64,000 bases of DNA from NCBI GenBank assembly GCA_965216875.1, contig OZ244207.1:2368001-2432000 (forward strand), read 5' to 3'. A model generated the notes under the pieces. It made no database searches. It worked only from the letters and a program-made list of their open reading frames with translations, and was not told where the DNA came from. This DNA comes from Rubripirellula sp. Lineage in GTDB: Bacteria; Planctomycetota; Planctomycetia; Pirellulales; Pirellulaceae. Of this stretch, positions 1 through 64,000 are shown one piece after another. Both the position numbers and the translations under genes were made by a program. Numbering within the stretch: position 1 is the first letter of the stretch; each line of letters starts with the position of its first letter.

Positions 1-343
1 TGACACAGGCCAGGACAACCAAAAGCATCCAGCCGACCATATTGCCCAAAGATAGACCGCCAAGACCACCGCCTCCGCCGCCACCTCCGCCGCCCGCGGC
101 ACCACCTGTGTTGGTGGTCGCCTTGTTCTTCGAAACTCGATCGGCTTTGGGCAACCAACGACTGTTACGGTTGAGCACCTCGCCGTCAGCTGGCGTGACG
201 TGAATGGGAACGAGCTCACCCGCGTCGCCGTCGAACCAGCTCGTATTGGGAATCGATCGTGACGCGGGAGATTCGTCGTCGCCGAGCGCAGGAACAGAGA
301 TCGAGAGCAGGCACAAACAAGCCGCCAAACACCGGAACATCAT
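1..343 (-). CDS. Partial membrane protein (5' part only), probably the DUF4129-type member of the RDD/SpoIIM operon
   Basis: Read manually: ATG at 343 overlaps the TGA of the upstream gene (ATGA). MMFRCLAACLCLLSISVPALG... gives a signal peptide, a poly-Gly linker and a TM segment, and the ORF runs off the window end. Family inferred from operon context. Confidence 0.65.
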   Translation of the reverse strand, partial: MMFRCLAACLCLLSISVPALGDDESPASRSIPNTSWFDGDAGELVPIHVTPADGEVLNRNSRWLPKADRVSKNKATTNTGGAAGGGGGGGGGGLGGLSLGNMVGWMLLVVLACV

Positions 344-1377
344 CCTTCCTCCGATGTAACGAGTGCTGCGGTTTCGACCTCTTGCGATGACTGAGTGCCA
401 CTCTTTTGTGGCCGACGTTTTTCAGATGGCGTCACGCGATGCCGCTGCATCCAGCCGGCATCTTCACCAAACTGACGCATCGCTTCGGCTCGAATCGCTA
501 ATTCGACTTCCCAACCTTCGAGACGAATCCGCGTATCGAGGTAGCTGAGCAGTCGAACGATACAGCTCAGTCCAGCCACCATCCACAAAGCTAATGGAAA
601 AATCACCACGTAGACGAACAGATCCCAGCTCCACGCCCCGGTCCCAATTCCCCGGACAAAAAGCAGCGAATAGATCGTGCTAAGCAGGATCCAGAACAGC
701 ACGAATGCCACGGCAAAGAAGCGTCCTCCAAGGTCACTCGCGACCGGGGTATGCAGCGATTTTGAACGGCGTGAAGAGGTAATCTCATTCTTGTTTTTCG
801 AACGCAGTGGACATTGTTCGAGCAACAGAATCTCGGGAAGAAACGGACGAGAACTGCGTTGAACCGCCATCACGACAACGAGAACGATTGGCAACATGAC
901 GTCCATCAACGGGTTCGCGTCGTGCGCAAACATTCGAAAGGCGAGCAGGAACATGGTAGGAATCGCCATCCTTGTCACGCCCAGTACCCAAACCCAAGTG
1001 CGAGCCAGGCGCCGCACTTCGCGAAAAACACTACGCCAAGGCGGCCTTTGCTCGAAAACGGCTTGCCCCAAGTAGTAGGTCGTAAACACTCCCGCCGCTG
1101 GGGTTTGCAAAATGACGAGCAGTGTCATCCACATCATGTACCGAGTGAGCTCCGGAAACGCCTCCGGATCGTCGAACCCATATTTCGATTCGTTGAGAGG
1201 AATTCCGCCCAACAAAACGAAGTTGGCGATGGCCCAAGGCAATGCGCCAAGAGCGAACCCAACGAGCAGCGAGCTGGGATAGCGACGTATCATCACCAGT
1301 GCGAGGTCACCAATCTCAGAAAGCGCTCTGAGTCGGATAACAACATGCGTGCGATCAAGCTGCATCTTCGCCTCCAT
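340..1377 (-). CDS. Multi-pass membrane protein of the RDD/SpoIIM operon
   Basis: 345 aa, several TM helices, C-terminal YLDTRIRLEGWEVEL motif typical of this operon member; overlaps both neighbours. Confidence 0.75.
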   Translation of the reverse strand: MEAKMQLDRTHVVIRLRALSEIGDLALVMIRRYPSSLLVGFALGALPWAIANFVLLGGIPLNESKYGFDDPEAFPELTRYMMWMTLLVILQTPAAGVFTTYYLGQAVFEQRPPWRSVFREVRRLARTWVWVLGVTRMAIPTMFLLAFRMFAHDANPLMDVMLPIVLVVVMAVQRSSRPFLPEILLLEQCPLRSKNKNEITSSRRSKSLHTPVASDLGGRFFAVAFVLFWILLSTIYSLLFVRGIGTGAWSWDLFVYVVIFPLALWMVAGLSCIVRLLSYLDTRIRLEGWEVELAIRAEAMRQFGEDAGWMQRHRVTPSEKRRPQKSGTQSSQEVETAALVTSEEG

Positions 1378-2383
1378 CGATCGGGGGCGCCGTCAAGATA
1401 TCTCTCGGGAATCCAAGGATCACAAAGTAGAAGCTGATCAACCCCGACGACATGATCGCCCACATCGCCTTGACCGTGTAAGGCGCTGGACTTGGCGAGA
1501 GAAATCCTTCGGTAAACGCCGCCATACAAAACAGAACGGCGGAGGCCGAGATGACGGGCACGGCGCGCATGGCGCTCTTTCGAACCGAATCCATCCGAGA
1601 CAGACCACCGGTGCTGAACAGACCAACGCCAAGCCTTAGTCCGGCCGCAGCTGCAAGTGCGATCGCCGTCAGTTCGAACGGACCGTGCGCCGTGACGAAG
1701 TGGTAAAAGTTATCACCGCCCGAAACCTCGGGTCTGGCCATGTAGCCAAACATTGTCCCCAGCGCTACCGCGTTAAAGGCAAGCGTGAACAAACAGGGGA
1801 TGATCAGGATTCCATAAGCAAAACACTGCAAACCGATGCCCGTGTTGTGACGGATGTAAAACGAAGACATCATCACATAGTGGTCAAGCGACGCGTCGAG
1901 CGGCTCGTCGTACATCTCTTCGAGGCTTTCCAGTTGCGTTTCACCCACCATGTTTTGGGCAAAGTTTGGAAAGAGTTCCTCGTTCGCACCGAGATACATC
2001 GAAAGTGCGAAGAGACCAAAAAACACAAACGTCGCCACGCGGACACAGGGGTCGGCAAAGATCTGCTGAGGAGCTTGACGCAGGATCACGTCATGCCAGC
2101 GATTGGGCTCAAACCGATTGGCACGATAGAGTTGGTTGTGTGCTCGAGCGACCAAACGGTGCAGGTAGGTGACCGTTCCCGGCGGCAGTTGGTAAGCATC
2201 CGCCAACGCGAGGTCTGCACACGCAGCACGGTAGAGCGTTGAAAAACGTGAAACGCCCTCTGCGCCACGATGTCCTGGTCCACGGGCCGAATCGGTCTTT
2301 CCACGAACCTCCATTGCATCACACAGTCGTTCCAATTCTGTCCATTGGACCCGGCGTTTTTCGAGCAGTGTTGCGACGTTCAT
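1355..2383 (-). CDS. Stage II sporulation protein M (SpoIIM/DUF95) family membrane protein
   Basis: LYRAACADLALA, YLHRLVARAH, HN..IG, HGPFELTAI and AAFTEGFLSP motifs. Confidence 0.85.
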   Translation of the reverse strand: MNVATLLEKRRVQWTELERLCDAMEVRGKTDSARGPGHRGAEGVSRFSTLYRAACADLALADAYQLPPGTVTYLHRLVARAHNQLYRANRFEPNRWHDVILRQAPQQIFADPCVRVATFVFFGLFALSMYLGANEELFPNFAQNMVGETQLESLEEMYDEPLDASLDHYVMMSSFYIRHNTGIGLQCFAYGILIIPCLFTLAFNAVALGTMFGYMARPEVSGGDNFYHFVTAHGPFELTAIALAAAAGLRLGVGLFSTGGLSRMDSVRKSAMRAVPVISASAVLFCMAAFTEGFLSPSPAPYTVKAMWAIMSSGLISFYFVILGFPRDILTAPPIDGGEDAA

Positions 2384-3426
2384 TGAGGCCCCCGGTTTGG
2401 CTGGCCCTGAGTTGGCTGAGGCCGCATTTGCTGAGTGGTTACCGGCGCACTCGGACCGTCCATCGACGGCAGCTGGTTGTCCGAACTCGTGAGCGCTTCG
2501 GTGATGGCTGAAGTGGGCGCGTTGCTGTCGCCAGCGAGCCCCTGAGGTTTATTCATATCGCGTAGCAGCGGGCTGTAACCGGCTAGTGGTCCCAGATCAG
2601 GCAACTCGGCATTGGGGTCGGCGAGAAAAGTCTTGTAGTAAAGCGCATACATCAGCAAATCGGGATCGATATCCGGACGGAACTCAAATCGTTCCACCAG
2701 CGGCGCGGTCAAATGGCGTGCAACTTCACGCCGGCGAGCTGGCGTCAGGTAGTGACGACGTTCAGCGTAAATGGCCAACGTCCGCGCCATGCTACGCGAC
2801 ACGCGGTAGTCACCCGGAAAGAAAGATGCCAACGCTGGCACTCTCGCGTCATCCACCTTGGCCACCGGCAGCCTCCAACTCCGTTCGTCAACAATCACCA
2901 TCGTTCCTGCTGCTAAATCGCCCAGACGTTGCAGACGGCGAGTCGAAATCATGACCCCGAGCCCAATCATGCCCGTGGGTATCAAAAACGCGGGCGGCGC
3001 GCCCTCGGCGATATCAGCCAACGCCGCCATGGGGAATAGATCGGCAATCCTCAGCAGGTTCCGAATCAACGCGCGCTTTCCGCTGATCGGTCTGCCGTCG
3101 ACCGAAATTGCGCGAATCCCACAGGCCCATTTCCCGATCGTACGACCGTTGAAATAGGTCTCCAAGATCGTGCCGTAAAACCAACTCACGAAAAAGTAGA
3201 TCAGGTTCACGGCCGCAAAAGCGAACGGTCCCAGCGCCCAAAAATCAACCAGCCCGACAATCAACATGATCCCGAGACCCACCGCAAGGATGAACATCCA
3301 GCGAATGGCGACGTCGATCAAATAGGCAGGCAGGCGACGGAACGGGCCTGCAAGTTGGTAATCGAACGAGATGTTCTCGGGCGTAACAACCGCGATTGTT
3401 GTATCGAGTGCTGCGGGGGCGGCCAT
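2380..3426 (-). CDS. RDD family protein
   Basis: VVTPENI...LAGPFRRLPAYLID, GRTIGKW, RNLLRIAD, QRLGDLAAGTMV; likely start ATG 3426 (ORF open to 3477). Confidence 0.85.
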   Translation of the reverse strand: MAAPAALDTTIAVVTPENISFDYQLAGPFRRLPAYLIDVAIRWMFILAVGLGIMLIVGLVDFWALGPFAFAAVNLIYFFVSWFYGTILETYFNGRTIGKWACGIRAISVDGRPISGKRALIRNLLRIADLFPMAALADIAEGAPPAFLIPTGMIGLGVMISTRRLQRLGDLAAGTMVIVDERSWRLPVAKVDDARVPALASFFPGDYRVSRSMARTLAIYAERRHYLTPARRREVARHLTAPLVERFEFRPDIDPDLLMYALYYKTFLADPNAELPDLGPLAGYSPLLRDMNKPQGLAGDSNAPTSAITEALTSSDNQLPSMDGPSAPVTTQQMRPQPTQGQPNRGPQ

Positions 3427-3734
3427 GCGGTCGTCAAAACTCTCGTGAATGTAAATCTGGGCTGCCGCAACCACCACCGATTCTCTCGGAGGTTTCGGAA
3501 AGGGATGTCCTTCCAGTTTCCGGCTCTACCATTATCGACCGCGTCCCCCCCGCTATGCAACTGCATGGCAAGATTCCGCGATCGACTTGCGAACAAAAGT
3601 TGTACGTTTTCTGCCGCCAGATTGTGCGGCAGATGCCACTTGATACAGCACTTCGTGCTAAAACTTGACTCCTGCCGCTCTCATTTGACCTCCTCAATGT
3701 GCGCGCGTCATTCTCCCGCGCTTCTGAAGACGCC

Positions 3735-5369
3735 ATGACCGATTCGTCGCAAGCTCCCAATCCCTACGAAAGTCACCCGCCATCGGACGACGCCAACGGC
3801 TCATTGGATAGCACAAAAGGCCCCTCCTCGAATCCAGAATCGGACGATCAGTCCCCTGTCGACCCACCCCAGAGCCCGATGCGCATCATTCGCTGCATCG
3901 GACCGGGCCTGATTGTCGCCGGTTCCATCGTGGGCAGCGGTGAATTGATCGCGACGACCAAGACGGGTGCCGAAGCCGGATTCAGCCTGCTTTGGTTGAT
4001 CATCATCGGCTGCGTGGTAAAGGTCTTTGCTCAAATCGAGTTTGGCCGCTATGCGATCATTAGTGGAAAGCCAACCCTTCGAGCGCTTGATGAAGTGCCA
4101 GGACCACGCATCAAGGGTCGCGGTAACTGGTTGGTTTGGTATTGGCTGGTGATGTGGCTGGCGAGCATCAGCCAACTCGGCGGAATTGTAGGTGGCGTCG
4201 GCCAAGCACTTGCGATCAGCGCACCGATCACTCAAGCCGGTGTCGCCTACAACGAAACCGCCGACGCAGAAACCCTCAAGAAGTTCGAAGACTTCCTCGA
4301 AGCTCAAGATGGCGAAGCGGTCGCGGGGGAAGAATCCAACGTTCGCCTTGTCGACGACACGCCGTCCGAAACCGCAACGCTTGCCACACCAGCCGACGCG
4401 GCGATCTGGGCAACCATCATGGCGGTCGCAACAAGTGTGCTGCTTTATGTCGGCCGCTACGGATTGATTCAATCACTTTCGACCGTCCTGGTCGCGTCGT
4501 TCACCGTCCTAACCGTATTGAATCTGTTCTTGTTGCAACGCCAAGCGGACTGGAGCGTCAGTCTGGCCGAGTTTGTTTCCGGTTTGAAATTCTCATTGCC
4601 CGAATCCTCGCCAGGGGTAAACCCGATCGGAACCGCGTTGGCCACGTTTGGCATTATTGGAGTGGGAGCCGCGGAACTGGTGGTCTATCCCTATTGGTGC
4701 CTCGAAAAAGGATATGCACGCTTCACAGGCAAAAACGATGGTTCGGCAGAATGGACTCGGCGCGCCCAGGGCTGGATGCGGGTGATGCGGGTCGACGCCT
4801 GGGGTGCGATGGCGGTCTACACCTTCGCGACGGTCGCCTTCTACTTACTAGGAGCCGCGATTCTTCACCGCGTCGGATTGAACCCTGAACGCGACAGCAT
4901 GGTTCGCACGCTCGCCGTGATGTTTGTGCCCGTCTTTTCTGATTGGGCTTCGGCAGTCTTTCTCTTTGGTGCGTTCGCAGTCCTGTATTCGACCTTCTTT
5001 GTGGCCAATGCAAGTCACGCCCGGACCTTTGCGGATGCGTTGCATGTCATTGGCGTGATCGGAAAGGACGAAGAAACCCAAAAGAAATGGGTCCGGATTC
5101 TCAGCGGCGTCTTCCCCATCTTGTGCTTGGTGATCTTCCTCTTGATACAAGCCCCCGCGCAGCTTGTCTTGATTTCTGGCGTCGCCCAGGGAGTGATGCT
5201 TCCGATGCTCGCCGGCGCTGCCCTCTTTTTCCGATACCGACGTTCCGTCCCCGGACTCACACCCGGCAAGATTTGGGACATCATGCTTTGGGTTTCGGCC
5301 GTCGCAATGTTGATCACCGGAAGCTGGACCGTGATCAACAAAGTGCAGGGGTATTTGTCAGGCCCGTAA
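3735..5369 (+). CDS. Nramp/MntH-like (APC superfamily) transporter
   Basis: IGPGLIVAGSIVGSGELIATTKTGAEAG motif, about 11 TM helices; likely start ATG 3735. Confidence 0.75.
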   Translation: MTDSSQAPNPYESHPPSDDANGSLDSTKGPSSNPESDDQSPVDPPQSPMRIIRCIGPGLIVAGSIVGSGELIATTKTGAEAGFSLLWLIIIGCVVKVFAQIEFGRYAIISGKPTLRALDEVPGPRIKGRGNWLVWYWLVMWLASISQLGGIVGGVGQALAISAPITQAGVAYNETADAETLKKFEDFLEAQDGEAVAGEESNVRLVDDTPSETATLATPADAAIWATIMAVATSVLLYVGRYGLIQSLSTVLVASFTVLTVLNLFLLQRQADWSVSLAEFVSGLKFSLPESSPGVNPIGTALATFGIIGVGAAELVVYPYWCLEKGYARFTGKNDGSAEWTRRAQGWMRVMRVDAWGAMAVYTFATVAFYLLGAAILHRVGLNPERDSMVRTLAVMFVPVFSDWASAVFLFGAFAVLYSTFFVANASHARTFADALHVIGVIGKDEETQKKWVRILSGVFPILCLVIFLLIQAPAQLVLISGVAQGVMLPMLAGAALFFRYRRSVPGLTPGKIWDIMLWVSAVAMLITGSWTVINKVQGYLSGP

Positions 5370-5579
5370 TCGGCTAGCCTCTCGCAAATGACGTAATCGC
5401 GGCTCGTCGAGAGGCATTGTGTTCCAGGGACAATTCGGCCCCCGCTTTTTTCGGACCAACCTCAGGCGAAAGCGCGTGAAGAATCCCGCGAATGCTCGGT
5501 GCTACAAACGGGTGTTTAGGTAATCATCGCAGTCCTACTGCGCAGTCATCGACAAACACTGGAGAAGGCATTCCTTTCG

Positions 5580-6560
5580 ATGCGTTTTGGAATCATAGGT
5601 ACTGGACGGATCACCCGTCGCCTCGTGGCTGACTTACAGTCGACCGACGGCGTCGAGGTAACGGCGATTGCCAGTCGCACTGCGGAACGTGCGAAATGGT
5701 ACGCCGACCAATATGGAATCGCGGCAGCGGTAAGCGGCTACGCCGAGTTACTCAAGCGCGACGACATCGATGCCGTCTATATCTCATTGCCCCCATCGAT
5801 GCACTGCGAATGGACGCTCGCAGCAGCGATCGCGGGCAAACATGTCCTCTGTGAAAAACCGCTGGGCGTCAACGCTAAGGAAGCGCTCGCGATGATGGAC
5901 GCTTGCCATAGCGCAGGCGTGCGATTGCTCGATGCCACTGGTTGGCTTCACCACCCTCGCACTGACGCGTTTGCGGACTGGCTGACTGCGGGAGAATTTG
6001 GAACGATCGGCCACATCAGCGCCGCCGTTTCCTTCTACCAGCCGTTTCAATCGGGCGACCATCGTCTCGACCCTGAGCTTGGCGGAGGCTGCATTCTCGA
6101 CTTGGGCTGGTACGCATGCGGAGTCGTTCGATTCGCAATGCAACAATTGCCGCAATCGGTTGTTGCCGAAGCGGTGTTTCGTGACGGTGTCCCACAACGC
6201 GCGACCGCAATCCTCCGCTTCGACAACGACATTTCCGCTTCCGTCTCGTGTGGCTACGACACGGCAACTCGCAAATGGTTCGAAGTCGCGGGAAGCGGGT
6301 CGTCGCTCATCTGTGATGATTTCACCCGTCCTTGGCATGATCGACCGCCCCGTTGTTGGATTCATGACGCATCGGGATCGGTCCAATCACACAGCTACGC
6401 GGGCAATCAAGAGCGACGCATGATTTCACGTTTCATCGGCGATGAATCGATCAGTGCGTTGCAACAACAGTGCTACCAGACGCAACAAATCCTCGACGCA
6501 ATCAACCGGTCCGTTTCGGAAAACGAGCGTGTTGAAATGCAGGATATCGTCGGAGCTTGA
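5580..6560 (+). CDS. Gfo/Idh/MocA family oxidoreductase
   Basis: GIIGTGRI, AGKHVLCEKP, GGGCILDLGWY. Confidence 0.9.
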   Translation: MRFGIIGTGRITRRLVADLQSTDGVEVTAIASRTAERAKWYADQYGIAAAVSGYAELLKRDDIDAVYISLPPSMHCEWTLAAAIAGKHVLCEKPLGVNAKEALAMMDACHSAGVRLLDATGWLHHPRTDAFADWLTAGEFGTIGHISAAVSFYQPFQSGDHRLDPELGGGCILDLGWYACGVVRFAMQQLPQSVVAEAVFRDGVPQRATAILRFDNDISASVSCGYDTATRKWFEVAGSGSSLICDDFTRPWHDRPPRCWIHDASGSVQSHSYAGNQERRMISRFIGDESISALQQQCYQTQQILDAINRSVSENERVEMQDIVGA

Positions 6561-6564
6561 CGCC

Positions 6565-6912
6565 ATGCGCATGATTGTTGCAATCATCCAACCGACCAAA
6601 CTCTCCGCGGTTCGCGATGCTCTGGCCCAGCTTGGCATTCACAACATGACCGTCTGTGATGCAATGGGCTATGGACGACAGCGCGGACAAGTCGCAAGTT
6701 TTCGTGGCAACGAATACAAGGTCGATCTGCTACGAAAGATTGCCTTGGAAATCGCCGTTTCGGACGAGCGTCTTGACGAGGTGATCGACGTCATCCGCAC
6801 CTCGGCGCTGACCGGCAGCGAAGGACAAATCGGTGACGGCAAGATCTTTGTCCTGCCGATGGGCGAGGCGATCGATATCGCCACCGGCAACCGCGGCGCA
6901 AGGGTGACGTAG
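6565..6912 (+). CDS. P-II family nitrogen regulatory protein (GlnB/GlnK-like)
   Basis: MRMIVAIIQP, GYGRQRG, FRGNEY, GQIGDGKIFV; ATG at 6565. Confidence 0.9.
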   Translation: MRMIVAIIQPTKLSAVRDALAQLGIHNMTVCDAMGYGRQRGQVASFRGNEYKVDLLRKIALEIAVSDERLDEVIDVIRTSALTGSEGQIGDGKIFVLPMGEAIDIATGNRGARVT

Positions 6913-6932
6913 CGCCGCGATGTCTGAGCGGT

Positions 6933-7337
6933 CTATTCCGCGGACATCATCGAGAAATCGCCGTAGTTCCAACTGACGGTCGTGGGCGGATGGAGTTCCG
7001 TTGTCCCAACGCCCGTATTCACAAATTCGCCATCAATCTTGTAGGTCCAACCTTCACTGGCCGACGTTGCCAAATCACCAATTCGATTGACAAAGGCTGT
7101 GGTCCCGGATCCCTGGATCTCGATCGTGGGTTCCGTCAAATCTACCAGCACGGTCTCGAGTGTGGTCCCGTCGGGAACATCAGGGACGGAGTACCGTTGC
7201 ACCGAGTCGCCGCCAAGGATCTCTATCGTGACCGTTCCGGTCTGCTGTTGGCCCGTTTCGCTGCCAGAGGGAGCCTCGCTCTTGGTCGAGCAGGCAGGTA
7301 CCAAGAGAATGAGTGCGAGCAAACAGAACTTTTTCAT
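6933..7337 (-). CDS. Lipoprotein with DUF4430-like domain
   Basis: Lipobox LVPAC; AFVNRIG...EGWTYKIDGEF..G...VSWNY pattern. Confidence 0.7.
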   Translation of the reverse strand: MKKFCLLALILLVPACSTKSEAPSGSETGQQQTGTVTIEILGGDSVQRYSVPDVPDGTTLETVLVDLTEPTIEIQGSGTTAFVNRIGDLATSASEGWTYKIDGEFVNTGVGTTELHPPTTVSWNYGDFSMMSAE

Positions 7338-7375
7338 CGATCGGCTTTATGTGAGTTGTGACCAAAAAGCCGAAC

Positions 7376-8869
7376 CTATTGTTCGCCTTCGCCTTCGTCC
7401 ACCCCTAAACCAAGTTTGCCTTGATGTTCGCTCACGCCAAGCAACTCGGGGTCACTACTGTTGCCACCTACGATCTCGGGCAGTGGAAGAAACGAAAACC
7501 ACTGATGCGGCGCAACCGTATTCGGATTCACCGGCGCGGTAAACCCAGGCTGGAAGGTCGCCCCCATGGCAAGCGTCGAGCTCGACTCTAGCGTTCCATC
7601 CACTAGAAACAGCTCGTACTCGATGCCGTAGTGTGGATTGCCTGTCGAATCACAGACATGAACAAGCCCGCGAAACTTTTCCGCTGACTCTCCTGATGCA
7701 TCGGCGATGCTGTATTGAGCTGACCATCGCTGCCCCGACTGATCAATCTTCAATGGAACGGCGGAATCGTCATTGGCCACGGCCCCCGCAACATACTTGC
7801 GTAGGCAGCATGATGTCATATTGCCATCGCGAAAGAGGGTCGGCGTCGCATGCGGGGCCCTTTCGATTTCGAGATGAACTGCAATCGAACCGACAACTCG
7901 ATCGCCCCAGTTCAACTGATTGCCCTCGCCATCACGAAGCGACAGCGTCATGGTTGCTGTGCGATAGTAGCCGTTGTTGAACAGCTCAGGATTCCGTTCG
8001 TCATTACCTCGATAGTAGCTACCGCCGAGGCGGGGCGGATGCGGCGGAATGAGCGGCCGAACCCTTCGCCCGATCCCAGCAGCACGGTGTCCCTCGACAG
8101 TACCTCTTTGGGCGATCAGTTGACGTTCATATCGTTTCCGTTCGAATTCAACTCGCTCGATGTCTGCACGGTACAACATAAAACCTGCGACCAAGGCTAG
8201 CACGAGCATTGTGATTACGTATTGATTGAGCCCGAATGACGCGGCCAGGCGATCAAAAAGCGTCCTGGCCTCGCGCTGACCGTCCGCAAGTTTGCGTTTG
8301 CGTCGCTGCAACACCAAGATCAGCAACATTGCCGCCAACCCGGGAATTAGCAGACTCTTGGTCGCCAGCTGAATCTCGACGGCGCGTTCGAAAGCCTCAC
8401 TTTTCCATTGCTCGAAGGATTTGGGATTCTCGACGGGAGGCGTTTCGAGCAATTGGTCCGCTGGCCATGACGCACCCTCTTCGACCCAACGTTCAAGCAG
8501 CGCGATTTCTTCGGCCGTCAGCTTCGCCGCATCTTTCGGCATTCGATAGAGTTCGTCGTCCGATCGAATCCGGCTAAGCAGCTCACTCTCTTCCACACTT
8601 CCGAGAATCGGATTGCCGGAATGCCCGCCCAACTCCATGAGCGAGCGACGGTCCAGTCGAAGCCCGCCCCCAGCCTTGAATGCTCCGTGGCACCGCAGGC
8701 ATTTTTCCTGGATCAACGGCCAAATTTCGTCGGCAACGTTGATCGGTCTCTGCGACTCTGCAGCATGAGCAACGCTGCCGAGGATCAAGAGCAATGACGC
8801 AGCAAATCGGCACACGGACGGAAGCTCGATCAATCGAAAGATTGTGAATTCCATGACGGCAAGGAACAC
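7376..8869 (-). CDS. Planctomycete cytochrome c domain membrane protein
   Basis: CLRCH haem motif, GGLRLD, MP...L.RWVEEGA; two internal TM helices; C-terminal domain of unknown function. Confidence 0.75.
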   Translation of the reverse strand: MFLAVMEFTIFRLIELPSVCRFAASLLLILGSVAHAAESQRPINVADEIWPLIQEKCLRCHGAFKAGGGLRLDRRSLMELGGHSGNPILGSVEESELLSRIRSDDELYRMPKDAAKLTAEEIALLERWVEEGASWPADQLLETPPVENPKSFEQWKSEAFERAVEIQLATKSLLIPGLAAMLLILVLQRRKRKLADGQREARTLFDRLAASFGLNQYVITMLVLALVAGFMLYRADIERVEFERKRYERQLIAQRGTVEGHRAAGIGRRVRPLIPPHPPRLGGSYYRGNDERNPELFNNGYYRTATMTLSLRDGEGNQLNWGDRVVGSIAVHLEIERAPHATPTLFRDGNMTSCCLRKYVAGAVANDDSAVPLKIDQSGQRWSAQYSIADASGESAEKFRGLVHVCDSTGNPHYGIEYELFLVDGTLESSSTLAMGATFQPGFTAPVNPNTVAPHQWFSFLPLPEIVGGNSSDPELLGVSEHQGKLGLGVDEGEGEQ

Positions 8870-8907
8870 GCTGGCCGCTTGGCCGCCATGGCATGCTGCC
8901 TAAGCAA

Positions 8908-9876
8908 CTACTTGAAGACGCGTGCGCTCGATTCGTCGGCCGATGGAAAATCCTCGGGAACATCGGTCAACGTGACCTTTCCGGTTGCCGCCCACTCCGT
9001 ACCTCGAAGCAGGACCGTGATGAATCCAACGCACTGCATGGAAACGTCATAGTGTCCCATGGGGGTATGAAAGACGCGTCCCTTTCCGTAGTCGATGGTC
9101 ATCAACATTGGCTCGTGTCGATCGGTACCCTTGTACTTAGGATCGGCGTACGCCGTGGCAAGAATGGTCATGTTGTTCGCTGGTCCACGGAGCTTTTGGT
9201 ACAGCTCGTCTTGCGTGTGTTTCCAAGCCCGTGGCAAGCCTTTGGTAATGGGATGATCAGGATTGCGAACGACGATTTGATATTCATGCTGTGGGCCATG
9301 CGATCCGCCACCACCCGCGGTTGTATCGCGAACGACATTGCCGCCATCGTCGACGTACACATAGGGACCTGATTTTTCATTGCGTCCATCCCAGCCGCCC
9401 AAGCCAATCATCTCATTGAACGCTTTCCATCCACCAAACGAGTTGTCTGCCGCGTGGACAATCACGAGCCCTCCGCCGTCATTAACAAACGACTCGAACG
9501 CTTTCTGCGTCTCTTCTGGCCAAGCGGCCGCCTTCCAACCAAAGTTGCTGATAACAACGTCATAGTCAGAAAAGGTTGGCTTGAATTCTGGGTCCGGCTT
9601 TGGTTGGGGCAGGTCTTCATAGGTCTTTCCGTCGCCAAGAGGGAATTCCTCGAGTAGTTTTCCGCCCTTCCACGTGTACTGGGTCCGAGCCACGTCGACG
9701 GCAAAGCGACCCGAGTCCTCCAGATACTTCTTCATCATCACCGTGGTCTTCGGCCAAGCGCCATGGTTATTCTGGCCGTCAATGATCAAGGCCTTCAACT
9801 TCTCGTCGGCGGTTGCGGAACTGGCAACGACAAACGCGACAAGACAAATCGCGAGAGCACGGATGATTGCGTTCAT
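8908..9876 (-). CDS. ThuA-like domain secreted protein
   Basis: Signal peptide; LIIDGQNNH, GGGLVIVHAA, HPITKG, DELY, YGKGRVFHTPMGH. Confidence 0.85.
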   Translation of the reverse strand: MNAIIRALAICLVAFVVASSATADEKLKALIIDGQNNHGAWPKTTVMMKKYLEDSGRFAVDVARTQYTWKGGKLLEEFPLGDGKTYEDLPQPKPDPEFKPTFSDYDVVISNFGWKAAAWPEETQKAFESFVNDGGGLVIVHAADNSFGGWKAFNEMIGLGGWDGRNEKSGPYVYVDDGGNVVRDTTAGGGGSHGPQHEYQIVVRNPDHPITKGLPRAWKHTQDELYQKLRGPANNMTILATAYADPKYKGTDRHEPMLMTIDYGKGRVFHTPMGHYDVSMQCVGFITVLLRGTEWAATGKVTLTDVPEDFPSADESSARVFK

Positions 9877-10066
9877 ATTCGAAAACTAGTTGGGAGGGTT
9901 GATTTGGTTGGGGCATTTGCCGAGCCCCCAAGCCGAAGAAGGCCGGGCGAGCTCGCGCTCTATCTTACCAGCTTTCCTCGGTTTTTCTGAGCCCCTGCCG
10001 CCTTTGCGACAAATCCCCGCATTGATGCCGACAAGAACCCATCGAACCTTACATCCCCCGAAAAAC

Positions 10067-11167
10067 TCACTCGTCCGATAGGAAGCGTGATGCCCGGCGA
10101 AGGCCAACAGCACGCGATGTCGACCACACGGTCGAAACGTCGCCGATGTGTTGAACGAGGCTCGGGATCGGATACCAAAACGAGATCCCACGACTCCATG
10201 CCCAAGCGCCGACACGCGTATCAATCCCCGCTTCTCCAGCGACAGTCTCAAGCTGACCGTCCCGGATCGAATCAAGCAATTCAACTGCGACGCGCCGCGG
10301 AAAGACCCAGGCCACTGCCCCGAGCGTCCACGGCTCTTCAATAAGATGCCACCCCGGCTCTCGGTCGCGTGAATAGTCCGATGATGTATAAAGCGAAACG
10401 ATACAGTTGTCGGATGCTGGCCAAAACGCCGCCTCCAAGTAGGCACGCATCTCCGGTGCGGGTGCGAAATATGCATCGTCTTGAACAAGCATTAATGCAT
10501 CGGCATCGCCTGCATCCTCGAACAACAGCTCGAATGCCCGGCACCACGCAGTCCACGCCCCCGATGGACCGTCAAGCTCGATCGCGTGAAGCGTCTGATG
10601 CTCGCTGCCCAGTTCAACAGGCCCGTCAAGAAACAGAGTGAATTCGTCGCTCGACCAACCACATTGAAGCAAGCTGTTCACCGAATCTGTAACGGTGGAA
10701 AGCCGTCGGTGACACGTTGTCATGCCAACTGCCCAGCGCACGGGTGAACCGCAACGTTTCGGGGGAATCGGAATCCGCTTGGCCAGTTCTTGTTGATCAA
10801 ACGAACCCTGCGAATCAGTTGCTCGATTGCCGGCACAATCATCTTCGCTTGGCAAAACGGTTGGAAGCTGAGACTGGGCGAACGCGAGAAGCTCTTCCTG
10901 ACGATCACGTCCAGCACCGCAACTAACCGGCATTTCGCTTTCGACGAATTGATAAAGTAGCGATGCCACAACCGGATTCAAATCGCGAGCGTTCGGGGCA
11001 AAGCTCTCACAACACGCTTCGCAAGCCCCTTCGGGGATGTCGCTCAATCGATTCGGATCGACCTTCGTGATCTCCGCCAACAACCCACAGCAACAACGCT
11101 CGCCATCGACCATTCGGTACGGGCAATCGCACGGACGGCGTCCGGTGAATCGATCTTCGGCAGTCAT
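10067..11167 (-). CDS. Putative GT-A fold glycosyltransferase with N-terminal Cys-rich domain
   Basis: WAVGMTT start strand, LMLVQDDA (DxD-like), PSLVQHIG C-terminal motif; N-terminal CPYR..CG..ACEAC..NPV. Confidence 0.6.
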   Translation of the reverse strand: MTAEDRFTGRRPCDCPYRMVDGERCCCGLLAEITKVDPNRLSDIPEGACEACCESFAPNARDLNPVVASLLYQFVESEMPVSCGAGRDRQEELLAFAQSQLPTVLPSEDDCAGNRATDSQGSFDQQELAKRIPIPPKRCGSPVRWAVGMTTCHRRLSTVTDSVNSLLQCGWSSDEFTLFLDGPVELGSEHQTLHAIELDGPSGAWTAWCRAFELLFEDAGDADALMLVQDDAYFAPAPEMRAYLEAAFWPASDNCIVSLYTSSDYSRDREPGWHLIEEPWTLGAVAWVFPRRVAVELLDSIRDGQLETVAGEAGIDTRVGAWAWSRGISFWYPIPSLVQHIGDVSTVWSTSRAVGLRRASRFLSDE

Positions 11168-12891
11168 GGGTGCACGCGTTGGGTCACCTCGGCGTGAACA
11201 CCCAACGCACCGAATGGCCGCGGGTCAAACTGCCCGAGCGCGAAAAGTTGCAGTCGCCTTCCAAACTCTTCGTGCGATTCTTGATTGGGTCCGCTACCCA
11301 AACCTGTGCTGCTGTGCTGCGTCGCGGATTGCCTGTGACAGCGGTAACGCAACAACACCGACTTACTGACAGCGATGTGACTGCGCGCGTAGTAAGCCCG
11401 TGACTGCAATTCGGTATCGACCCCCGTTCGATTCCGTTTGCGCTCGCCAAAGTCGGCATACCCTCCCATTCCTTCGAACCAACTGCGTTTCATCACTAAC
11501 GTCGGATTCTCCAAAAAGTAGCCGGCCCCGCGGCGACATGGGTAACGCGACTCTCGCAGGTACCGCTTTGTTCCTTCGGCAGCGACCACGCGATGAGCGA
11601 CCGCAGGGAACAACTCCGGCAATCCAAACAACTCGGTGGCTCCGCCAGCGACGTCCGCACCCGAATGTTGAAGCAGTGCAACCAAACGCGCGAGACGATG
11701 AGGCAAACTCACGTCATCCGCGTCTTGAACGGCAAGGAACTCGGTCTCGGCAGATCGAGAAACGTTGTTGAACGTCAGGAATGGCCCGATGTTGAGAGAG
11801 TTGCGGTAGAACCGAATGTTCGAATACTCACTCAGCCCCCTAAATAGCTCATCGGACGATTGGGTTGAGCAATCATCGACAAGGTGAATTACTACATCGA
11901 CCCCAGCTTGCTCCAACAAACTCGCCACAGAACTTTGTACGTATTCGAAATCATCCCTGAAGGGGACGATCACATCACAACTAGCTCTCTCGTTTGATTC
12001 GGGCCTAAAAAGCCGCGACAAATTGGTTCGACGACAGAAAGTTGCACGTCGATCTTGAACTCGATTGGCATCCTTGCCACTTCGTAACGGTCCATCTTCA
12101 TCGATGCGAACCAATCGATGCTGCGCCGTCGCCACCGCGGCGAAATCGTCGAGCCCCTCGATCGTTTCCTGATCGTCAAGTATCATGTCAACGAGTGTTG
12201 CCCGCCTAACGACCACCGATTCGATCGACACCGATTCGCAATTCGAATCTCGATGGGCAAGCATTTCACCGCCGCGTTCATCAAGCGCGCCGATCACTTG
12301 CCGCAACGTTTGATCATCGTAAACCGCTGTTGCATCCAAGAGGGCAACGAATGGTGTCGTCAACTGGTCCAGTATCGACTCACTTCGCGCCGCGGTCGTT
12401 CCTTCTTTAGCAACACAGTGCACTCGAACGTTTGGCGTGTCGGCGTAGCGATCGGCGATGCTCGATGAAACTTCGTCGACCAGCAAATGCACCACAACAT
12501 AGACGCGATGCTGATTCAAGACCGAATCAAGCATTTGATCGATTGGTTTGACACAGCCGTGCAAATCGAGAACCACGTCGCAACTGTAGGACGCGGGCGC
12601 AAAGTGCATCGACGACTCTGCTCGAATCGATTTCTGCGACCAGGCATTGAGTAGGCTGGCCGCCTCGTCTTCGCCTTCACAATTCTCCGTCGCCCGATAG
12701 ATCAAGGACGAGATCACGGGATTTGCATCCGGCGAAGCAAAGGGCGAATGCGTCGCACAGACTTCACACGCAGTGAGGTCGACCTGACAATCGCGGTCGT
12801 CGGCTCCAGTCAATCGCTGTACGAATCCGCAAACCGCTGCGCCGTCAGGTCCGGAAACGATGCGAAAGGGGCACTCAGTCGGATCAGCCAC
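11164..12891 (-). CDS. Family 2 glycosyltransferase with N-terminal Cys-rich domain and a duplicated degenerate GT2 domain
   Basis: DVIVPF, HLVDDCST, NIGP, FLAVQDADDVSLPHRL, GGY; GTG start abuts the upstream TAG. Confidence 0.8.
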   Translation of the reverse strand: MADPTECPFRIVSGPDGAAVCGFVQRLTGADDRDCQVDLTACEVCATHSPFASPDANPVISSLIYRATENCEGEDEAASLLNAWSQKSIRAESSMHFAPASYSCDVVLDLHGCVKPIDQMLDSVLNQHRVYVVVHLLVDEVSSSIADRYADTPNVRVHCVAKEGTTAARSESILDQLTTPFVALLDATAVYDDQTLRQVIGALDERGGEMLAHRDSNCESVSIESVVVRRATLVDMILDDQETIEGLDDFAAVATAQHRLVRIDEDGPLRSGKDANRVQDRRATFCRRTNLSRLFRPESNERASCDVIVPFRDDFEYVQSSVASLLEQAGVDVVIHLVDDCSTQSSDELFRGLSEYSNIRFYRNSLNIGPFLTFNNVSRSAETEFLAVQDADDVSLPHRLARLVALLQHSGADVAGGATELFGLPELFPAVAHRVVAAEGTKRYLRESRYPCRRGAGYFLENPTLVMKRSWFEGMGGYADFGERKRNRTGVDTELQSRAYYARSHIAVSKSVLLRYRCHRQSATQHSSTGLGSGPNQESHEEFGRRLQLFALGQFDPRPFGALGVHAEVTQRVHP

Positions 12892-13152
12892 CTAGACCGA
12901 CGTGGCTGGCGCCAAACAAGGTGTCGTGCGCAACTGGCCTTTGAATCGCCCAGCAAGCAGAGGTGGTTCGCCGACGACGCCGCCGTCGACCGGTTGGTTC
13001 AACTTGACGTTCCACTGGGCTCCATCAAATTCCCAGAGCGTCGTTCCGTAAGCTGACGCTTGCCCGCCGCTCGAATGCGAGTGCAATTTAACGTCTGATT
13101 CTGTGTCCCACATTGACTGATCCCTCTGTCTTACCATGAACGCCATCCGCAA
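12892..13152 (-). CDS. Small hypothetical protein, first gene of the GT operon
   Basis: 86-aa ORF (start may be at M3, M6 or M14); stop directly abuts the next start; protein-like YGTTLWEFDGAQW...PP..GRFKGQLR. Confidence 0.6.
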   Translation of the reverse strand: MRMAFMVRQRDQSMWDTESDVKLHSHSSGGQASAYGTTLWEFDGAQWNVKLNQPVDGGVVGEPPLLAGRFKGQLRTTPCLAPATSV

Positions 13153-13292
13153 TCAGTGCAGATGCTTGCGCCCCACGGTGAACATAGCCGCAAGACGAAG
13201 ACAAATCAAATGATTGTTCGTATCAGCCTGTTCGCTTTCTAAACACCTTACGTATCCTTCCATGTTGTTACGCAAGTTTACCTAGACTGTCG

Positions 13293-16200
13293 TTACTCCT
13301 GTACAGATGTCGGCGCCCTGACAACTCGAAAGCCGAACGAAAAAGCGCGCTTGCGCGTTGTCTCGGTTCCATCGGTAAGGAAATCAGGATCTGTATACGC
13401 GGTGTTGGCATACCCTCGGAACTGGCGCACATCACTGTTTTTGTTGACGCCGATGCCTGAGCACCACTCGCTTAAGTTGCCAACCATATCAAAGATGCCC
13501 AAGCGATTTGGCATAAACGTTTTAACCTTGTGAGGATTGTCTAAATCGTTCCCAACGAGCCATTTGTAATTACGTTGAAGGCTTGGATCGTGTCCGAAGG
13601 GGAAGGGAGTCGTCACCCCTGCAAAACATGCCGCCTCCCATTCTTCGGCCGTCGGTAAACGATACCCCTTTCGCGACAGGTAATCGGAACGAAGAAGGAT
13701 TTCGTCGTTCTCAAGTCCCTCGAGTGCTGGATAGCACATCTCCGCCTCACCCATCCCTTCCTGACGTGTGAGCCAACGCGTGTAGGAAACCGCATCAATC
13801 CAGTTCACCAATTGCATTGGATGCTCATTCGTGGGCGCCTGGTCGCGATGCACGTTCGGCTCTCGGCCAGGACGATGCTCAAGATACTGGCCCACCGTGA
13901 CTTCATTGATTGCGATTTCAAAATCGACCGTCTCATTGGAAACCCGCACCATCGTCTGGCCGCGAGGCGTCACTGTCCACTGATTCGACGGATCAGTTCG
14001 ACCGGCCAGTCCCAACGTTGCCTCATCGACCCACTGATCCATCCCAAGCTTTCGAAGCAGGTATTCCGATGCGCCATGAACGGCACAGTCGGGATGTTCA
14101 ACAAAGTGTCGCTGTGCTACGGCGGCAACGTTGTCTAGTTCATCCCCAGTACCGACAACGTTTTCAAATTGTGCGATCAACAGCATCAAACCGTAAATCT
14201 CGCCAGGGTCACTGGCGATTTGTAAACGCTGTACCAAAACGTTGGTCTCTAGCTCCAACTTGGGTGTTCGGTCCAGCAACCAGGCGCGTGTGTCGGGCAC
14301 ATCTTTATGCTGCAAACCCAACCACAACTCATCAAACTCGCCTCGGCTCGCCAACACGGCGATTGCGTTTGCCTTGCGGCTACTTTTTTCTGAAAGCTCT
14401 GTTTCATCCGCATCAGGTCCGATGTCTGGGAACGCAGCTTCCCTGAGTACCGGCGTGATTTCGTCCTCCATCGTTCCCAGCATCGCCAGAATCTCGCCAA
14501 CCCGCTCGCCGCGAACATCGAGCATCGTCAATGCGATCATGGCGGGTTCATCCGAATAGATGTCGCTCACCACGGCAACGGTCGCATCGCGCTGCTGGGG
14601 TGTAGCGTTCGTGCGAAATTCGGCTGCAAACGAATCGACAAGTGCCAACCGGATGGGCATCAGTCCATCGATGATCGCGTCGTAATTACCCGGTTTCGAA
14701 GAGACCTTTGCCAATGCCGTTTGAACGAGGAACGGTGCCAAGGCGTTCCAGCGCGATTCGGGACTCACATCGAGTTCTTCGCTGATCCTCGCGAGCACCA
14801 ATCCGCTACGCAATCGCAGATCATCATCTTCATCGTCGTCTTCCAGTGTTTTCAACAGACGCAAACGAAGCTGCTCGGTATCCCCTTTTCGCAGCTCTGC
14901 GGCGATCACCAACATCAAGTCGTAATCGACGGTGAACAATCGCTCGGTCAACTCATCAAAAACGCTTTGGTCCGTCGGGTCGATCGCAAGCAATGCCGTG
15001 TGCGCACGCAAGTGCTGCGGAGTCTCGACATCGTACTTTGTCAAACGGTGCCTGAGTTCCGACTGCATCCACGATCGATCGGCCTCGGCCTGCTTCAAGA
15101 GCCGCGGCAACTCGGAAGTATCCGCTGTCACCAGTTGGTCGGCCAAAGCGGTTGCCTTGATTTCGCGCGAATAGCGAAACGCACCGACGCCCAGTAGCAA
15201 CATGAATGCTACTGCCGCCACAGTGCCCAACAGATACCTTTTGTTGGCCGCGGAGAGCATCTCTTGGGCGGCTTGTCCACGCTGAGCCGGCATGGTCAAC
15301 AACGAAAAGTAGACCCACTCGATCCATGACGGCATGTGCCGCCGATCCGAACGTGAAAGGTAGACTTCCGTTCGATCGGCCAGTCGCAAGGCAGCACGCC
15401 CTCGCATCGTCAATTGTTGATGCGTTTCGATCCACTGGCGCACAGCTGGCACCAAAAAATCGTGGGTCAGCTGATAGCAAGATTCGCCCACAACCTTTTC
15501 AACCTCCCCCGCGCGACTTCGTCCCGCTGGCGTGATCAACCGCAGATCGCGATCCAAGATTTCGATCATCTCATTGAACCGTTTTGGGTGCTGCCCATAC
15601 CCACACAAAAGACGCAGCTCCGATTCAGGTCGCATCGCTCCTTTGATGTTGGTGCCTGTCGCTGGAAGCAACGCCGCAAGCAGTTTGCGAGTCGCCTCGA
15701 GGTGCTTTCGATTGCCTACCGGAGCGTCAGGAGAAGAGAAAGACTCATCAAGAAATCGTGCACCTACACCTTCGATCCCTCCCAACGCACTCAGCGAATC
15801 CGCATCCCATTGGCGAGTCTTCATCATCTCGGCAAAGGTGGCAAGGCGGACCGGCATCACGGTCGAATTCTCGCTCAAGCCTTCGATCGCACGTTCCACA
15901 AAGATCTCTTGTTGGTAGCTCCAGTCGCTCGATCGGTCAGGAAGTTTTCCAAAGGCTCGCCCAAATTCACCGAGCACTTTCTGGGCATGGGGGCCGTCGA
16001 AACGATCGATCAATGCCAGGTTTCGATTTCCAACAAGATCGACCTCAAGTTCGTCCATCAGCTGGCTAATCGAAAGCCAAAACTCGTCACGCACAAGAAA
16101 CAAAGACTGGAGATTCAAGCCATCGCACTGCCGAAATGCGATCGCGAGCTCGTCTACTCCGGAAGCCGCGCGGGCGTGCAGCCATTGCTCGAATTGATCA

Positions 16201-17918
16201 ACAACGATCAAGGTTTTGCGGCCAAGTTCACTCTTGGCGTATCGGCGCAACCACGACATGCTGTCGATGAGATCGAGATCGCTTGGCAAACCAGGACACT
16301 CTGACTTGAGCGCCGCGTGCAAGTCTTTGGCAAGCCCGTCCCCAGAGGCTTCGACAAACACAACCGTCACCGACTCGTCGATCAACGGCACCAGCCCCGC
16401 TTTGACGAACGAAGACTTCCCGCATCCTGAAGGCCCATAAATCACACCCGCACGAAATGCCAATTCAGGATCGTCGGACAGGATTCGCCGCTGCCAAAAC
16501 CGCAAACTCTCTGGCACGCCCAGGCGATCCAACGGCCCCGGCAGCAACTGCTGGAAGAAACTAGCGTCCTCGGTATCAAACGACCTTAGTCCCCGAGGCA
16601 CGATCTTCTCTGGACGTGACGAGCTCGGATCGGCTCCAGAAGCAACCGCCTGCATACCGAACGATGAGTTTCCGATCGACTCTTCAAGCACGCTCGCCAG
16701 TTCGGCAGCGAACGCAGCCGCACTCGGATAGCGATCAGCAGCACGCTTGCTGAGCGCGCGGCTACAAATCCTGTCGAGCTCTTTGGGCAAAACGGGATTG
16801 TGATGCTGGAGCGGCAAGGGATCCAGTGTCAAAACCTCGTCGATCACTTGGTGGTGTGTTTTTCCGGGGAAGGGACGTCCGCCCCCAAGAACCTCATACA
16901 TCACAACGCCAAGACTGAACACGTCACTGCGTCCGTCCACCAAGTGACCTTCGCCACGCGCTTGTTCGGGACTCATATAGCCGGGAGTGCCAAGCCACCC
17001 ACGCCGTCGTTCGTGAGCGTCCTCGGTCAATGCGAGCCCAAAATCGCTCACGAAACACTCGCCGCGCTCGTCGAGCAACAAATTGGCCGGTTTGATGTCG
17101 CGATGCACAACTCCCTGGTCGTGCACGGATTGAAGAGTCTCGGCAACGGACTGGACCAAAACAAGCGCGTCACGAATCGGCATCGGAGCACGACGAATCC
17201 GTTGACTCAACGATTCGCCCTTGATGTACTTCATCACCACGAAACAGCGATCGTCGATTCGGCCGACATCGTAGATGGGAACCACGTGCGAATGATCCAA
17301 ATTGGCAAGCATTCGCGCTTCGGAAAGGTACAACTCAATCGCGGCGGGCGTCATCTCGCGATCGGGATGCGGGAGTTTGACCGCCACTTGCCGGTTCAAC
17401 TCCGGGTCCTGCGCGAGATAGACGTTTCCGAATCCGCCCGATCCCAACACGCTTTCCAGTTGATACCTGCCCACCGTCAACCCAAGGTCGCTGGAAGCGT
17501 CCTTTGCTTGGCTGTTTGTGCCAACCGAGATCTCATGTTCAGCCGTTCGCGCACCCGCTACGTTGGTCGCGCTGTGATTCGATTCGCTGGCAATCGTTGC
17601 GTGCCCATCGAGCACTTCTTTGATCACGTTGGTGAACTGAGGAAACTCGCTGAAATAGTCACCCACGCTTCGCGAAGAGCCGCGTTGTTGTCGCATGGAC
17701 ATGTCGAACAGAAGCAACTCGCGAAAAACCTCGGCTCGCTGCTTGACCGGAATCTCGTCTTGCACGAGCTGGTCTACGAAGCTGCGGAGGCTGAAATCTC
17801 CCTCTTCATGCCAGCTGCTCTCAAACTGAGCGCGATAATTTGAGTGGTCGGCCGAATCTTGATCGACCGTTTCATCGCTTGTCATTTCAAAACTAGCTTC
17901 AACCGACTCATGCCCCAA
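13293..17918 (-). CDS. Ser/Thr protein kinase - STAND-type P-loop NTPase - TM - helical repeat - FGE-sulfatase (SUMF1-like) domain protein
   Basis: LGSGGFG, VAVK, HRDIKPAN, DFG, GTPGYMSPE; Walker A GPSGCGKSS, Walker B IVVDQFE; RLPTAEEWE, PNRLGIFDMVGNLSEW, GFRVVR. Confidence 0.9.
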   Translation of the reverse strand: MGHESVEASFEMTSDETVDQDSADHSNYRAQFESSWHEEGDFSLRSFVDQLVQDEIPVKQRAEVFRELLLFDMSMRQQRGSSRSVGDYFSEFPQFTNVIKEVLDGHATIASESNHSATNVAGARTAEHEISVGTNSQAKDASSDLGLTVGRYQLESVLGSGGFGNVYLAQDPELNRQVAVKLPHPDREMTPAAIELYLSEARMLANLDHSHVVPIYDVGRIDDRCFVVMKYIKGESLSQRIRRAPMPIRDALVLVQSVAETLQSVHDQGVVHRDIKPANLLLDERGECFVSDFGLALTEDAHERRRGWLGTPGYMSPEQARGEGHLVDGRSDVFSLGVVMYEVLGGGRPFPGKTHHQVIDEVLTLDPLPLQHHNPVLPKELDRICSRALSKRAADRYPSAAAFAAELASVLEESIGNSSFGMQAVASGADPSSSRPEKIVPRGLRSFDTEDASFFQQLLPGPLDRLGVPESLRFWQRRILSDDPELAFRAGVIYGPSGCGKSSFVKAGLVPLIDESVTVVFVEASGDGLAKDLHAALKSECPGLPSDLDLIDSMSWLRRYAKSELGRKTLIVVDQFEQWLHARAASGVDELAIAFRQCDGLNLQSLFLVRDEFWLSISQLMDELEVDLVGNRNLALIDRFDGPHAQKVLGEFGRAFGKLPDRSSDWSYQQEIFVERAIEGLSENSTVMPVRLATFAEMMKTRQWDADSLSALGGIEGVGARFLDESFSSPDAPVGNRKHLEATRKLLAALLPATGTNIKGAMRPESELRLLCGYGQHPKRFNEMIEILDRDLRLITPAGRSRAGEVEKVVGESCYQLTHDFLVPAVRQWIETHQQLTMRGRAALRLADRTEVYLSRSDRRHMPSWIEWVYFSLLTMPAQRGQAAQEMLSAANKRYLLGTVAAVAFMLLLGVGAFRYSREIKATALADQLVTADTSELPRLLKQAEADRSWMQSELRHRLTKYDVETPQHLRAHTALLAIDPTDQSVFDELTERLFTVDYDLMLVIAAELRKGDTEQLRLRLLKTLEDDDEDDDLRLRSGLVLARISEELDVSPESRWNALAPFLVQTALAKVSSKPGNYDAIIDGLMPIRLALVDSFAAEFRTNATPQQRDATVAVVSDIYSDEPAMIALTMLDVRGERVGEILAMLGTMEDEITPVLREAAFPDIGPDADETELSEKSSRKANAIAVLASRGEFDELWLGLQHKDVPDTRAWLLDRTPKLELETNVLVQRLQIASDPGEIYGLMLLIAQFENVVGTGDELDNVAAVAQRHFVEHPDCAVHGASEYLLRKLGMDQWVDEATLGLAGRTDPSNQWTVTPRGQTMVRVSNETVDFEIAINEVTVGQYLEHRPGREPNVHRDQAPTNEHPMQLVNWIDAVSYTRWLTRQEGMGEAEMCYPALEGLENDEILLRSDYLSRKGYRLPTAEEWEAACFAGVTTPFPFGHDPSLQRNYKWLVGNDLDNPHKVKTFMPNRLGIFDMVGNLSEWCSGIGVNKNSDVRQFRGYANTAYTDPDFLTDGTETTRKRAFSFGFRVVRAPTSVQE

Positions 17919-18026
17919 TAAGCCACAACAAAGAGATTGCCAAATAGGAATTGACCATCATAACATTGATTGCTGGTCACAGCGGGCCATCAGCTGCTAA
18001 CGACCTAGATTCTAGTTCCGTTGATT

Positions 18027-19505
18027 CTAGAGTCGCTGCAGCGCAACCCCACCCGTTTTGCGGGCAAGCTGAATCAGGTCGTCATTCTCGGCTTCAACGA
18101 TAAAGACGTGCAGCATGATTCCCTTGAGCTCTTTCGGCTGGACATTTATCCCGTGATCTCCGTCGGTAACAATGATGAGCTCCGGCCGTAGAGCATCCAT
18201 GTCGCTAACCGCTTTGCGAATCCTCTTAATCCCTTCGCGCAACGCGAGGTTGATGTCCGTGTCATCCCCCATGAAAAAGTCGTAGTGCAAACGCTGGATC
18301 TCTTCGCGTGCTTCGGACACTTCCGTGACCATGACTTCATCGTGAACGACCGAATCAAAAAAGCTGTAGCCCAAAACCGCCTCACGACGTCCGACCGCTC
18401 GCAGTCGGTTCAGCAAAATTGCCAGCAATTTGTAGATCCGTTCGCCCGCTTGCATCGATTTACTGCGATCAAGCAGCGCGTAGAAAAACTGCTTCTTGTC
18501 ACTCCGCTTGATCTTTTCTCGAACCATGAAGCTCTTCGTTGCGACACGGTACCGAAAGTACTTTGGTGAGGCCACTTTCATCGCCCAAGCCGCCGGGGCA
18601 AGCTTCGACAACTCATCAAAGGACTGCATCATCCTCATCCGAGTTTGATCGCCGTCCGCTGCCGGAATCATCTTTTTCTCAAAACGTGGCTGAAACGCGA
18701 CATATTCGTTCGCGATTCGAGCAATCCGAAGCAAAGCCTCCATGCTCGGTTCTTCGAGCAATCGCGAGGCAACGTTCAATCGCCGAACCGAAAGCGGGTG
18801 CATTTCCTTCTTCTCGGTTTGCTCGCGCATCCCGCCAAAGCAATCACTAAAAAGCGACGCGATTCGACCGCGTGTTTCGATCGTTTCGACAAGTTGTATC
18901 GAGGTGATGCCGCGATCAACACTCATCTGTTCGTGGTCAATCTTGTCGGTTGGCTTGAGCTGGTCTTCATTGGGAAGACATTCGAGCAATTCGATTTCAT
19001 CCGCTTCAAGCCCACCTACCTCCTGGAGCGCCCAATTGATCTGTTCAGCAATCTTCTCGGGTGGAATCCCGACTGCGATGGCGCGTTTTGCCGTTGCGAT
19101 GATCGCAACGTTGGCGATGGCTCGATCGATGTCGGTTCGACCGTGAATGTTCTGAAACTCGACATCGCGCAAGCTGAGAACTAAACGATGATAGATTTCG
19201 GCGTCCTTGACCGACCAGTTCACGAATTCATCAAGCCACTGAAGCGGCTTCCACATTCGCATCCTGTAAGTGAGCCGCGTGCGCCGTTCGATTTCCGCCT
19301 TACTGGCGAAGGTGCCTTCGTCAACCAGATGCACACCGTCCCAAATGATGGGCAACGGAAGATGATGCATCCCAATGGCATCGAGTTTCTTCACCACTTC
19401 GTTTGTGTTGATCTGCTGCCGCCGTTCACTCATGTCTGGCAAAGTGACATGAGTGTGGTGCTTGATGAAATTCAGAAATCTGCGATCAACTCGAATGCGT
19501 TCCAT
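18027..19505 (-). CDS. vWA (MIDAS) domain protein, ViaA/CoxE-like
   Basis: LLDRSKSM (DxSxS), GDDTDI, IIVTDG, LHVFIV in the C-terminal third. Confidence 0.75.
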   Translation of the reverse strand: MERIRVDRRFLNFIKHHTHVTLPDMSERRQQINTNEVVKKLDAIGMHHLPLPIIWDGVHLVDEGTFASKAEIERRTRLTYRMRMWKPLQWLDEFVNWSVKDAEIYHRLVLSLRDVEFQNIHGRTDIDRAIANVAIIATAKRAIAVGIPPEKIAEQINWALQEVGGLEADEIELLECLPNEDQLKPTDKIDHEQMSVDRGITSIQLVETIETRGRIASLFSDCFGGMREQTEKKEMHPLSVRRLNVASRLLEEPSMEALLRIARIANEYVAFQPRFEKKMIPAADGDQTRMRMMQSFDELSKLAPAAWAMKVASPKYFRYRVATKSFMVREKIKRSDKKQFFYALLDRSKSMQAGERIYKLLAILLNRLRAVGRREAVLGYSFFDSVVHDEVMVTEVSEAREEIQRLHYDFFMGDDTDINLALREGIKRIRKAVSDMDALRPELIIVTDGDHGINVQPKELKGIMLHVFIVEAENDDLIQLARKTGGVALQRL

Positions 19506-19625
19506 AGTGACCGCATTCTACTCGACTCAGCCTCGGATCGCTTGGCCCGAGAACCGGGACGTCCCTAGGAAGGACAGTTCCGTAGGAGCGTCACCCTCCC
19601 AAGGTCGAGTCAACAGATGCCCCTG

Positions 19626-20597
19626 TTAGGCCGAGGTCGCTGGTTGGTAGTCGCGTGATGTCTTGCGACCACGTTTGCATTGATACATCAAATCATCGGC
19701 AAGCGTCCACGCATCGGCAAGTGACTTTGAAGGTTCGCGATGAGCCAAGCCAATGGATGCTTGCAGCCCCGCCTCTGCCAGCGATGCTTCAAGACGCGAC
19801 ACGAGCTTGCGTCCTTGCTCGGTATCACACTGAACTGCGAGAACAGCGAATTCATCGCCCCCAACGCGTGCAAGGACATCACACTCACGAGTGGCTGCCT
19901 TGATCGCATGTGCCGCTTTGACGATCACTTCGTCCCCGCTGCTGTGACCAAATTTGTCATTGATGATCTTGAGGCCATCGAGATCAATCGCGAGAACGGA
20001 AGCCTGGTTCCCGTAGTCACGGCAACGCTCTTCTTCGCCTGACAACAACATGTCCCAACCGCGGCGATTGTAAAGTCCGGTCAATGAATCGGTCGAAGCT
20101 TCCATTTCGGCCCGTTCCGCCCTCCGCATTTCCGATTCCGCGCGCAGTTCCGACGATAGAATCGTTCCGAGCATCCGCGAGATCAGTTCGAGTTGCGGTA
20201 GCTCGTAGATCAAGTCGTCCGATTGCTTCTTGGGATCAATCGCACACAACGTTCCAAATAGCGTTCCGTCGGGTTTCGTCAGCGGCAGCCCAACATACGC
20301 CTCAATGTCGACTTGGCGACCAATGGGTGCCTCAAGATAGGCCGGAACCAAGCCAGAGTTGGGTGCGATGCAAGGCCCGAGCCCTTCCACCATCCGCGAG
20401 CAAAAGGAATCGGTCCAATTGAAGACGTCACCTTCCTTGACGTCGTACCCGTGATCTTCCGCTTGCAGGACAATCCAATCGTTGCCCTCAGTTCGAGTCA
20501 CCATCCAGAGCGAGAACCCGAGTCGCTCATGGAGGTAGCTGAGTACTTCCTTCGATGTCGCGCGAAAATTTGCATACGGACTGAATGTTCCAAGCAT
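19626..20597 (-). CDS. GAF-domain diguanylate cyclase
   Basis: GAF (DSFC, AYVGLPL, GTLCAID); DSLTGLYNRR, DLDGLK.IND.FGH, RECD I-site, GGDEF. Confidence 0.9.
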   Translation of the reverse strand: MLGTFSPYANFRATSKEVLSYLHERLGFSLWMVTRTEGNDWIVLQAEDHGYDVKEGDVFNWTDSFCSRMVEGLGPCIAPNSGLVPAYLEAPIGRQVDIEAYVGLPLTKPDGTLFGTLCAIDPKKQSDDLIYELPQLELISRMLGTILSSELRAESEMRRAERAEMEASTDSLTGLYNRRGWDMLLSGEEERCRDYGNQASVLAIDLDGLKIINDKFGHSSGDEVIVKAAHAIKAATRECDVLARVGGDEFAVLAVQCDTEQGRKLVSRLEASLAEAGLQASIGLAHREPSKSLADAWTLADDLMYQCKRGRKTSRDYQPATSA

Positions 20598-20834
20598 CTG
20601 TCTGCCCCACTGATGTCGTTGCTCGTTTTGGCTCGGTCTTTCGACGACAACGATTCAAGCCGCCCACTACGTTGCCAGGGAAACCCTAGCTTCGAAACCG
20701 GCGGGGCACTCACAAACCTTAACGCTTTTGCTGCGGGTAGCCGCATCCGTGTTTTGTCAGGCGGTTCGTACCGAATGGACCGGTTAAACCTCGTACAATT
20801 GCGGTCTCGCGCAGTCCCCGCCTCCATCCCGCCA

Positions 20835-22277
20835 ATGAAAACCAACGCGATGCTTCCTCGACGACTCTACGGAATCCTCACCGCATGCTTCGCAGCAATC
20901 ATCTGTTGCGATGGACTCTCGGCCGCGCCTCCGAACATCCTGTTCATCGCCGCGGATGACTTGAGGTGTGATCTCGGATCCTACGGTAACACGGATGTGA
21001 TGACTCCAAACCTCGATCGACTCGCAGACCGAAGCGTGCAATTCAATCGAGCCTATTGCCAACAAGCCGTTTGCAATCCGTCGCGCTCGTCACTGTTGAC
21101 CGGCAAGCGTCCCGACACCCTTCGACTCTGGAACCTCGGCAAACACTTTCGCGATGAGTTGCCAGACGTAGTGACGCTTCCGCAGTATTTCAAACAACAG
21201 GGCTACTTTGCCCAGAACATTGGCAAGGTGTTTCACAATTGGCAAACCAAAGTGAAAGGGGATCCGCCATCTTGGAGTGTCCCTGCCGTCATGCATTACG
21301 CACGGCATGGTGACGATGCTGCAAAGTCCGACGAGCCACTCGCCGAGAACTTCGCATCAGATAAAAAATGCGAATGCCGCGACGTCCCTGACGACGCCTA
21401 TTTCGATGGCCGCATCGCGCACATGGCAGTCGAAGCCATCAAACAACGCTCGGAATCGGATACGCCTTTCTTTCTTGCCGTTGGATTCTGGAAACCGCAC
21501 GCCCCCTTCAACGCTCCGAAAAAATACTGGGACCTGTACGATCGCAGCAAAATCAGCATGCCGCACCCTTCTTCCTGGCCCAAGGATGCGCCGCGCATCG
21601 CATGGCACAATGGACGAGAATTGCTGGGGACGCCGGCACGAAAACTCACCGATGACGCAATCCTCGAGATGCGTCACGGCTACCTCGCCGCAATCAGCTA
21701 CCTCGATGCTCAAATCGGGAAAGTACTCGACGCGATCGACGATGCCGGCCTGGCCGATGACACGATCATCGTTTTCTGGTCCGACCATGGGTACCACCTG
21801 GGCGAACAAACGCTCTGGGCAAAGACATCCAATTTCGAACTTGATGCACGCGTCCCGCTGATGATTTCGACACCCGATACTGTCTCCGGCCAATGCGACT
21901 CGGTCGTCGAACTCCTTGACCTTTACCCGACGCTGGTTGACCTCGCAGGACTTCCAGCGAAACACGGCCTCGAAGGCAAGAGCTTGACGCCCCTTCTAAA
22001 GAATCCAACCAAATCATCCGACACGGTTGCTCTCACCCAACACCCACGACCGGCCTATTTCAAAGGTTCGTATGAGACGATGGGCTATTCACTCCGGTCC
22101 AACCGCTTTCGCTACACCGAGTGGCGCGCGGCGAAGACCGACAAACTGGTAGCCCGTGAATTGTATGACCACCGGGATGATCCCTACGAAACGGTCAATG
22201 TCATCAACAAAGCGATCTTCCAATCCGAGGTCGAGGGAATGGCCAAGCGACTCCATGAAATTCGCTTGCGCAAATGA
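20835..22277 (+). CDS. Sulfatase (iduronate-2-sulfatase/choline-sulfatase-like)
   Basis: PNILFIAADDLR, CNPSRSSLLTG (CxPxR), GKVFH, KPHAPF, SDHG; real start about 20835/20850. Confidence 0.9.
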   Translation: MKTNAMLPRRLYGILTACFAAIICCDGLSAAPPNILFIAADDLRCDLGSYGNTDVMTPNLDRLADRSVQFNRAYCQQAVCNPSRSSLLTGKRPDTLRLWNLGKHFRDELPDVVTLPQYFKQQGYFAQNIGKVFHNWQTKVKGDPPSWSVPAVMHYARHGDDAAKSDEPLAENFASDKKCECRDVPDDAYFDGRIAHMAVEAIKQRSESDTPFFLAVGFWKPHAPFNAPKKYWDLYDRSKISMPHPSSWPKDAPRIAWHNGRELLGTPARKLTDDAILEMRHGYLAAISYLDAQIGKVLDAIDDAGLADDTIIVFWSDHGYHLGEQTLWAKTSNFELDARVPLMISTPDTVSGQCDSVVELLDLYPTLVDLAGLPAKHGLEGKSLTPLLKNPTKSSDTVALTQHPRPAYFKGSYETMGYSLRSNRFRYTEWRAAKTDKLVARELYDHRDDPYETVNVINKAIFQSEVEGMAKRLHEIRLRK

Positions 22278-22292
22278 GGGACGCAAAAAGCG

Positions 22293-23456
22293 TTACAACG
22301 TCCACTTGGCTTGCCGCAAAACCGCACGTGCGGAGCCTTTCATTTTTTCGTACCAAACAGTGAGCAGCGTGCCGTCGCTGAGCTGGACAGTACTTGGGTA
22401 ACCCAAGTCGCCTCCGACCCCGTCGTCAGAAATCACAATAGGGTCGCTCCAGGTTTCTCCCTGATCGCTGCTTACCCGAGCCTGCACACCAAACGGTGGT
22501 CGGCGGTGCCCGTAACTCATCAGGAGTCTGTCGTCGGCCAGCCGCACAAGATGGGACGGCAGTCCCCAAACACCAATCGATCTTGGCGTGCTCCAAGTCT
22601 CCCCACCGTCGGTCGATTCACTTTGCAATGTTTCTCGAGCGTTCGTTCGGTTGTGATTGCGAACGTGTGCGATCAACTTGCCATCGCCAGCTTCCACGGC
22701 GTGAAGTTCGTGGTAGTTCGCTGGATCATCGCCCTCGCGAGTCGGCAGCGCCGCCAGCCATCGCCACGATTGCCCATCATCGTCAGACACACAGAAGCCA
22801 CACCGTCGCTCGCCCGTCCAAAGTTCCTTGCCTGCATAGAGCAGCCGACCGTCGGCAAGTTGGTTGGGACCATGCGGACTGTTTACGATGCTCGAGTAAC
22901 GCTTGGACCAAGTGACTCCACCATCAGTCGATCGAATCATCCACTGGCCGAGCTCTGCTTTCCGATGCGCCGCGTCAAGGCGTCGATGCGCCGATGCCCA
23001 GCGTCGCATTTTCTCACTGACAGTTTGACCGGAACCAGCGGCGATCTGCTCGACCGCCGCATTGAGTTCGTCTGTTTCATAAGCAAGTGACGTGAACGTG
23101 GTCACCAACAACGTGCCCTTGGCGGTGACAGTAATCCCGGCATCTCGATCGTCGATCGGTCCGTCGATCAACGTTCGAGGATAGGTCCATGTTTCGCCGT
23201 TGTCGGTCGAACGTATCATTTCAACGCGGCCAAACGGGCAAACGTGCTGTTCGCGCCCACCGGAATAGACGACCAAGAGCTCGCCATTGTTGCGTCGCGC
23301 AAGCGTCGGCCAGCCACAGTAAAGATTCGGCGTCGACGAGATCACTCGACGATCGATTGACCGGTTCGGCTGTGCGATCATCCGACCGGCAAACGCAATC
23401 GGTGATGCGGCTGCAATGAACTTGAGGGCAACACGACGAGACGTTGTTGTATCCAT
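22293..23456 (-). CDS. Sialidase/BNR Asp-box repeat protein with Tat-like signal
   Basis: SRRVALK signal; five S-x-D-x-G-x-[TS]-W Asp-boxes; GYPSTVQL. Confidence 0.85.
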   Translation of the reverse strand: MDTTTSRRVALKFIAAASPIAFAGRMIAQPNRSIDRRVISSTPNLYCGWPTLARRNNGELLVVYSGGREQHVCPFGRVEMIRSTDNGETWTYPRTLIDGPIDDRDAGITVTAKGTLLVTTFTSLAYETDELNAAVEQIAAGSGQTVSEKMRRWASAHRRLDAAHRKAELGQWMIRSTDGGVTWSKRYSSIVNSPHGPNQLADGRLLYAGKELWTGERRCGFCVSDDDGQSWRWLAALPTREGDDPANYHELHAVEAGDGKLIAHVRNHNRTNARETLQSESTDGGETWSTPRSIGVWGLPSHLVRLADDRLLMSYGHRRPPFGVQARVSSDQGETWSDPIVISDDGVGGDLGYPSTVQLSDGTLLTVWYEKMKGSARAVLRQAKWTL

Positions 23457-23520
23457 GAGTCAGCACGCTAGGAGGGAGGAAGCAGGTGGGGCGCTCATTC
23501 TAGACGATCCGACTGTCGAC

Positions 23521-23560
23521 GTAGGCCGGATCAAGGAGCGTCAGCAACGCAGATCCGGCA
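23521..23560 (+). repeat. REP-like palindrome family A (GTAGGCCGGATC...GATCCGGCA), copy 1
   Basis: Near-identical copies at 24083-24122 (reverse), 32134-32173 and 47521-47560. Confidence 0.85.
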
Positions 23561-23663
23561 AGCTCCCCAAATCACTGACCATCTTCTGTGTCGTGCACAA
23601 CAATCCCCACGCGCACTAAAATGGTCCCCTCACTCACCTGCCATCGAAATCGGGAAAAGGGCG

Positions 23664-23948
23664 TTGATCTATTCACGCGTACTGTCGGCAGCTGTTTGCG
23701 TCGTCTATTTCGCGTGGCGAGCGATCGAGGGCGACGTAATGGGCCGCCTGCTCGTAGGATTGTTCGGATACACCATGCTACTGGTGCTCATTTGGTTTCC
23801 TGATCCGTTCGCCAATGCGATCAGCGGCAACGTTTTTGTGAGTCCCACCATCAATCGAACCACTCCTGCCCGCTTTGTCGTCATTGGCGCTTGGTGCCTA
23901 CTCGTTGCGGGAATCAGCACCAACATCTACATCCTTGCAAATATGTAG
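23664..23948 (+). CDS. Small hypothetical membrane protein
   Basis: 94 aa, three hydrophobic segments, fills an intergenic gap; TTG start. Confidence 0.55.
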   Translation: MIYSRVLSAAVCVVYFAWRAIEGDVMGRLLVGLFGYTMLLVLIWFPDPFANAISGNVFVSPTINRTTPARFVVIGAWCLLVAGISTNIYILANM

Positions 23949-23952
23949 GCCT

Positions 23953-24068
23953 GTGAGCCGCCGGCCGTGAGGCCTCGGGCCCTACCCGACCTGCGCCAAA
24001 TTGAGTTTAGATTTGCGATTCAGTGCCCGGCCGCTTACGCGATCACGGCTCAATTAGGTGAATTCGGC
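23953..24068. repeat. Palindromic repeat family B (GTGAGCCG...CGGCTC), copy 1
   Basis: Homologous to 41447-41555. Confidence 0.75.
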
Positions 24069-24082
24069 TGGTCGTACGATCA

Positions 24083-24122
24083 TGCCGGATCTGCGTCGCT
24101 GTCGCTCCTTGATCCGGCCTAC
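24083..24122 (-). repeat. REP-like family A, copy 2
   Basis: Reverse complement of 47521-47560. Confidence 0.85.
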
Positions 24123-24127
24123 GGTGA

Positions 24128-24550
24128 CTATTCTTTCGGTGCAAACGCCGCTCTGGATTGGGCACGACTGAGAACTTCAAGTGCCCAAATACCCGTCGGT
24201 ATTCCTAGAACGACGAGCGGCGAGCAGCACGGAATGCAGCAGGTAAACGCGCCAAACCAAGCCAAGCGAAACGATCTGATTCTCATCATTTGGACCCCGC
24301 AATAGAACTGAAATGCGTGTACTAACAGCAGAAGGACTAGCTCCGGAACTGCTGGAGCCCCCATCCCTGCCGACCGCTCTTCAACGACCAGGACTACGAT
24401 GCCCAGCAGCTCAAACACTATGCTTGCGCCAGCGAATGTCATGATTGCTTTGGCTGGCCGCGTCAGGTAAGCAAGTGGATGATCATCCAACTCGGTCGAC
24501 TGGTCCGAGTCCGGCTCACTTACTGGGGGCGAATAGGGGTTCGTGTCCAA
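24128..24550 (-). CDS. Hypothetical membrane protein
   Basis: N-terminal NPYSPP, TM helices, CCIPCCSP..G.P.GIWAL motif. Confidence 0.7.
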   Translation of the reverse strand: MDTNPYSPPVSEPDSDQSTELDDHPLAYLTRPAKAIMTFAGASIVFELLGIVVLVVEERSAGMGAPAVPELVLLLLVHAFQFYCGVQMMRIRSFRLAWFGAFTCCIPCCSPLVVLGIPTGIWALEVLSRAQSRAAFAPKE

Positions 24551-24592
24551 GATGAACGCAGATGGTTGGGAGAATGTAGCCGGACGAAGATC

Positions 24593-24623
24593 GTAGCTAC
24601 CGTCGCCAGAAGCTGGTCGCTAC
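24593..24623 (+). repeat. REP-like family E, degenerate copy (GTAGCTAC...CGCCAGA)
   Basis: Similar to the left arm of 30425-30483. Confidence 0.5.
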
Positions 24624-24692
24624 GGGTGAGCGAGACCGTAGGTCATGCTGTGCATGACTGCCACAGATTGTCATGCACAGCATGACCTACGA

Positions 24693-25532
24693 CTATCCTT
24701 CGCGGAGACCTTCTTCGACTTGCGGCAGCTCGTCGAGCGATTCGATGCCGAAGAGGACGAGAAACCGTTCGGTTGGATAGTAATGGGGCACTGCGCGACC
24801 CCCCTTCTCGGGTTTCACTCGTTCGATCCTCAGAAGCTGTCGGCGAACGAGTTGATTCAAGAGCGAACCGCTCTCTCGACCGCGTTGATCCTGGACCTTC
24901 TGAGCGTTGATGCCTGGTTGGTAAGCGACCAACGACAAAACCTCGATACAGGACTGACTCAGCCTTGCTTCACGCACTTTGCCGAGAAACGAGCGACGAA
25001 CTCCCTCGACCTCGGGCGCGATCGCCATCCGGTATCCATGCTCGTCGCTAACAATCCTGATCCCTTGATCGGCTTCTCGATACGATTCGTTGAGGCGTTC
25101 GATACACTCGATCGTTTCTTCGGGTGTGAAGTCGCGAATCAAAGAAGCAAGACGTTGTTCCGTCAGCGCCTGGTTGTCGGGATGGCCAACAAACAGCGCG
25201 CCCTCAATGATCGCCTCGGGTGTGACGAGCTCGTCTTCGTCAGCCTCTTCCTCCTCGGCGGCCTCGTCGTCAGACGCGACCGCTTCTTCGTCTGCCTCTT
25301 CGTTCTCCTCGGGATCGGGAGCGAATGCATCGGGGTCGTGTTCGGCAGCCGCTTTCGCGTAGGCCGCGCCGAGATCATCGAGCGAGAGTTCTTCGTCTTC
25401 GAAGTCGCCTGATTCATCATCCGCAACCTCGTCAGCACCTTCGATCAAAGGTGCGTCGGAAGCGGAGCGGGATTCATCACCGATTTGATCGTCGTCGTCG
25501 CGATCTGGCTCGGCAACTTCGTCGTCCGACAT
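24693..25532 (-). CDS. scpB: SMC-Scp complex subunit ScpB with long acidic N-terminal extension
   Basis: IIEGALFV, LSQSCIEVLSLVAYQPGI, RG..S..L.QL, Y.PTERFLVLFGIESLDELP. Confidence 0.85.
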   Translation of the reverse strand: MSDDEVAEPDRDDDDQIGDESRSASDAPLIEGADEVADDESGDFEDEELSLDDLGAAYAKAAAEHDPDAFAPDPEENEEADEEAVASDDEAAEEEEADEDELVTPEAIIEGALFVGHPDNQALTEQRLASLIRDFTPEETIECIERLNESYREADQGIRIVSDEHGYRMAIAPEVEGVRRSFLGKVREARLSQSCIEVLSLVAYQPGINAQKVQDQRGRESGSLLNQLVRRQLLRIERVKPEKGGRAVPHYYPTERFLVLFGIESLDELPQVEEGLREG

Positions 25533-25538
25533 GATTGA

Positions 25539-26273
25539 CTAGACCCATTCCTGGATGGTTGGTTTGATCACCACTTCGGGCACGTTGGCTCGAGGCGGCA
25601 GATTGCAGATCGTGACCACAACCGAAGCGATGTCTTCAGGTTGCAGGATCGCATCTTTGTGCTCCTGCGAAACGGGCGTTGGACGGTTTTCGAGGATCGG
25701 CGTATTCACTTCGCCGGGGTAGACGTTGGTGATACGAACGCCTTCGTGACGCACTTCATTTGAAACCGCCGTTCCCAACGCAGTCATGGCAAACTTGCTG
25801 GCACAATAGACGACACCGCCCAGTGTGATCGCCCGTTTCCCCGCGACCGAAGAGATATTGACCACCAGTCCGTCTTTGCGTTCACGCATCGCGGGTAGGA
25901 CTTGGTGCATACAGCGGTAGGCACCGCTGGCGTTGATCTGCAATACACGGTCCCAATCGGCCGGATCCATCTCGGCCATCGTCCGCTTTTGAATGTTGAT
26001 TCCGGCGCTATTGACCAGAATGTCGACGTCACCCACGTTCTCGCGGACATCGGCAAAGAAGGCATCCACGCTGTCGGGCGATGCGACATCGATCACATGT
26101 GTGCGAACGGGATGGGCGCCCGAAATTGACCCAGCCACTTCCTCAAGCTTTTTGATTCGACGTCCGCCGATCGTCACCTTGCACCCCGCCTCAGCAAGGC
26201 CTCGCGCAATTCCTGATCCAATCCCGGTACCACCACCGGTGATGGCAACCACTTTCCCGGCCAACTCGCTCAC
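25539..26273 (-). CDS. SDR family oxidoreductase
   Basis: TGGGTGIG, LVNSAG, NISS, YCASK; likely GTG start at 26273. Confidence 0.9.
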   Translation of the reverse strand: MSELAGKVVAITGGGTGIGSGIARGLAEAGCKVTIGGRRIKKLEEVAGSISGAHPVRTHVIDVASPDSVDAFFADVRENVGDVDILVNSAGINIQKRTMAEMDPADWDRVLQINASGAYRCMHQVLPAMRERKDGLVVNISSVAGKRAITLGGVVYCASKFAMTALGTAVSNEVRHEGVRITNVYPGEVNTPILENRPTPVSQEHKDAILQPEDIASVVVTICNLPPRANVPEVVIKPTIQEWV

Positions 26274-26368
26274 GTGAATCTCTTTCTTGAAAAAACCATC
26301 TCGGATGTCTCTGTCAACGATCGGAGTGTAACAGAGAACCAGGTTTTCTCGAAGAGAGCGTGAAGAAT

Positions 26369-26451
26369 GTAGGGTGTGTGCTTGCACGCACCACTACTCG
26401 ACACCCCCGAGCCAGCCTAGGTGATTTGGTGCGTGCAAGCACACACCCTAC
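26369..26451. repeat. REP-like doublet family D: perfect 25-bp inverted repeat
   Basis: GTAGGGTGTGTGCTTGCACGCACCA (26369-26393) and its reverse complement (26427-26451). Confidence 0.85.
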
Positions 26452-26454
26452 TGT

Positions 26455-27813
26455 CTAAGCCAGTCCGGTGAGCGCGCCTTGGCCGCAGTAGTCAGGATTG
26501 CCGAAGCTCTCTTCTGGGTAACCCATCGCTTCGGTGATCGACAGCAACAACCGATTGTGGGCTTCGTGCTTGAATTTCTTTGCTTGGCCCATTTTGAAGC
26601 CCAAGCCGCCACCGACCATCACGAACGGAATGTCGTTACGTGTGTGCGAGTTGCCTTTGCCCAGCTCGTTGGTCCAGACGATCGTTGTGTTGTCGAGCAA
26701 CGAACCGCCGCCACCCGGTTCAGGCGTCTCGGCCAATCGCTTCGCCAAATAGGCCACCTGCTCGCCGTACCAGGTGTTGATCTTGATCAACTTTTCGTAC
26801 GAATCCTCGTCTTTGTCAGGCTTGTGCGACAACGAGTGGTGTCCGTCATCGATATCGAGCCAACGCATCTTCGGATTGCCAACGCTGTTGGTGATTTGGA
26901 ACGATGCGATCCGACTGAAGTCAGCCACGAAACTGTTGACTAACAGATCCGCCTGCATGCGGCTGATCTGAGGCATGTTGTCGTTTTGCTCTTCGACGTT
27001 CGGTGGCAACTTGGGCACGGCATGCTGTGGCAGTTGCTCGGCCGCTTGTTCGCTTCCGCTGCTCTTTTTCTTCTCGGCAGCCAACTCCGATTGCAGTTCC
27101 TTTTCGACCGAACGCACCATCGCAATGTGCTCGTCAAGAATCCGACGATCTTCACTACTCACGATCTTTTGCACGCGAGCGAATTCGTCGCCGAGATCAT
27201 CCAACACACTGGCCAACATTTGTCGGTTTGCAGTTTGACCGTAGAGTTTGTCAAACATTTGGTAGGGATCGCTAATGGGCGCGACCGGCTGGTTTGGACC
27301 GGCGTAGCTCATACGAGTCCAGGTGTCGGCGCGATCAGGAACCATCACACCAAATTCGAGTGAGCCGAATCGCGTCCGCGTCGCCGCATCGGCTTGCAGT
27401 TTGTTCTTGAGGTGTTGGTCAACGGAAATGCCTTGCGACCAACCAGCGGGTGTGTCCGATCCACCTTGGACGTCACCGGGGAAGAGTTCGACCCCAGTCA
27501 ACAGGCAACCGATGCCACGCATGTGGCCGTCACCATCACCTTTGATCTTGTTGTCAATGCCTTGCAGCGTCAGTAGCTGTTGCTTGAAGGGATCGAGCGG
27601 AGCGAGGATGCGTTTGAGATCTTTGTGCTGACCTTCTTCATCAGGCCAAAAGTGTTTGGGGATGACACCGTTTGGGCTGAAGACGAACACCAGTCGCTGC
27701 TTGCGTTTGGCCGTCGCTGCGTAACCCAAGCTTGGCAGCGCAAACAGGAAGTTTGCGGCTGCGGCTGAAACGCCAAGGTTTCGGACGAATTCGCGTCGTG
27801 ATGAATGAGACAT
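26455..27813 (-). CDS. DUF1552 domain protein (Tat signal)
   Basis: SRREFVR signal, [36 protein letters not shown] 27813. Confidence 0.85.
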
Positions 27814-27871
27814 CTTGCTTATCCTCGTGGCTATTCCACACGCGACGGGCAATGCCCGTGGCGGCGAAGTG

Positions 27872-30184
27872 TTACGTCTTATTCTTTTCAGTAGGGTGGG
27901 AAGCGGCAAGCACCGCGATTTCGACGACCAAATCACGAATGTTGAAGCCACTGTCGATGAACTTCTGGGTCAATTCTTCGTGAGCGTCTTTGCCAAAGGC
28001 GGCGATCGGTTGTTTCACGAAGTGCTCGAAAGCGGCTTCGACAAACGACCTGTGGCAGTCTCGGCTGCCGGCAAGGTAGTCGGCAAGTTGGCGGGCATCC
28101 GCGAAAGCAATCTTCTTTCCTTCGCGGTCGACGTAGCTGCCTGAGGCATCGACGTCTTTCTTGTTGTCTTGCAGTCGAAATCGACCGACCGGATCGTAGT
28201 TCTCCAGCGTAAAGCCAACAGAATTGATCTTCTGGTGGCATACCTGACAGTCCACATCGCCTGTTTGCATTTCAACCCGCTCGCGGGTGGTCAGGTCCGG
28301 ATGCAATTTGGCATCTAACGGAGCAAAGGCCGCGTTGGGGGGACGGATCGTTCGCCCCAAAACGTGCCGATAAAGCAGGATGCCACGGTGAATCGGCGAG
28401 GTCGAGTCGTGGTGTGCGAAACTGGCCATCAACAAGGGGTGAGTGATCGCGCCGGCACGAGTTTTTGAGTCGCTGACACTCCGGTGAAGTGCGTTTTCAG
28501 TTTGATTCTTGTCGTCCGATGCCTTCCAACCGTCGCCATAGAAAGCAGCGAGGCGTTGATTGGTGTAGGTCCAATCGGCTTGCAACAGTTGCCGATAGTC
28601 ACTGTTTTCACTCGCGATCACATCGTCAACGAAGGCGTCAAATGATCCTCGCAGGTCGGCGACGAGTCGCTGGTCAAATCCCGGAAACAGTTCTTCGCTC
28701 TTCGAGATCTCTTGCAGGTCGCCCATGTGCAACCACTGGTAGAGCAATTCGCGAATCTTGGTTTCACAACGAGGGTCGCGAGCCATCTGAATCGCTGCAC
28801 TCCTCACTTGGGCATCGTTGCCAAGTTGCCCCTTCGCAATCTTGGTGATCAACCACTGATCGGACGGAAGCGAATCAAACAAGACCAACGCGAGCTGGTT
28901 GGCAGTGCGTTGCGAATCGCTCTGTCCCAAATCGAGTGACGGGTACAGGAACATCGGTGACTTGAGACCGATCAACAGCGATCGTTTGATCGCTTCGGCA
29001 TCGTCTTCAGCAACCGCAAGCTGGTTGTCGATGTAAAGTTTTCGTTGCTGGTCGCTCAGCGGATTACGGAAAGCGATCGTCAACGCCTCATCGAGGAAGC
29101 TCCGCAGCTGAGCGCGGTCCTTGTCGTCCTTGCCACGCTGCTTGCGTTTGTAGCGAGGCCAAAGTTCGCTGGCAGCCGCCTCGGCAAATTCAATCGCAGC
29201 CGCCGTCGTTGATTCATCCCATTGGCGATGAATGGCGATCCCACGTTCGTAGCCATAGCTCCGGTCGTCGGCGGGCAGCTTGGTTTGCAACGAGAACTGT
29301 GGCGGCAAAAAGGTCGGAATCAGATTGCGCTGCGGGATGATCTCTTCAACACCACCGGGCGGCTTCCACGAGAGCGACACCTTCGCTGGCGGCTGCTCGG
29401 TCTTCCGCTTGCGTTGAATGAACTCAAGTTTGAACGGATAGCTTCGCCCGGCGGTCAGGGCAACCGTTCGACGAAATTCAGTCTTCCCTTCACTTTGCAC
29501 ATGATTGTTGACGAGCTCGCGATCAGAGTGACCAAACCGCAACATGCACGAGCAGGTCGATCGCAAGACGATTTCGTAACGCCCACTGTGTTGGACCTTC
29601 AGTGATCCTTCCCAAAGGATGTAAAAGTCCTTGGCGTCAATCTCGGCACCAGGCCCTTCCTTCTTGAAGTCGAAATCAAGAACCGGGTCGACACGTTCGA
29701 TTCGGATTTTGTCTTTCTTCCAACGCGAACCGGTGAAGTAAGTTCCTTCAATGCCGCTTCTCTTTTCTCCCCATGGTGTGCCGGCAAAATGACCGTAAAC
29801 GTCGGCCAAACTTTGCCGAAGCTGGTCGGCGGTCAACCGAGCAAGCCCAACACGCGGGGGACGATTGCGGATGCGGGCCGCTTCGCTGTAAAAAGCGTGA
29901 TGGATGTAGCTGGCCACTGACGCTGCATCTTCACCGACACAAGTATCGGGATCTTCTTCCGGCATCGTGTCGCTGATGATGTCGGTCAATTCACCAATCG
30001 AAGAATCACCAATCAGCGGATCGTCGTAGGATCCGGCAACGCCTTGCCCTTTCTCTCCGTGGCACGAAGCGCACGACTCGGTGTAGATGCGTTTGCCGCG
30101 TTCGAGAATCTCTTCTTGGGCGATCGCCGACGACGTCAGAACCGAGAGAGCGAGAAGTGCAATGAGGAAACGTGGCTGGGACAT
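27872..30184 (-). CDS. Cytochrome c / PA14 / DUF1592-DUF1588 domain protein
   Basis: CASCH and CQVCH motifs, PA14-like region, [27 protein letters not shown]; likely start 30184. Confidence 0.85.
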
Positions 30185-30424
30185 AGTCCGCCGGCAACGC
30201 GGCCGCGTCGCACCGGCAAAATCTCTTTTGATGTTGGTAAGGCAGGTCCAGGAACAGGCGTCCCTAGAGGATTCAGGCGGGACTGCCAGTATAAACGCAA
30301 CCGCATATCGCACCTAGTAGAGAATGCTGCGACGGCCGGACGCAGGGCATCGGGTGCGGAAATCAGGGGATTCTTGGCCTGATTGTGACGGATCTACTGG
30401 ACTGCAGCGTGGAAAATCTTCACC

Positions 30425-30483
30425 GTAGCTACGCTCGCCAGAGCGTGGTCAAGCTGCGACCACCTTCTGGCGAAGGTAGCTAC
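30425..30483. repeat. REP-like doublet family E (GTAGCTAC...GTAGCTAC inverted repeat)
   Basis: GTAGCTACGCTCGCCAGAGCGTGG / CCACCTTCTGGCGAAGGTAGCTAC. Confidence 0.8.
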
Positions 30484-30505
30484 ATGAATGCGGATGCCGC
30501 CCTCG

Positions 30506-31126
30506 TTATGCGGCCGCATCGAGAAGACGTGTGTAGTCAACGATGTCCTGGAACCTTCCGCCGCTAAGGAACTCGACGTTCGCTCCCAATGCGAGACACT
30601 CAAAGTGCTTGGCACCTTCGCTGACGTTTGGTTCGTAACCACAGAAAGTGAAGATGAAGTGCCGCAGACGGTTCGCCGACCGAGAACCTCGGCCGCGCCC
30701 GGAACTTGATGCTCCAGAAACGGTGGTTGCCCAGGAGGAATTTGTGACCTCGTAGGAGGCACACATATCAAGATTGTCCAAGTTAATTGCGTGTGGCTGC
30801 GAATCGACGTCCCCGGCACGTTGTGCCCATGAAGCGCAACCGGTGAACTCTACGACCGCGATTCCTTCGGCCGCGCCCTGCGTCGCTTGAAAGGCAAAGA
30901 AGACAAGATTGGAACCGGGAATCACCACTCCACCAAACTCACTTCGCTTTGGCGTGACTCCGATGTCAATTTTCGTTGGTGTGTCGATGGAAACCCGACC
31001 GCGCCGAGAACGCCGTGATGCCTCCGCGACAGAGGGCAACGCGGTTGCACCCGCAACTGCGATGAGTGACGCATCACGCAAGAAGCGACGGCGTGTGTTT
31101 TCAAGAGATGTATTCGTTCGAGTCAT
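30506..31126 (-). CDS. Tat-exported hypothetical protein
   Basis: TRRRFLRD + hydrophobic stretch + AEA cleavage site. Confidence 0.7.
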   Translation of the reverse strand: MTRTNTSLENTRRRFLRDASLIAVAGATALPSVAEASRRSRRGRVSIDTPTKIDIGVTPKRSEFGGVVIPGSNLVFFAFQATQGAAEGIAVVEFTGCASWAQRAGDVDSQPHAINLDNLDMCASYEVTNSSWATTVSGASSSGRGRGSRSANRLRHFIFTFCGYEPNVSEGAKHFECLALGANVEFLSGGRFQDIVDYTRLLDAAA

Positions 31127-31343
31127 CGTCGTGGCCTTCTGCGTCTACAAGTAAATTGACGGAAAGAGATTCGAAGCCGCAAACCCTGGCTTTCCCATCC
31201 GGCGTGCATTGTAGGGTCAAACATGCCTCCCCCGCAAACGAGCCAACTGAAATCCCCTTAGATGGGAACAGCTGTCCATCACCCTTAAGTGCGTCACTAC
31301 CCTATGCTCAGTTTTGTTCACTGCACATGTTGCTTCTAAGTGG

Positions 31344-32078
31344 CTATCGCTTGAGGGCACCAAAGGCTGCGAAGCACATGTTTTTGTGTAGCACTTCGAC
31401 ACAATCAAAGCCAACCTCATCAAGCAGCGAAAGCTGGTACGAAAGCGATGCTGGCGTGTCTTCCTTTTCGATGTAGGAGAAGACCTTGTCGCGATACGCA
31501 TCGCCGCCCAGCTCGACCAGGTAATCCGAATAGCGTTGCTTGTCGGTAGCGGCGACCGAAGCATTTTCGCTCTCGATCATGTCATAGATCCAAACGCTAC
31601 CTCCTGGTCGAAGCCATCGGTACATGGACGCGAAGACGCCGCGCCACTGGGCCGGCGTACGAAGATGATGCAAGACTGCAGCGGCCAAGATCACGTCCAC
31701 CGATTCATCCGGAATTTCGAGCTCTCGAACATCTGCTTGATAGAGCGAGATCTCACTGAAACCCTCGCTTGCCAGACGCTGGCGGGCGCGCTGGAGCATC
31801 GGGTCGGAAAGGTCGACCAAGTGACAAGCGGGAACGTGCACCTCCTGTCCTCGCGTCGATCGCAGCTGCTGCAAGAACCTCAACGTGTAGTTACCAGCGC
31901 CACACCCGATGTCGAGCACATCGTTGGCTTCCGCAACGCATCCACAGGCCGCCTGGGCAATGAGCTCCAGGCAGAGAGGGGAATCAACAGCGGCCTGTTG
32001 GCCGGTTTCAAGGTTGCTGAACCGCTCGACATCGTCGTCAAAACGTGCCCGAATTTCCTCAACGGTAGATTTTGCCAT
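31344..32078 (-). CDS. Class I SAM-dependent methyltransferase
   Basis: VLDIGCGAG, VDLSDPML, AVLHHLR, LRPGG; ATG 32078. Confidence 0.9.
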   Translation of the reverse strand: MAKSTVEEIRARFDDDVERFSNLETGQQAAVDSPLCLELIAQAACGCVAEANDVLDIGCGAGNYTLRFLQQLRSTRGQEVHVPACHLVDLSDPMLQRARQRLASEGFSEISLYQADVRELEIPDESVDVILAAAVLHHLRTPAQWRGVFASMYRWLRPGGSVWIYDMIESENASVAATDKQRYSDYLVELGGDAYRDKVFSYIEKEDTPASLSYQLSLLDEVGFDCVEVLHKNMCFAAFGALKR

Positions 32079-32133
32079 CTCGATCGTGTTGGTTGGAGTG
32101 ATCTTGGAGTGGAGCGATTGTAGGCCGGAACGT

Positions 32134-32173
32134 GTAGGCCGAATCAAGGAGCGACAGCGACGCAGATCCAGCA
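32134..32173 (+). repeat. REP-like family A, copy 3
   Basis: Two mismatches to the 47521 copy; partial GTAGGCCGGA at 32120. Confidence 0.8.
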
Positions 32174-32430
32174 TGCCGCCTCCACTGGCCCCGTCTACCC
32201 TGGCGTCTACCCAGACGTCTACCCCGGCGGCGGCCGCTCCCGCGCTGCCAGCGTGCCGCATCCATCAAGTTCCCTACGAAAGCTGTAACATCGTCCACCG
32301 TTTGGGCTTGCGGAAATGCCTTCATCCGCCATACTTAGCCGCTTGCGAAATTCCGAGTGCCCCCGGATGGGCTGAAATTTCGCTGATTTATTAACTAGAG
32401 ACACACATTTGACTGGAAGGTGATCCAGCC

Positions 32431-33051
32431 ATGTCGGACGTATTGCAAGTCGAGAAGCGCGAAGAGATGGGCTCTTTGGCCACTCGACGTTTGCGTCGCA
32501 GCGGGAATGTTCCCGCGGTTTTGTACGGAAAAGGCCAAGCGAATGAGCATTTGGCAATTTCTGCAACGCAAGTAAAGCTGGTCGCCAGGAACCACATCAA
32601 GATGGTTCAACTGGATGGAGCCGTAAAAGAAACAGCACTGGTCAGCGATATGCAGTGGGATCCATTGGGGATCGAAGTACTGCACCTCGACCTGATTCGC
32701 GTGGACCTGAAAGAAAAGGTCCAAGTGACAGTTTCGATCCACGTGCACGGTGACCCTGCGGGTGTTCACGAGGGTGGCGTGTTGATTGAAAACCTCCACC
32801 AAGTCGACATCAGCTGCCCAGCATCGAGCATCCCTGAGCAAGTTGGCTTGGCGGTGACCGATCTTCACGTCGGCCAAAACGCGACGGCTGGCGACCTCGA
32901 ACTTCCCGAGGGCTGCGAATTGGTCACACCGGCCGATACCGTCGTTGCTCACGTCGAAGCACCACGCGGTGATGCTCCGGAAGTCGAAGCCGAAGCGGGA
33001 CCGACCGAACCAGAAGTGATTTCCAAGGGCGGAGAGAAAGAAGAGGAGTAG
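32431..33051 (+). CDS. rplY: 50S ribosomal protein L25 (Ctc form)
   Basis: RRLRRSGNVPAVLYG, QWDP...HLDL, C-terminal Ctc domain. Confidence 0.95.
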   Translation: MSDVLQVEKREEMGSLATRRLRRSGNVPAVLYGKGQANEHLAISATQVKLVARNHIKMVQLDGAVKETALVSDMQWDPLGIEVLHLDLIRVDLKEKVQVTVSIHVHGDPAGVHEGGVLIENLHQVDISCPASSIPEQVGLAVTDLHVGQNATAGDLELPEGCELVTPADTVVAHVEAPRGDAPEVEAEAGPTEPEVISKGGEKEEE

Positions 33052-33145
33052 AACTGGCTTGCGAGAACTTTTCGGACGCCTCTTTCATCGAAAGAGCAGT
33101 TCGGACGGTGAACTGGAGTCATCGTCAAGTGACGGCCATGAAACG

Positions 33146-33802
33146 ATGAAGCTAGTCGTAGGCCTGGGCAATCCAGGTCGCAAATACGAGCAGACGCGTC
33201 ACAACGTCGGCTTCATGGCAGCGGCAAAACTGGCATCGCTGGTCTCGGCCAGCCCCTCGAAGGTTCAGTTTGAGGGCGAGATTGCGGAGGGCCGAGTCGG
33301 CAGCGAAAAACTGCTGATCCTCTGGCCTCACACTTTCATGAATGCGAGTGGAAAAAGCGTGCGGAAGGCATGCGATTTCTATAAACTGTCGCCTGAAAAC
33401 TTGTTGGTGATTTGTGACGATTTGAACCTCCCCTGCGGTCGAGTCAGGCTCAGGCGGTCAGGTTCGGCGGGAGGCCAGAAAGGGCTTGCCGACATCATTC
33501 GTCACATGGGCACTGACCAAATCGCAAGACTACGAATCGGGATCGATCGTCCGCCCCCACAATGGAACACCGCCGACTTCGTACTCGGCAAGTTCAACAA
33601 GGACGAACAACCACCTATCGAATCGGCCACAACACTGGCTGCCAAGGCAACGATCGATTGGGTCGGCGAAGGGATGACTTTCGCCATGAACAAATACAAC
33701 GCCAATCCCAAGGGAAAGGCGGACGGCAAACAAGCCAAACCGAAACGCGAAGCGAACAACCCGGCTGAGAAGCCCTCACAAACCAACAAACCTGCCGAAT
33801 GA
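33146..33802 (+). CDS. pth: Peptidyl-tRNA hydrolase
   Basis: MKLVVGLGNPG..Y..TRHNVGF, TFMNASG, DDL.LP.G, GSAGGQKG, RLRIGI. Confidence 0.95.
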   Translation: MKLVVGLGNPGRKYEQTRHNVGFMAAAKLASLVSASPSKVQFEGEIAEGRVGSEKLLILWPHTFMNASGKSVRKACDFYKLSPENLLVICDDLNLPCGRVRLRRSGSAGGQKGLADIIRHMGTDQIARLRIGIDRPPPQWNTADFVLGKFNKDEQPPIESATTLAAKATIDWVGEGMTFAMNKYNANPKGKADGKQAKPKREANNPAEKPSQTNKPAE

Positions 33803-33845
33803 ACCAACGGGGCATTCGGGAAACTGACGGAGAGATTGACGAACC

Positions 33846-34256
33846 GTGGCTAAGAACACATACGAAACACTGTTCATTCTCGACACCAACCACTACGCCC
33901 GTGATCCTGGCGGGATCGCCAAGCAGATCGATCAGATCATCACGGAAGCTGGCGGGAACGTTTTGGTCAGTCGCTTTTGGATGGAAGCGAAGCTCGCTTA
34001 TCCAATCGACAATCACCAAAAGGGCTCGTACTGGTTGACCTACTTCGAGATGGAAGGTGATGGGCTGACCAAACTGGCACGTGAATTCAAGCTTGCTGAA
34101 CCCATCGTTCGCGAGTTGACCCTGAAGCTCGAGCCACGGTTGGTTGAACCGATCTTGGCCAACGCTCGCGGTGAAACCGTCAAGCTCGGCTCGGACGATT
34201 CGGCTGGCGAAGGCGAAGAAGCTGCCAAGCCAGAACCAGCAACCGCTGACGCGTAA
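33846..34256 (+). CDS. rpsF: 30S ribosomal protein S6
   Basis: YETLFILD, KLAYPI, GSYWL; located before ssb. Confidence 0.95.
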   Translation: MAKNTYETLFILDTNHYARDPGGIAKQIDQIITEAGGNVLVSRFWMEAKLAYPIDNHQKGSYWLTYFEMEGDGLTKLAREFKLAEPIVRELTLKLEPRLVEPILANARGETVKLGSDDSAGEGEEAAKPEPATADA

Positions 34257-34352
34257 ACAGCCCGAACCGCAATTGTTAGAATGTTGCTTTGGCGTCCAGC
34301 CAACAAAGACGTCAAGCAACCGTTTCCTTGACTAGTCCCTTTCAGGTGCGTC

Positions 34353-34820
34353 ATGGCAAGTTACAACCGCGTGATCCTGGTCGGCAACCTGACACGCGAC
34401 ATTGAACTGAAATACACACCCGGCGGAACCGCCGTGACCGACATTGGTATGGCGATGAACGATCGTCGCAAGTCGGCAAGTGGTGAATGGGTCGAGGAAA
34501 CGACCTTTGTGGATGTGACCCTCTGGGGACGCACCGCAGAAGTAGCGAGCGAATACCTCAGCAAGGGTTCGCCGATCCTGGTCGAAGGCCGATTGAAGCT
34601 CGACACCTGGGAAACCGAAGGACAAAAACGAAGCAAGTTGCGTGTTGTCTGTGACCGCATGCAAATGCTAAGTGGTGGTGGCGGCGGCGGCGGAGCCCCG
34701 CGGCAACGCACGGCAGCACCCCAGCAACATGATTACCAGCCTGCACCGTCAGGCGGGCAACCTGAAGCACAACCAACTGGAAACGGACCGGGCTACGACG
34801 ACCCCGATATCCCGTTCTAA
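34353..34820 (+). CDS. ssb: Single-stranded DNA-binding protein
   Basis: [25 protein letters not shown], Gly-rich linker, C-terminal DDPDIPF. Confidence 0.97.
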
Positions 34821-34879
34821 GTTCTCCACTGACTTACAAACAAAACACCAACCACCAATACAGTTGACGAGTATTGTCG

Positions 34880-35434
34880 ATGCCCGCAAAAACACGTACT
34901 GGCCGAAAGTTCAAACGCCCCTTCAAACGCCTTCCCAAGGGCGAGAATGGCGGTATCCAGCTGCTCCTGATTCACAACGTCGAACACCTTGGAAAACAAG
35001 GCGATATCGTTGAAGTCAAAGCTGGCTACGCCCTGAACTACCTGTTGCCTCAAGGCTTGGCCACGGTTGCTACCGATCACCACACACGCATGGTCGAAAA
35101 GCACCGCGAAAAGCTCCGCGCTCTCGAGCTGGAAAAGCTCAAAAGCTACCGCGAGCAAGCAGACGAGCTGGGCAAGCAATCGATCACCATCGAAGCCAAT
35201 GCCAACGACGAAGGCCACCTGTATGGCAGCGTTGGACCGCACGAGATCGTCGACGCTCTCAAGGGTGCCGGTTTCACGCTCGCGTTGGACCAAATCCGAC
35301 TCGAAGGCCCACTCAAAGAGCTCGGCCTGTACACTGTCAAAGTGCACCTGCACAGCGAAGTCGACGCGAGCCTGAAGGTTTGGGTCGTCCCAACGGTGGC
35401 TGCCGACGATGCAACTGGCGAATCCGCCTCGTAG
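34880..35434 (+). CDS. rplI: 50S ribosomal protein L9
   Basis: LGKQGDIVEVKAGYALNYLLPQGLA, GHLYGSV, KELGLY. Confidence 0.95.
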   Translation: MPAKTRTGRKFKRPFKRLPKGENGGIQLLLIHNVEHLGKQGDIVEVKAGYALNYLLPQGLATVATDHHTRMVEKHREKLRALELEKLKSYREQADELGKQSITIEANANDEGHLYGSVGPHEIVDALKGAGFTLALDQIRLEGPLKELGLYTVKVHLHSEVDASLKVWVVPTVAADDATGESAS

Positions 35435-35626
35435 TTTGCCCCTGACGGTACCTTCCGTCAGGTTTGCCCAGGACGAGGAACCTGGGTTCGCAAACGCGAA
35501 GTTTCCTTCGCCCTGAAGATTTCGCTATCGCCAAAGGCTCGCCAGTTCGATACCGTGTCTGCGGGTGAATAATACACCCCCATATGGTCGCCAAAAGTTC
35601 TCTGCCCCGAACTTTGGTCGACCTTC

Positions 35627-35663
35627 GTGGGGCCTCAACTGCCCCTGAGGCCCCACATTTTTT
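35627..35663 (+). terminator. Intrinsic terminator-like hairpin
   Basis: Perfect 11-bp stem GTGGGGCCTCA/TGAGGCCCCAC followed by ATTTTTT. Confidence 0.7.
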
Positions 35664-35687
35664 CCTCTCTCGCGAACTTTTTCCTCA

Positions 35688-36386
35688 ATGGACCTACCTG
35701 AGCGAGAAGCCTGGATGCATTTCAGCCAGGCCGCTAACCGAATTAGTGCGGGCGTCACCACAGCAGTCAAAGAAGACAACGGCTTCATCGAAGCCGTGAT
35801 CAAGCCGGAACCGGACTCGATTTATATCAAGTCGGCTGACAGCAAGATCCTGCTTTCCAACCCTGCGTACCTGGCTTTCTTTGCCGGTGATTTGTCGCCT
35901 GTGGGACGTCCTGGGTCTTCGTTTCTAAGCAAGTCGATCATTCCGATCTCACAGCACTCGGACGCCTTGATCCTTGATGGTTGTCGGTCCGTGCAGTTTG
36001 ACCACGTTGGTCTCGATACCAACGGCCGTCAAGTTCGCATGCTGACGCACAAAGAGTCCTTGCTTGGTCTCGGGCATCCAACGATGGCAGTCCTGGGGAT
36101 CACGCGTGTGATCGAAGTGCTTGATGACCACCCCAAAGCGAACCGGACACTCCGCGAGCTTTGGGACGCCTACAGCAAGCTCGAAGAGCTTGATCGGAAC
36201 ATTGCCATCGGACTCGCGCAAGGCAAGAGCGTCTCGGGAATTGCGTTCGAAAATGGCGTCACCAAAAAGACGATCGAGAACCACCGCTCGGCAATCCTGC
36301 GGCGACTCGGCTTCGACTCAGCCATTGACCTGGTGAAGCTGATGGTTCGATTGCAAGAGAACGGCTTCGGCGATTTTGGTGTCTAG
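35688..36386 (+). CDS. PAS-domain LuxR-family transcriptional regulator
   Basis: PAS-like (IYIKS.DSKILLSNPAY..F, D..IL, THK); HTH G.SVSGIA.ENGVTKKTIENHRSAILRRLG. Confidence 0.8.
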   Translation: MDLPEREAWMHFSQAANRISAGVTTAVKEDNGFIEAVIKPEPDSIYIKSADSKILLSNPAYLAFFAGDLSPVGRPGSSFLSKSIIPISQHSDALILDGCRSVQFDHVGLDTNGRQVRMLTHKESLLGLGHPTMAVLGITRVIEVLDDHPKANRTLRELWDAYSKLEELDRNIAIGLAQGKSVSGIAFENGVTKKTIENHRSAILRRLGFDSAIDLVKLMVRLQENGFGDFGV

Positions 36387-36450
36387 AGAAATCGGGCCTA
36401 CATCAAATCGCGATCGTTGGCTAAACTGACCGCTTCGAAGAGAAAGAGCT

Positions 36451-36533
36451 GCCGGAGTGGTGGAATTGGCAGACACGATAGATTTAGGATCTATTGAGCG
36501 TAGCTCGTGCAGGTTCAAGTCCTGTCTCCGGTA
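36451..36533 (+). tRNA. tRNA-Leu (anticodon TAG)
   Basis: Acceptor GCCGGAG/CTCCGGT, D-loop GGAATTGGCAGAC, anticodon arm ATAGA-TTTAGGA-TCTAT, long variable arm, GGTTCAAGTCC; CCA not encoded. Confidence 0.95.
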
Positions 36534-36894
36534 CTTTTTCTTCTCATGACCTCTTCTCTGCTGGTCATCTTTCAGCACCTGCCAATCTCTCTCGTTGCAG
36601 GCATCTTAAAAATAGACATGCTCGTTTTGCTGAGCATCCTTGGGACGACTCCGCTTTGGGGGCGTACTTGGCGCGACTGTACCGGTTAGCCGCCGAACAC
36701 GATCGGGTTGTATCGAGTATTTGCCTGACAAAACATTTGCGACGACCAAACGGGTGTCCTACATTTCTTTACCTGCCTGCAGCTTCGCAACCTTCATCAC
36801 GCAGTTGCGATGCTGCATCGCCGTGACCAATCCCACGTTGGTCACGGCGTTTTCATTTCTTTGAAACAAGACTCTCGAGCAGGTACTTCCCAAC

Positions 36895-37734
36895 ATGCAT
36901 CGGCGCATTGTTTTCGTTTTGTTGGCCTCCTTTGCGTTCACGCAACCACTCTTTGCCGACGACAGCCAATCGATTGCTGTAGTGACTTACAACATTCGCT
37001 ACGCCAATCCGAATGACGGAAGTGATATTTGGAGCAATCGCAAAGAAGCGGTTGCCAAATACCTTTCGCCATTCGATCTGATGGGACTCCAGGAAGTCAC
37101 GCTTGCGCAGTTGCAGTTTCTGCGCGAGCACTTGCCTCAACACGCATCCTATGGCGTCGGTCGAGACGACGGAAAAAGTGGCGGCGAACACGCGCCGATC
37201 TTCTACCGCAAAGACCGTTTCAAAATGGAAGGCCAAGGAACGTTCTGGCTAAGCGCGGCCCCCGACCAGCCTGGATCCAAGGGCTGGGACGCTGCATTGC
37301 CGCGAACATGCACCTGGATGCAACTACGAGACAAGGAGACTGACAAGTTACTCGTGGTCGCCAACACGCATTTTGACCATCGTGGCAAAAAGGCTCGCGA
37401 GGAAAGTGGCAAGCTCATTGTGCAGCGACTCACGGAGCAGTTCGACGACCTTCCGATCGTGTTGCTGGGCGACTTCAATTGCCTGGCCCAGTCCGCTCCT
37501 TACGACGCAATCGTCTCCGAGTTGACGGATGCACGTGATGCCACGATCGAGAAACCGGCAGGACCCTCGAGCACGTGGAACGGGTTCAAGGAGATCATCC
37601 CAAACCGGATCATCGATCACGTCTTTATCCGCAATATCAAAGTCGAGCGGCTGGATGTCACAGACCCCAAAACAGACCAAGGCCGTTTTGCCAGTGACCA
37701 TTTGCCCGTCGAGGTGGTCGTGCTCCAGCAGTAG
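36895..37734 (+). CDS. Endonuclease/exonuclease/phosphatase family secreted protein
   Basis: TYNIRY, GLQEV, NTHFDH, GDFN, IDHVF, SDHLPV. Confidence 0.9.
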   Translation: MHRRIVFVLLASFAFTQPLFADDSQSIAVVTYNIRYANPNDGSDIWSNRKEAVAKYLSPFDLMGLQEVTLAQLQFLREHLPQHASYGVGRDDGKSGGEHAPIFYRKDRFKMEGQGTFWLSAAPDQPGSKGWDAALPRTCTWMQLRDKETDKLLVVANTHFDHRGKKAREESGKLIVQRLTEQFDDLPIVLLGDFNCLAQSAPYDAIVSELTDARDATIEKPAGPSSTWNGFKEIIPNRIIDHVFIRNIKVERLDVTDPKTDQGRFASDHLPVEVVVLQQ

Positions 37735-37822
37735 CGCGTCATGCAAAGTATGACCTCCCATCGCCGCTACAATCAAAAAGCGGCGTGTTCCTCATCCATC
37801 CCGTTATCGGTCACACCCCACC

Positions 37823-38386
37823 ATGAACAAGATCCTGCTGCTACTCATCACGTTGACTTCGATCTCACCGGCGTTCGCGGACGACTCCAACCCCAAGACA
37901 TTCAAGGCGCGAACACTCGAGCTTGTTGTTCCTAGCGGTTGGAAGTCGAAAAAGCCCTCCAGTTCGATGCGTGTCGCCGAGTTCAGCGTGGAAGGTAATC
38001 CGAGCGCTGCAAATGTTGTCGTCTTTTACTTTGGCGGCCCAACCGGTGGTGTGAAAGCCAATGTGGAGCGTTGGATTGGTCAGTTTGAAAAAGAGGGGCT
38101 CAAGCTCGAAATGTTTCAAGGCAAATGCACGGCGGGCAGCTACATCCTGGTTGACTGTGCCGGCACTTGGAACAAACCCGATGGTCCGCCCTTCGCCCGC
38201 AAAACGATTGCCACTCCGAACAGCCGAGTGATCAACGTCATCGTCGTTGAAGAAGACGGGGACAAAACCGATTACTACTTCATGAAACTGTCTGGGCACA
38301 CCGACGTGGTATCCAAGCAAACCGAGAAAATCCGCTCCGCGATCGGCGCCAAAGCCGATTCGGAGAAACCTTTCGAGCTGAAGTAG
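37823..38386 (+). CDS. Secreted hypothetical protein
   Basis: Signal peptide; VPSGW...SSMRVAEF, GGVKANVERWIGQF. Confidence 0.75.
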   Translation: MNKILLLLITLTSISPAFADDSNPKTFKARTLELVVPSGWKSKKPSSSMRVAEFSVEGNPSAANVVVFYFGGPTGGVKANVERWIGQFEKEGLKLEMFQGKCTAGSYILVDCAGTWNKPDGPPFARKTIATPNSRVINVIVVEEDGDKTDYYFMKLSGHTDVVSKQTEKIRSAIGAKADSEKPFELK

Positions 38387-38407
38387 AGCTCGTAGCCGCA
38401 CCGAGTC

Positions 38408-39076
38408 TCACAGCGTGACAATCAGCTGCTCGGCGGCATTTTGCAAACCGTTTTGACTCAGTCTGGCGTCGGCTTGGATGATGACCTGGGGACGTCTTTG
38501 TTGACCGGCAAGCTCGCGATGTGCCATCGCGAAGGAATGGCGTCCGCCGTAGAACTGAGCAACGCAATCGGAAGGCTCCATTCCCTGGGACGGGACAAAA
38601 TCGGGATAGAGTGCAAGCGCGTTGGATCCACCGACAAGGTCTCCCATCAAACGTGCGAGTCGCAGCGAACTTTCTTGATCACGTGAAAGCACGATGACGT
38701 AACGTTTGAGTCCGGCGAAGAGTAGCCACGCCGCGATCGATGTAGCGCATTGCCCGATCATGTATTCGTTTCTTGCCCGCACCTCCACCTCACCCGTTTT
38801 CTTACCCTGCACAGCATCGTGAAAACGCGACAGGTCGAGTTCGAGCTGTCGCGAAATTTTCGGTCGAGGTAGCGCAAAACGCATAAAACTGGCGGGCGAC
38901 TGGTCAGCGTCATTTCTTGACTCGAAACTCGCGGCCCGTTTTGCACAGGCCTGTGAGCATCTCAAGTCTCCAGCCTCTTCAAACCAATCCGCGGCAACTA
39001 GCAACGCCTCAGACGATTCCGCCTCGGGGAATCCGGGCGGTCGCAGGTCGAGCTGCTGGAGTGCCAATTCGTGCAT
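38408..39076 (-). CDS. Hypothetical protein with TIGR02996-like N-terminal motif
   Basis: ALLVAADWFEEAGD motif; 222-aa ORF fills the gap between neighbours. Confidence 0.6.
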   Translation of the reverse strand: MHELALQQLDLRPPGFPEAESSEALLVAADWFEEAGDLRCSQACAKRAASFESRNDADQSPASFMRFALPRPKISRQLELDLSRFHDAVQGKKTGEVEVRARNEYMIGQCATSIAAWLLFAGLKRYVIVLSRDQESSLRLARLMGDLVGGSNALALYPDFVPSQGMEPSDCVAQFYGGRHSFAMAHRELAGQQRRPQVIIQADARLSQNGLQNAAEQLIVTL

Positions 39077-39126
39077 CGTGATCGCTTGGGTTCCGAAAGG
39101 GTGTCTAAGAAGACTATAAAAGGAAA

Positions 39127-39705
39127 ATGGTCCAGGATCCCCAACTCAAGATGAATTGGGCGTTCGAGTCACACGCCAAGTGCGCCCCACTCGAGTGCCC
39201 CGCTCCCTATCGAACACGTACCGCCGATGAGAGTGACGAGGCTGCATTTCTTTCCTTGATGCAAGATTGCGGCTGGGAGTTCACGCGAGAACGAACAGAC
39301 TATTGTTACGCGCGGTTGCTGCCCGGTGGTTGGTGGGTCGTGACCGATGAACTCGGAGCGATCGTTGCATCGGCGATGGGGCTGCACAATTATTCTGGCC
39401 GGTCACCACTTTCAGCGACGCTCGGATGGGTCGCTTGCTCTGCCGAGCATCGCGGCAACAAGCTCGGTTCGGTGGTGGTCTCAGCGGTCGTTGATCGCCT
39501 TTTGCAGATCGGATACCGCGAAATCGAGCTCTACACCGAGGCTTTCCGCCTGCCCGCAATCAAGAGCTACTTTCGCCTTGGATTTGTTCCCTACATCTAT
39601 GATCAACGCGTTCAAATGACCTGGCAGCGAGTTTGCGAAGAGATTAACGAACCGTTTGCCCCTGACTCATGGCCCTCAGGCAATAATGCATTTCCAGCCT
39701 TTTGA
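39127..39705 (+). CDS. GNAT family N-acetyltransferase
   Basis: LGWVACSAEHRGNKLG, LYTE..RLPAIKSYFRLGF. Confidence 0.85.
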   Translation: MVQDPQLKMNWAFESHAKCAPLECPAPYRTRTADESDEAAFLSLMQDCGWEFTRERTDYCYARLLPGGWWVVTDELGAIVASAMGLHNYSGRSPLSATLGWVACSAEHRGNKLGSVVVSAVVDRLLQIGYREIELYTEAFRLPAIKSYFRLGFVPYIYDQRVQMTWQRVCEEINEPFAPDSWPSGNNAFPAF

Positions 39706-39733
39706 TTCGTAGAAAGACCAAGAGTTTCAATCC

Positions 39734-40402
39734 GTGCCGAACCTCATTCTCATCCCAACGCCTCAGGAAGAAGCGATCCTCAAGCCGCGAATCGATGCAA
39801 ACGTTGATTCCGAGCATTGGGCGATCCAGCTTTGCGGATTTGGCCCCGTGGTTGCGGCGGCAAGAGCGGCGGCACTCGTGTCGAGGTACAAGCCGGAACG
39901 CGTCATCTTGGTGGGAATCGCGGGTACCTTTGACGAAGCGCTGTTGCCGGTTGGCTCAGCATGCCGATTCGATCGTGTTGCCAGCTACGGAATCGGTGCA
40001 GGCTCGGGCGCTAACTTTGTCACCGCAAAGGCGATGGGCTTCGAGCAGTTTGCCGGGGGCGCCGAACCGCACGTGGGAGATACCATTCCTCTGGTCTCGA
40101 CCTTCATCAGCGAAATCCCCTGCGAAGGACTTTTGCTAACCAGCTGTGCCGCGTCCGCCACCGCTGACGAAGTCTCCTTCAAACGCTCGCACTACACCGA
40201 CGCTGTTGCTGAGGACATGGAAGGATTCGGGGTCGCGACAGCGTGTCTGCTTGCCGGAGTACCGCTGCAAATCGTACGGGGCATTTCCAATCGCGTTGGC
40301 AACCGCAACACCAAACAGTGGCTGATTGACCAAGCACTGCATGAGGCGGCAAACTTGGTCAACGCGATCGCCAATCGAGCATGGTTGCCATCGCCCACTT
40401 AA
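39734..40402 (+). CDS. mqnB: Futalosine hydrolase (PNP/MTAN family)
   Basis: CGFGPVVAAA, LVGIAG, AEDMEGFGVA, RGISNRVGNR; adjacent to mqnD. Confidence 0.85.
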   Translation: MPNLILIPTPQEEAILKPRIDANVDSEHWAIQLCGFGPVVAAARAAALVSRYKPERVILVGIAGTFDEALLPVGSACRFDRVASYGIGAGSGANFVTAKAMGFEQFAGGAEPHVGDTIPLVSTFISEIPCEGLLLTSCAASATADEVSFKRSHYTDAVAEDMEGFGVATACLLAGVPLQIVRGISNRVGNRNTKQWLIDQALHEAANLVNAIANRAWLPSPT

Positions 40403-40434
40403 GTGAACCGACACGCCAGCCTGCTAGACGTACG

Positions 40435-41289
40435 ATGAGCCGAGAGCCACAGCGAGTTCGACTCGCGATTTCCACCTGCCCGAACGACACCTTCGCTTTT
40501 CACGGGCTCATCAATCGAAAGGTCGATTGGCGGGGCCTCGATTTTGAGATTCAACTGCTCGACATCCAACAGCTCAACAACCTGCTTTGGACCGACGATT
40601 TTGATGTCGCCAAGGCAAGCTTTCACGCAGCCCTACATCTGTCCGATTCGACCGTGGTTTTGCCGAGCGGTTCTGCACTCGGTTTCGGTGTCGGGCCGCT
40701 ACTCCTTTCTGCCACTGTGGGTGAGCAGCCAAAAGACGCATCTCAGCTGACGCTTTGTCCGGGAAAACACACCACCGCAGCGATGCTCTTTGCCCTTTTC
40801 TATCCCGAGACAACGCGCGTTGACCACTGTGTTTTTTCGGACATCATGCCCCGTCTTCAAGCCAATGAAGCCAATTTTGGTGTCTGCATCCATGAAGGAA
40901 GATTCACGTGGCAACAGCAAGGCCTGGGCCTCGTCGCTGATCTAGGCACGCTTTGGGAGGAAGCGACCAGTTGCCCGCTCCCGCTCGGTGGGATCCTCGC
41001 CCGGCGATCACTTGGTCCCGAAACCATTGCAACGGTCCAAGCTGTCATCTCCGATTCACTCGAGTACGGGCTCGCCAACCGGCCCGACACCCTCCCAACC
41101 ATGCGGGAGCATGCGCAGGAATTCGACGACGACGTCCTAATCGCGCACGTCGATCTCTACGTGAATGAGTGGACACGTTGTTTGGGAGAGCAGGGCGAAC
41201 GTGCTCTGCAGGTCCTCTCCGAAAAAGCGAAAAGCATCGGCCTGATCGGTTCAAACCAACCCGCCATCGAAGTCTTCAAGCAATCGTAG
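40435..41289 (+). CDS. mqnD: 1,4-dihydroxy-6-naphthoate synthase
   Basis: STCPNDTF, DIQQLN, ALGFGVGPLL, PGKHTTA, IHEGRFT, PLPLGG, HVDLYVNE. Confidence 0.92.
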   Translation: MSREPQRVRLAISTCPNDTFAFHGLINRKVDWRGLDFEIQLLDIQQLNNLLWTDDFDVAKASFHAALHLSDSTVVLPSGSALGFGVGPLLLSATVGEQPKDASQLTLCPGKHTTAAMLFALFYPETTRVDHCVFSDIMPRLQANEANFGVCIHEGRFTWQQQGLGLVADLGTLWEEATSCPLPLGGILARRSLGPETIATVQAVISDSLEYGLANRPDTLPTMREHAQEFDDDVLIAHVDLYVNEWTRCLGEQGERALQVLSEKAKSIGLIGSNQPAIEVFKQS

Positions 41290-41379
41290 TCGTCCAGTAG
41301 CGCCGGACCAAAACCTAGACGAGCGACTCTTCCTCGCGTTCGTGCTCGTACACGTACTTACCTAATCAAAAACACCGGC

Positions 41380-41604
41380 GGCGAGCGCTGCGGATTGCAA
41401 TTGCACTCCCACCAGAGCAACTTCTTGCGCAGTTTGGGCGGTGCCCGTGAGCCGCTGGCCGTCAGGCCTCGGGCCCTTGCCGACGCGCAGCTGGTGTGTA
41501 GGCGTTTAAGGCCCGGCCGCTTACGCAATCGCGGCTCCGTTGGGTGAACTTCGGCAAGGATTACTGCTAGTGGAAGCGCAATTGCAATCCGTCGCACTAT
41601 CGCC
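41380..41604. repeat. Composite palindromic element: family B repeat (41447-41555) nested within an outer imperfect inverted repeat
   Basis: CGGATTGCAATTGC (41391-41404) and GCAATTGCAATCCG (41578-41591) flank a family B copy. Confidence 0.65.
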
Positions 41605-41751
41605 ATGCCGCTCAAGGCGAGCCGAAAATCGCGTCCCGCCGCGCAGTCAACAAGAACGTGATCGTCAAGCTGCGACGCGCGCAGCAAATCGTTAACATGG
41701 TTGCATAACGATGCAATTGTCTTCTCGTTTTGCCCCAATCTGGACTTTGCG

Positions 41752-42480
41752 ATGACTGCATACGAACGAACGTGGCCCGTTCCTGATCGCAAATGGACGA
41801 TGCGGATGAACTGGCATGAACTGCTGTTCATGCATTGGAGGGTTCCGGTGGAACCGCTGCGAAAGTTGATCCCAAAGTGCCTTGATGTCGACACCTTTGG
41901 CGAAGATGCATGGATTGGTGTCGTGCCGTTTCGCATGAGCGGTGTTTCGCACCGTTTGCTGCCCAACCTTCCTGGTGTCTCCGCCTTTCCCGAGTTGAAC
42001 GTCCGCACCTATGTGCGCGACAACGGCAAAAAGCCGGGCGTTTGGTTTTTCAGCTTGGACGCAACCAGCTGGTTGGCGGTCCGCATGGCCCGCAAGCTGT
42101 TTCACCTTCCCTACATGGACGCAAAAATCAATTGCACGCGTGAAGGCGACGAAATCAATTACAGCAGCGAGCGTACTCACAAAGGGAAACGCCACGTCAA
42201 GTTGGACGTGACCTACGAACCGATCGGCGATCCCTACACAACCAAACCGGACACTCTCGAGCACTTCCTGACGGCACGCTACTGTTTGTATTGTCGCAAC
42301 GGCAGCAAGGTTTATCGTGGCGAAATCCTGCATCCCGCTTGGAAACTGCAAGATGCCAAATGCGAGATTCGCAAGAATACAATGACCGAGAGCGTGGTTC
42401 CGCTTCCCGATGAAGCGCCCTTGTTGCACTACGCCGAACGCACGGAAGTCGTCGCGTGGTCCAACGAACGAATCAACTAG
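41752..42480 (+). CDS. YqjF/DUF2071 family protein
   Basis: W.ELLFMHW, AWIGVVPF.M, FPELNVRTYV, PGVWFFSLDA, FLTARY, H..W. Confidence 0.9.
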   Translation: MTAYERTWPVPDRKWTMRMNWHELLFMHWRVPVEPLRKLIPKCLDVDTFGEDAWIGVVPFRMSGVSHRLLPNLPGVSAFPELNVRTYVRDNGKKPGVWFFSLDATSWLAVRMARKLFHLPYMDAKINCTREGDEINYSSERTHKGKRHVKLDVTYEPIGDPYTTKPDTLEHFLTARYCLYCRNGSKVYRGEILHPAWKLQDAKCEIRKNTMTESVVPLPDEAPLLHYAERTEVVAWSNERIN

Positions 42481-42564
42481 GCACGGTCCACAGAATCGAC
42501 TCACCCTGCGTTTTCGCGCCGCAACAAGTGAACTTTCGCGACCGTTTGTGCCTTCAGGCAAACA

Positions 42565-42673
42565 CCCTCCCGCTTGCGGGAGGGTCGGACGCAAAGTCCG
42601 GGGAGGGAATGATCGTTACAAAACCGACCCTCTACGGGCCCTCGAGCCCGACTCTTCCAAGGGAGAGTGTTTG
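42565..42673 (+). repeat. Palindromic repeat family C (CCCTCCCGC..GCGGGAGGG...GGGAGAGTG), copy 1
   Basis: Highly similar to 60534-60637. Confidence 0.85.
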
Positions 42674-42692
42674 CCAATCAACGCGATGCCCG

Positions 42693-43685
42693 CTAGTTGA
42701 CGATGTTCCGAAGTCGCTGACCGGTGAGTGCTCGCCGGCAAGCTTCCGCGCCCTTGCGGCGCATATCAAGCAAACCTTCTTCGCAGTAGAACGCAGAATG
42801 TGGGTTCACGATCAATCGCTCATAGGCAGGGTGCGACGGATCACGCCATGCTTTCAGCAGAGCGTTGTCGCTTGATGGCGGCTCCACGGCAAGCACATCA
42901 ATCGCGGCACCAGCGAGTTTGCCACTTTCGAGTGCAGCGGGGATCGCGTCCGTATCAACGACATCACCGCGCGCGGTGTTGACCAAATAGCTTCCGTCGG
43001 GCAACCACTGCAACGTCTCGGCATTGATCATGTGTCGCGACTCATCGTTAAGCGGGCAGTGCAGACTAAGGATGAACGACTCGGCCATGAGTTCCTTGAG
43101 CGATTCGACGCGAGTCACTCCGATTGCTTTGTCGTATCCATCCGGTTTGAACGGATCGTAAAAGCGAACGTCCATCCCCATCGCCAAAGCACGGCGTGCT
43201 GTCGCTGTCCCAATCCGTCCCAAACCGACGATCCCAAACACGCGACTGCGATGGCGATACAACGGGCTGGCGACGTGATACATCCACGGATCAGGCTGCT
43301 GCCGCATCCTTTGATTGTAAAGATGGATTCCGCGCGTTAGCGCAAGCGCCATGCCGATCGCCGAATCGGCAACTTCTTCGGTGCCATAATCGGGAACGTT
43401 CGCCACAGGTATGCCACGTTCTTTGGCGAGATTGCGATCGACGTTGTCAAACCCCACACCACAGCGAACGATCAATTTGCACTCGGTCAGATTGGCAATC
43501 GTTTTTGCCGACAAGCCAAGATTGTGGTAAAGCATGATCGCATCGGCCGATTCAATCTTGCCCACCAATTCACTTTCGTCCATCGCATCGTGGGCGACCA
43601 CGTCGGCGATGTCCCCAAGAATCTCGCGTTCGACATCGAGTGAGTCGTTAATGAAGTCGGTAATCACAACCTTATGTCGAGACAT
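42693..43685 (-). CDS. D-isomer-specific 2-hydroxyacid dehydrogenase (CtBP-like)
   Basis: RCGVGFDNVD, NVPDYGTEEVAD, GLGRIG, SLHCPL, NTARG, DV..EP, PHSAFY. Confidence 0.9.
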   Translation of the reverse strand: MSRHKVVITDFINDSLDVEREILGDIADVVAHDAMDESELVGKIESADAIMLYHNLGLSAKTIANLTECKLIVRCGVGFDNVDRNLAKERGIPVANVPDYGTEEVADSAIGMALALTRGIHLYNQRMRQQPDPWMYHVASPLYRHRSRVFGIVGLGRIGTATARRALAMGMDVRFYDPFKPDGYDKAIGVTRVESLKELMAESFILSLHCPLNDESRHMINAETLQWLPDGSYLVNTARGDVVDTDAIPAALESGKLAGAAIDVLAVEPPSSDNALLKAWRDPSHPAYERLIVNPHSAFYCEEGLLDMRRKGAEACRRALTGQRLRNIVN

Positions 43686-43717
43686 CGTTTTCCTATTTTG
43701 AATCTTGGAAGTGTTGA

Positions 43718-45277
43718 CTAAAGCGTCGGTCCAACTGTCCATGGAACGAATTCGTGGTCACCGATCCCGAGTTTCTCGCTGCAAGTCTTCTTGCCGCTTG
43801 CAACTTGCAGGGCAAAGTCAAAAAACTCGTCACCAACTGACTGCAAATCCTTTCCCTCAAGGATCGTCCCAGCGTTCAAATCCATGTCTTCAGACATCGA
43901 CTCGAACATCGGCGTGTTCGTTGCGACCTTGATGACAGGTGACGGCTTGCATCCGAAACAGCTTCCGCGTCCCGTCGTGAACATGACAAGATTTGCGCCA
44001 CCCGCGACCTTGCCCGTAATACTGGCGGGGTCAAAGCCGGGGGTGTCCATGACAACCAGCCCGCGTTGCTCGACCCGTTCGGCATATTCGTAAACCGCTT
44101 CGAGTGCTGTTGAACCACTTTTCGAAACGGCACCAAGCGACTTTTCCGTAATCGTCGTGAGCCCACCCGCCTTGTTGCCCGCCGACGGATTGTTGTTGAC
44201 CGTCCCGCCGTACATGGCCACGTAGTCTTTCCACCACTGGATGCGATCGAGAAGTTTTTGGGCGACCTCGGCGTGACGGCTTCGAGCGACGAGTAGATGT
44301 TCGGCTCCGTAGAGTTCGGTCGTTTCGGAGATGATCGACGTGCCACCACACGCAACGACGCGGTCGGACACGACGCCAACGGCTGGGTTGGCGGTCAATC
44401 CGCTGTACCCGTCACTGCCGCCGCATTCGAGAGCCAACATCAAATCGGAAGCATCGGCTTCACGTCGCGTTTGCTCATTGGCTCGATCGAGCAAGTCGCA
44501 GACGAGCGCGTCGGCCTTTTCGATCGTTGCACGCGTGCCACCTTCCGTCTGCATCGTCAGGATAGGCACACCGTCGTCGCGCGTCAGCTTGTCGCCCTCC
44601 GGTGAATAGAGCGACACGACACCATGTTGCTTTTGCAAATACCCCGCGGTGGTTTGCTCGCAGCCTAATCCGACGAAAAGACAGCCACCCACGTTCGGAT
44701 GATCTGCATAGCCACTTAGAACGCGGCCGAGCATCTGTTGCTTGATGCCGCCCAACTCCATGGCGCATCCGGTGGTGTGCGTTGCAGCAAGAACGCCGTC
44801 AACGTTGGGCCACTGTTTCATTCGCTCTTCGGTAAATCGCTCGACGACCTTGTGGCAAACTGACGCACTACAGTTCACGGTCGAGATGATTGCGATGTAG
44901 TTTCGCGTCCCGACTCGACCATCCGGTCGATGAAAGCCCTGGAAAGTTCGATGAAGTTTTTCCGATTTCGGGGGTGGTGCGACCTTGCCCAAATCACCTG
45001 AAATCTCGTGGTGGTCAACCATGTTGTGGACATGAACGTGCTGTCCCACGTCGATATCGCTGTCGGCCATTCCAATGGGGCACCCGTATTTGTGCACCAT
45101 TTCGCCGCGTCGAACGGGGCGGATGGCAAGTTTGTGTCCAGGCGGGATGGTGGTTTGCGGAACAACCGACCGACCAGCCACCATCACGGGGGTCTTAGCA
45201 GCGACCGTTTTTGTCGCCACAGCCACGTCGTCTTTGTTGTCGAGGACGACCAATCCAGAAGCGGGGAATTCGGGCAT
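43718..45277 (-). CDS. UxaA/GarD family altronate/galactarate dehydratase
   Basis: SAF domain GHKLA..KYG.PIG..HVHVHN, GTRNY, HTTGC, GLGCE, ECGGSD, GNKAGGL, FTTGRG. Confidence 0.9.
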   Translation of the reverse strand: MPEFPASGLVVLDNKDDVAVATKTVAAKTPVMVAGRSVVPQTTIPPGHKLAIRPVRRGEMVHKYGCPIGMADSDIDVGQHVHVHNMVDHHEISGDLGKVAPPPKSEKLHRTFQGFHRPDGRVGTRNYIAIISTVNCSASVCHKVVERFTEERMKQWPNVDGVLAATHTTGCAMELGGIKQQMLGRVLSGYADHPNVGGCLFVGLGCEQTTAGYLQKQHGVVSLYSPEGDKLTRDDGVPILTMQTEGGTRATIEKADALVCDLLDRANEQTRREADASDLMLALECGGSDGYSGLTANPAVGVVSDRVVACGGTSIISETTELYGAEHLLVARSRHAEVAQKLLDRIQWWKDYVAMYGGTVNNNPSAGNKAGGLTTITEKSLGAVSKSGSTALEAVYEYAERVEQRGLVVMDTPGFDPASITGKVAGGANLVMFTTGRGSCFGCKPSPVIKVATNTPMFESMSEDMDLNAGTILEGKDLQSVGDEFFDFALQVASGKKTCSEKLGIGDHEFVPWTVGPTL

Positions 45278-45382
45278 TCTCTTTCCTGTGGTTCCTCACG
45301 TTGAACCCGACGCGTATATTCCGACAAACAAGGTAGTCCCTACGGGCGATTGGCCCCACGCGAAACCCGAATAATCGAATTC

Positions 45383-46567
45383 ATGAAGATCCACGAATAT
45401 CAAGGCAAGCAGTTGTTCCGCCAAGCGGGTGTGCCGGTTTTGGAGGGAATTGTTGCCAAAACCGGTGATGAAGCGGTTGCGGCATATGAAAAGTTGGGCG
45501 GACCGATCGCGGTCGTCAAGTCCCAGATCCACGCTGGCGGACGTGGAAAGGGTTATGTCCAAGACAATACGGACCAAAAAGGTGTCGTCGTTTGCAAATC
45601 GGCAGACGAAGTTCGAGCGGCAGCCGAAGGTTTGCTCGGCAAGACGTTGGTGACGATCCAAACCGGCCCCGAGGGCAAGACCGTCAACCAAGTTTTCGTC
45701 GAAGCGGGTTGCGACATCGATCGCGAACTTTACCTCGGCATCGTTATCGACCGTGCCAATTCAAAACCTGTGCTGATGGCCAGCACCGAGGGTGGTGTCG
45801 AGATCGAGAAGGTCGCCGAAGAAACCCCCGAGCTGATTTTTAAAGAACACTTCGATCCCGCCGTGGGGCTTGAAGCATTCCAAGTCCGTAAACTCTGCAA
45901 GAAGCTGGGGATCTCTGGAGCGGCTGCCAAAGCCGCCTTCAAGTTCCTTCCCGCCATTTGCCGTTTCTTCGTCGACTACGATTGCTCGCTCGCCGAAATC
46001 AATCCTTTGGTGATCACCAAAGATGACCAGATGATCGCACTCGACGCGAAGATCACGTTCGATTCCAACGCGATGTTCCGCCACAAGGATCTTGAAGAGC
46101 TGCGTGACCTGTCCGAAGAAGAGCCGAGCGAAGTCCGTGCCAGCGACGCTGGTCTAAGCTACGTCAAACTTGACGGCAACATCGGCTGCCTCGTCAACGG
46201 AGCCGGTTTGGCGATGTCGACGATGGACATCATCAAGTATCACGGCGGCGAACCAGCGAACTTTTTGGATGTTGGCGGAAGTGCCAATGCCGAACAAGTC
46301 ACCGAGGCGTTTCGGATTCTCTTGTCCGACCCCAATTGCAAAGGCGTCCTGGTCAACATTTTTGGCGGCATCGCACGTTGCACCACAATCGCCTCTGCTT
46401 TGATCGAAGCGAGCCAGACGGTCGGTTTCAACGTGCCGTTGGTCGTTCGACTTGAAGGCACCGAGGTCGAGGAAGGACGCAAGATGTTGGCCGAGAGCGA
46501 TGTGGACGTCATCAACGCGACCGACATCACCGACGCTGCAAAAAAGATCGTTGCTGCAATTCAGTAG
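45383..46567 (+). CDS. sucC: Succinyl-CoA synthetase beta subunit
   Basis: [44 protein letters not shown]. Confidence 0.97.
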
Positions 46568-46633
46568 CCTGCATCGAATACCAATCGCCAAATATAACCA
46601 CCGCACACCTACCAGCATTCAGACGATACGGAC

Positions 46634-47506
46634 ATGAGCATTCTTGTTGACGGCAACACGAAAGTCATTTGCCAAGGGATCACCGGCAACGCGGGAACGT
46701 TTCACTCGCTAGGCTGCAAAGAATACGGCACTCAAATGGTCGGCGGCGTGACGCCGGGCAAAGGTGGCCAGGATGTCGACGGCATTCCTGTTTTCGATAC
46801 GGTCGAAGAAGCCGTTGAAAAAACGGGTGCCGATGCGACGATGATTTTCGTTCCACCACCTTTTACCGCAGACGCCATCCTGGAAGCGGTTGACGCCGGC
46901 ATCAAAGTGATTGCCGCTATCACCGAGGGCGTTCCTGTCGTCGACATGGTTCGCGTCTACGAGAAAGTCAAAGCAAGTGATTCGGTTCTGATCGGACCCA
47001 ATTGCCCAGGCTTGATCACTCCCGGTGCTTGCAAAATCGGCATCATGCCTGGCTACATTCACAACCCTGGCAAGATTGGCGTGATGAGCCGCAGTGGCAC
47101 GCTGACCTACGAAGCGGTCTGGCAAACGAGCAACCTTGGTTTGGGGCAAAGCACTTGTGTCGGGCTAGGTGGTGACCCCATCGTTGGAACGAGCTTCATC
47201 GACCTGCTAAAGCTCTATCAAGAAGACGATCAAACAGAAGCGATCCTGATGATTGGCGAAATCGGCGGATCAGCCGAAGAAGAAGCTGCCGCGTTTGCCA
47301 AGGAGCACGTCACCAAACCGATGGCCGCCTTTATCGCAGGCCGCACGGCGCCTCCCGGCAAACGCATGGGCCACGCCGGCGCGATCATTAGTGGTGGCAA
47401 AGGGACGGCCGAAGAAAAGGTCGCAGCGTTGGAAGACGCCGGAATCGTTGTCGCCCCAACGCCCGCCGACATGGGTGACGCCGTCGTCAAGGCAATGGCC
47501 AAGTAG
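46634..47506 (+). CDS. sucD: Succinyl-CoA synthetase alpha subunit
   Basis: [37 protein letters not shown]. Confidence 0.97.
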
Positions 47507-47520
47507 CCGCGTGTAGCCAA

Positions 47521-47560
47521 GTAGGCCGGATCAAGGAGCGACAGCGACGCAGATCCGGCA
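47521..47560 (+). repeat. REP-like family A, copy 4
   Basis: GTAGGCCGGATCAAGGAGCGACAGCGACGCAGATCCGGCA. Confidence 0.85.
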
Positions 47561-47580
47561 CTGGTGGTTGTCCCACGGTC

Positions 47581-47680
47581 ATGCGAAAGCGCATGAAGAT
47601 TCCGGGTGAAGCCGGTACTACGAACTTGGCATGCGAGAGCGCATGAAGATTTCGGCTGAAGCCGGTACTACGAACTTGGC
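47581..47680. repeat. Tandem 2 x 50-bp direct repeat containing a minus-strand GTAG-type REP (family F)
   Basis: 47581-47630 vs 47631-47680, three mismatches; reverse strand reads GTAGTACCGGCTTCA[GC]CCG. Confidence 0.85.
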
Positions 47681-47698
47681 GGAGGTGTAACCTGCAGG

Positions 47699-48463
47699 TC
47701 ACGTTCCTCGGCGGTTTCCAAACCAGCGGATTTGCATTCGGTCACAGTATTGAAACGACTGTGATTCACACCAAGGGCGCAGCCACTGGGCCGCCCGATC
47801 CATCGCCTCGATGGTGCTGCCCTGAGGCATGATCCACACTTCCGTCGGATCCGCAGACAGCGATTCAACGATTGCCAAGAGTTCGTCGTAGTCATCCTTG
47901 GAATCGACGACAAACTTGAGTTGGTAGTCAGCCGCTCGATCGATCAGCTTGCGCATCGTCTCGACCGGTAGTCGGCGTTGATTGTGCAGCTTGTTCCAGC
48001 GAGGATGATCGGCCGCGTCGGGAGCGCTCGAAGCGAACTTGGGGCTGATCGACATCAAATCACATTCGACCTCTCGATCAACGGTTCCGGCCGTCTCGAT
48101 CGTGATATGCATCCCCGCCTGGCGCAATTCACGGGCGAGCAATGATGCATCGGCGAACAACATCGGTTCGCCGCCGGTCATCACCGTGTGTTTGACGCCG
48201 GAATCGACGGCAAGTTTGACGATCGCATCGATCGTCAGGGTAGGCCCTGTTGGTTCCCACGAGGCGTAGGGTGTGTCGCAAAACCAACACCGCAAATTGC
48301 AGCCGCTGGTGCGAATGAAAAAGGAGTCCGTTCCGGTCAGTTTTCCTTCGCCCTGCCGACTCGAGAATGTCTCGGCGATGCGCAGCGTCCCCCTAGTCGC
48401 CGGCGGCGACGCGTGCGAGAATTCCGATTCTGAAATTGGAGATCCCAACCTTGACCGACTCAA
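47699..48463 (-). CDS. queE: 7-carboxy-7-deazaguanine synthase (radical SAM)
   Basis: [44 protein letters not shown]; start uncertain (48463, 48448 or 48385). Confidence 0.92.
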
Positions 48464-48816
48464 CTGATTTTCGCGACACGCTGGAAGTATTTGAAAACCC
48501 CAGCAGCAATCGCAACTATACCATCGAACATCATTGCCCCGAATTTACATCGGTCTGCCCCAAAACGGGACAACCCGATTACGGGAAGATCGTCTTTACC
48601 TACGTTCCAGACGAGCTTTGCGTCGAGCTGAAAAGCCTCAAAATGTACCTGCAACGGTTCCGCAATGAAGGGATCTTTTACGAAGCCGTCACCAATCGAA
48701 TCATGGACGACTTTGTTGCGGTCGTAAAGCCGCGAAGTGCAACCGTAGAAAGTCGCTGGACGCCACGCGGCGGGCTCCACAGCAACATCATTGTGCGGTA
48801 CCCCGAACCCTCCTAG
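48451..48816 (+). CDS. queF: PreQ0 reductase (NADPH-dependent 7-cyano-7-deazaguanine reductase, type I)
   Basis: [34 protein letters not shown] 48451 preceded by GGAG. Confidence 0.93.
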
Positions 48817-48922
48817 TCGAAACCGCTTGCCAACAGCGAATCCCGCCCCTCCTGTGGGCGACCCCCGTTGGCTCGGCCAGATCCCTCCTTTCAACTCCCG
48901 TATCAAAGAGTCCTGCATCCCC

Positions 48923-49918
48923 ATGACGACGCCAATTTTGCTTAGCGGGTTCGCCGACGAGGCAGCCAACGAAAAGACCGCTGTCCAGCAATATGCCGCT
49001 TTCGCTGCGTTGGGCATGAAGTATTACTCGATTCGCTTTGTCGACGCTGGTGAAGGCATCAAGAACGTGATGCTGCTTTCAGACGCCGAAATCAATCGTC
49101 TGGTCTCCATGCAGGGCGACTACGGCTTGAAGGTCAGTAGCATCGGTTCGCCAATTGGCAAAGTGAAGTTGCTCGACGTGGACGACGGAACAGGAAACAA
49201 GTTCATTCCGTTCGACCAATATTTGGCCGAAGACGTCGCTACCGCCTGTGACCGCGCTGAAGCGTTTGGCGCGAAACTGATTCGTGGCTTTTCTTTCTAT
49301 CACCCCAAGGGCACCAAACCCGAAGACCACCTCGACCAGGTGTGCGATCAACTCGGACAAATCGCCGAACTATGCGACAAACGCGGGCTCACCTTCGGAC
49401 TAGAAGTCGAAGCCAACCTGGTCGGTCAAACCGGCGACCTGTTGAAACAACTCGCCGAAAAGGTCAACCATCCTGCGATGCTGACCATCTTCGACGCAGC
49501 CAACATCGTGACTCAGGGCTTCACGGCTGACGAAACTTACGCCCAATACTTGGCGATGAAACCGAGCCTTGGCTGGTTGCACATCAAGGATTACCACGAT
49601 CCGTCGCCATCGGGGCGAATCGAGCATGTTGACGAAGCGAGCCTGAATAACTTCGTTCCGGCCGACATCGGTGACAGCGGTCACGAGGCAATCTTGCGTG
49701 ACCTCAAAGCGTACCTACCCGAACTCTCCAAGCGCGCCGAAGCGCGTGGACTCGATGGCGTCTTCCTCGACCTCGAGCCCCACGTCAAAGGTGGCGGGCA
49801 ATTCGGTGGCTTCAGCGGTCCCGACGGGTTCGGCGTCGCCTTGCGAGGTCTCTGTCGCGTTCTCGATTACGTCGGCATTCCTTACGACCTGCGTTCTTTC
49901 GCGGACATCAAAGGTTAG
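48923..49918 (+). CDS. Sugar phosphate isomerase/epimerase (xylose isomerase-like TIM barrel)
   Basis: LSGFADE, SSIGSPIGK, IRGFSFY, LEVE, FDAAN, HIKD, LEPH. Confidence 0.85.
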   Translation: MTTPILLSGFADEAANEKTAVQQYAAFAALGMKYYSIRFVDAGEGIKNVMLLSDAEINRLVSMQGDYGLKVSSIGSPIGKVKLLDVDDGTGNKFIPFDQYLAEDVATACDRAEAFGAKLIRGFSFYHPKGTKPEDHLDQVCDQLGQIAELCDKRGLTFGLEVEANLVGQTGDLLKQLAEKVNHPAMLTIFDAANIVTQGFTADETYAQYLAMKPSLGWLHIKDYHDPSPSGRIEHVDEASLNNFVPADIGDSGHEAILRDLKAYLPELSKRAEARGLDGVFLDLEPHVKGGGQFGGFSGPDGFGVALRGLCRVLDYVGIPYDLRSFADIKG

Positions 49919-49936
49919 CCAAACAAGGGCATCGCA

Positions 49937-50143
49937 TTGGATTCACGCATCGTCGAACTTGAAGTGCAACTGAGTCACCTCCAGCACATGTACGATCAAC
50001 TCAATGAGGTCGTGACAGAGCAGGCGATGCGTAACGACAAGATGAGCCGACGTATCGCTGAGCTTGAGAATCAAGTCAAGCAACTCAAAGAAAAACCGCA
50101 GCCAGCGTCCGATCCGCTCGACGAAAAACCACCGCATTATTAG
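49937..50143 (+). CDS. slyX: SlyX family protein
   Basis: RIVELE...LNEVVTEQ...EKPPHY. Confidence 0.9.
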   Translation: MDSRIVELEVQLSHLQHMYDQLNEVVTEQAMRNDKMSRRIAELENQVKQLKEKPQPASDPLDEKPPHY

Positions 50144-50705
50144 TACGGTCCCTCTGACTCTTCGTTTGGCTACCGAAACCAGCTGATGCCACGCGTAACT
50201 GGCCGCTGGAACCATGCCTTCAATTTTCTTACGCTTCGTCGATTGAAAGCCGCTGCAAACGCCGGCGCTCAAACACCGTGAGCGAATGCGATAAGACCTA
50301 CTGTTCCATTTCACCTTTTTCGTGGCCTATTTCTTTACCGCGCAAAATCAGATCTGCATGAACGCTTGGACGACGGAGGCGACGTATCGTCAGGCAAAAC
50401 CAATCGCACCGCATCCCAAGCCTCCCCAAACGGGTGTCCCTCACATCCATCTCTCCTTGATCTTGCTGAATAGATCATCTAAAACCTCATTCAATTAAGG
50501 CAAATCAATTATTTGAGATTGTTGTTATTTGAGCATCGCCTGTTTTGATTCACGTCAAAACCTTTTCAGGCGATCGATAGCACACAATCTCGCAGCGGGG
50601 CAGATTCTTCGGCGGCACATGCCGTTGCGATCCGATGCAACCTCCCTGCTGACGGTCTGTCCCTACGGCAGGCTGGGCACACCACAAGCAGATGAGAAGG
50701 GCACC

Positions 50706-51725
50706 ATGCCAAGGATCGTTTTTTCCGCAGCCGCTGAGGCAATCGAAGGGGATCCTACCGTCAAGCAGATCGTTACCGATCCCGATGTGCTTTCGGATTT
50801 ACACGGTCTCTATTCCGATATGGGTTGTGCTTCACAGCTTGATCTTGATGAATTTGAAGGTGTCCAAATCACGGGTGGACGGCTTCGTTTTGCATTTGAT
50901 CGACCGTTGGGTCGTTTACGAATCACCACCGCGTTCGAGCTTTCACGAAAGCTTGATGCATCCGAACAACAGTTGCTGCTACGTCAAACCATTCATCAAT
51001 GGAAAGCGGGCATTGGGACTGGTACGTTTCGCAATCACCATAACGAAGTTCCGTCGCTCGACCATGTGCAATCCATCGTTCGCACCGCGGGCGAACAATC
51101 CGCGAGTTATTGGTCGCACTACGTTGACGCATTCCCGCCGGTTGCGGACCGAGAGGTGCGTATCGAACAGTTCGATCAAGGCTGTGCTGACGACGATCTG
51201 ATCGCGGACCTCGAGCAAGCGGTTGCCAAGGAAGATCCATCCGCGATGTTCGTGCTTGGTCATCGCTACGAACGAGGCGATGGTGTGCCGCAGAGCGACT
51301 TGCATGCGTTTCAGCTCTATCGACGATCGGCGGACATCGGGCACGCGGTGGCCGCGTCATTTGCCGGGACGAGCCTGCTCGAAGGCAAAGGTGTCACGCA
51401 AGATGCCCAAACAGCGATCGAGTACTTTCGGATCGGCGCTGATGGCGGCTTCGCCTTCGCCATGCATAGTCTAGGCGTCTGCTACCTCGATGGCGTCGGT
51501 GTTCCGCAAGATCCCTCTGAAGCGTTTCGATGGTTTTCGCGTGGTGCTGATCTCGGCGATCCGACGTGCATGACCAAGCTCGGCGAATGTTACGAGAAAG
51601 GCATTGGCGTCGAAATCAACCTGCAGTCCGCCATCGAGTGTTATGAAAATGCTCGAGAGGGCGGGGTTGATGCAATGGAAGAGAACATCGACCGCTTGAA
51701 AGAGCTGATCGCAAGCAACGTCTGA
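50706..51725 (+). CDS. Sel1-repeat protein with unknown N-terminal domain
   Basis: Four Sel1-like repeats (AMFVLGHRYERGDGV, LLEGKGV, LGVCYLDGVGV, LGECYEKGIGV). Confidence 0.85.
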   Translation: MPRIVFSAAAEAIEGDPTVKQIVTDPDVLSDLHGLYSDMGCASQLDLDEFEGVQITGGRLRFAFDRPLGRLRITTAFELSRKLDASEQQLLLRQTIHQWKAGIGTGTFRNHHNEVPSLDHVQSIVRTAGEQSASYWSHYVDAFPPVADREVRIEQFDQGCADDDLIADLEQAVAKEDPSAMFVLGHRYERGDGVPQSDLHAFQLYRRSADIGHAVAASFAGTSLLEGKGVTQDAQTAIEYFRIGADGGFAFAMHSLGVCYLDGVGVPQDPSEAFRWFSRGADLGDPTCMTKLGECYEKGIGVEINLQSAIECYENAREGGVDAMEENIDRLKELIASNV

Positions 51726-51764
51726 TTCCAACGTCCGCTTGAGAATCCCGCTGCGTCTGTTTGC

Positions 51765-53216
51765 CTAGGCGATCAGGTCTTTTACAACATGCCCTTCAAC
51801 ATCGGTCAGTCGATACTGCCGTCCCTGAAACCGGAACGTCAGCTTCTCGTGATCGATCCCCAGCAAACGCAACAAGGTCGCGTTGAAGTCGTGAACGTGG
51901 ACCGGGTTTTCCGCAATGGTGTAGCCAAGATCGTCGGTCGCGCCGTAGCTCACGCCCCCTTTGGCGCCACCACCAGCCATCCAAACCGCAAAGGCATCTT
52001 TGTGGTGGTCGCGTCCTGCCTTGGTCTCTTTGCCTTCACTGTTTTGGCCCTGCGCAAAGGGTGTGCGTCCAAACTCTGAGGACCAAACCACAAGGGTCGA
52101 ATCGAGTAACCCTCGTTGCTTGAGATCTTTAATCAGCGCCGCGATCGGTTTGTCGACTTGCTTGGTCTTGCCGGCCAAGCGACTGAAAACGCTTCCGTGC
52201 GTGTCCCATCCCTGATCAAAGAGCTGCACGAACCGAACACCACGCTCAACCAAGCGACGCGCGAGCAGGCAATTATTTGCAAAGCTCGTCTCGCCTGGTT
52301 TTGTGCCATACATCTCATGAATGGCCTTCGGCTCCGATTGAATGTCCATCAATTCCGGAACACTCGTTTGCATTCGGTAGGCCAACTCGTATTGAGCGAT
52401 GCGCGTCGCAATCTCAGGGTCGCCCACATCGGTCAACTGTTGACGATTCATTCGATTGACCGCATCAATGATTCGCCGCCGCGACTGTGCATCAACCCCA
52501 TTAGGGTTTGAGAGGAACAGCACGGGATCCCCCTTACTGCGAAATTCGATGCCTTGATAGACACTCGGCAGGAAACCACTGCCCCAAGCTGGACTTCCGG
52601 CACCAAGGACATTGCCCGTGATCAAAACGACAAATCCGGGCAGGTCCTCGTTTTCACTTCCGAGTCCATAGTTCAGCCATGAGCCAATGCTCGGGCGTCC
52701 GAAGCGCGAGAAACCCGACAACATAAACATTTGCGCCGGACCATGATTGAATTCGTTTGTATGGAGCGACTTTACGATCGCCAAATCGTCGGCAACCGTT
52801 TGCAGATTGGGAAGCAAATTGGATATCTCGAGCCCTGACTCGCCACACCGCTTGAACTGATGTTTCTGATCATTTGGCGTTCCGAGCAAGGTGGGCAAAT
52901 CACGAACAAACGCAAACTTTCCTGATTCAAAAAGATCCTTGGGGCAGGCTTCGCCGTTGCGTTTCTGAAGCACCGGCTTGTGATCAAAGAGGTCAAGGTG
53001 CGAGGGAGCACCGACCATGTGAATGTAAATCACACTCTTTGCTTTGGCAGGGAAGTGCGGCTCTTTGATCGCCAGCGGGCTCTGCCCGCCGGGTCCTTCG
53101 CTCCCCTCGGCATTAAACAATTGCGAGAGCGCAAAGGCTCCCATTCCGAAGCCGGTGCGTTGCAACAACGCCCGCCGCCCGAGAGGTGTCGGCAATAGGT
53201 TCATTCGTGCACTCAC
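51765..53216 (-). CDS. DUF1501 domain protein (Tat signal)
   Basis: [56 protein letters not shown]. Confidence 0.9.
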
Positions 53217-53226
53217 TTGCGGGGGA

Positions 53227-56200
53227 TCATTGAGTCATGGTTTCGTCGAGGTTCAAGAGCGTATTTGCGACGGCAAACCAGGCCGCAAGCTCCGCTCGAT
53301 CCTTCGCATTCAACGCGACGCCCTTGTATTGAAGCTTCGTTCTTTCAGCCACCAACTTGGGATTCGAGGCGATCCGCTCACGTTCATCACGCAATAGGTC
53401 GGTAAAGACACTGACTTCGAAACTGGTGGCCGGCCGCGAAAGCGCAAGTTTCAGGCCGTAACGCACCCTTCCTTCATCGGTCTTGTCATCGGCCTGCGTC
53501 AGAATCCGATCCGCCGTCGCGAGCGCGATCTCGACATAGGCTGGATCGTTCAACAGCGTCAGCGCCTGCATCGGCGTGTTCGAGCGGCCCCGCTGAACGG
53601 TGCAACTGCCGCGATCAGGAGCATCAAAGTTAATAAAACTCGGATAGGGAGCTGCGCGTTTGAAAACGACATAGACGCCACGGCGAAACCGATTTTCATC
53701 CTGCGCGACCACCCATTTCGGCTGGTTGCGTCCAACGCTGCGCCACAGATTGTCCGGCTGATGCGGCATGATCGGTCGCCCATGCATCTTCGTGGAAAGT
53801 AGCCCGCTTACCGCTAAAGCGTTGTCACGAATCGCCTCGGCTGACAATCGAAACCTTGGTCCACGCGCCAAGTACCGATTCGACGGGTCTTTACGCCATT
53901 GTTCGCGGGGCGCAGTTGACGATTGCGCAAAGGTCTCGGACATCACCATCAACTTAATGACGTGTTTCATCGACCAACCCGAATCGATCAACTCCATTGC
54001 CAGCCAATCAAGCAAAAGCGGATGGCTGGGCGACTCTGCCTGCGTGCCAAAGTCTTCAGGCGTCGAGACGAGCCCCGCGCCAAAGATCTCGGCCCACCAA
54101 CGATTCACGGTCACTCGCGCCGTCAGCGGATTGTTCCGAGACACGATCCATCGCGCCAACTCCATCCGATCACCCGTGGCGTTGCCAGATTCCAATTGAG
54201 GAAGGGATGCTGGAGTCCCCGCTTTCACCTGCTTGCCATGGTTTTCATAGTCACCACGAATCAACACGAACGTGTCACGCGGCTTCTCCATTTCCATCAT
54301 CACCAACGTTGTGTCGGGACGGGTTTTGGCAATCTCCTTCTCTAACCCGGCGATGTTCTGATCGAGCTTTCGCAAGCTGGGGTTCGCTTTGTCAAACACC
54401 TCGCGGAGGCGTTGCTTGTCCTTCTTGGAGGGCTTCTTCTTTGCCGCGAGCTTTTTGACTTCATCGGTTGCGAGCAAGAGTTGCGGATCACCTGCAAAGA
54501 CCGAAACGCGAGGCTTCCCAATCACCCGTCCTCGGCCATAGAACTGGCCGAGCGTCACCTTCACTTGATCGCCCGGTTGCAGGGTAAGCTTCTCGGCAAG
54601 TTGAAACTGAGCCCAATGCGGTTGCCCAAACTTGGGTGCGATTGCCCAGCCCGTCTTTCGATTTCCGTCGATCGCGTTAGCTACAGGCCATCCCGTCTGC
54701 GAAAAATCGGCATCCGCATTCGTCAACTCAAGTTCCGTTGTCTCCTTCCCACGCACTAATTGTGCGGTCACTTCACTCAAGATGATGTTCGTGCGTTTGG
54801 CATCACCACGTCCGGGACCCTTTCCTGGAATCCGATCATCGGTCAACGCATCGATCCGAATTGCCGTGAGCACCTCGCTCTCGACTTGAAGCGTGAAGGT
54901 GTGCTCGACAGTGTCGGGGACGCTGCCGGTGAGCAGCACCGCGCCATCATCAAGGATCTCGTAGGTCTCGCCGCCAGAGGTTGCGAACGATTCTGGGACA
55001 ACGCTGCGCCACTCGATCTCTTTCTCCACCGACTGCTTGACCATCTCAAGCCAACCAGCGAACTCTTCATCACTCGCGGAACTGAGTTCGCCACGTTGCT
55101 TCTTCAGCGCGGCAATCTCCTGCTCGAGTTTCTCTAATCGCATGGTGATCGCCTCAGGTTGAGGCAAGTCCATTTTCGGACCGTAAAAATCCCATGTCAC
55201 GCCCGATGTGTTTTTGACTTCAAGCGGCGTGTTATTGAAGTAGGCAAAAAGCTGGTAGTAGTCTTCTTGCGTGAACGGATCGTACTTGTGATCGTGGCAC
55301 TGGGCGCATTCCATCGTGGTGCCAAGAAACGCGGTCGCCGTCGTGTTCACACGATCAACGATCTGGTCGGTTCGGTTCGCTTCGGGATGGACTCCCGCTT
55401 CGACGTTGCATGTCGTCATCCGATGGAAACCGGTCGCCACCCGCTGTGCGCTGGTCGCATTTGGATGCAGGTCACCTGCGATTTGATCGATCACAAATTG
55501 ATCAAATGGCATGTTTTGATTTAACGCGTCAATGACCCAGTCTCGATACGCCCAGTTGTCTCGAAACTGGTCGGCTTGAAAGCCATTGCTATCTGCATAG
55601 CGAGCCAAGTCGAGCCACGGCACCGCCCATCGCTCGCCAAACCGAGGCGAATGCAACAGGCGATCGACGACTTTCTCGTAAGCATCGTCCGATTCGTCTG
55701 AAACGAACGCGTCGACCTCTTCGGGAGTCGGCGGCAACCCAATCACCGCGAGCGAGACGCGGCGCAACAATCGGGCACGATCGAGTCTTGCCGATGGCGA
55801 CAGGCCACGCCGCTTCATTCGAGCAAGAACGAAAGCGTCGATCGCGTGACGTTTCGAGCCCCCGACTTCGGACGCGTTGACTTCAGGCACGTCAGGTCGT
55901 GCAACCGGTTGGTAGGCCCAGTGCTTTGAATCGGCGTATTGATCGGGCCATTCCGCGCCAGCGTCGATCCAACGCCTTAGTGTTTTGACCTCGTTTGCCG
56001 AGAGTGGCTTTCCATCAATCGGCATGACATCGCCAAGCTCATCGCTGACGATTCGTTTGATCAACAGACTTGCGTCCGAATCTCCCGGCACAATGATCGG
56101 CTCTGCGGAGTCGGCTTCCCCCATTGCTGCTGAGCGCGCGTTCAGCTGCAGACTCGCCTCCTGCGTTTTCCCGCCATGACATCGAAAACAGTGCCTTCGC

Positions 56201-56481
56201 AAGATAGGCTGCACGTCTTCGCCGAAATCAATCACTTCGGCCGCCGCAGCGGATTCATCGGCAAGCGTGTTCGTCTGCACGAGGCCGCAACCGATCACAA
56301 CTGCGCTAAGAACGAAGGAATTGAATCGCGACGGTGAAACGCATTGGAACGAAGAGCCGAAAATCAGCTTGGGCCAAGCGTGAGAGTTCAAACGCATAGC
56401 GTGGTGGCTTTGGGTGGGACATTTGAGGTGGGAGCGTCCCATTGTAGCCCGAACCGCAGCGTGAGTGCGCTGGCAATCCAA
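53227..56481 (-). CDS. Planctomycete cytochrome c / DUF1549 / DUF1553 protein
   Basis: [51 protein letters not shown]; real start likely about 56397 or downstream. Confidence 0.9.
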
Positions 56482-56501
56482 CCTCAGCGGTCATGTCGCG
56501 A

Positions 56502-57920
56502 CTAGAAGCTGAATTGAATCTGTGAACGGACCAGCCAGCCTCGATTGCCGGGCGTGATATCGAGCGAGGATGAGTTGATCGGCGCCCCATCGAGGTAGGT
56601 CAGGTCAACGACGGCCTTGGCATGGTTTTCGCGGAAATACAACGCGAGAGCACCAGAAACTTCTTCCGAGCTTTGGTCCGCCACACCGAGCGTTCCCGAG
56701 TTCCCTTGAACGCGCGACCATCGCACGAGTGCCTGGAGTCGATGCGGCACCACGAAACAACCAAGCTGAAACCAGAACCCGTGGTCAAAAAGATCAGGCA
56801 CATTCGCGCCCTGGAAATCAGCGACCGAACGGAAGTAGTGTTCCAGAGTCGCGCTCCAGCCTCGATACTTGAACGACGTGTCGACCGAATAGAGTGCAAC
56901 TTGGTACCGGCGGACGCTCCCTGGCAACAACCCAGACAACGTTGCTCCCGAATCGACGACGCGGATGGTATTGAACTCGGTTGTCCCTGTGCGATCGATT
57001 TCACTGAATGCGAATCCGAAACCGACCCGCATCGCCAATTTGCGATGCCACTGGAAGTCAGCGATTTCACCGTGGCCCCACTCGCCAATCGGAACCGCGT
57101 ACATGCGTCCCGAGAGCGCGAAGTTATCATCCAACGTTCCACTACTTCCCGTTTCGGCACCGCCCGTCACCAGCCCGTTGAAGAGTGCCGTCTCCCAGAC
57201 GATCGGTTTGCGGAACCAGTCCGTCTCGCCGTAGAGTCCCCATGCAAAGCTACGGTTGACGTCAAAGAACATGCTCGAGACGGAACGGTCACTGAATTCG
57301 AATTCTCGACCGGACATCCAACGTGCCATCGTAAACGGCATCTTGTACTTTCCGGTGCGAAACGAAATCGTGTGCGGTTCGAGCCCCAGACGCGCGTGAC
57401 CGAAATCGTAGTTGAGGTAGTAGTCGAGCAGCCGGACGTCATCGCCGCTGCTGCTTCGTCCGTCCAACTGGATGAAGTATGAGAAGTCGGGTGTGAAAGC
57501 CGAACCCGAAAAAACGAGACGACCACGTTTGAGTTGAAACTGATTGAGGTCGCGACTTGGCGGGCTGTAGTCGGTGATCGTGTGGCGCAGTTGTCCCCAA
57601 CCGTTTAGGCGAATACGAAAAGGCAACCGCCCCGCGTTGAGATCGAGCTCCCGATCACTCGCAATGAGGAAACCATTGTCGTATCCAACACGAACGTGAC
57701 TGAGCCATTCCATCGGGTCATGCAAGCCCGTGTCCGATCGGCACGGTTGCTGACAGGGCAAAGCGCCGTCGCAAGAGAACGCATCACAATCGGGATGCCA
57801 AAGCCCGCTGTCGATCATCCCGCCCGTCTCGCTGGCGACGCCGCCAGTCGGGATGGCAATGAACGCCATCAAGAGCAGAATAACGAGCTTGAGCAGGACA
57901 ACACGCACGATGAAGACCAA
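56502..57920 (-). CDS. Outer-membrane porin (phosphate-selective OprO/OprP-like)
   Basis: Signal peptide, GWGQLR, FQLKRGRL.FSG, GKYKMPF, C-terminal QIQFSF. Confidence 0.7.
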   Translation of the reverse strand: MVFIVRVVLLKLVILLLMAFIAIPTGGVASETGGMIDSGLWHPDCDAFSCDGALPCQQPCRSDTGLHDPMEWLSHVRVGYDNGFLIASDRELDLNAGRLPFRIRLNGWGQLRHTITDYSPPSRDLNQFQLKRGRLVFSGSAFTPDFSYFIQLDGRSSSGDDVRLLDYYLNYDFGHARLGLEPHTISFRTGKYKMPFTMARWMSGREFEFSDRSVSSMFFDVNRSFAWGLYGETDWFRKPIVWETALFNGLVTGGAETGSSGTLDDNFALSGRMYAVPIGEWGHGEIADFQWHRKLAMRVGFGFAFSEIDRTGTTEFNTIRVVDSGATLSGLLPGSVRRYQVALYSVDTSFKYRGWSATLEHYFRSVADFQGANVPDLFDHGFWFQLGCFVVPHRLQALVRWSRVQGNSGTLGVADQSSEEVSGALALYFRENHAKAVVDLTYLDGAPINSSSLDITPGNRGWLVRSQIQFSF

Positions 57921-58261
57921 CCGTCAATGCGAAACGAAACCGATGTCTGCTAGATCGGCCACAATCGATACAACCCCGTAGCCGAACGGTCGTGAGAGGG
58001 CTGTTCCACACGCGGCAGAGACGACTGTGCCGGTTATGCCGATTCTCTCGTGATTGCAGACGGATCAAACAGTTTGTGACGCCTCGTCGGGGTTACGCGG
58101 TTGTGAGACCGCTAGGGATCGCGCGGCGCGGAATCCAACGAAATCTGCGTATCGATGCAGTTGACTCTAACGATTAGCCTGCGTTTTCCGATTTCCGTCT
58201 GTAGGGCTGCCAACAGGAGGTTGGCGGTTTGGTCGCGCGTTCGGCAAAGGAGTGCCACAAC

Positions 58262-59509
58262 ATGTCTATCGTTCAGCGTTTTGCGTTTGGCTTGGTCCTG
58301 CTAACCGGCCTCAGTATTGGTTCGGTGGCCAACGGCCAAGCCTTCGGCGTGCTCCTTCAAGGCAACCTGAACCCTGCGGCCGGCGGAATGGGAGGTGTGG
58401 GAATCGCAAACCCACAAGACGTGCAATCTGCGTTGGCACTTAACCCCGCAACGCTCTCCCAGAAAAAGGGCACTCAGTTCTCGTTCAGCGGATCGTGGGT
58501 TGAACCAACGATCAACATGGACAATGACGCGACGATCGGCCCGGCAAGTATCAGCCCGTTTGATTCCAAGTCACGCCGCCCGGGATCGATCGTTGGCAAT
58601 ATCGCCGTTTCACAAGACTTTACTGCGTTGGGATATCGAGCCACCGCGGGCATGGGGCTTTTGACCGCCTCGGGCCTTGGCGTGAACTACCGTGATGTGG
58701 GCGCCAGCAACGGGACAACCGCCGAGCTTGTCGCCCTGGCCACCGCAATGGGAGTCGGGGTGGAGGTGACCGACCGACTATCGATCGGTGCTCTCCTTTC
58801 GGTCGCCACGACAAGCATGGACGGAATCTTCACGGCAGTCGCAGCGTCGACTCCGGATTACAACCTGCGTGGCTCCTTCGGAATCACCTACGAACTCTTT
58901 GACGCAACCACGATTGGGGCCTTCTGGCAAACCGAACAAAAGCACACCTTCGATGACTTCGTTCGCTTTGGTCCGCCGGGGTCCGCATTCCAGGATTTGA
59001 GCATCTCGTTTCCCAACGTTTACGGCGTCGGTATCGCAGACCAAAGCCTGATGGACGGTCGCTTGCTGCTCGGCATCGACTTCACCTACATCGATTGGTC
59101 TTCAACCGACTTCTTCGGTGCGATTTGGAAAGACCAAACCGCACTCCAACTCGGAGCTCAATTTGACCTTTGCCGAGGTATTCGGCTGCGTGCTGGCTAC
59201 GCCTACGTCGACGATGCGTCGCGCAACGTCGTGGCGCCAACGATTGGCGGCATCACACCCCAGGCAGGCGTCGATTACATCCAAGCACTCTTCCCCAACT
59301 CGAACGAGCATCGCATCAGCGGCGGGATCGGCGTCAAAGATCTACTGCCTGGCGTCGATGTTGACCTGTTCGCAGGCGGCATGTTCAACGACTCGCACGA
59401 CTTTGGCCAATCAACTGTCTCGGTCGCAAGTTACTGGGTCGGCTTCGGAACCACTTGGCGTTTTGGTCGCGGCGGTTGCGGTTGCTTGCGAGTCCCCAAT
59501 CAGTTCTAG
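58262..59509 (+). CDS. OmpP1/FadL family outer-membrane protein
   Basis: Signal peptide; AGGMGGVGIA.PQD...NPATL plug motif, LRAGYAY. Confidence 0.75.
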   Translation: MSIVQRFAFGLVLLTGLSIGSVANGQAFGVLLQGNLNPAAGGMGGVGIANPQDVQSALALNPATLSQKKGTQFSFSGSWVEPTINMDNDATIGPASISPFDSKSRRPGSIVGNIAVSQDFTALGYRATAGMGLLTASGLGVNYRDVGASNGTTAELVALATAMGVGVEVTDRLSIGALLSVATTSMDGIFTAVAASTPDYNLRGSFGITYELFDATTIGAFWQTEQKHTFDDFVRFGPPGSAFQDLSISFPNVYGVGIADQSLMDGRLLLGIDFTYIDWSSTDFFGAIWKDQTALQLGAQFDLCRGIRLRAGYAYVDDASRNVVAPTIGGITPQAGVDYIQALFPNSNEHRISGGIGVKDLLPGVDVDLFAGGMFNDSHDFGQSTVSVASYWVGFGTTWRFGRGGCGCLRVPNQF

Positions 59510-59596
59510 AAAAGACGGGCAATTCCTAGACCGGCGGAATGTCCACCAGAAAACCACAAGCTGGTTCCGTAAACCGCATCCCAAGAGTTATCGAAC

Positions 59597-60505
59597 ATGT
59601 CCAATCGGCTTGGCAACCTTTGCTGGGGAATGATCGCTCTGACAAGCCTCCTCGCGACGAATTCGGCGGCGGCTGATCCGTGCTGCCGGTGCGAACACGA
59701 CAGATTCGAACTGAAGTTCCTTGATGATCTGCACCGAATTGGACGTCCCTGTCCCCAGCGCAACCCGTACGAAGAACGTATCGAAACCGAACGTCACGAC
59801 TTCACACAGTCGACCAAGACGGTTGGGCGCGGCGTAGTGCAAATTGAATCGGGATACAGCTACTTCTACAAAGACAACGATGAAATTGAGGGCTCGCACA
59901 CGATGCCCGAAACCTTGTTGCGAATTGGCTTGAGCGACGACATCGAATTTCGATTGCGTTACACGTATGTCTGGAAGTTCATCAAGGAGTTTGAAGACGA
60001 AGAAGGATCGCAAGACCTGATTTGGAGCTTCAAACTAGGCATGACTGAGGAATGCGGGCTGATCCCCGAAAGCGCCCTTGAGCTTCGCTTTACGGCGCCG
60101 ACCGGTGGCGGTGCCTTTTCGTCGCGCCGCGTCGATCACGGACTCGACTACATCTATGCCTGGGAACTCGCTGAAGGTTGGGAGCTCTACGGTTCGACCG
60201 GCTATAGCACCGGCGGACTTGGTGACGTCGCGTTGTTGCCAGAGGAACCGGCCGATGACTGGTTCGTCGCCTGGAGTCAGTCGGTGGCGCTCGGAACAGA
60301 ATTGACCGAGAACATGACGATGTACAACGAGGTCTTCGCCCTGTTCTCACACGCACTTGAAGACAACTTTTCCATCGCCATCTACAACATCGGAATCGAC
60401 TATTACATCACCAACGATTTTGTGCTCGACTTCCGAGCCGGAGTCGGCCTCACGTCCGATTCCGACGATTTCTTTTCGGGAATCGGTGGCGGCTACCGTT
60501 TCTAA
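59597..60505 (+). CDS. Outer-membrane beta-barrel, putative MetA-pathway/phenol-degradation-like transporter family
   Basis: IETERHDFTQS..TVGRG..QIESGY, PE.LLRIGL, C-terminal GGGYRF. Confidence 0.7.
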   Translation: MSNRLGNLCWGMIALTSLLATNSAAADPCCRCEHDRFELKFLDDLHRIGRPCPQRNPYEERIETERHDFTQSTKTVGRGVVQIESGYSYFYKDNDEIEGSHTMPETLLRIGLSDDIEFRLRYTYVWKFIKEFEDEEGSQDLIWSFKLGMTEECGLIPESALELRFTAPTGGGAFSSRRVDHGLDYIYAWELAEGWELYGSTGYSTGGLGDVALLPEEPADDWFVAWSQSVALGTELTENMTMYNEVFALFSHALEDNFSIAIYNIGIDYYITNDFVLDFRAGVGLTSDSDDFFSGIGGGYRF

Positions 60506-60533
60506 GGCGTGGTGCCGTGCTTGCCGGCAATCC

Positions 60534-60637
60534 CCCTCCCGCTAGCGGGAGGGTCGGACGCAAAGTCCGGGGAGGGAGCGGTCTATTCAAACCCTCTCCG
60601 GGCCTTAGAGCCCGACTCTCCCAAGGGAGAGTGTTTG
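60534..60637 (+). repeat. Palindromic repeat family C, copy 2
   Basis: Similar to 42565-42673; lies between convergent genes. Confidence 0.85.
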
Positions 60638-60712
60638 TTGATTGCGCAGTGTAGAAGCCCATTGAAAGCTCAATTGCATCCTCTAGCACTCGTCAAACTG
60701 AGTCTTGCCGCT

Positions 60713-63376
60713 CTAGTTTGAGCGATGCTCGTCGAGCCACTGAGTCCATTCCGGGACCGACTCGGGCGCCAGCACTGGCGTTGGTAGAGGTGGTAGTTTC
60801 TTGCTGCCAGGTGCGCCCGGTTCCTGCGCACGAACGGTCAGCACTCCATTCATGTCGACTTCAAAGCCGATCATCCTTGTTCGACTGATGCGATTGGAAC
60901 TCGGATCCTTGATGTCGAAATCGTAGCGACCCAGCGAATGCCAGTCATCACTTTCGACGCCGGATGATTCGACCAGTGACAACGTCATCGTTTCGCGGCT
61001 CTTGCCCACCGTCAACCGCCGATTGGTGCGGGCAGGCAACGAGGTGCCCTTGGGAATGATTGGCAAGATACGCCTGCGTCCGCGCACGTCTTCGACCACA
61101 ATCCCAATCGATTGACTGGTGATGCAGCGCGGTGGCATCGCGATGTCGCCGCGACCGGGAAGCTCACCCGCCAGACAGGCGGCGGCACCTTGAGCCACGT
61201 CCGCGCGATCAATCGATTTACACTCGGTCGACTCATCAAGCCCGCGGAGCATGGCGTCGCGAACCTCGGTGATCCGAAGCAGCGGGCCGCACGTGACACA
61301 AATGTCGAAATCGAGCAACGACAACTTCGCCTGATTGCACGCCTTCATGATCGACTTGCGCACTCCAACCACTAAGTCGTCACAGGCGTCAAGCCATTGT
61401 TGACGGGTGATGGTGACCGAAAGGCGTCCGTTAGGCACTTCGATCCCGACATCCACTTGTGGCATCAGCAACAACGAGTTCATCCCTTTTTCGCACGCGA
61501 TTTGCAAACGCGACGCCGAAAGGATCGACTTCCGCGGATCAAAACAGTGCTGCTCGTTGAACGCCTCGGCAGTGAGATCGACCAGCCGTTGCAACCAAGG
61601 AAGCGTCCCCATGTGCCAATGTCCGGCAGTCGCCAATTGGTGCAATCGCGAAGAATCGCGGCGGATGACCGAGACCTCGGTCGCTTGCCCCGTCACCCCT
61701 ACAAAGAGGATGTTTTGATCGGCATCGTGTTGCAACGAGGGGGCCGAGTCGGACGGATCGATCTCGGGTGCCAACAGCAATGTTTGCACCGCCGCGATCG
61801 AACGGTCAACCAATCGCACCGATTTCAGCCCGGCCATCTTCGCCGCCTGCAAGACGCTGCGCCGATGCAGTTGGTCGTAGCTGGCCGGGACCGTGATTGC
61901 AGCCGCGTCGGGCTGCGTCTTCCCAGGCCATGCATTGTCTTTCATTTGCCGCAGCACCATCGCAAGCAAAACTTCGGGCGGGCATCGCCGACCCGCGATA
62001 CTGCGCTCGACCACTTCTTTGCCGATGTACATTGGCAGACAGTGAACGAGGTTCTGAGGATGCTGGGCACGTCGCTCTATCGCGTGGTTGCCGAAATAGA
62101 GTTTGTCCTCGCCGCTTGCAACCGCCATGCGAAACAGGGCACGGTTGTCGGTCCCCGCCTTGAGCAGCGTCACGCCGCCTGTAGGCGAAGCCTCGGCCGC
62201 CGACGAGTAGAACATGCCAAGGTCAAAGGCCAGCACACGCTGGGTCGCCCCGGACGTCGAGCCACCCGAGTAAGTCGTGACGTCGCCATCAGTCTGTCGT
62301 TGGCTCAATTCGGCCAACCAAAGGGGCGCATCAGAGTTGTCGGTGTACTCGCTTAGGTCATCGACCACTTCGTCTAAGGACGCGTACCGTTGATCCGGCG
62401 ACTTGGCCATCATCCGGCGAAAGACATTGGCAAATTTGAGATCAACGTCGTCACGCGTCTGCATCAAGTCGGGGATCTCACCATGGCGATGACCGTAGAC
62501 TTGATCGAGATATTCACCGGTGTAAGGCGGACGACTGGTCAACAAAAAGTAAAGCGTTGCACCGAGCGAATAGATATCACTTCGTGGGTCGACCGTGTCG
62601 GGATCCTCGAGTTGTTCCGGTGACATGAAGGGAAGGGTGCCAACCAATCGACCCTTTCGTTTGGTTGCGTCAATATCCGACCCGGTGTCAATCAATTCGC
62701 CATCTTCGTTAAGCAACCCAACCGAACTGATTCGCGCCAATCCGAGATCGAGAATCTTCACGGTACCATCAGCGGCACGCATCAAGTTGCCTGGTTTGAC
62801 GTCGCGATGGACGATCCCCGCGCGGTGAGCGTGGAGGAGTCCGAGTGCCGCTTGCCGGATAACGGAAGCAGCTTCGCCAACCGAGAGTGGCCCGTTCTTG
62901 GAAACGACCTTGGTGAGCGTCATCCCATCGACGTATTCCATCGCAAGGTAGTGGACGCCGTTTTCTTCTCCCGCGTCAAAGGCCGCGACGATGTTCGGAT
63001 GCATCAGTCGGGACGCTGCACGCACTTCTTCGTAGAAGCGACTGACCGCGTCTTCATCCTTCATGCGATCAACGGGCAACATCTTGATGGCGACCACACG
63101 CTGCATTCGCACGTGTTCGGCAAGAAAGACTTGCCCCATGCCACCTGATCCGACCAGCTTTTTCAGCGAATAGTCACCAATTTGCTGTGGGATCGCGTCG
63201 ATCCCTGATTCGTCAAATGTCGCCGCAAGTTGAAACGATTCATCCCCCTCTCCAACACTCGCGATGTCGCGAGTCGGTTCGTCGGGGATCGGATAGTTGT
63301 TGCTTGAGGGTTCGGTCAATTTCGAATCGGCGGCGCAGGGTTGCTCGGAGGAGCCAAAAAACGCGTTTGCAGACAA
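60713..63376 (-). CDS. Ser/Thr protein kinase fused to an Hsp70/DnaK-like domain
   Basis: GSGGMG, VAIK, HRDVKPGN, DLG, GTLPFMSPE; then AFDLG, AITVPASY, AAKMAGL, VAQGAA, IIPKGTSLPA, FEVDMNGVLTV. Confidence 0.88.
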   Translation of the reverse strand: MSANAFFGSSEQPCAADSKLTEPSSNNYPIPDEPTRDIASVGEGDESFQLAATFDESGIDAIPQQIGDYSLKKLVGSGGMGQVFLAEHVRMQRVVAIKMLPVDRMKDEDAVSRFYEEVRAASRLMHPNIVAAFDAGEENGVHYLAMEYVDGMTLTKVVSKNGPLSVGEAASVIRQAALGLLHAHRAGIVHRDVKPGNLMRAADGTVKILDLGLARISSVGLLNEDGELIDTGSDIDATKRKGRLVGTLPFMSPEQLEDPDTVDPRSDIYSLGATLYFLLTSRPPYTGEYLDQVYGHRHGEIPDLMQTRDDVDLKFANVFRRMMAKSPDQRYASLDEVVDDLSEYTDNSDAPLWLAELSQRQTDGDVTTYSGGSTSGATQRVLAFDLGMFYSSAAEASPTGGVTLLKAGTDNRALFRMAVASGEDKLYFGNHAIERRAQHPQNLVHCLPMYIGKEVVERSIAGRRCPPEVLLAMVLRQMKDNAWPGKTQPDAAAITVPASYDQLHRRSVLQAAKMAGLKSVRLVDRSIAAVQTLLLAPEIDPSDSAPSLQHDADQNILFVGVTGQATEVSVIRRDSSRLHQLATAGHWHMGTLPWLQRLVDLTAEAFNEQHCFDPRKSILSASRLQIACEKGMNSLLLMPQVDVGIEVPNGRLSVTITRQQWLDACDDLVVGVRKSIMKACNQAKLSLLDFDICVTCGPLLRITEVRDAMLRGLDESTECKSIDRADVAQGAAACLAGELPGRGDIAMPPRCITSQSIGIVVEDVRGRRRILPIIPKGTSLPARTNRRLTVGKSRETMTLSLVESSGVESDDWHSLGRYDFDIKDPSSNRISRTRMIGFEVDMNGVLTVRAQEPGAPGSKKLPPLPTPVLAPESVPEWTQWLDEHRSN

Positions 63377-63662
63377 GGTGAAAAGTCGCCCACGGCACGT
63401 GTGAATTCAGCCGAGACGCCGAATTTCAGGGTGCTGCTGTCGGGACACTGCCGCCTGCAGTCCCCGTTCGATGCGTGGAACAAATCGATGAAGTTCGATA
63501 TAAGAGTAGAACTCGTATTATATGCGTCTGTACACGTAATCCCCTCTCACTATTTGTTCACCTTGCTGGCTGTTTTGATACCGCCACCTCCGATAATTCT
63601 GGTTTTTCTGGCCGATCGGAGGCGTCCCCAGATCATGTTGGCCAGCTGAGTTGGAGTTTTCA

Positions 63663-64000
63663 TTGCCTGAGTCATCCCAAGGCCCCAAAGAGTCCGCACC
63701 AATAGTACGCGTCGGCACGCGGCAAAGTCCGCTTGCAATTTGGCAGGCAGAAAACATTTCTGGCCGATTAATCGAACTGGGGCTCCAAACGGAACTTATC
63801 CCCCTCGTTAGTGGCGGGGACACCGACATGCGGCCCATCGATGGGACGCGCCAAATTGGTGTCTTTACCAAACGAATTCAGCAGGCACTTGTGGAATGCG
63901 AAGCCGACATCGCAGTCCACTCGCTCAAGGACCTTCCGACCGAATCCGATTCCAGATTTACGCTCGCCGCCGTCCCCGCGCGCGAGGTCGTCCCCGATAG
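63663..64000 (+). CDS. hemC: Hydroxymethylbilane synthase (porphobilinogen deaminase), 5' partial
   Basis: Read manually: TTG 63663 after [19 protein letters not shown]...GGD...[11 protein letters not shown]...[12 protein letters not shown]; runs off the window end. Confidence 0.92.

Follow-up and report, generated by a model that had tools for sequence, protein, structure and literature searches.

In a 64,000-nucleotide window of a Rubripirellula sp. chromosome, a new four-cysteine module was found at the head of two glycosyltransferases. Across related loci it was shown to head several glycan-building enzymes unrelated to one another, which are accompanied by one kind of small protein and one kind of receptor kinase. 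The locus is read, with a probability of roughly 0.55, as a four-part, tag-directed cytoplasmic glycosylation line, and it is best understood as built from phage-type parts and controlled by a lectin-type receptor kinase. Among the papers listed, none was found to describe the cassette; the source-data supplements of PMC8195603 and PMC7159879 could list it. The features are collected in Table 1.

Table 1. Features of the cassette, in window coordinates.
Feature	Position	Strand
P0003, 366 aa: module + unnamed GT-A family domain (QDD, PSLVQHIG)	10067..11167	-
Four-Cys module of P0003 with following strand, residues 12-111; predicted docking surface	10835..11134	-
P0002, 575 aa: module + degenerate GT2-like domain + intact GT2 domain	11164..12891	-
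Four-Cys module copy in P0002	12607..12882	-
Small 'tag' protein, 73 aa; predicted module ligand	12892..13113	-
Receptor kinase: Ser/Thr kinase + nSTAND1 NTPase + one TM helix + helical region + FGS/FGE-sulfatase	13293..17918	-

The translational coupling noted in the preliminary description was confirmed: the TAG of the small gene (12894-12892) abuts the GTG of P0002 (12891), and P0002 and P0003 overlap in ATGA (11167-11164). The three genes of the operon proposed there were retained, and the unit was enlarged to four by the upstream kinase gene. The small ORF had been begun at TTG 13152; ATG 13113 is the most likely start because of an RBS-like GAGGGA and a 73-aa database entry.

One unnamed module of about 95 aa begins both enzymes, and searches of Pfam, PDB and folds gave it no consistent match. 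The two copies matched at 34% over 68 aa (pairwise E 2e-8), and the N-termini of P0002 and P0003 were reciprocal best non-self matches (E 1.8e-4 and 4.9e-5) in a search of the genome's 123,652 six-frame ORFs. A shared unit of some 60 aa had been proposed; the unit stands, and its length was revised to about 95-100 aa, with two extra helices and one strand. The cysteines lie where they had been placed, at C7, C21, C42 and C45 of P0002 and C15, C27, C49 and C52 of P0003, and were conserved in 126/127, 129/129, 129/129 and 129/129 aligned copies. One more cysteine, C53, was present in 96 of 129 copies and is missing from that of P0002. The module thus has the four conserved Cys ligands expected of a Zn site, and these would bind structural Zn. 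A haem c site had been dismissed, and rightly so: the module proteins have neither CxxCH nor an export signal, and a TM-like segment was found in 0 of 130. No Pfam family matched more than one of 112 copies, in line with the earlier failure to recognise the module. PDB-sequence matches to heavy-metal-binding (CxxC) proteins, at E of 0.17 or above, were rejected as chance, and homology to a second four-Cys domain (C.HP.H type) was unsupported (hhalign P 1.4%). The P0003 module alone was modelled by AF2 at pLDDT 91.9, and the ESM Atlas gave 0.76 for the module. A fold search returned a best Z of 5.0 and no Foldseek match at E of 0.001 or below, which proves neither a new fold nor a lack of relatives; no PqqD-like winged helix was among the fold matches listed.

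Behind the module the two enzymes differ. P0002 matched PF00535 with 80 bits (cut-off 23.3), the best stretch being 307-440. Its assignment to GT2 holds, with two GT2-like domains in place of the single one described: the second carries DDxS and QDxDD, thus combining a PF00535 match above cut-off with DxD, and the first is devoid of a conserved DxD. For P0003 the reported GT-A fold with QDD was borne out, with a DxD-type motif in which D230 and D231 are invariant. P0003 had no Pfam or NCBIfam match; PHROG_854 (glucosyltransferase) was matched at E 7e-9. The AF2 model (pLDDT 91) was closest, over the catalytic domain, to POMGnT1 (Z 16.6, rmsd 3.7, 205 residues aligned) and GnT I (Z 14.1). Sequence did not place P0003 in GT13, there being no Pfam match and no PDB relative found by profile A1. 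Elsewhere the module was fused to GT4, GT34-like, CAP59-like, sulfotransferase, methyltransferase and deacetylase domains. Pfam matches were obtained in 31 of 64 scanned module proteins (16 GT2, 7 GT4, 2 CAP59, 2 Methyltransf_24, and one each of sulfotransferase, deacetylase, NPCBM and PRTase).

The small protein consists of a Ser/Gly-rich N-terminal tail and a core of about 47 aa, GYxxWxxxGxxWxL...G...PP...GxFxGQ. It had no match in Pfam, NCBIfam, PHROG or PADLOC and no usable match in the ESM Atlas; a single-sequence search returned only the protein itself, and a longer profile search returned three proteins of 137 aa. Among its homologues the 15 residues preceding the core contained 16.7% Ser, against 6.8% in the ORFs of the cassette enzymes and kinases. 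At least three S/T preceded the core in 55 of 74 small proteins, with poly-Ser in one (L134); three of the 74 tails had no S/T, and no Ser/Thr position was conserved. Disordered tails are Ser-rich anyway. An N-terminal TM-like anchor followed by K/R was seen in 20 of 65; in roughly one system out of three the small protein may be fixed to the membrane with its core on the cytoplasmic face.

Recruitment of the enzymes to the small protein by the module, as originally suggested, was supported by a modelled complex. The small protein with whole P0003, the only enzyme modelled, scored 0.75 against 0.15 for the best of three controls, on custom alignments and with an unscored Zn ligand, a setting outside the tool's calibration. 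The mark applied passes 116 of 157 solved pairs and 2 of 215 mismatched ones; the runs agreed in at least 49% of contacts, with partner pLDDT of at least 75. Every confident contact was placed on the module; the GT-A domain received none, though the whole enzyme was offered. In the model the C-terminal PP..GxFxGQxR of the small protein is held by the NPVVASL helix together with the strand that follows the final helix, the P0003 residues involved being 45-51, 65-73, 98 and 101-111. The interface is conserved across every enzyme class: S69 was kept in 76/78, 16/16, 7/8 and 15/15 sequences, L/I/V dominated at 101, and the P0002 module retains the equivalents of S69 and L/I101. In the favoured reading the small protein would be the docking hub and probably the acceptor of the glycan.

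The kinase gene product matched PF00069, PF20703 and PF03781 above the Pfam cut-offs. Its TM helix (about 15180-15236) would leave kinase and nSTAND1 in the cytoplasm, and the helical region and FGS across the membrane. Among 43 cassette kinases, a TM-like segment was present in 33 and the motifs were largely intact (HRD 41, DFG 43, Walker A 39, Walker B 42); by BLAST they were not cleanly separable from the two other nSTAND1 kinases of this genome. Such a gene lay within 10 kb in 35 of 44 well-covered loci, and nine were without it.

The genes remain syntenic in other genomes. Small-protein homologues were found in 61 of 80 loci, and 61 of 63 small genes end less than 300 nt before a module start. 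Co-occurrence, which the preliminary description had proposed to check, was seen in 23 of 24 module genomes among 301 of the family and in 6 of 6 among 401 of the phylum, counts that come from related genomes and from alignments of loci possibly overlapping those searched. The exception was G571; four family genomes had the small gene but no detected module, and the parts were retained although unlinked in G637, G585, G678 and G272.

Relatives of two parts were found in phage-type loci. An HMM of a (pro)phage fibre repeat ranked the small proteins first, all 17 non-seed matches at E<0.25 being tag proteins, and hhalign of the tag core against the repeat gave P 88.8% (E 2.5e-6, 31 columns). Since the phage-repeat models did not match the small protein of this locus, the link holds at family level only. 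In large proteins the tag-like repeats flank Ser/Thr tracts, and a GT2-type gene adjoins in 12 of 14 fetched loci. The phage repeats hold 5-11 Cys each and lie between S/T tracts at a tail-locus position, whereas 51 of 78 stand-alone cores have at most one Cys and the tag occurs once, on the chromosome, behind a kinase gene. The small domain probably represents one unit, depleted in Cys, of a repeat from planctomycete (pro)phage proteins in tail-fibre position. The GT-A family of P0003 also occurs in phage tail loci, after the tape measure; among 30 such loci, tag repeats were found in only two and the module in none. Cellular and phage clades were separate, with no direction indicated, in a quick-search, unrooted GT-A tree of 78 of 130 rows (52 module rows omitted at random). 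Isolated phages in GenBank gave no match, and a metagenome scan with the fibre-like protein of L131 gave one weak locus. Judged by sequence, tag and GT-A family are common to the cassette and to planctomycete phage tail loci, and transfer may have run in either direction.

Under the favoured reading, the enzymes would dock in turn on one tag site, by analogy with RiPP enzymes on a leader, and would add or decorate a sugar, for which the Ser/Thr-rich tail beside the tag core is the likeliest site. In its weakest step, the kinase-STAND protein would sense an outside ligand, probably a glycan, via FGS and switch the line by phosphorylation.

It is unlikely that the cassette is instead an immune system mimicking the phage tail-fibre repeat. 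Here the lectin-type STAND kinase would sense glycosylated tails and the small protein, a host copy of the repeat, would check the transferases by plugging their tag-reading Zn modules; once freed, these would re-glycosylate nascent fibres wrongly, or the cell would arrest. Alternatively the mimic could be bait for phage transferases. Such a role is consistent with the HMM ranking and hhalign result, with the GT-A family in phages, and with the patchy spread (6/401 phylum and 24/301 family genomes) of variable enzymes. Weak sub-cut-off GT4-conflict matches (3/42) and neighbouring CHAT-nSTAND1 and caspase genes (5 and 4 of 81 loci) point the same way, and STAND-FGS proteins and GT4 domains are proposed as counter-invader parts in PMC8195603. 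Most loci, however, have no conserved defence neighbours, and PADLOC 2.0 gave no system-specific match, its hits being to the generic kinase domain alone (none for P0123, P0002 or P0003). In a blastn search of the kinase gene's 3' 708 nt, the FGS end, against its own genome, there were only short matches, the best in a paralogous kinase gene, and no template repeat of the kind used by DGRs, which often but not always accompany FGS genes in EAD-type conflict systems. The scarcity of tag repeats in phage GT-A loci argues against defence.

Rather improbable, too, is a small protein that acts merely as adaptor, membrane tether or phospho-switch, the product being a glycolipid, a polysaccharide that is linked to lipid or lies at the surface, or else a glycan carried by a different protein. 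The N-terminal anchor, the lack of a conserved acceptor residue and the presence of domains typical of the tailoring of polysaccharides (deacetylase, sulfotransferase, CAP59-like) would suit it, as would the 36 of 63 small genes directly behind the kinase gene and the one without an adjacent GT seen (G684). No recurrent flippase, polymerase, ligase or exporter accompanies the cassette, however, and the homologous repeats lie between Ser/Thr tracts, adjoining GTs. Very unlikely is a module for homotypic assembly, or a purely structural Zn domain, with the small protein doing something else and the modelled interface false. EAD systems offer a precedent for homotypic adaptor logic, and at least two module genes occur in 44 of 80 loci; yet 35 have a single module (some at contig ends), the module is fused to kinase, STAND or FGS in no ORF of 82 loci, modules of one locus are not homogenised (similarity 0.257 within against 0.253 across loci), and the predicted complex passed its mark.

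Three unnamed families (module, tag and GT-A) and one modelled interaction are thereby defined, and an orphan planctomycete receptor kinase gains a candidate output. If the tag-directed reading is true, the portable module-tag pair, by directing unrelated sugar enzymes at a single target, would give protein glycosylation an addressing code similar to a leader, of use in glyco-engineering. With a chromosomal signalling cassette linked to phage tail glycosylation, bacterial sensing or sabotage of sugar-coated tails becomes testable.

Among known enzymes, P0003 is like the GT13 members POMGnT1 and GnT I in the structure of its catalytic domain, and its QDD and C-terminal HxG resemble GT13 motifs; it differs in its identity to them of 16-18%, in having no Pfam match and in having no membrane anchor. 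In RiPP pathways the RRE is an N-terminal domain common to tailoring enzymes of different kinds, and it binds one short leader by strand pairing and a helix. The module likewise sits on different enzymes and is predicted to bind one short partner, but it is a four-Cys domain with no PqqD/winged-helix match listed, its partner is a conserved folded core, and no peptidase, transporter or exporter recurs with the cassette in the ORF clusters common to at least 4 of 82 loci (representatives judged by eye, five scanned). Serine-rich repeat proteins are O-glycosylated on Ser/Thr-rich tracts by several cytoplasmic enzymes (GtfA/GtfB, with accessory Sec). The proposed line is alike in this, and differs in having no large adhesin, no accessory Sec, an unrelated GT set and a kinase partner. 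Virion glycosylation, described for mycobacteriophages Che8, Corndog and Myrna in PMC12363180, is paralleled by P0003 relatives among phage tail genes, adjoining GTs and sugar-nucleotide enzymes; the cassette, in contrast, lies on the chromosome and includes a receptor kinase as well as a module missing from the phage enzymes. Kaur et al. 2021 (PMC8195603) describe counter-invader systems of STAND NTPase-FGS proteins and GT4 enzymes that carry effector-associated domains. The cassette differs from these in that its NTPase never bears the module, a TM helix precedes FGS in the kinase, the partner predicted for the module is a small protein of its own and a DGR template was not found here. It resembles them in its kinase-nSTAND1-FGS architecture, in the small N-terminal domain repeated on several operon enzymes, and in glycosyltransferases that form the variable parts of a patchily spread system.

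The three ORFs, their translational couplings and the cysteine positions of the preliminary description agreed with a re-reading of the sequence. Homology between the N-terminal modules of P0002 (the GT2 enzyme) and P0003 (the GT-A enzyme) was beyond chance by pairwise alignment and genome search, and no third copy was found genome-wide in the window's genome. ATG 13113 is the probable start of the small gene, which then encodes 73 aa; its homologues have a start position like that of this form. The proposed three-gene operon stands as to ORFs and couplings, while the unit comprises four genes, a kinase-nSTAND1-FGS gene being present in 35 of the 44 loci that had 6 kb or more of sequence on either side. 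Among 80 loci collected with the GT-A alignment, 79 carried the module (44 with two or more copies) and 61 the small gene, and 61 of 63 small genes ended no more than 300 nt from where a module begins. Since the window's genome holds three nSTAND1 kinases in 8.3 Mb, adjacency by chance was put at about 1% (our own estimate from that kinase count; kin are not independent). Comparison of neighbouring ORFs across loci gave no other general neighbour. The parts co-occur and are conserved, and the cassette is a genuine four-gene system, apparently undescribed, for which modelling predicts a concrete docking mechanism.

Planctomycetota was the label of nearly all of the 80 GTDB loci; two of the others came from Verrucomicrobiales MAGs, one lay on a 2-kb contig of a cyanobacterial MAG, and one bore a Phycisphaera title. 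Of 401 phylum genomes, 6 contained the module, and each of these had the small gene too; of 301 family genomes, 24 contained it (leaving out three weak matches, E 2-8e-4), 23 of them with the small gene. In four genomes (G637, G585, G678 and G272) the parts lie at distant places, yet each of the four retains both the small gene and module enzymes. Four genomes had the small gene without a module match; one of them, G718, has kinase-WD40-malectin, a small protein with poly-Ser, and two genes judged GT-like by eye, without Pfam match. The gene set at locus L134 is a possible module-free variant of the cassette. The orphan tags at L132 and L133 had no module or GT match within the 18 kb examined and no module match genome-wide.

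The module, described earlier as ~60 aa, is about 95-100 aa long by profile and model. Alone it was predicted with a confident fold (pLDDT 91.9) of a beta-hairpin, two short helices and two long helices. Its four Cys proved near-invariant across aligned copies, together with R18, N64 and S69, and family, PDB sequence and fold searches gave no match. As the spacing C-x11-13-C-x20-21-C-x2-C suggests, it may bind Zn. Searching with the profile gave 359 clusters (50% identity), the best 150 of them being those inspected. Pfam matches were obtained for 31 of 64 longer module proteins scanned (33 had none): GT2 (16), GT4 (7), CAP59-like (2), Methyltransf_24 (2), and single cases of sulfotransferase, polysaccharide deacetylase, NPCBM and PRTase; among the cassette loci there was also a GT34-like fusion. 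The module is thus a marker of enzymes that build and decorate glycans. Some module enzymes carry another unnamed domain with four Cys, C.xLG...C.HP.H..TT..C..C.DW (33 distinct copies gathered), weakly like the N-terminus of a phage GT (E 0.46) and without detectable relationship to the module by profile comparison.

P0002 consists of the module, a degenerate GT2-like domain and GT2. P0003 (151 homologues) had no match in Pfam or NCBIfam; its predicted structure (pLDDT 91) is a GT-A fold whose nearest match is POMGnT1 (Z 16.6, rmsd 3.7, 205 aligned), followed by GnT I (Z 14.1), and D230, D231 and H340 are invariant in the family. A complex of full-length P0003, Zn and the small protein was modelled with a score of 0.75 vs 0.15 for the best control; 116 of 157 solved pairs reach the mark passed, as do 2 of 215 mismatched ones, counts that hold only roughly here, as the model was run with own alignments and a ligand. 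Runs shared 49% or more of their contacts, and partner pLDDT was at least 75. Confident contacts joined P0003 residues 45-51, 65-73, 98 and 101-111 to tag residues 19-26, 48-53 and 56-65, with none in the catalytic domain. Sequence and structure searches of the PDB found no solved relative of either partner, and a score owed to memorised structures is therefore unlikely. Interface residues are conserved throughout four enzyme classes, P0002 included. The model supports binding of the small protein by the module. Modules from one locus are not more alike than modules across loci; a homotypic or structural role of the module is considered highly improbable. In the favoured reading (probability about 0.55) the module would recognise the tag and carry each enzyme to it in turn, the docked enzymes would glycosylate the Ser/Thr tail adjoining the tag core, and the receptor kinase would control the process. 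Catalysis, acceptor and regulation are what we infer for the cassette.

The small protein has a core of ~47 aa with an aromatic hairpin and a Ser-enriched tail, in which the alignment showed no fixed acceptor position; an N-terminal TM-like anchor with K/R behind it is present in 20 of 65. That it is a pure adaptor, the product being a lipid or polysaccharide, is rather unlikely. The small-protein profile weakly matched (E 4e-5) a protein of 526 aa that is rich in Ser/Thr and contains repeated cores. An HMM of eight phage repeats alone gave 27 non-seed matches at E<10 among 154,690 ORFs; 22 were tag proteins, among them all 17 matches at E<0.25; no more than two had E<0.001, and the small protein of the window was not matched. 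Comparison of tag and repeat by hhalign gave P 88.8%. A 16-row alignment (13 fibre repeats, three stand-alone variants) matched in 29 of 401 class genomes, 11 times in large proteins and 18 times in short ORFs, missing the window genome's own tag; 13 of the 18 short ORFs adjoin module or FGS genes. A GT2-type gene adjoins 12 of 14 large-protein loci examined, several of which have prophage tail gene order (by eye and BLAST vs viral loci). Fibre repeats hold 5-11 Cys and 51 of 78 stand-alone cores at most one, as expected for a cytoplasmic copy. Counter-phage mimicry is a rather unlikely explanation of the cassette.

P0003-family members occur on 30 viral contigs, typically after a Cys-rich gene and a tape-measure gene (the latter in 10 of the 13 loci for which a large ORF upstream was scanned); in 2 of the 30 viral loci that upstream region encodes tag-like repeats lying between Thr/Ser tracts. 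No module was found in the viral loci. Virion glycosylation is known in mycobacteriophages, according to PMC12363180. In uncultivated phages (L144-L173) a block recurs of tape measure, hub-like gene, Cys-rich tail-end gene and GT-A of the P0003 family, then further GTs, sugar-nucleotide enzymes and methyltransferases; it is likely an undescribed tail-glycosylation locus.

In the kinase the motifs are intact, and a TM helix precedes the FGS region. No module or tag gene was found near its two paralogues. The 492-aa protein upstream weakly matches vWA in its C-terminal part (E 4e-4) and is not a recurring neighbour across cassette loci. CHAT-nSTAND1 and caspase genes flank cassettes in L023, L024, L025, L032, L033 and L089.

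Coordinates of the cassette genes and of related features at other loci
Feature	Locus	Position	Remark
Receptor kinase	window	13293..17918 (-)	
Small protein (tag)	window	12892..13113 (-)	
P0002	window	11164..12891 (-)	575 aa
P0003	window	10067..11167 (-)	366 aa
492-aa protein	window	18027-19505 (-)	directly upstream of kinase
Kinase-nSTAND1 paralogues	G000 (window's genome), C1	5659627-5664927; 3047811-3052409	C-terminal regions different
Second 4-Cys domain	L019	10372-10776	
Second 4-Cys domain	L072, L076, L081, L083, L088, L093, L096, L099, L100, L016		between module and GT-A domain
Prophage tail-end protein	L216	7258-9450	tag-like repeat fused in cis to C-terminal glycosyltransferase-like domain (by eye)
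Kinase-WD40-malectin gene, poly-Ser small tag protein, two GT-like genes	L134	2813-10350	module absent
Orphan small-tag gene	L132	8726-9022	
Orphan small-tag gene	L133	8304-8681	
GT cluster adjoining RHS-repeat genes	L131	2-13454	RHS by Pfam; mucin-like repeat proteins
GT cluster adjoining RHS-repeat genes	L208		RHS by phmmer; mucin-like repeat proteins
GT cluster adjoining RHS-repeat genes	L019		RHS by Pfam
GT cluster adjoining RHS-repeat genes	L015		RHS by eye only

The RRE-leader pair serves as a comparison for the predicted docking: the module-tag pair would work like it, a likeness in mode of action that does not imply membership. A literature search, which did not reach closed journals and supplementary files, found no paper on the four-gene cassette. 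Other ternary systems with GT effectors are mentioned in PMC7159879. In architecture the cassette resembles the STAND-FGS and GT4 systems of PMC8195603; those have one adaptor copy fused to the NTPase, a feature that the cassette lacks.
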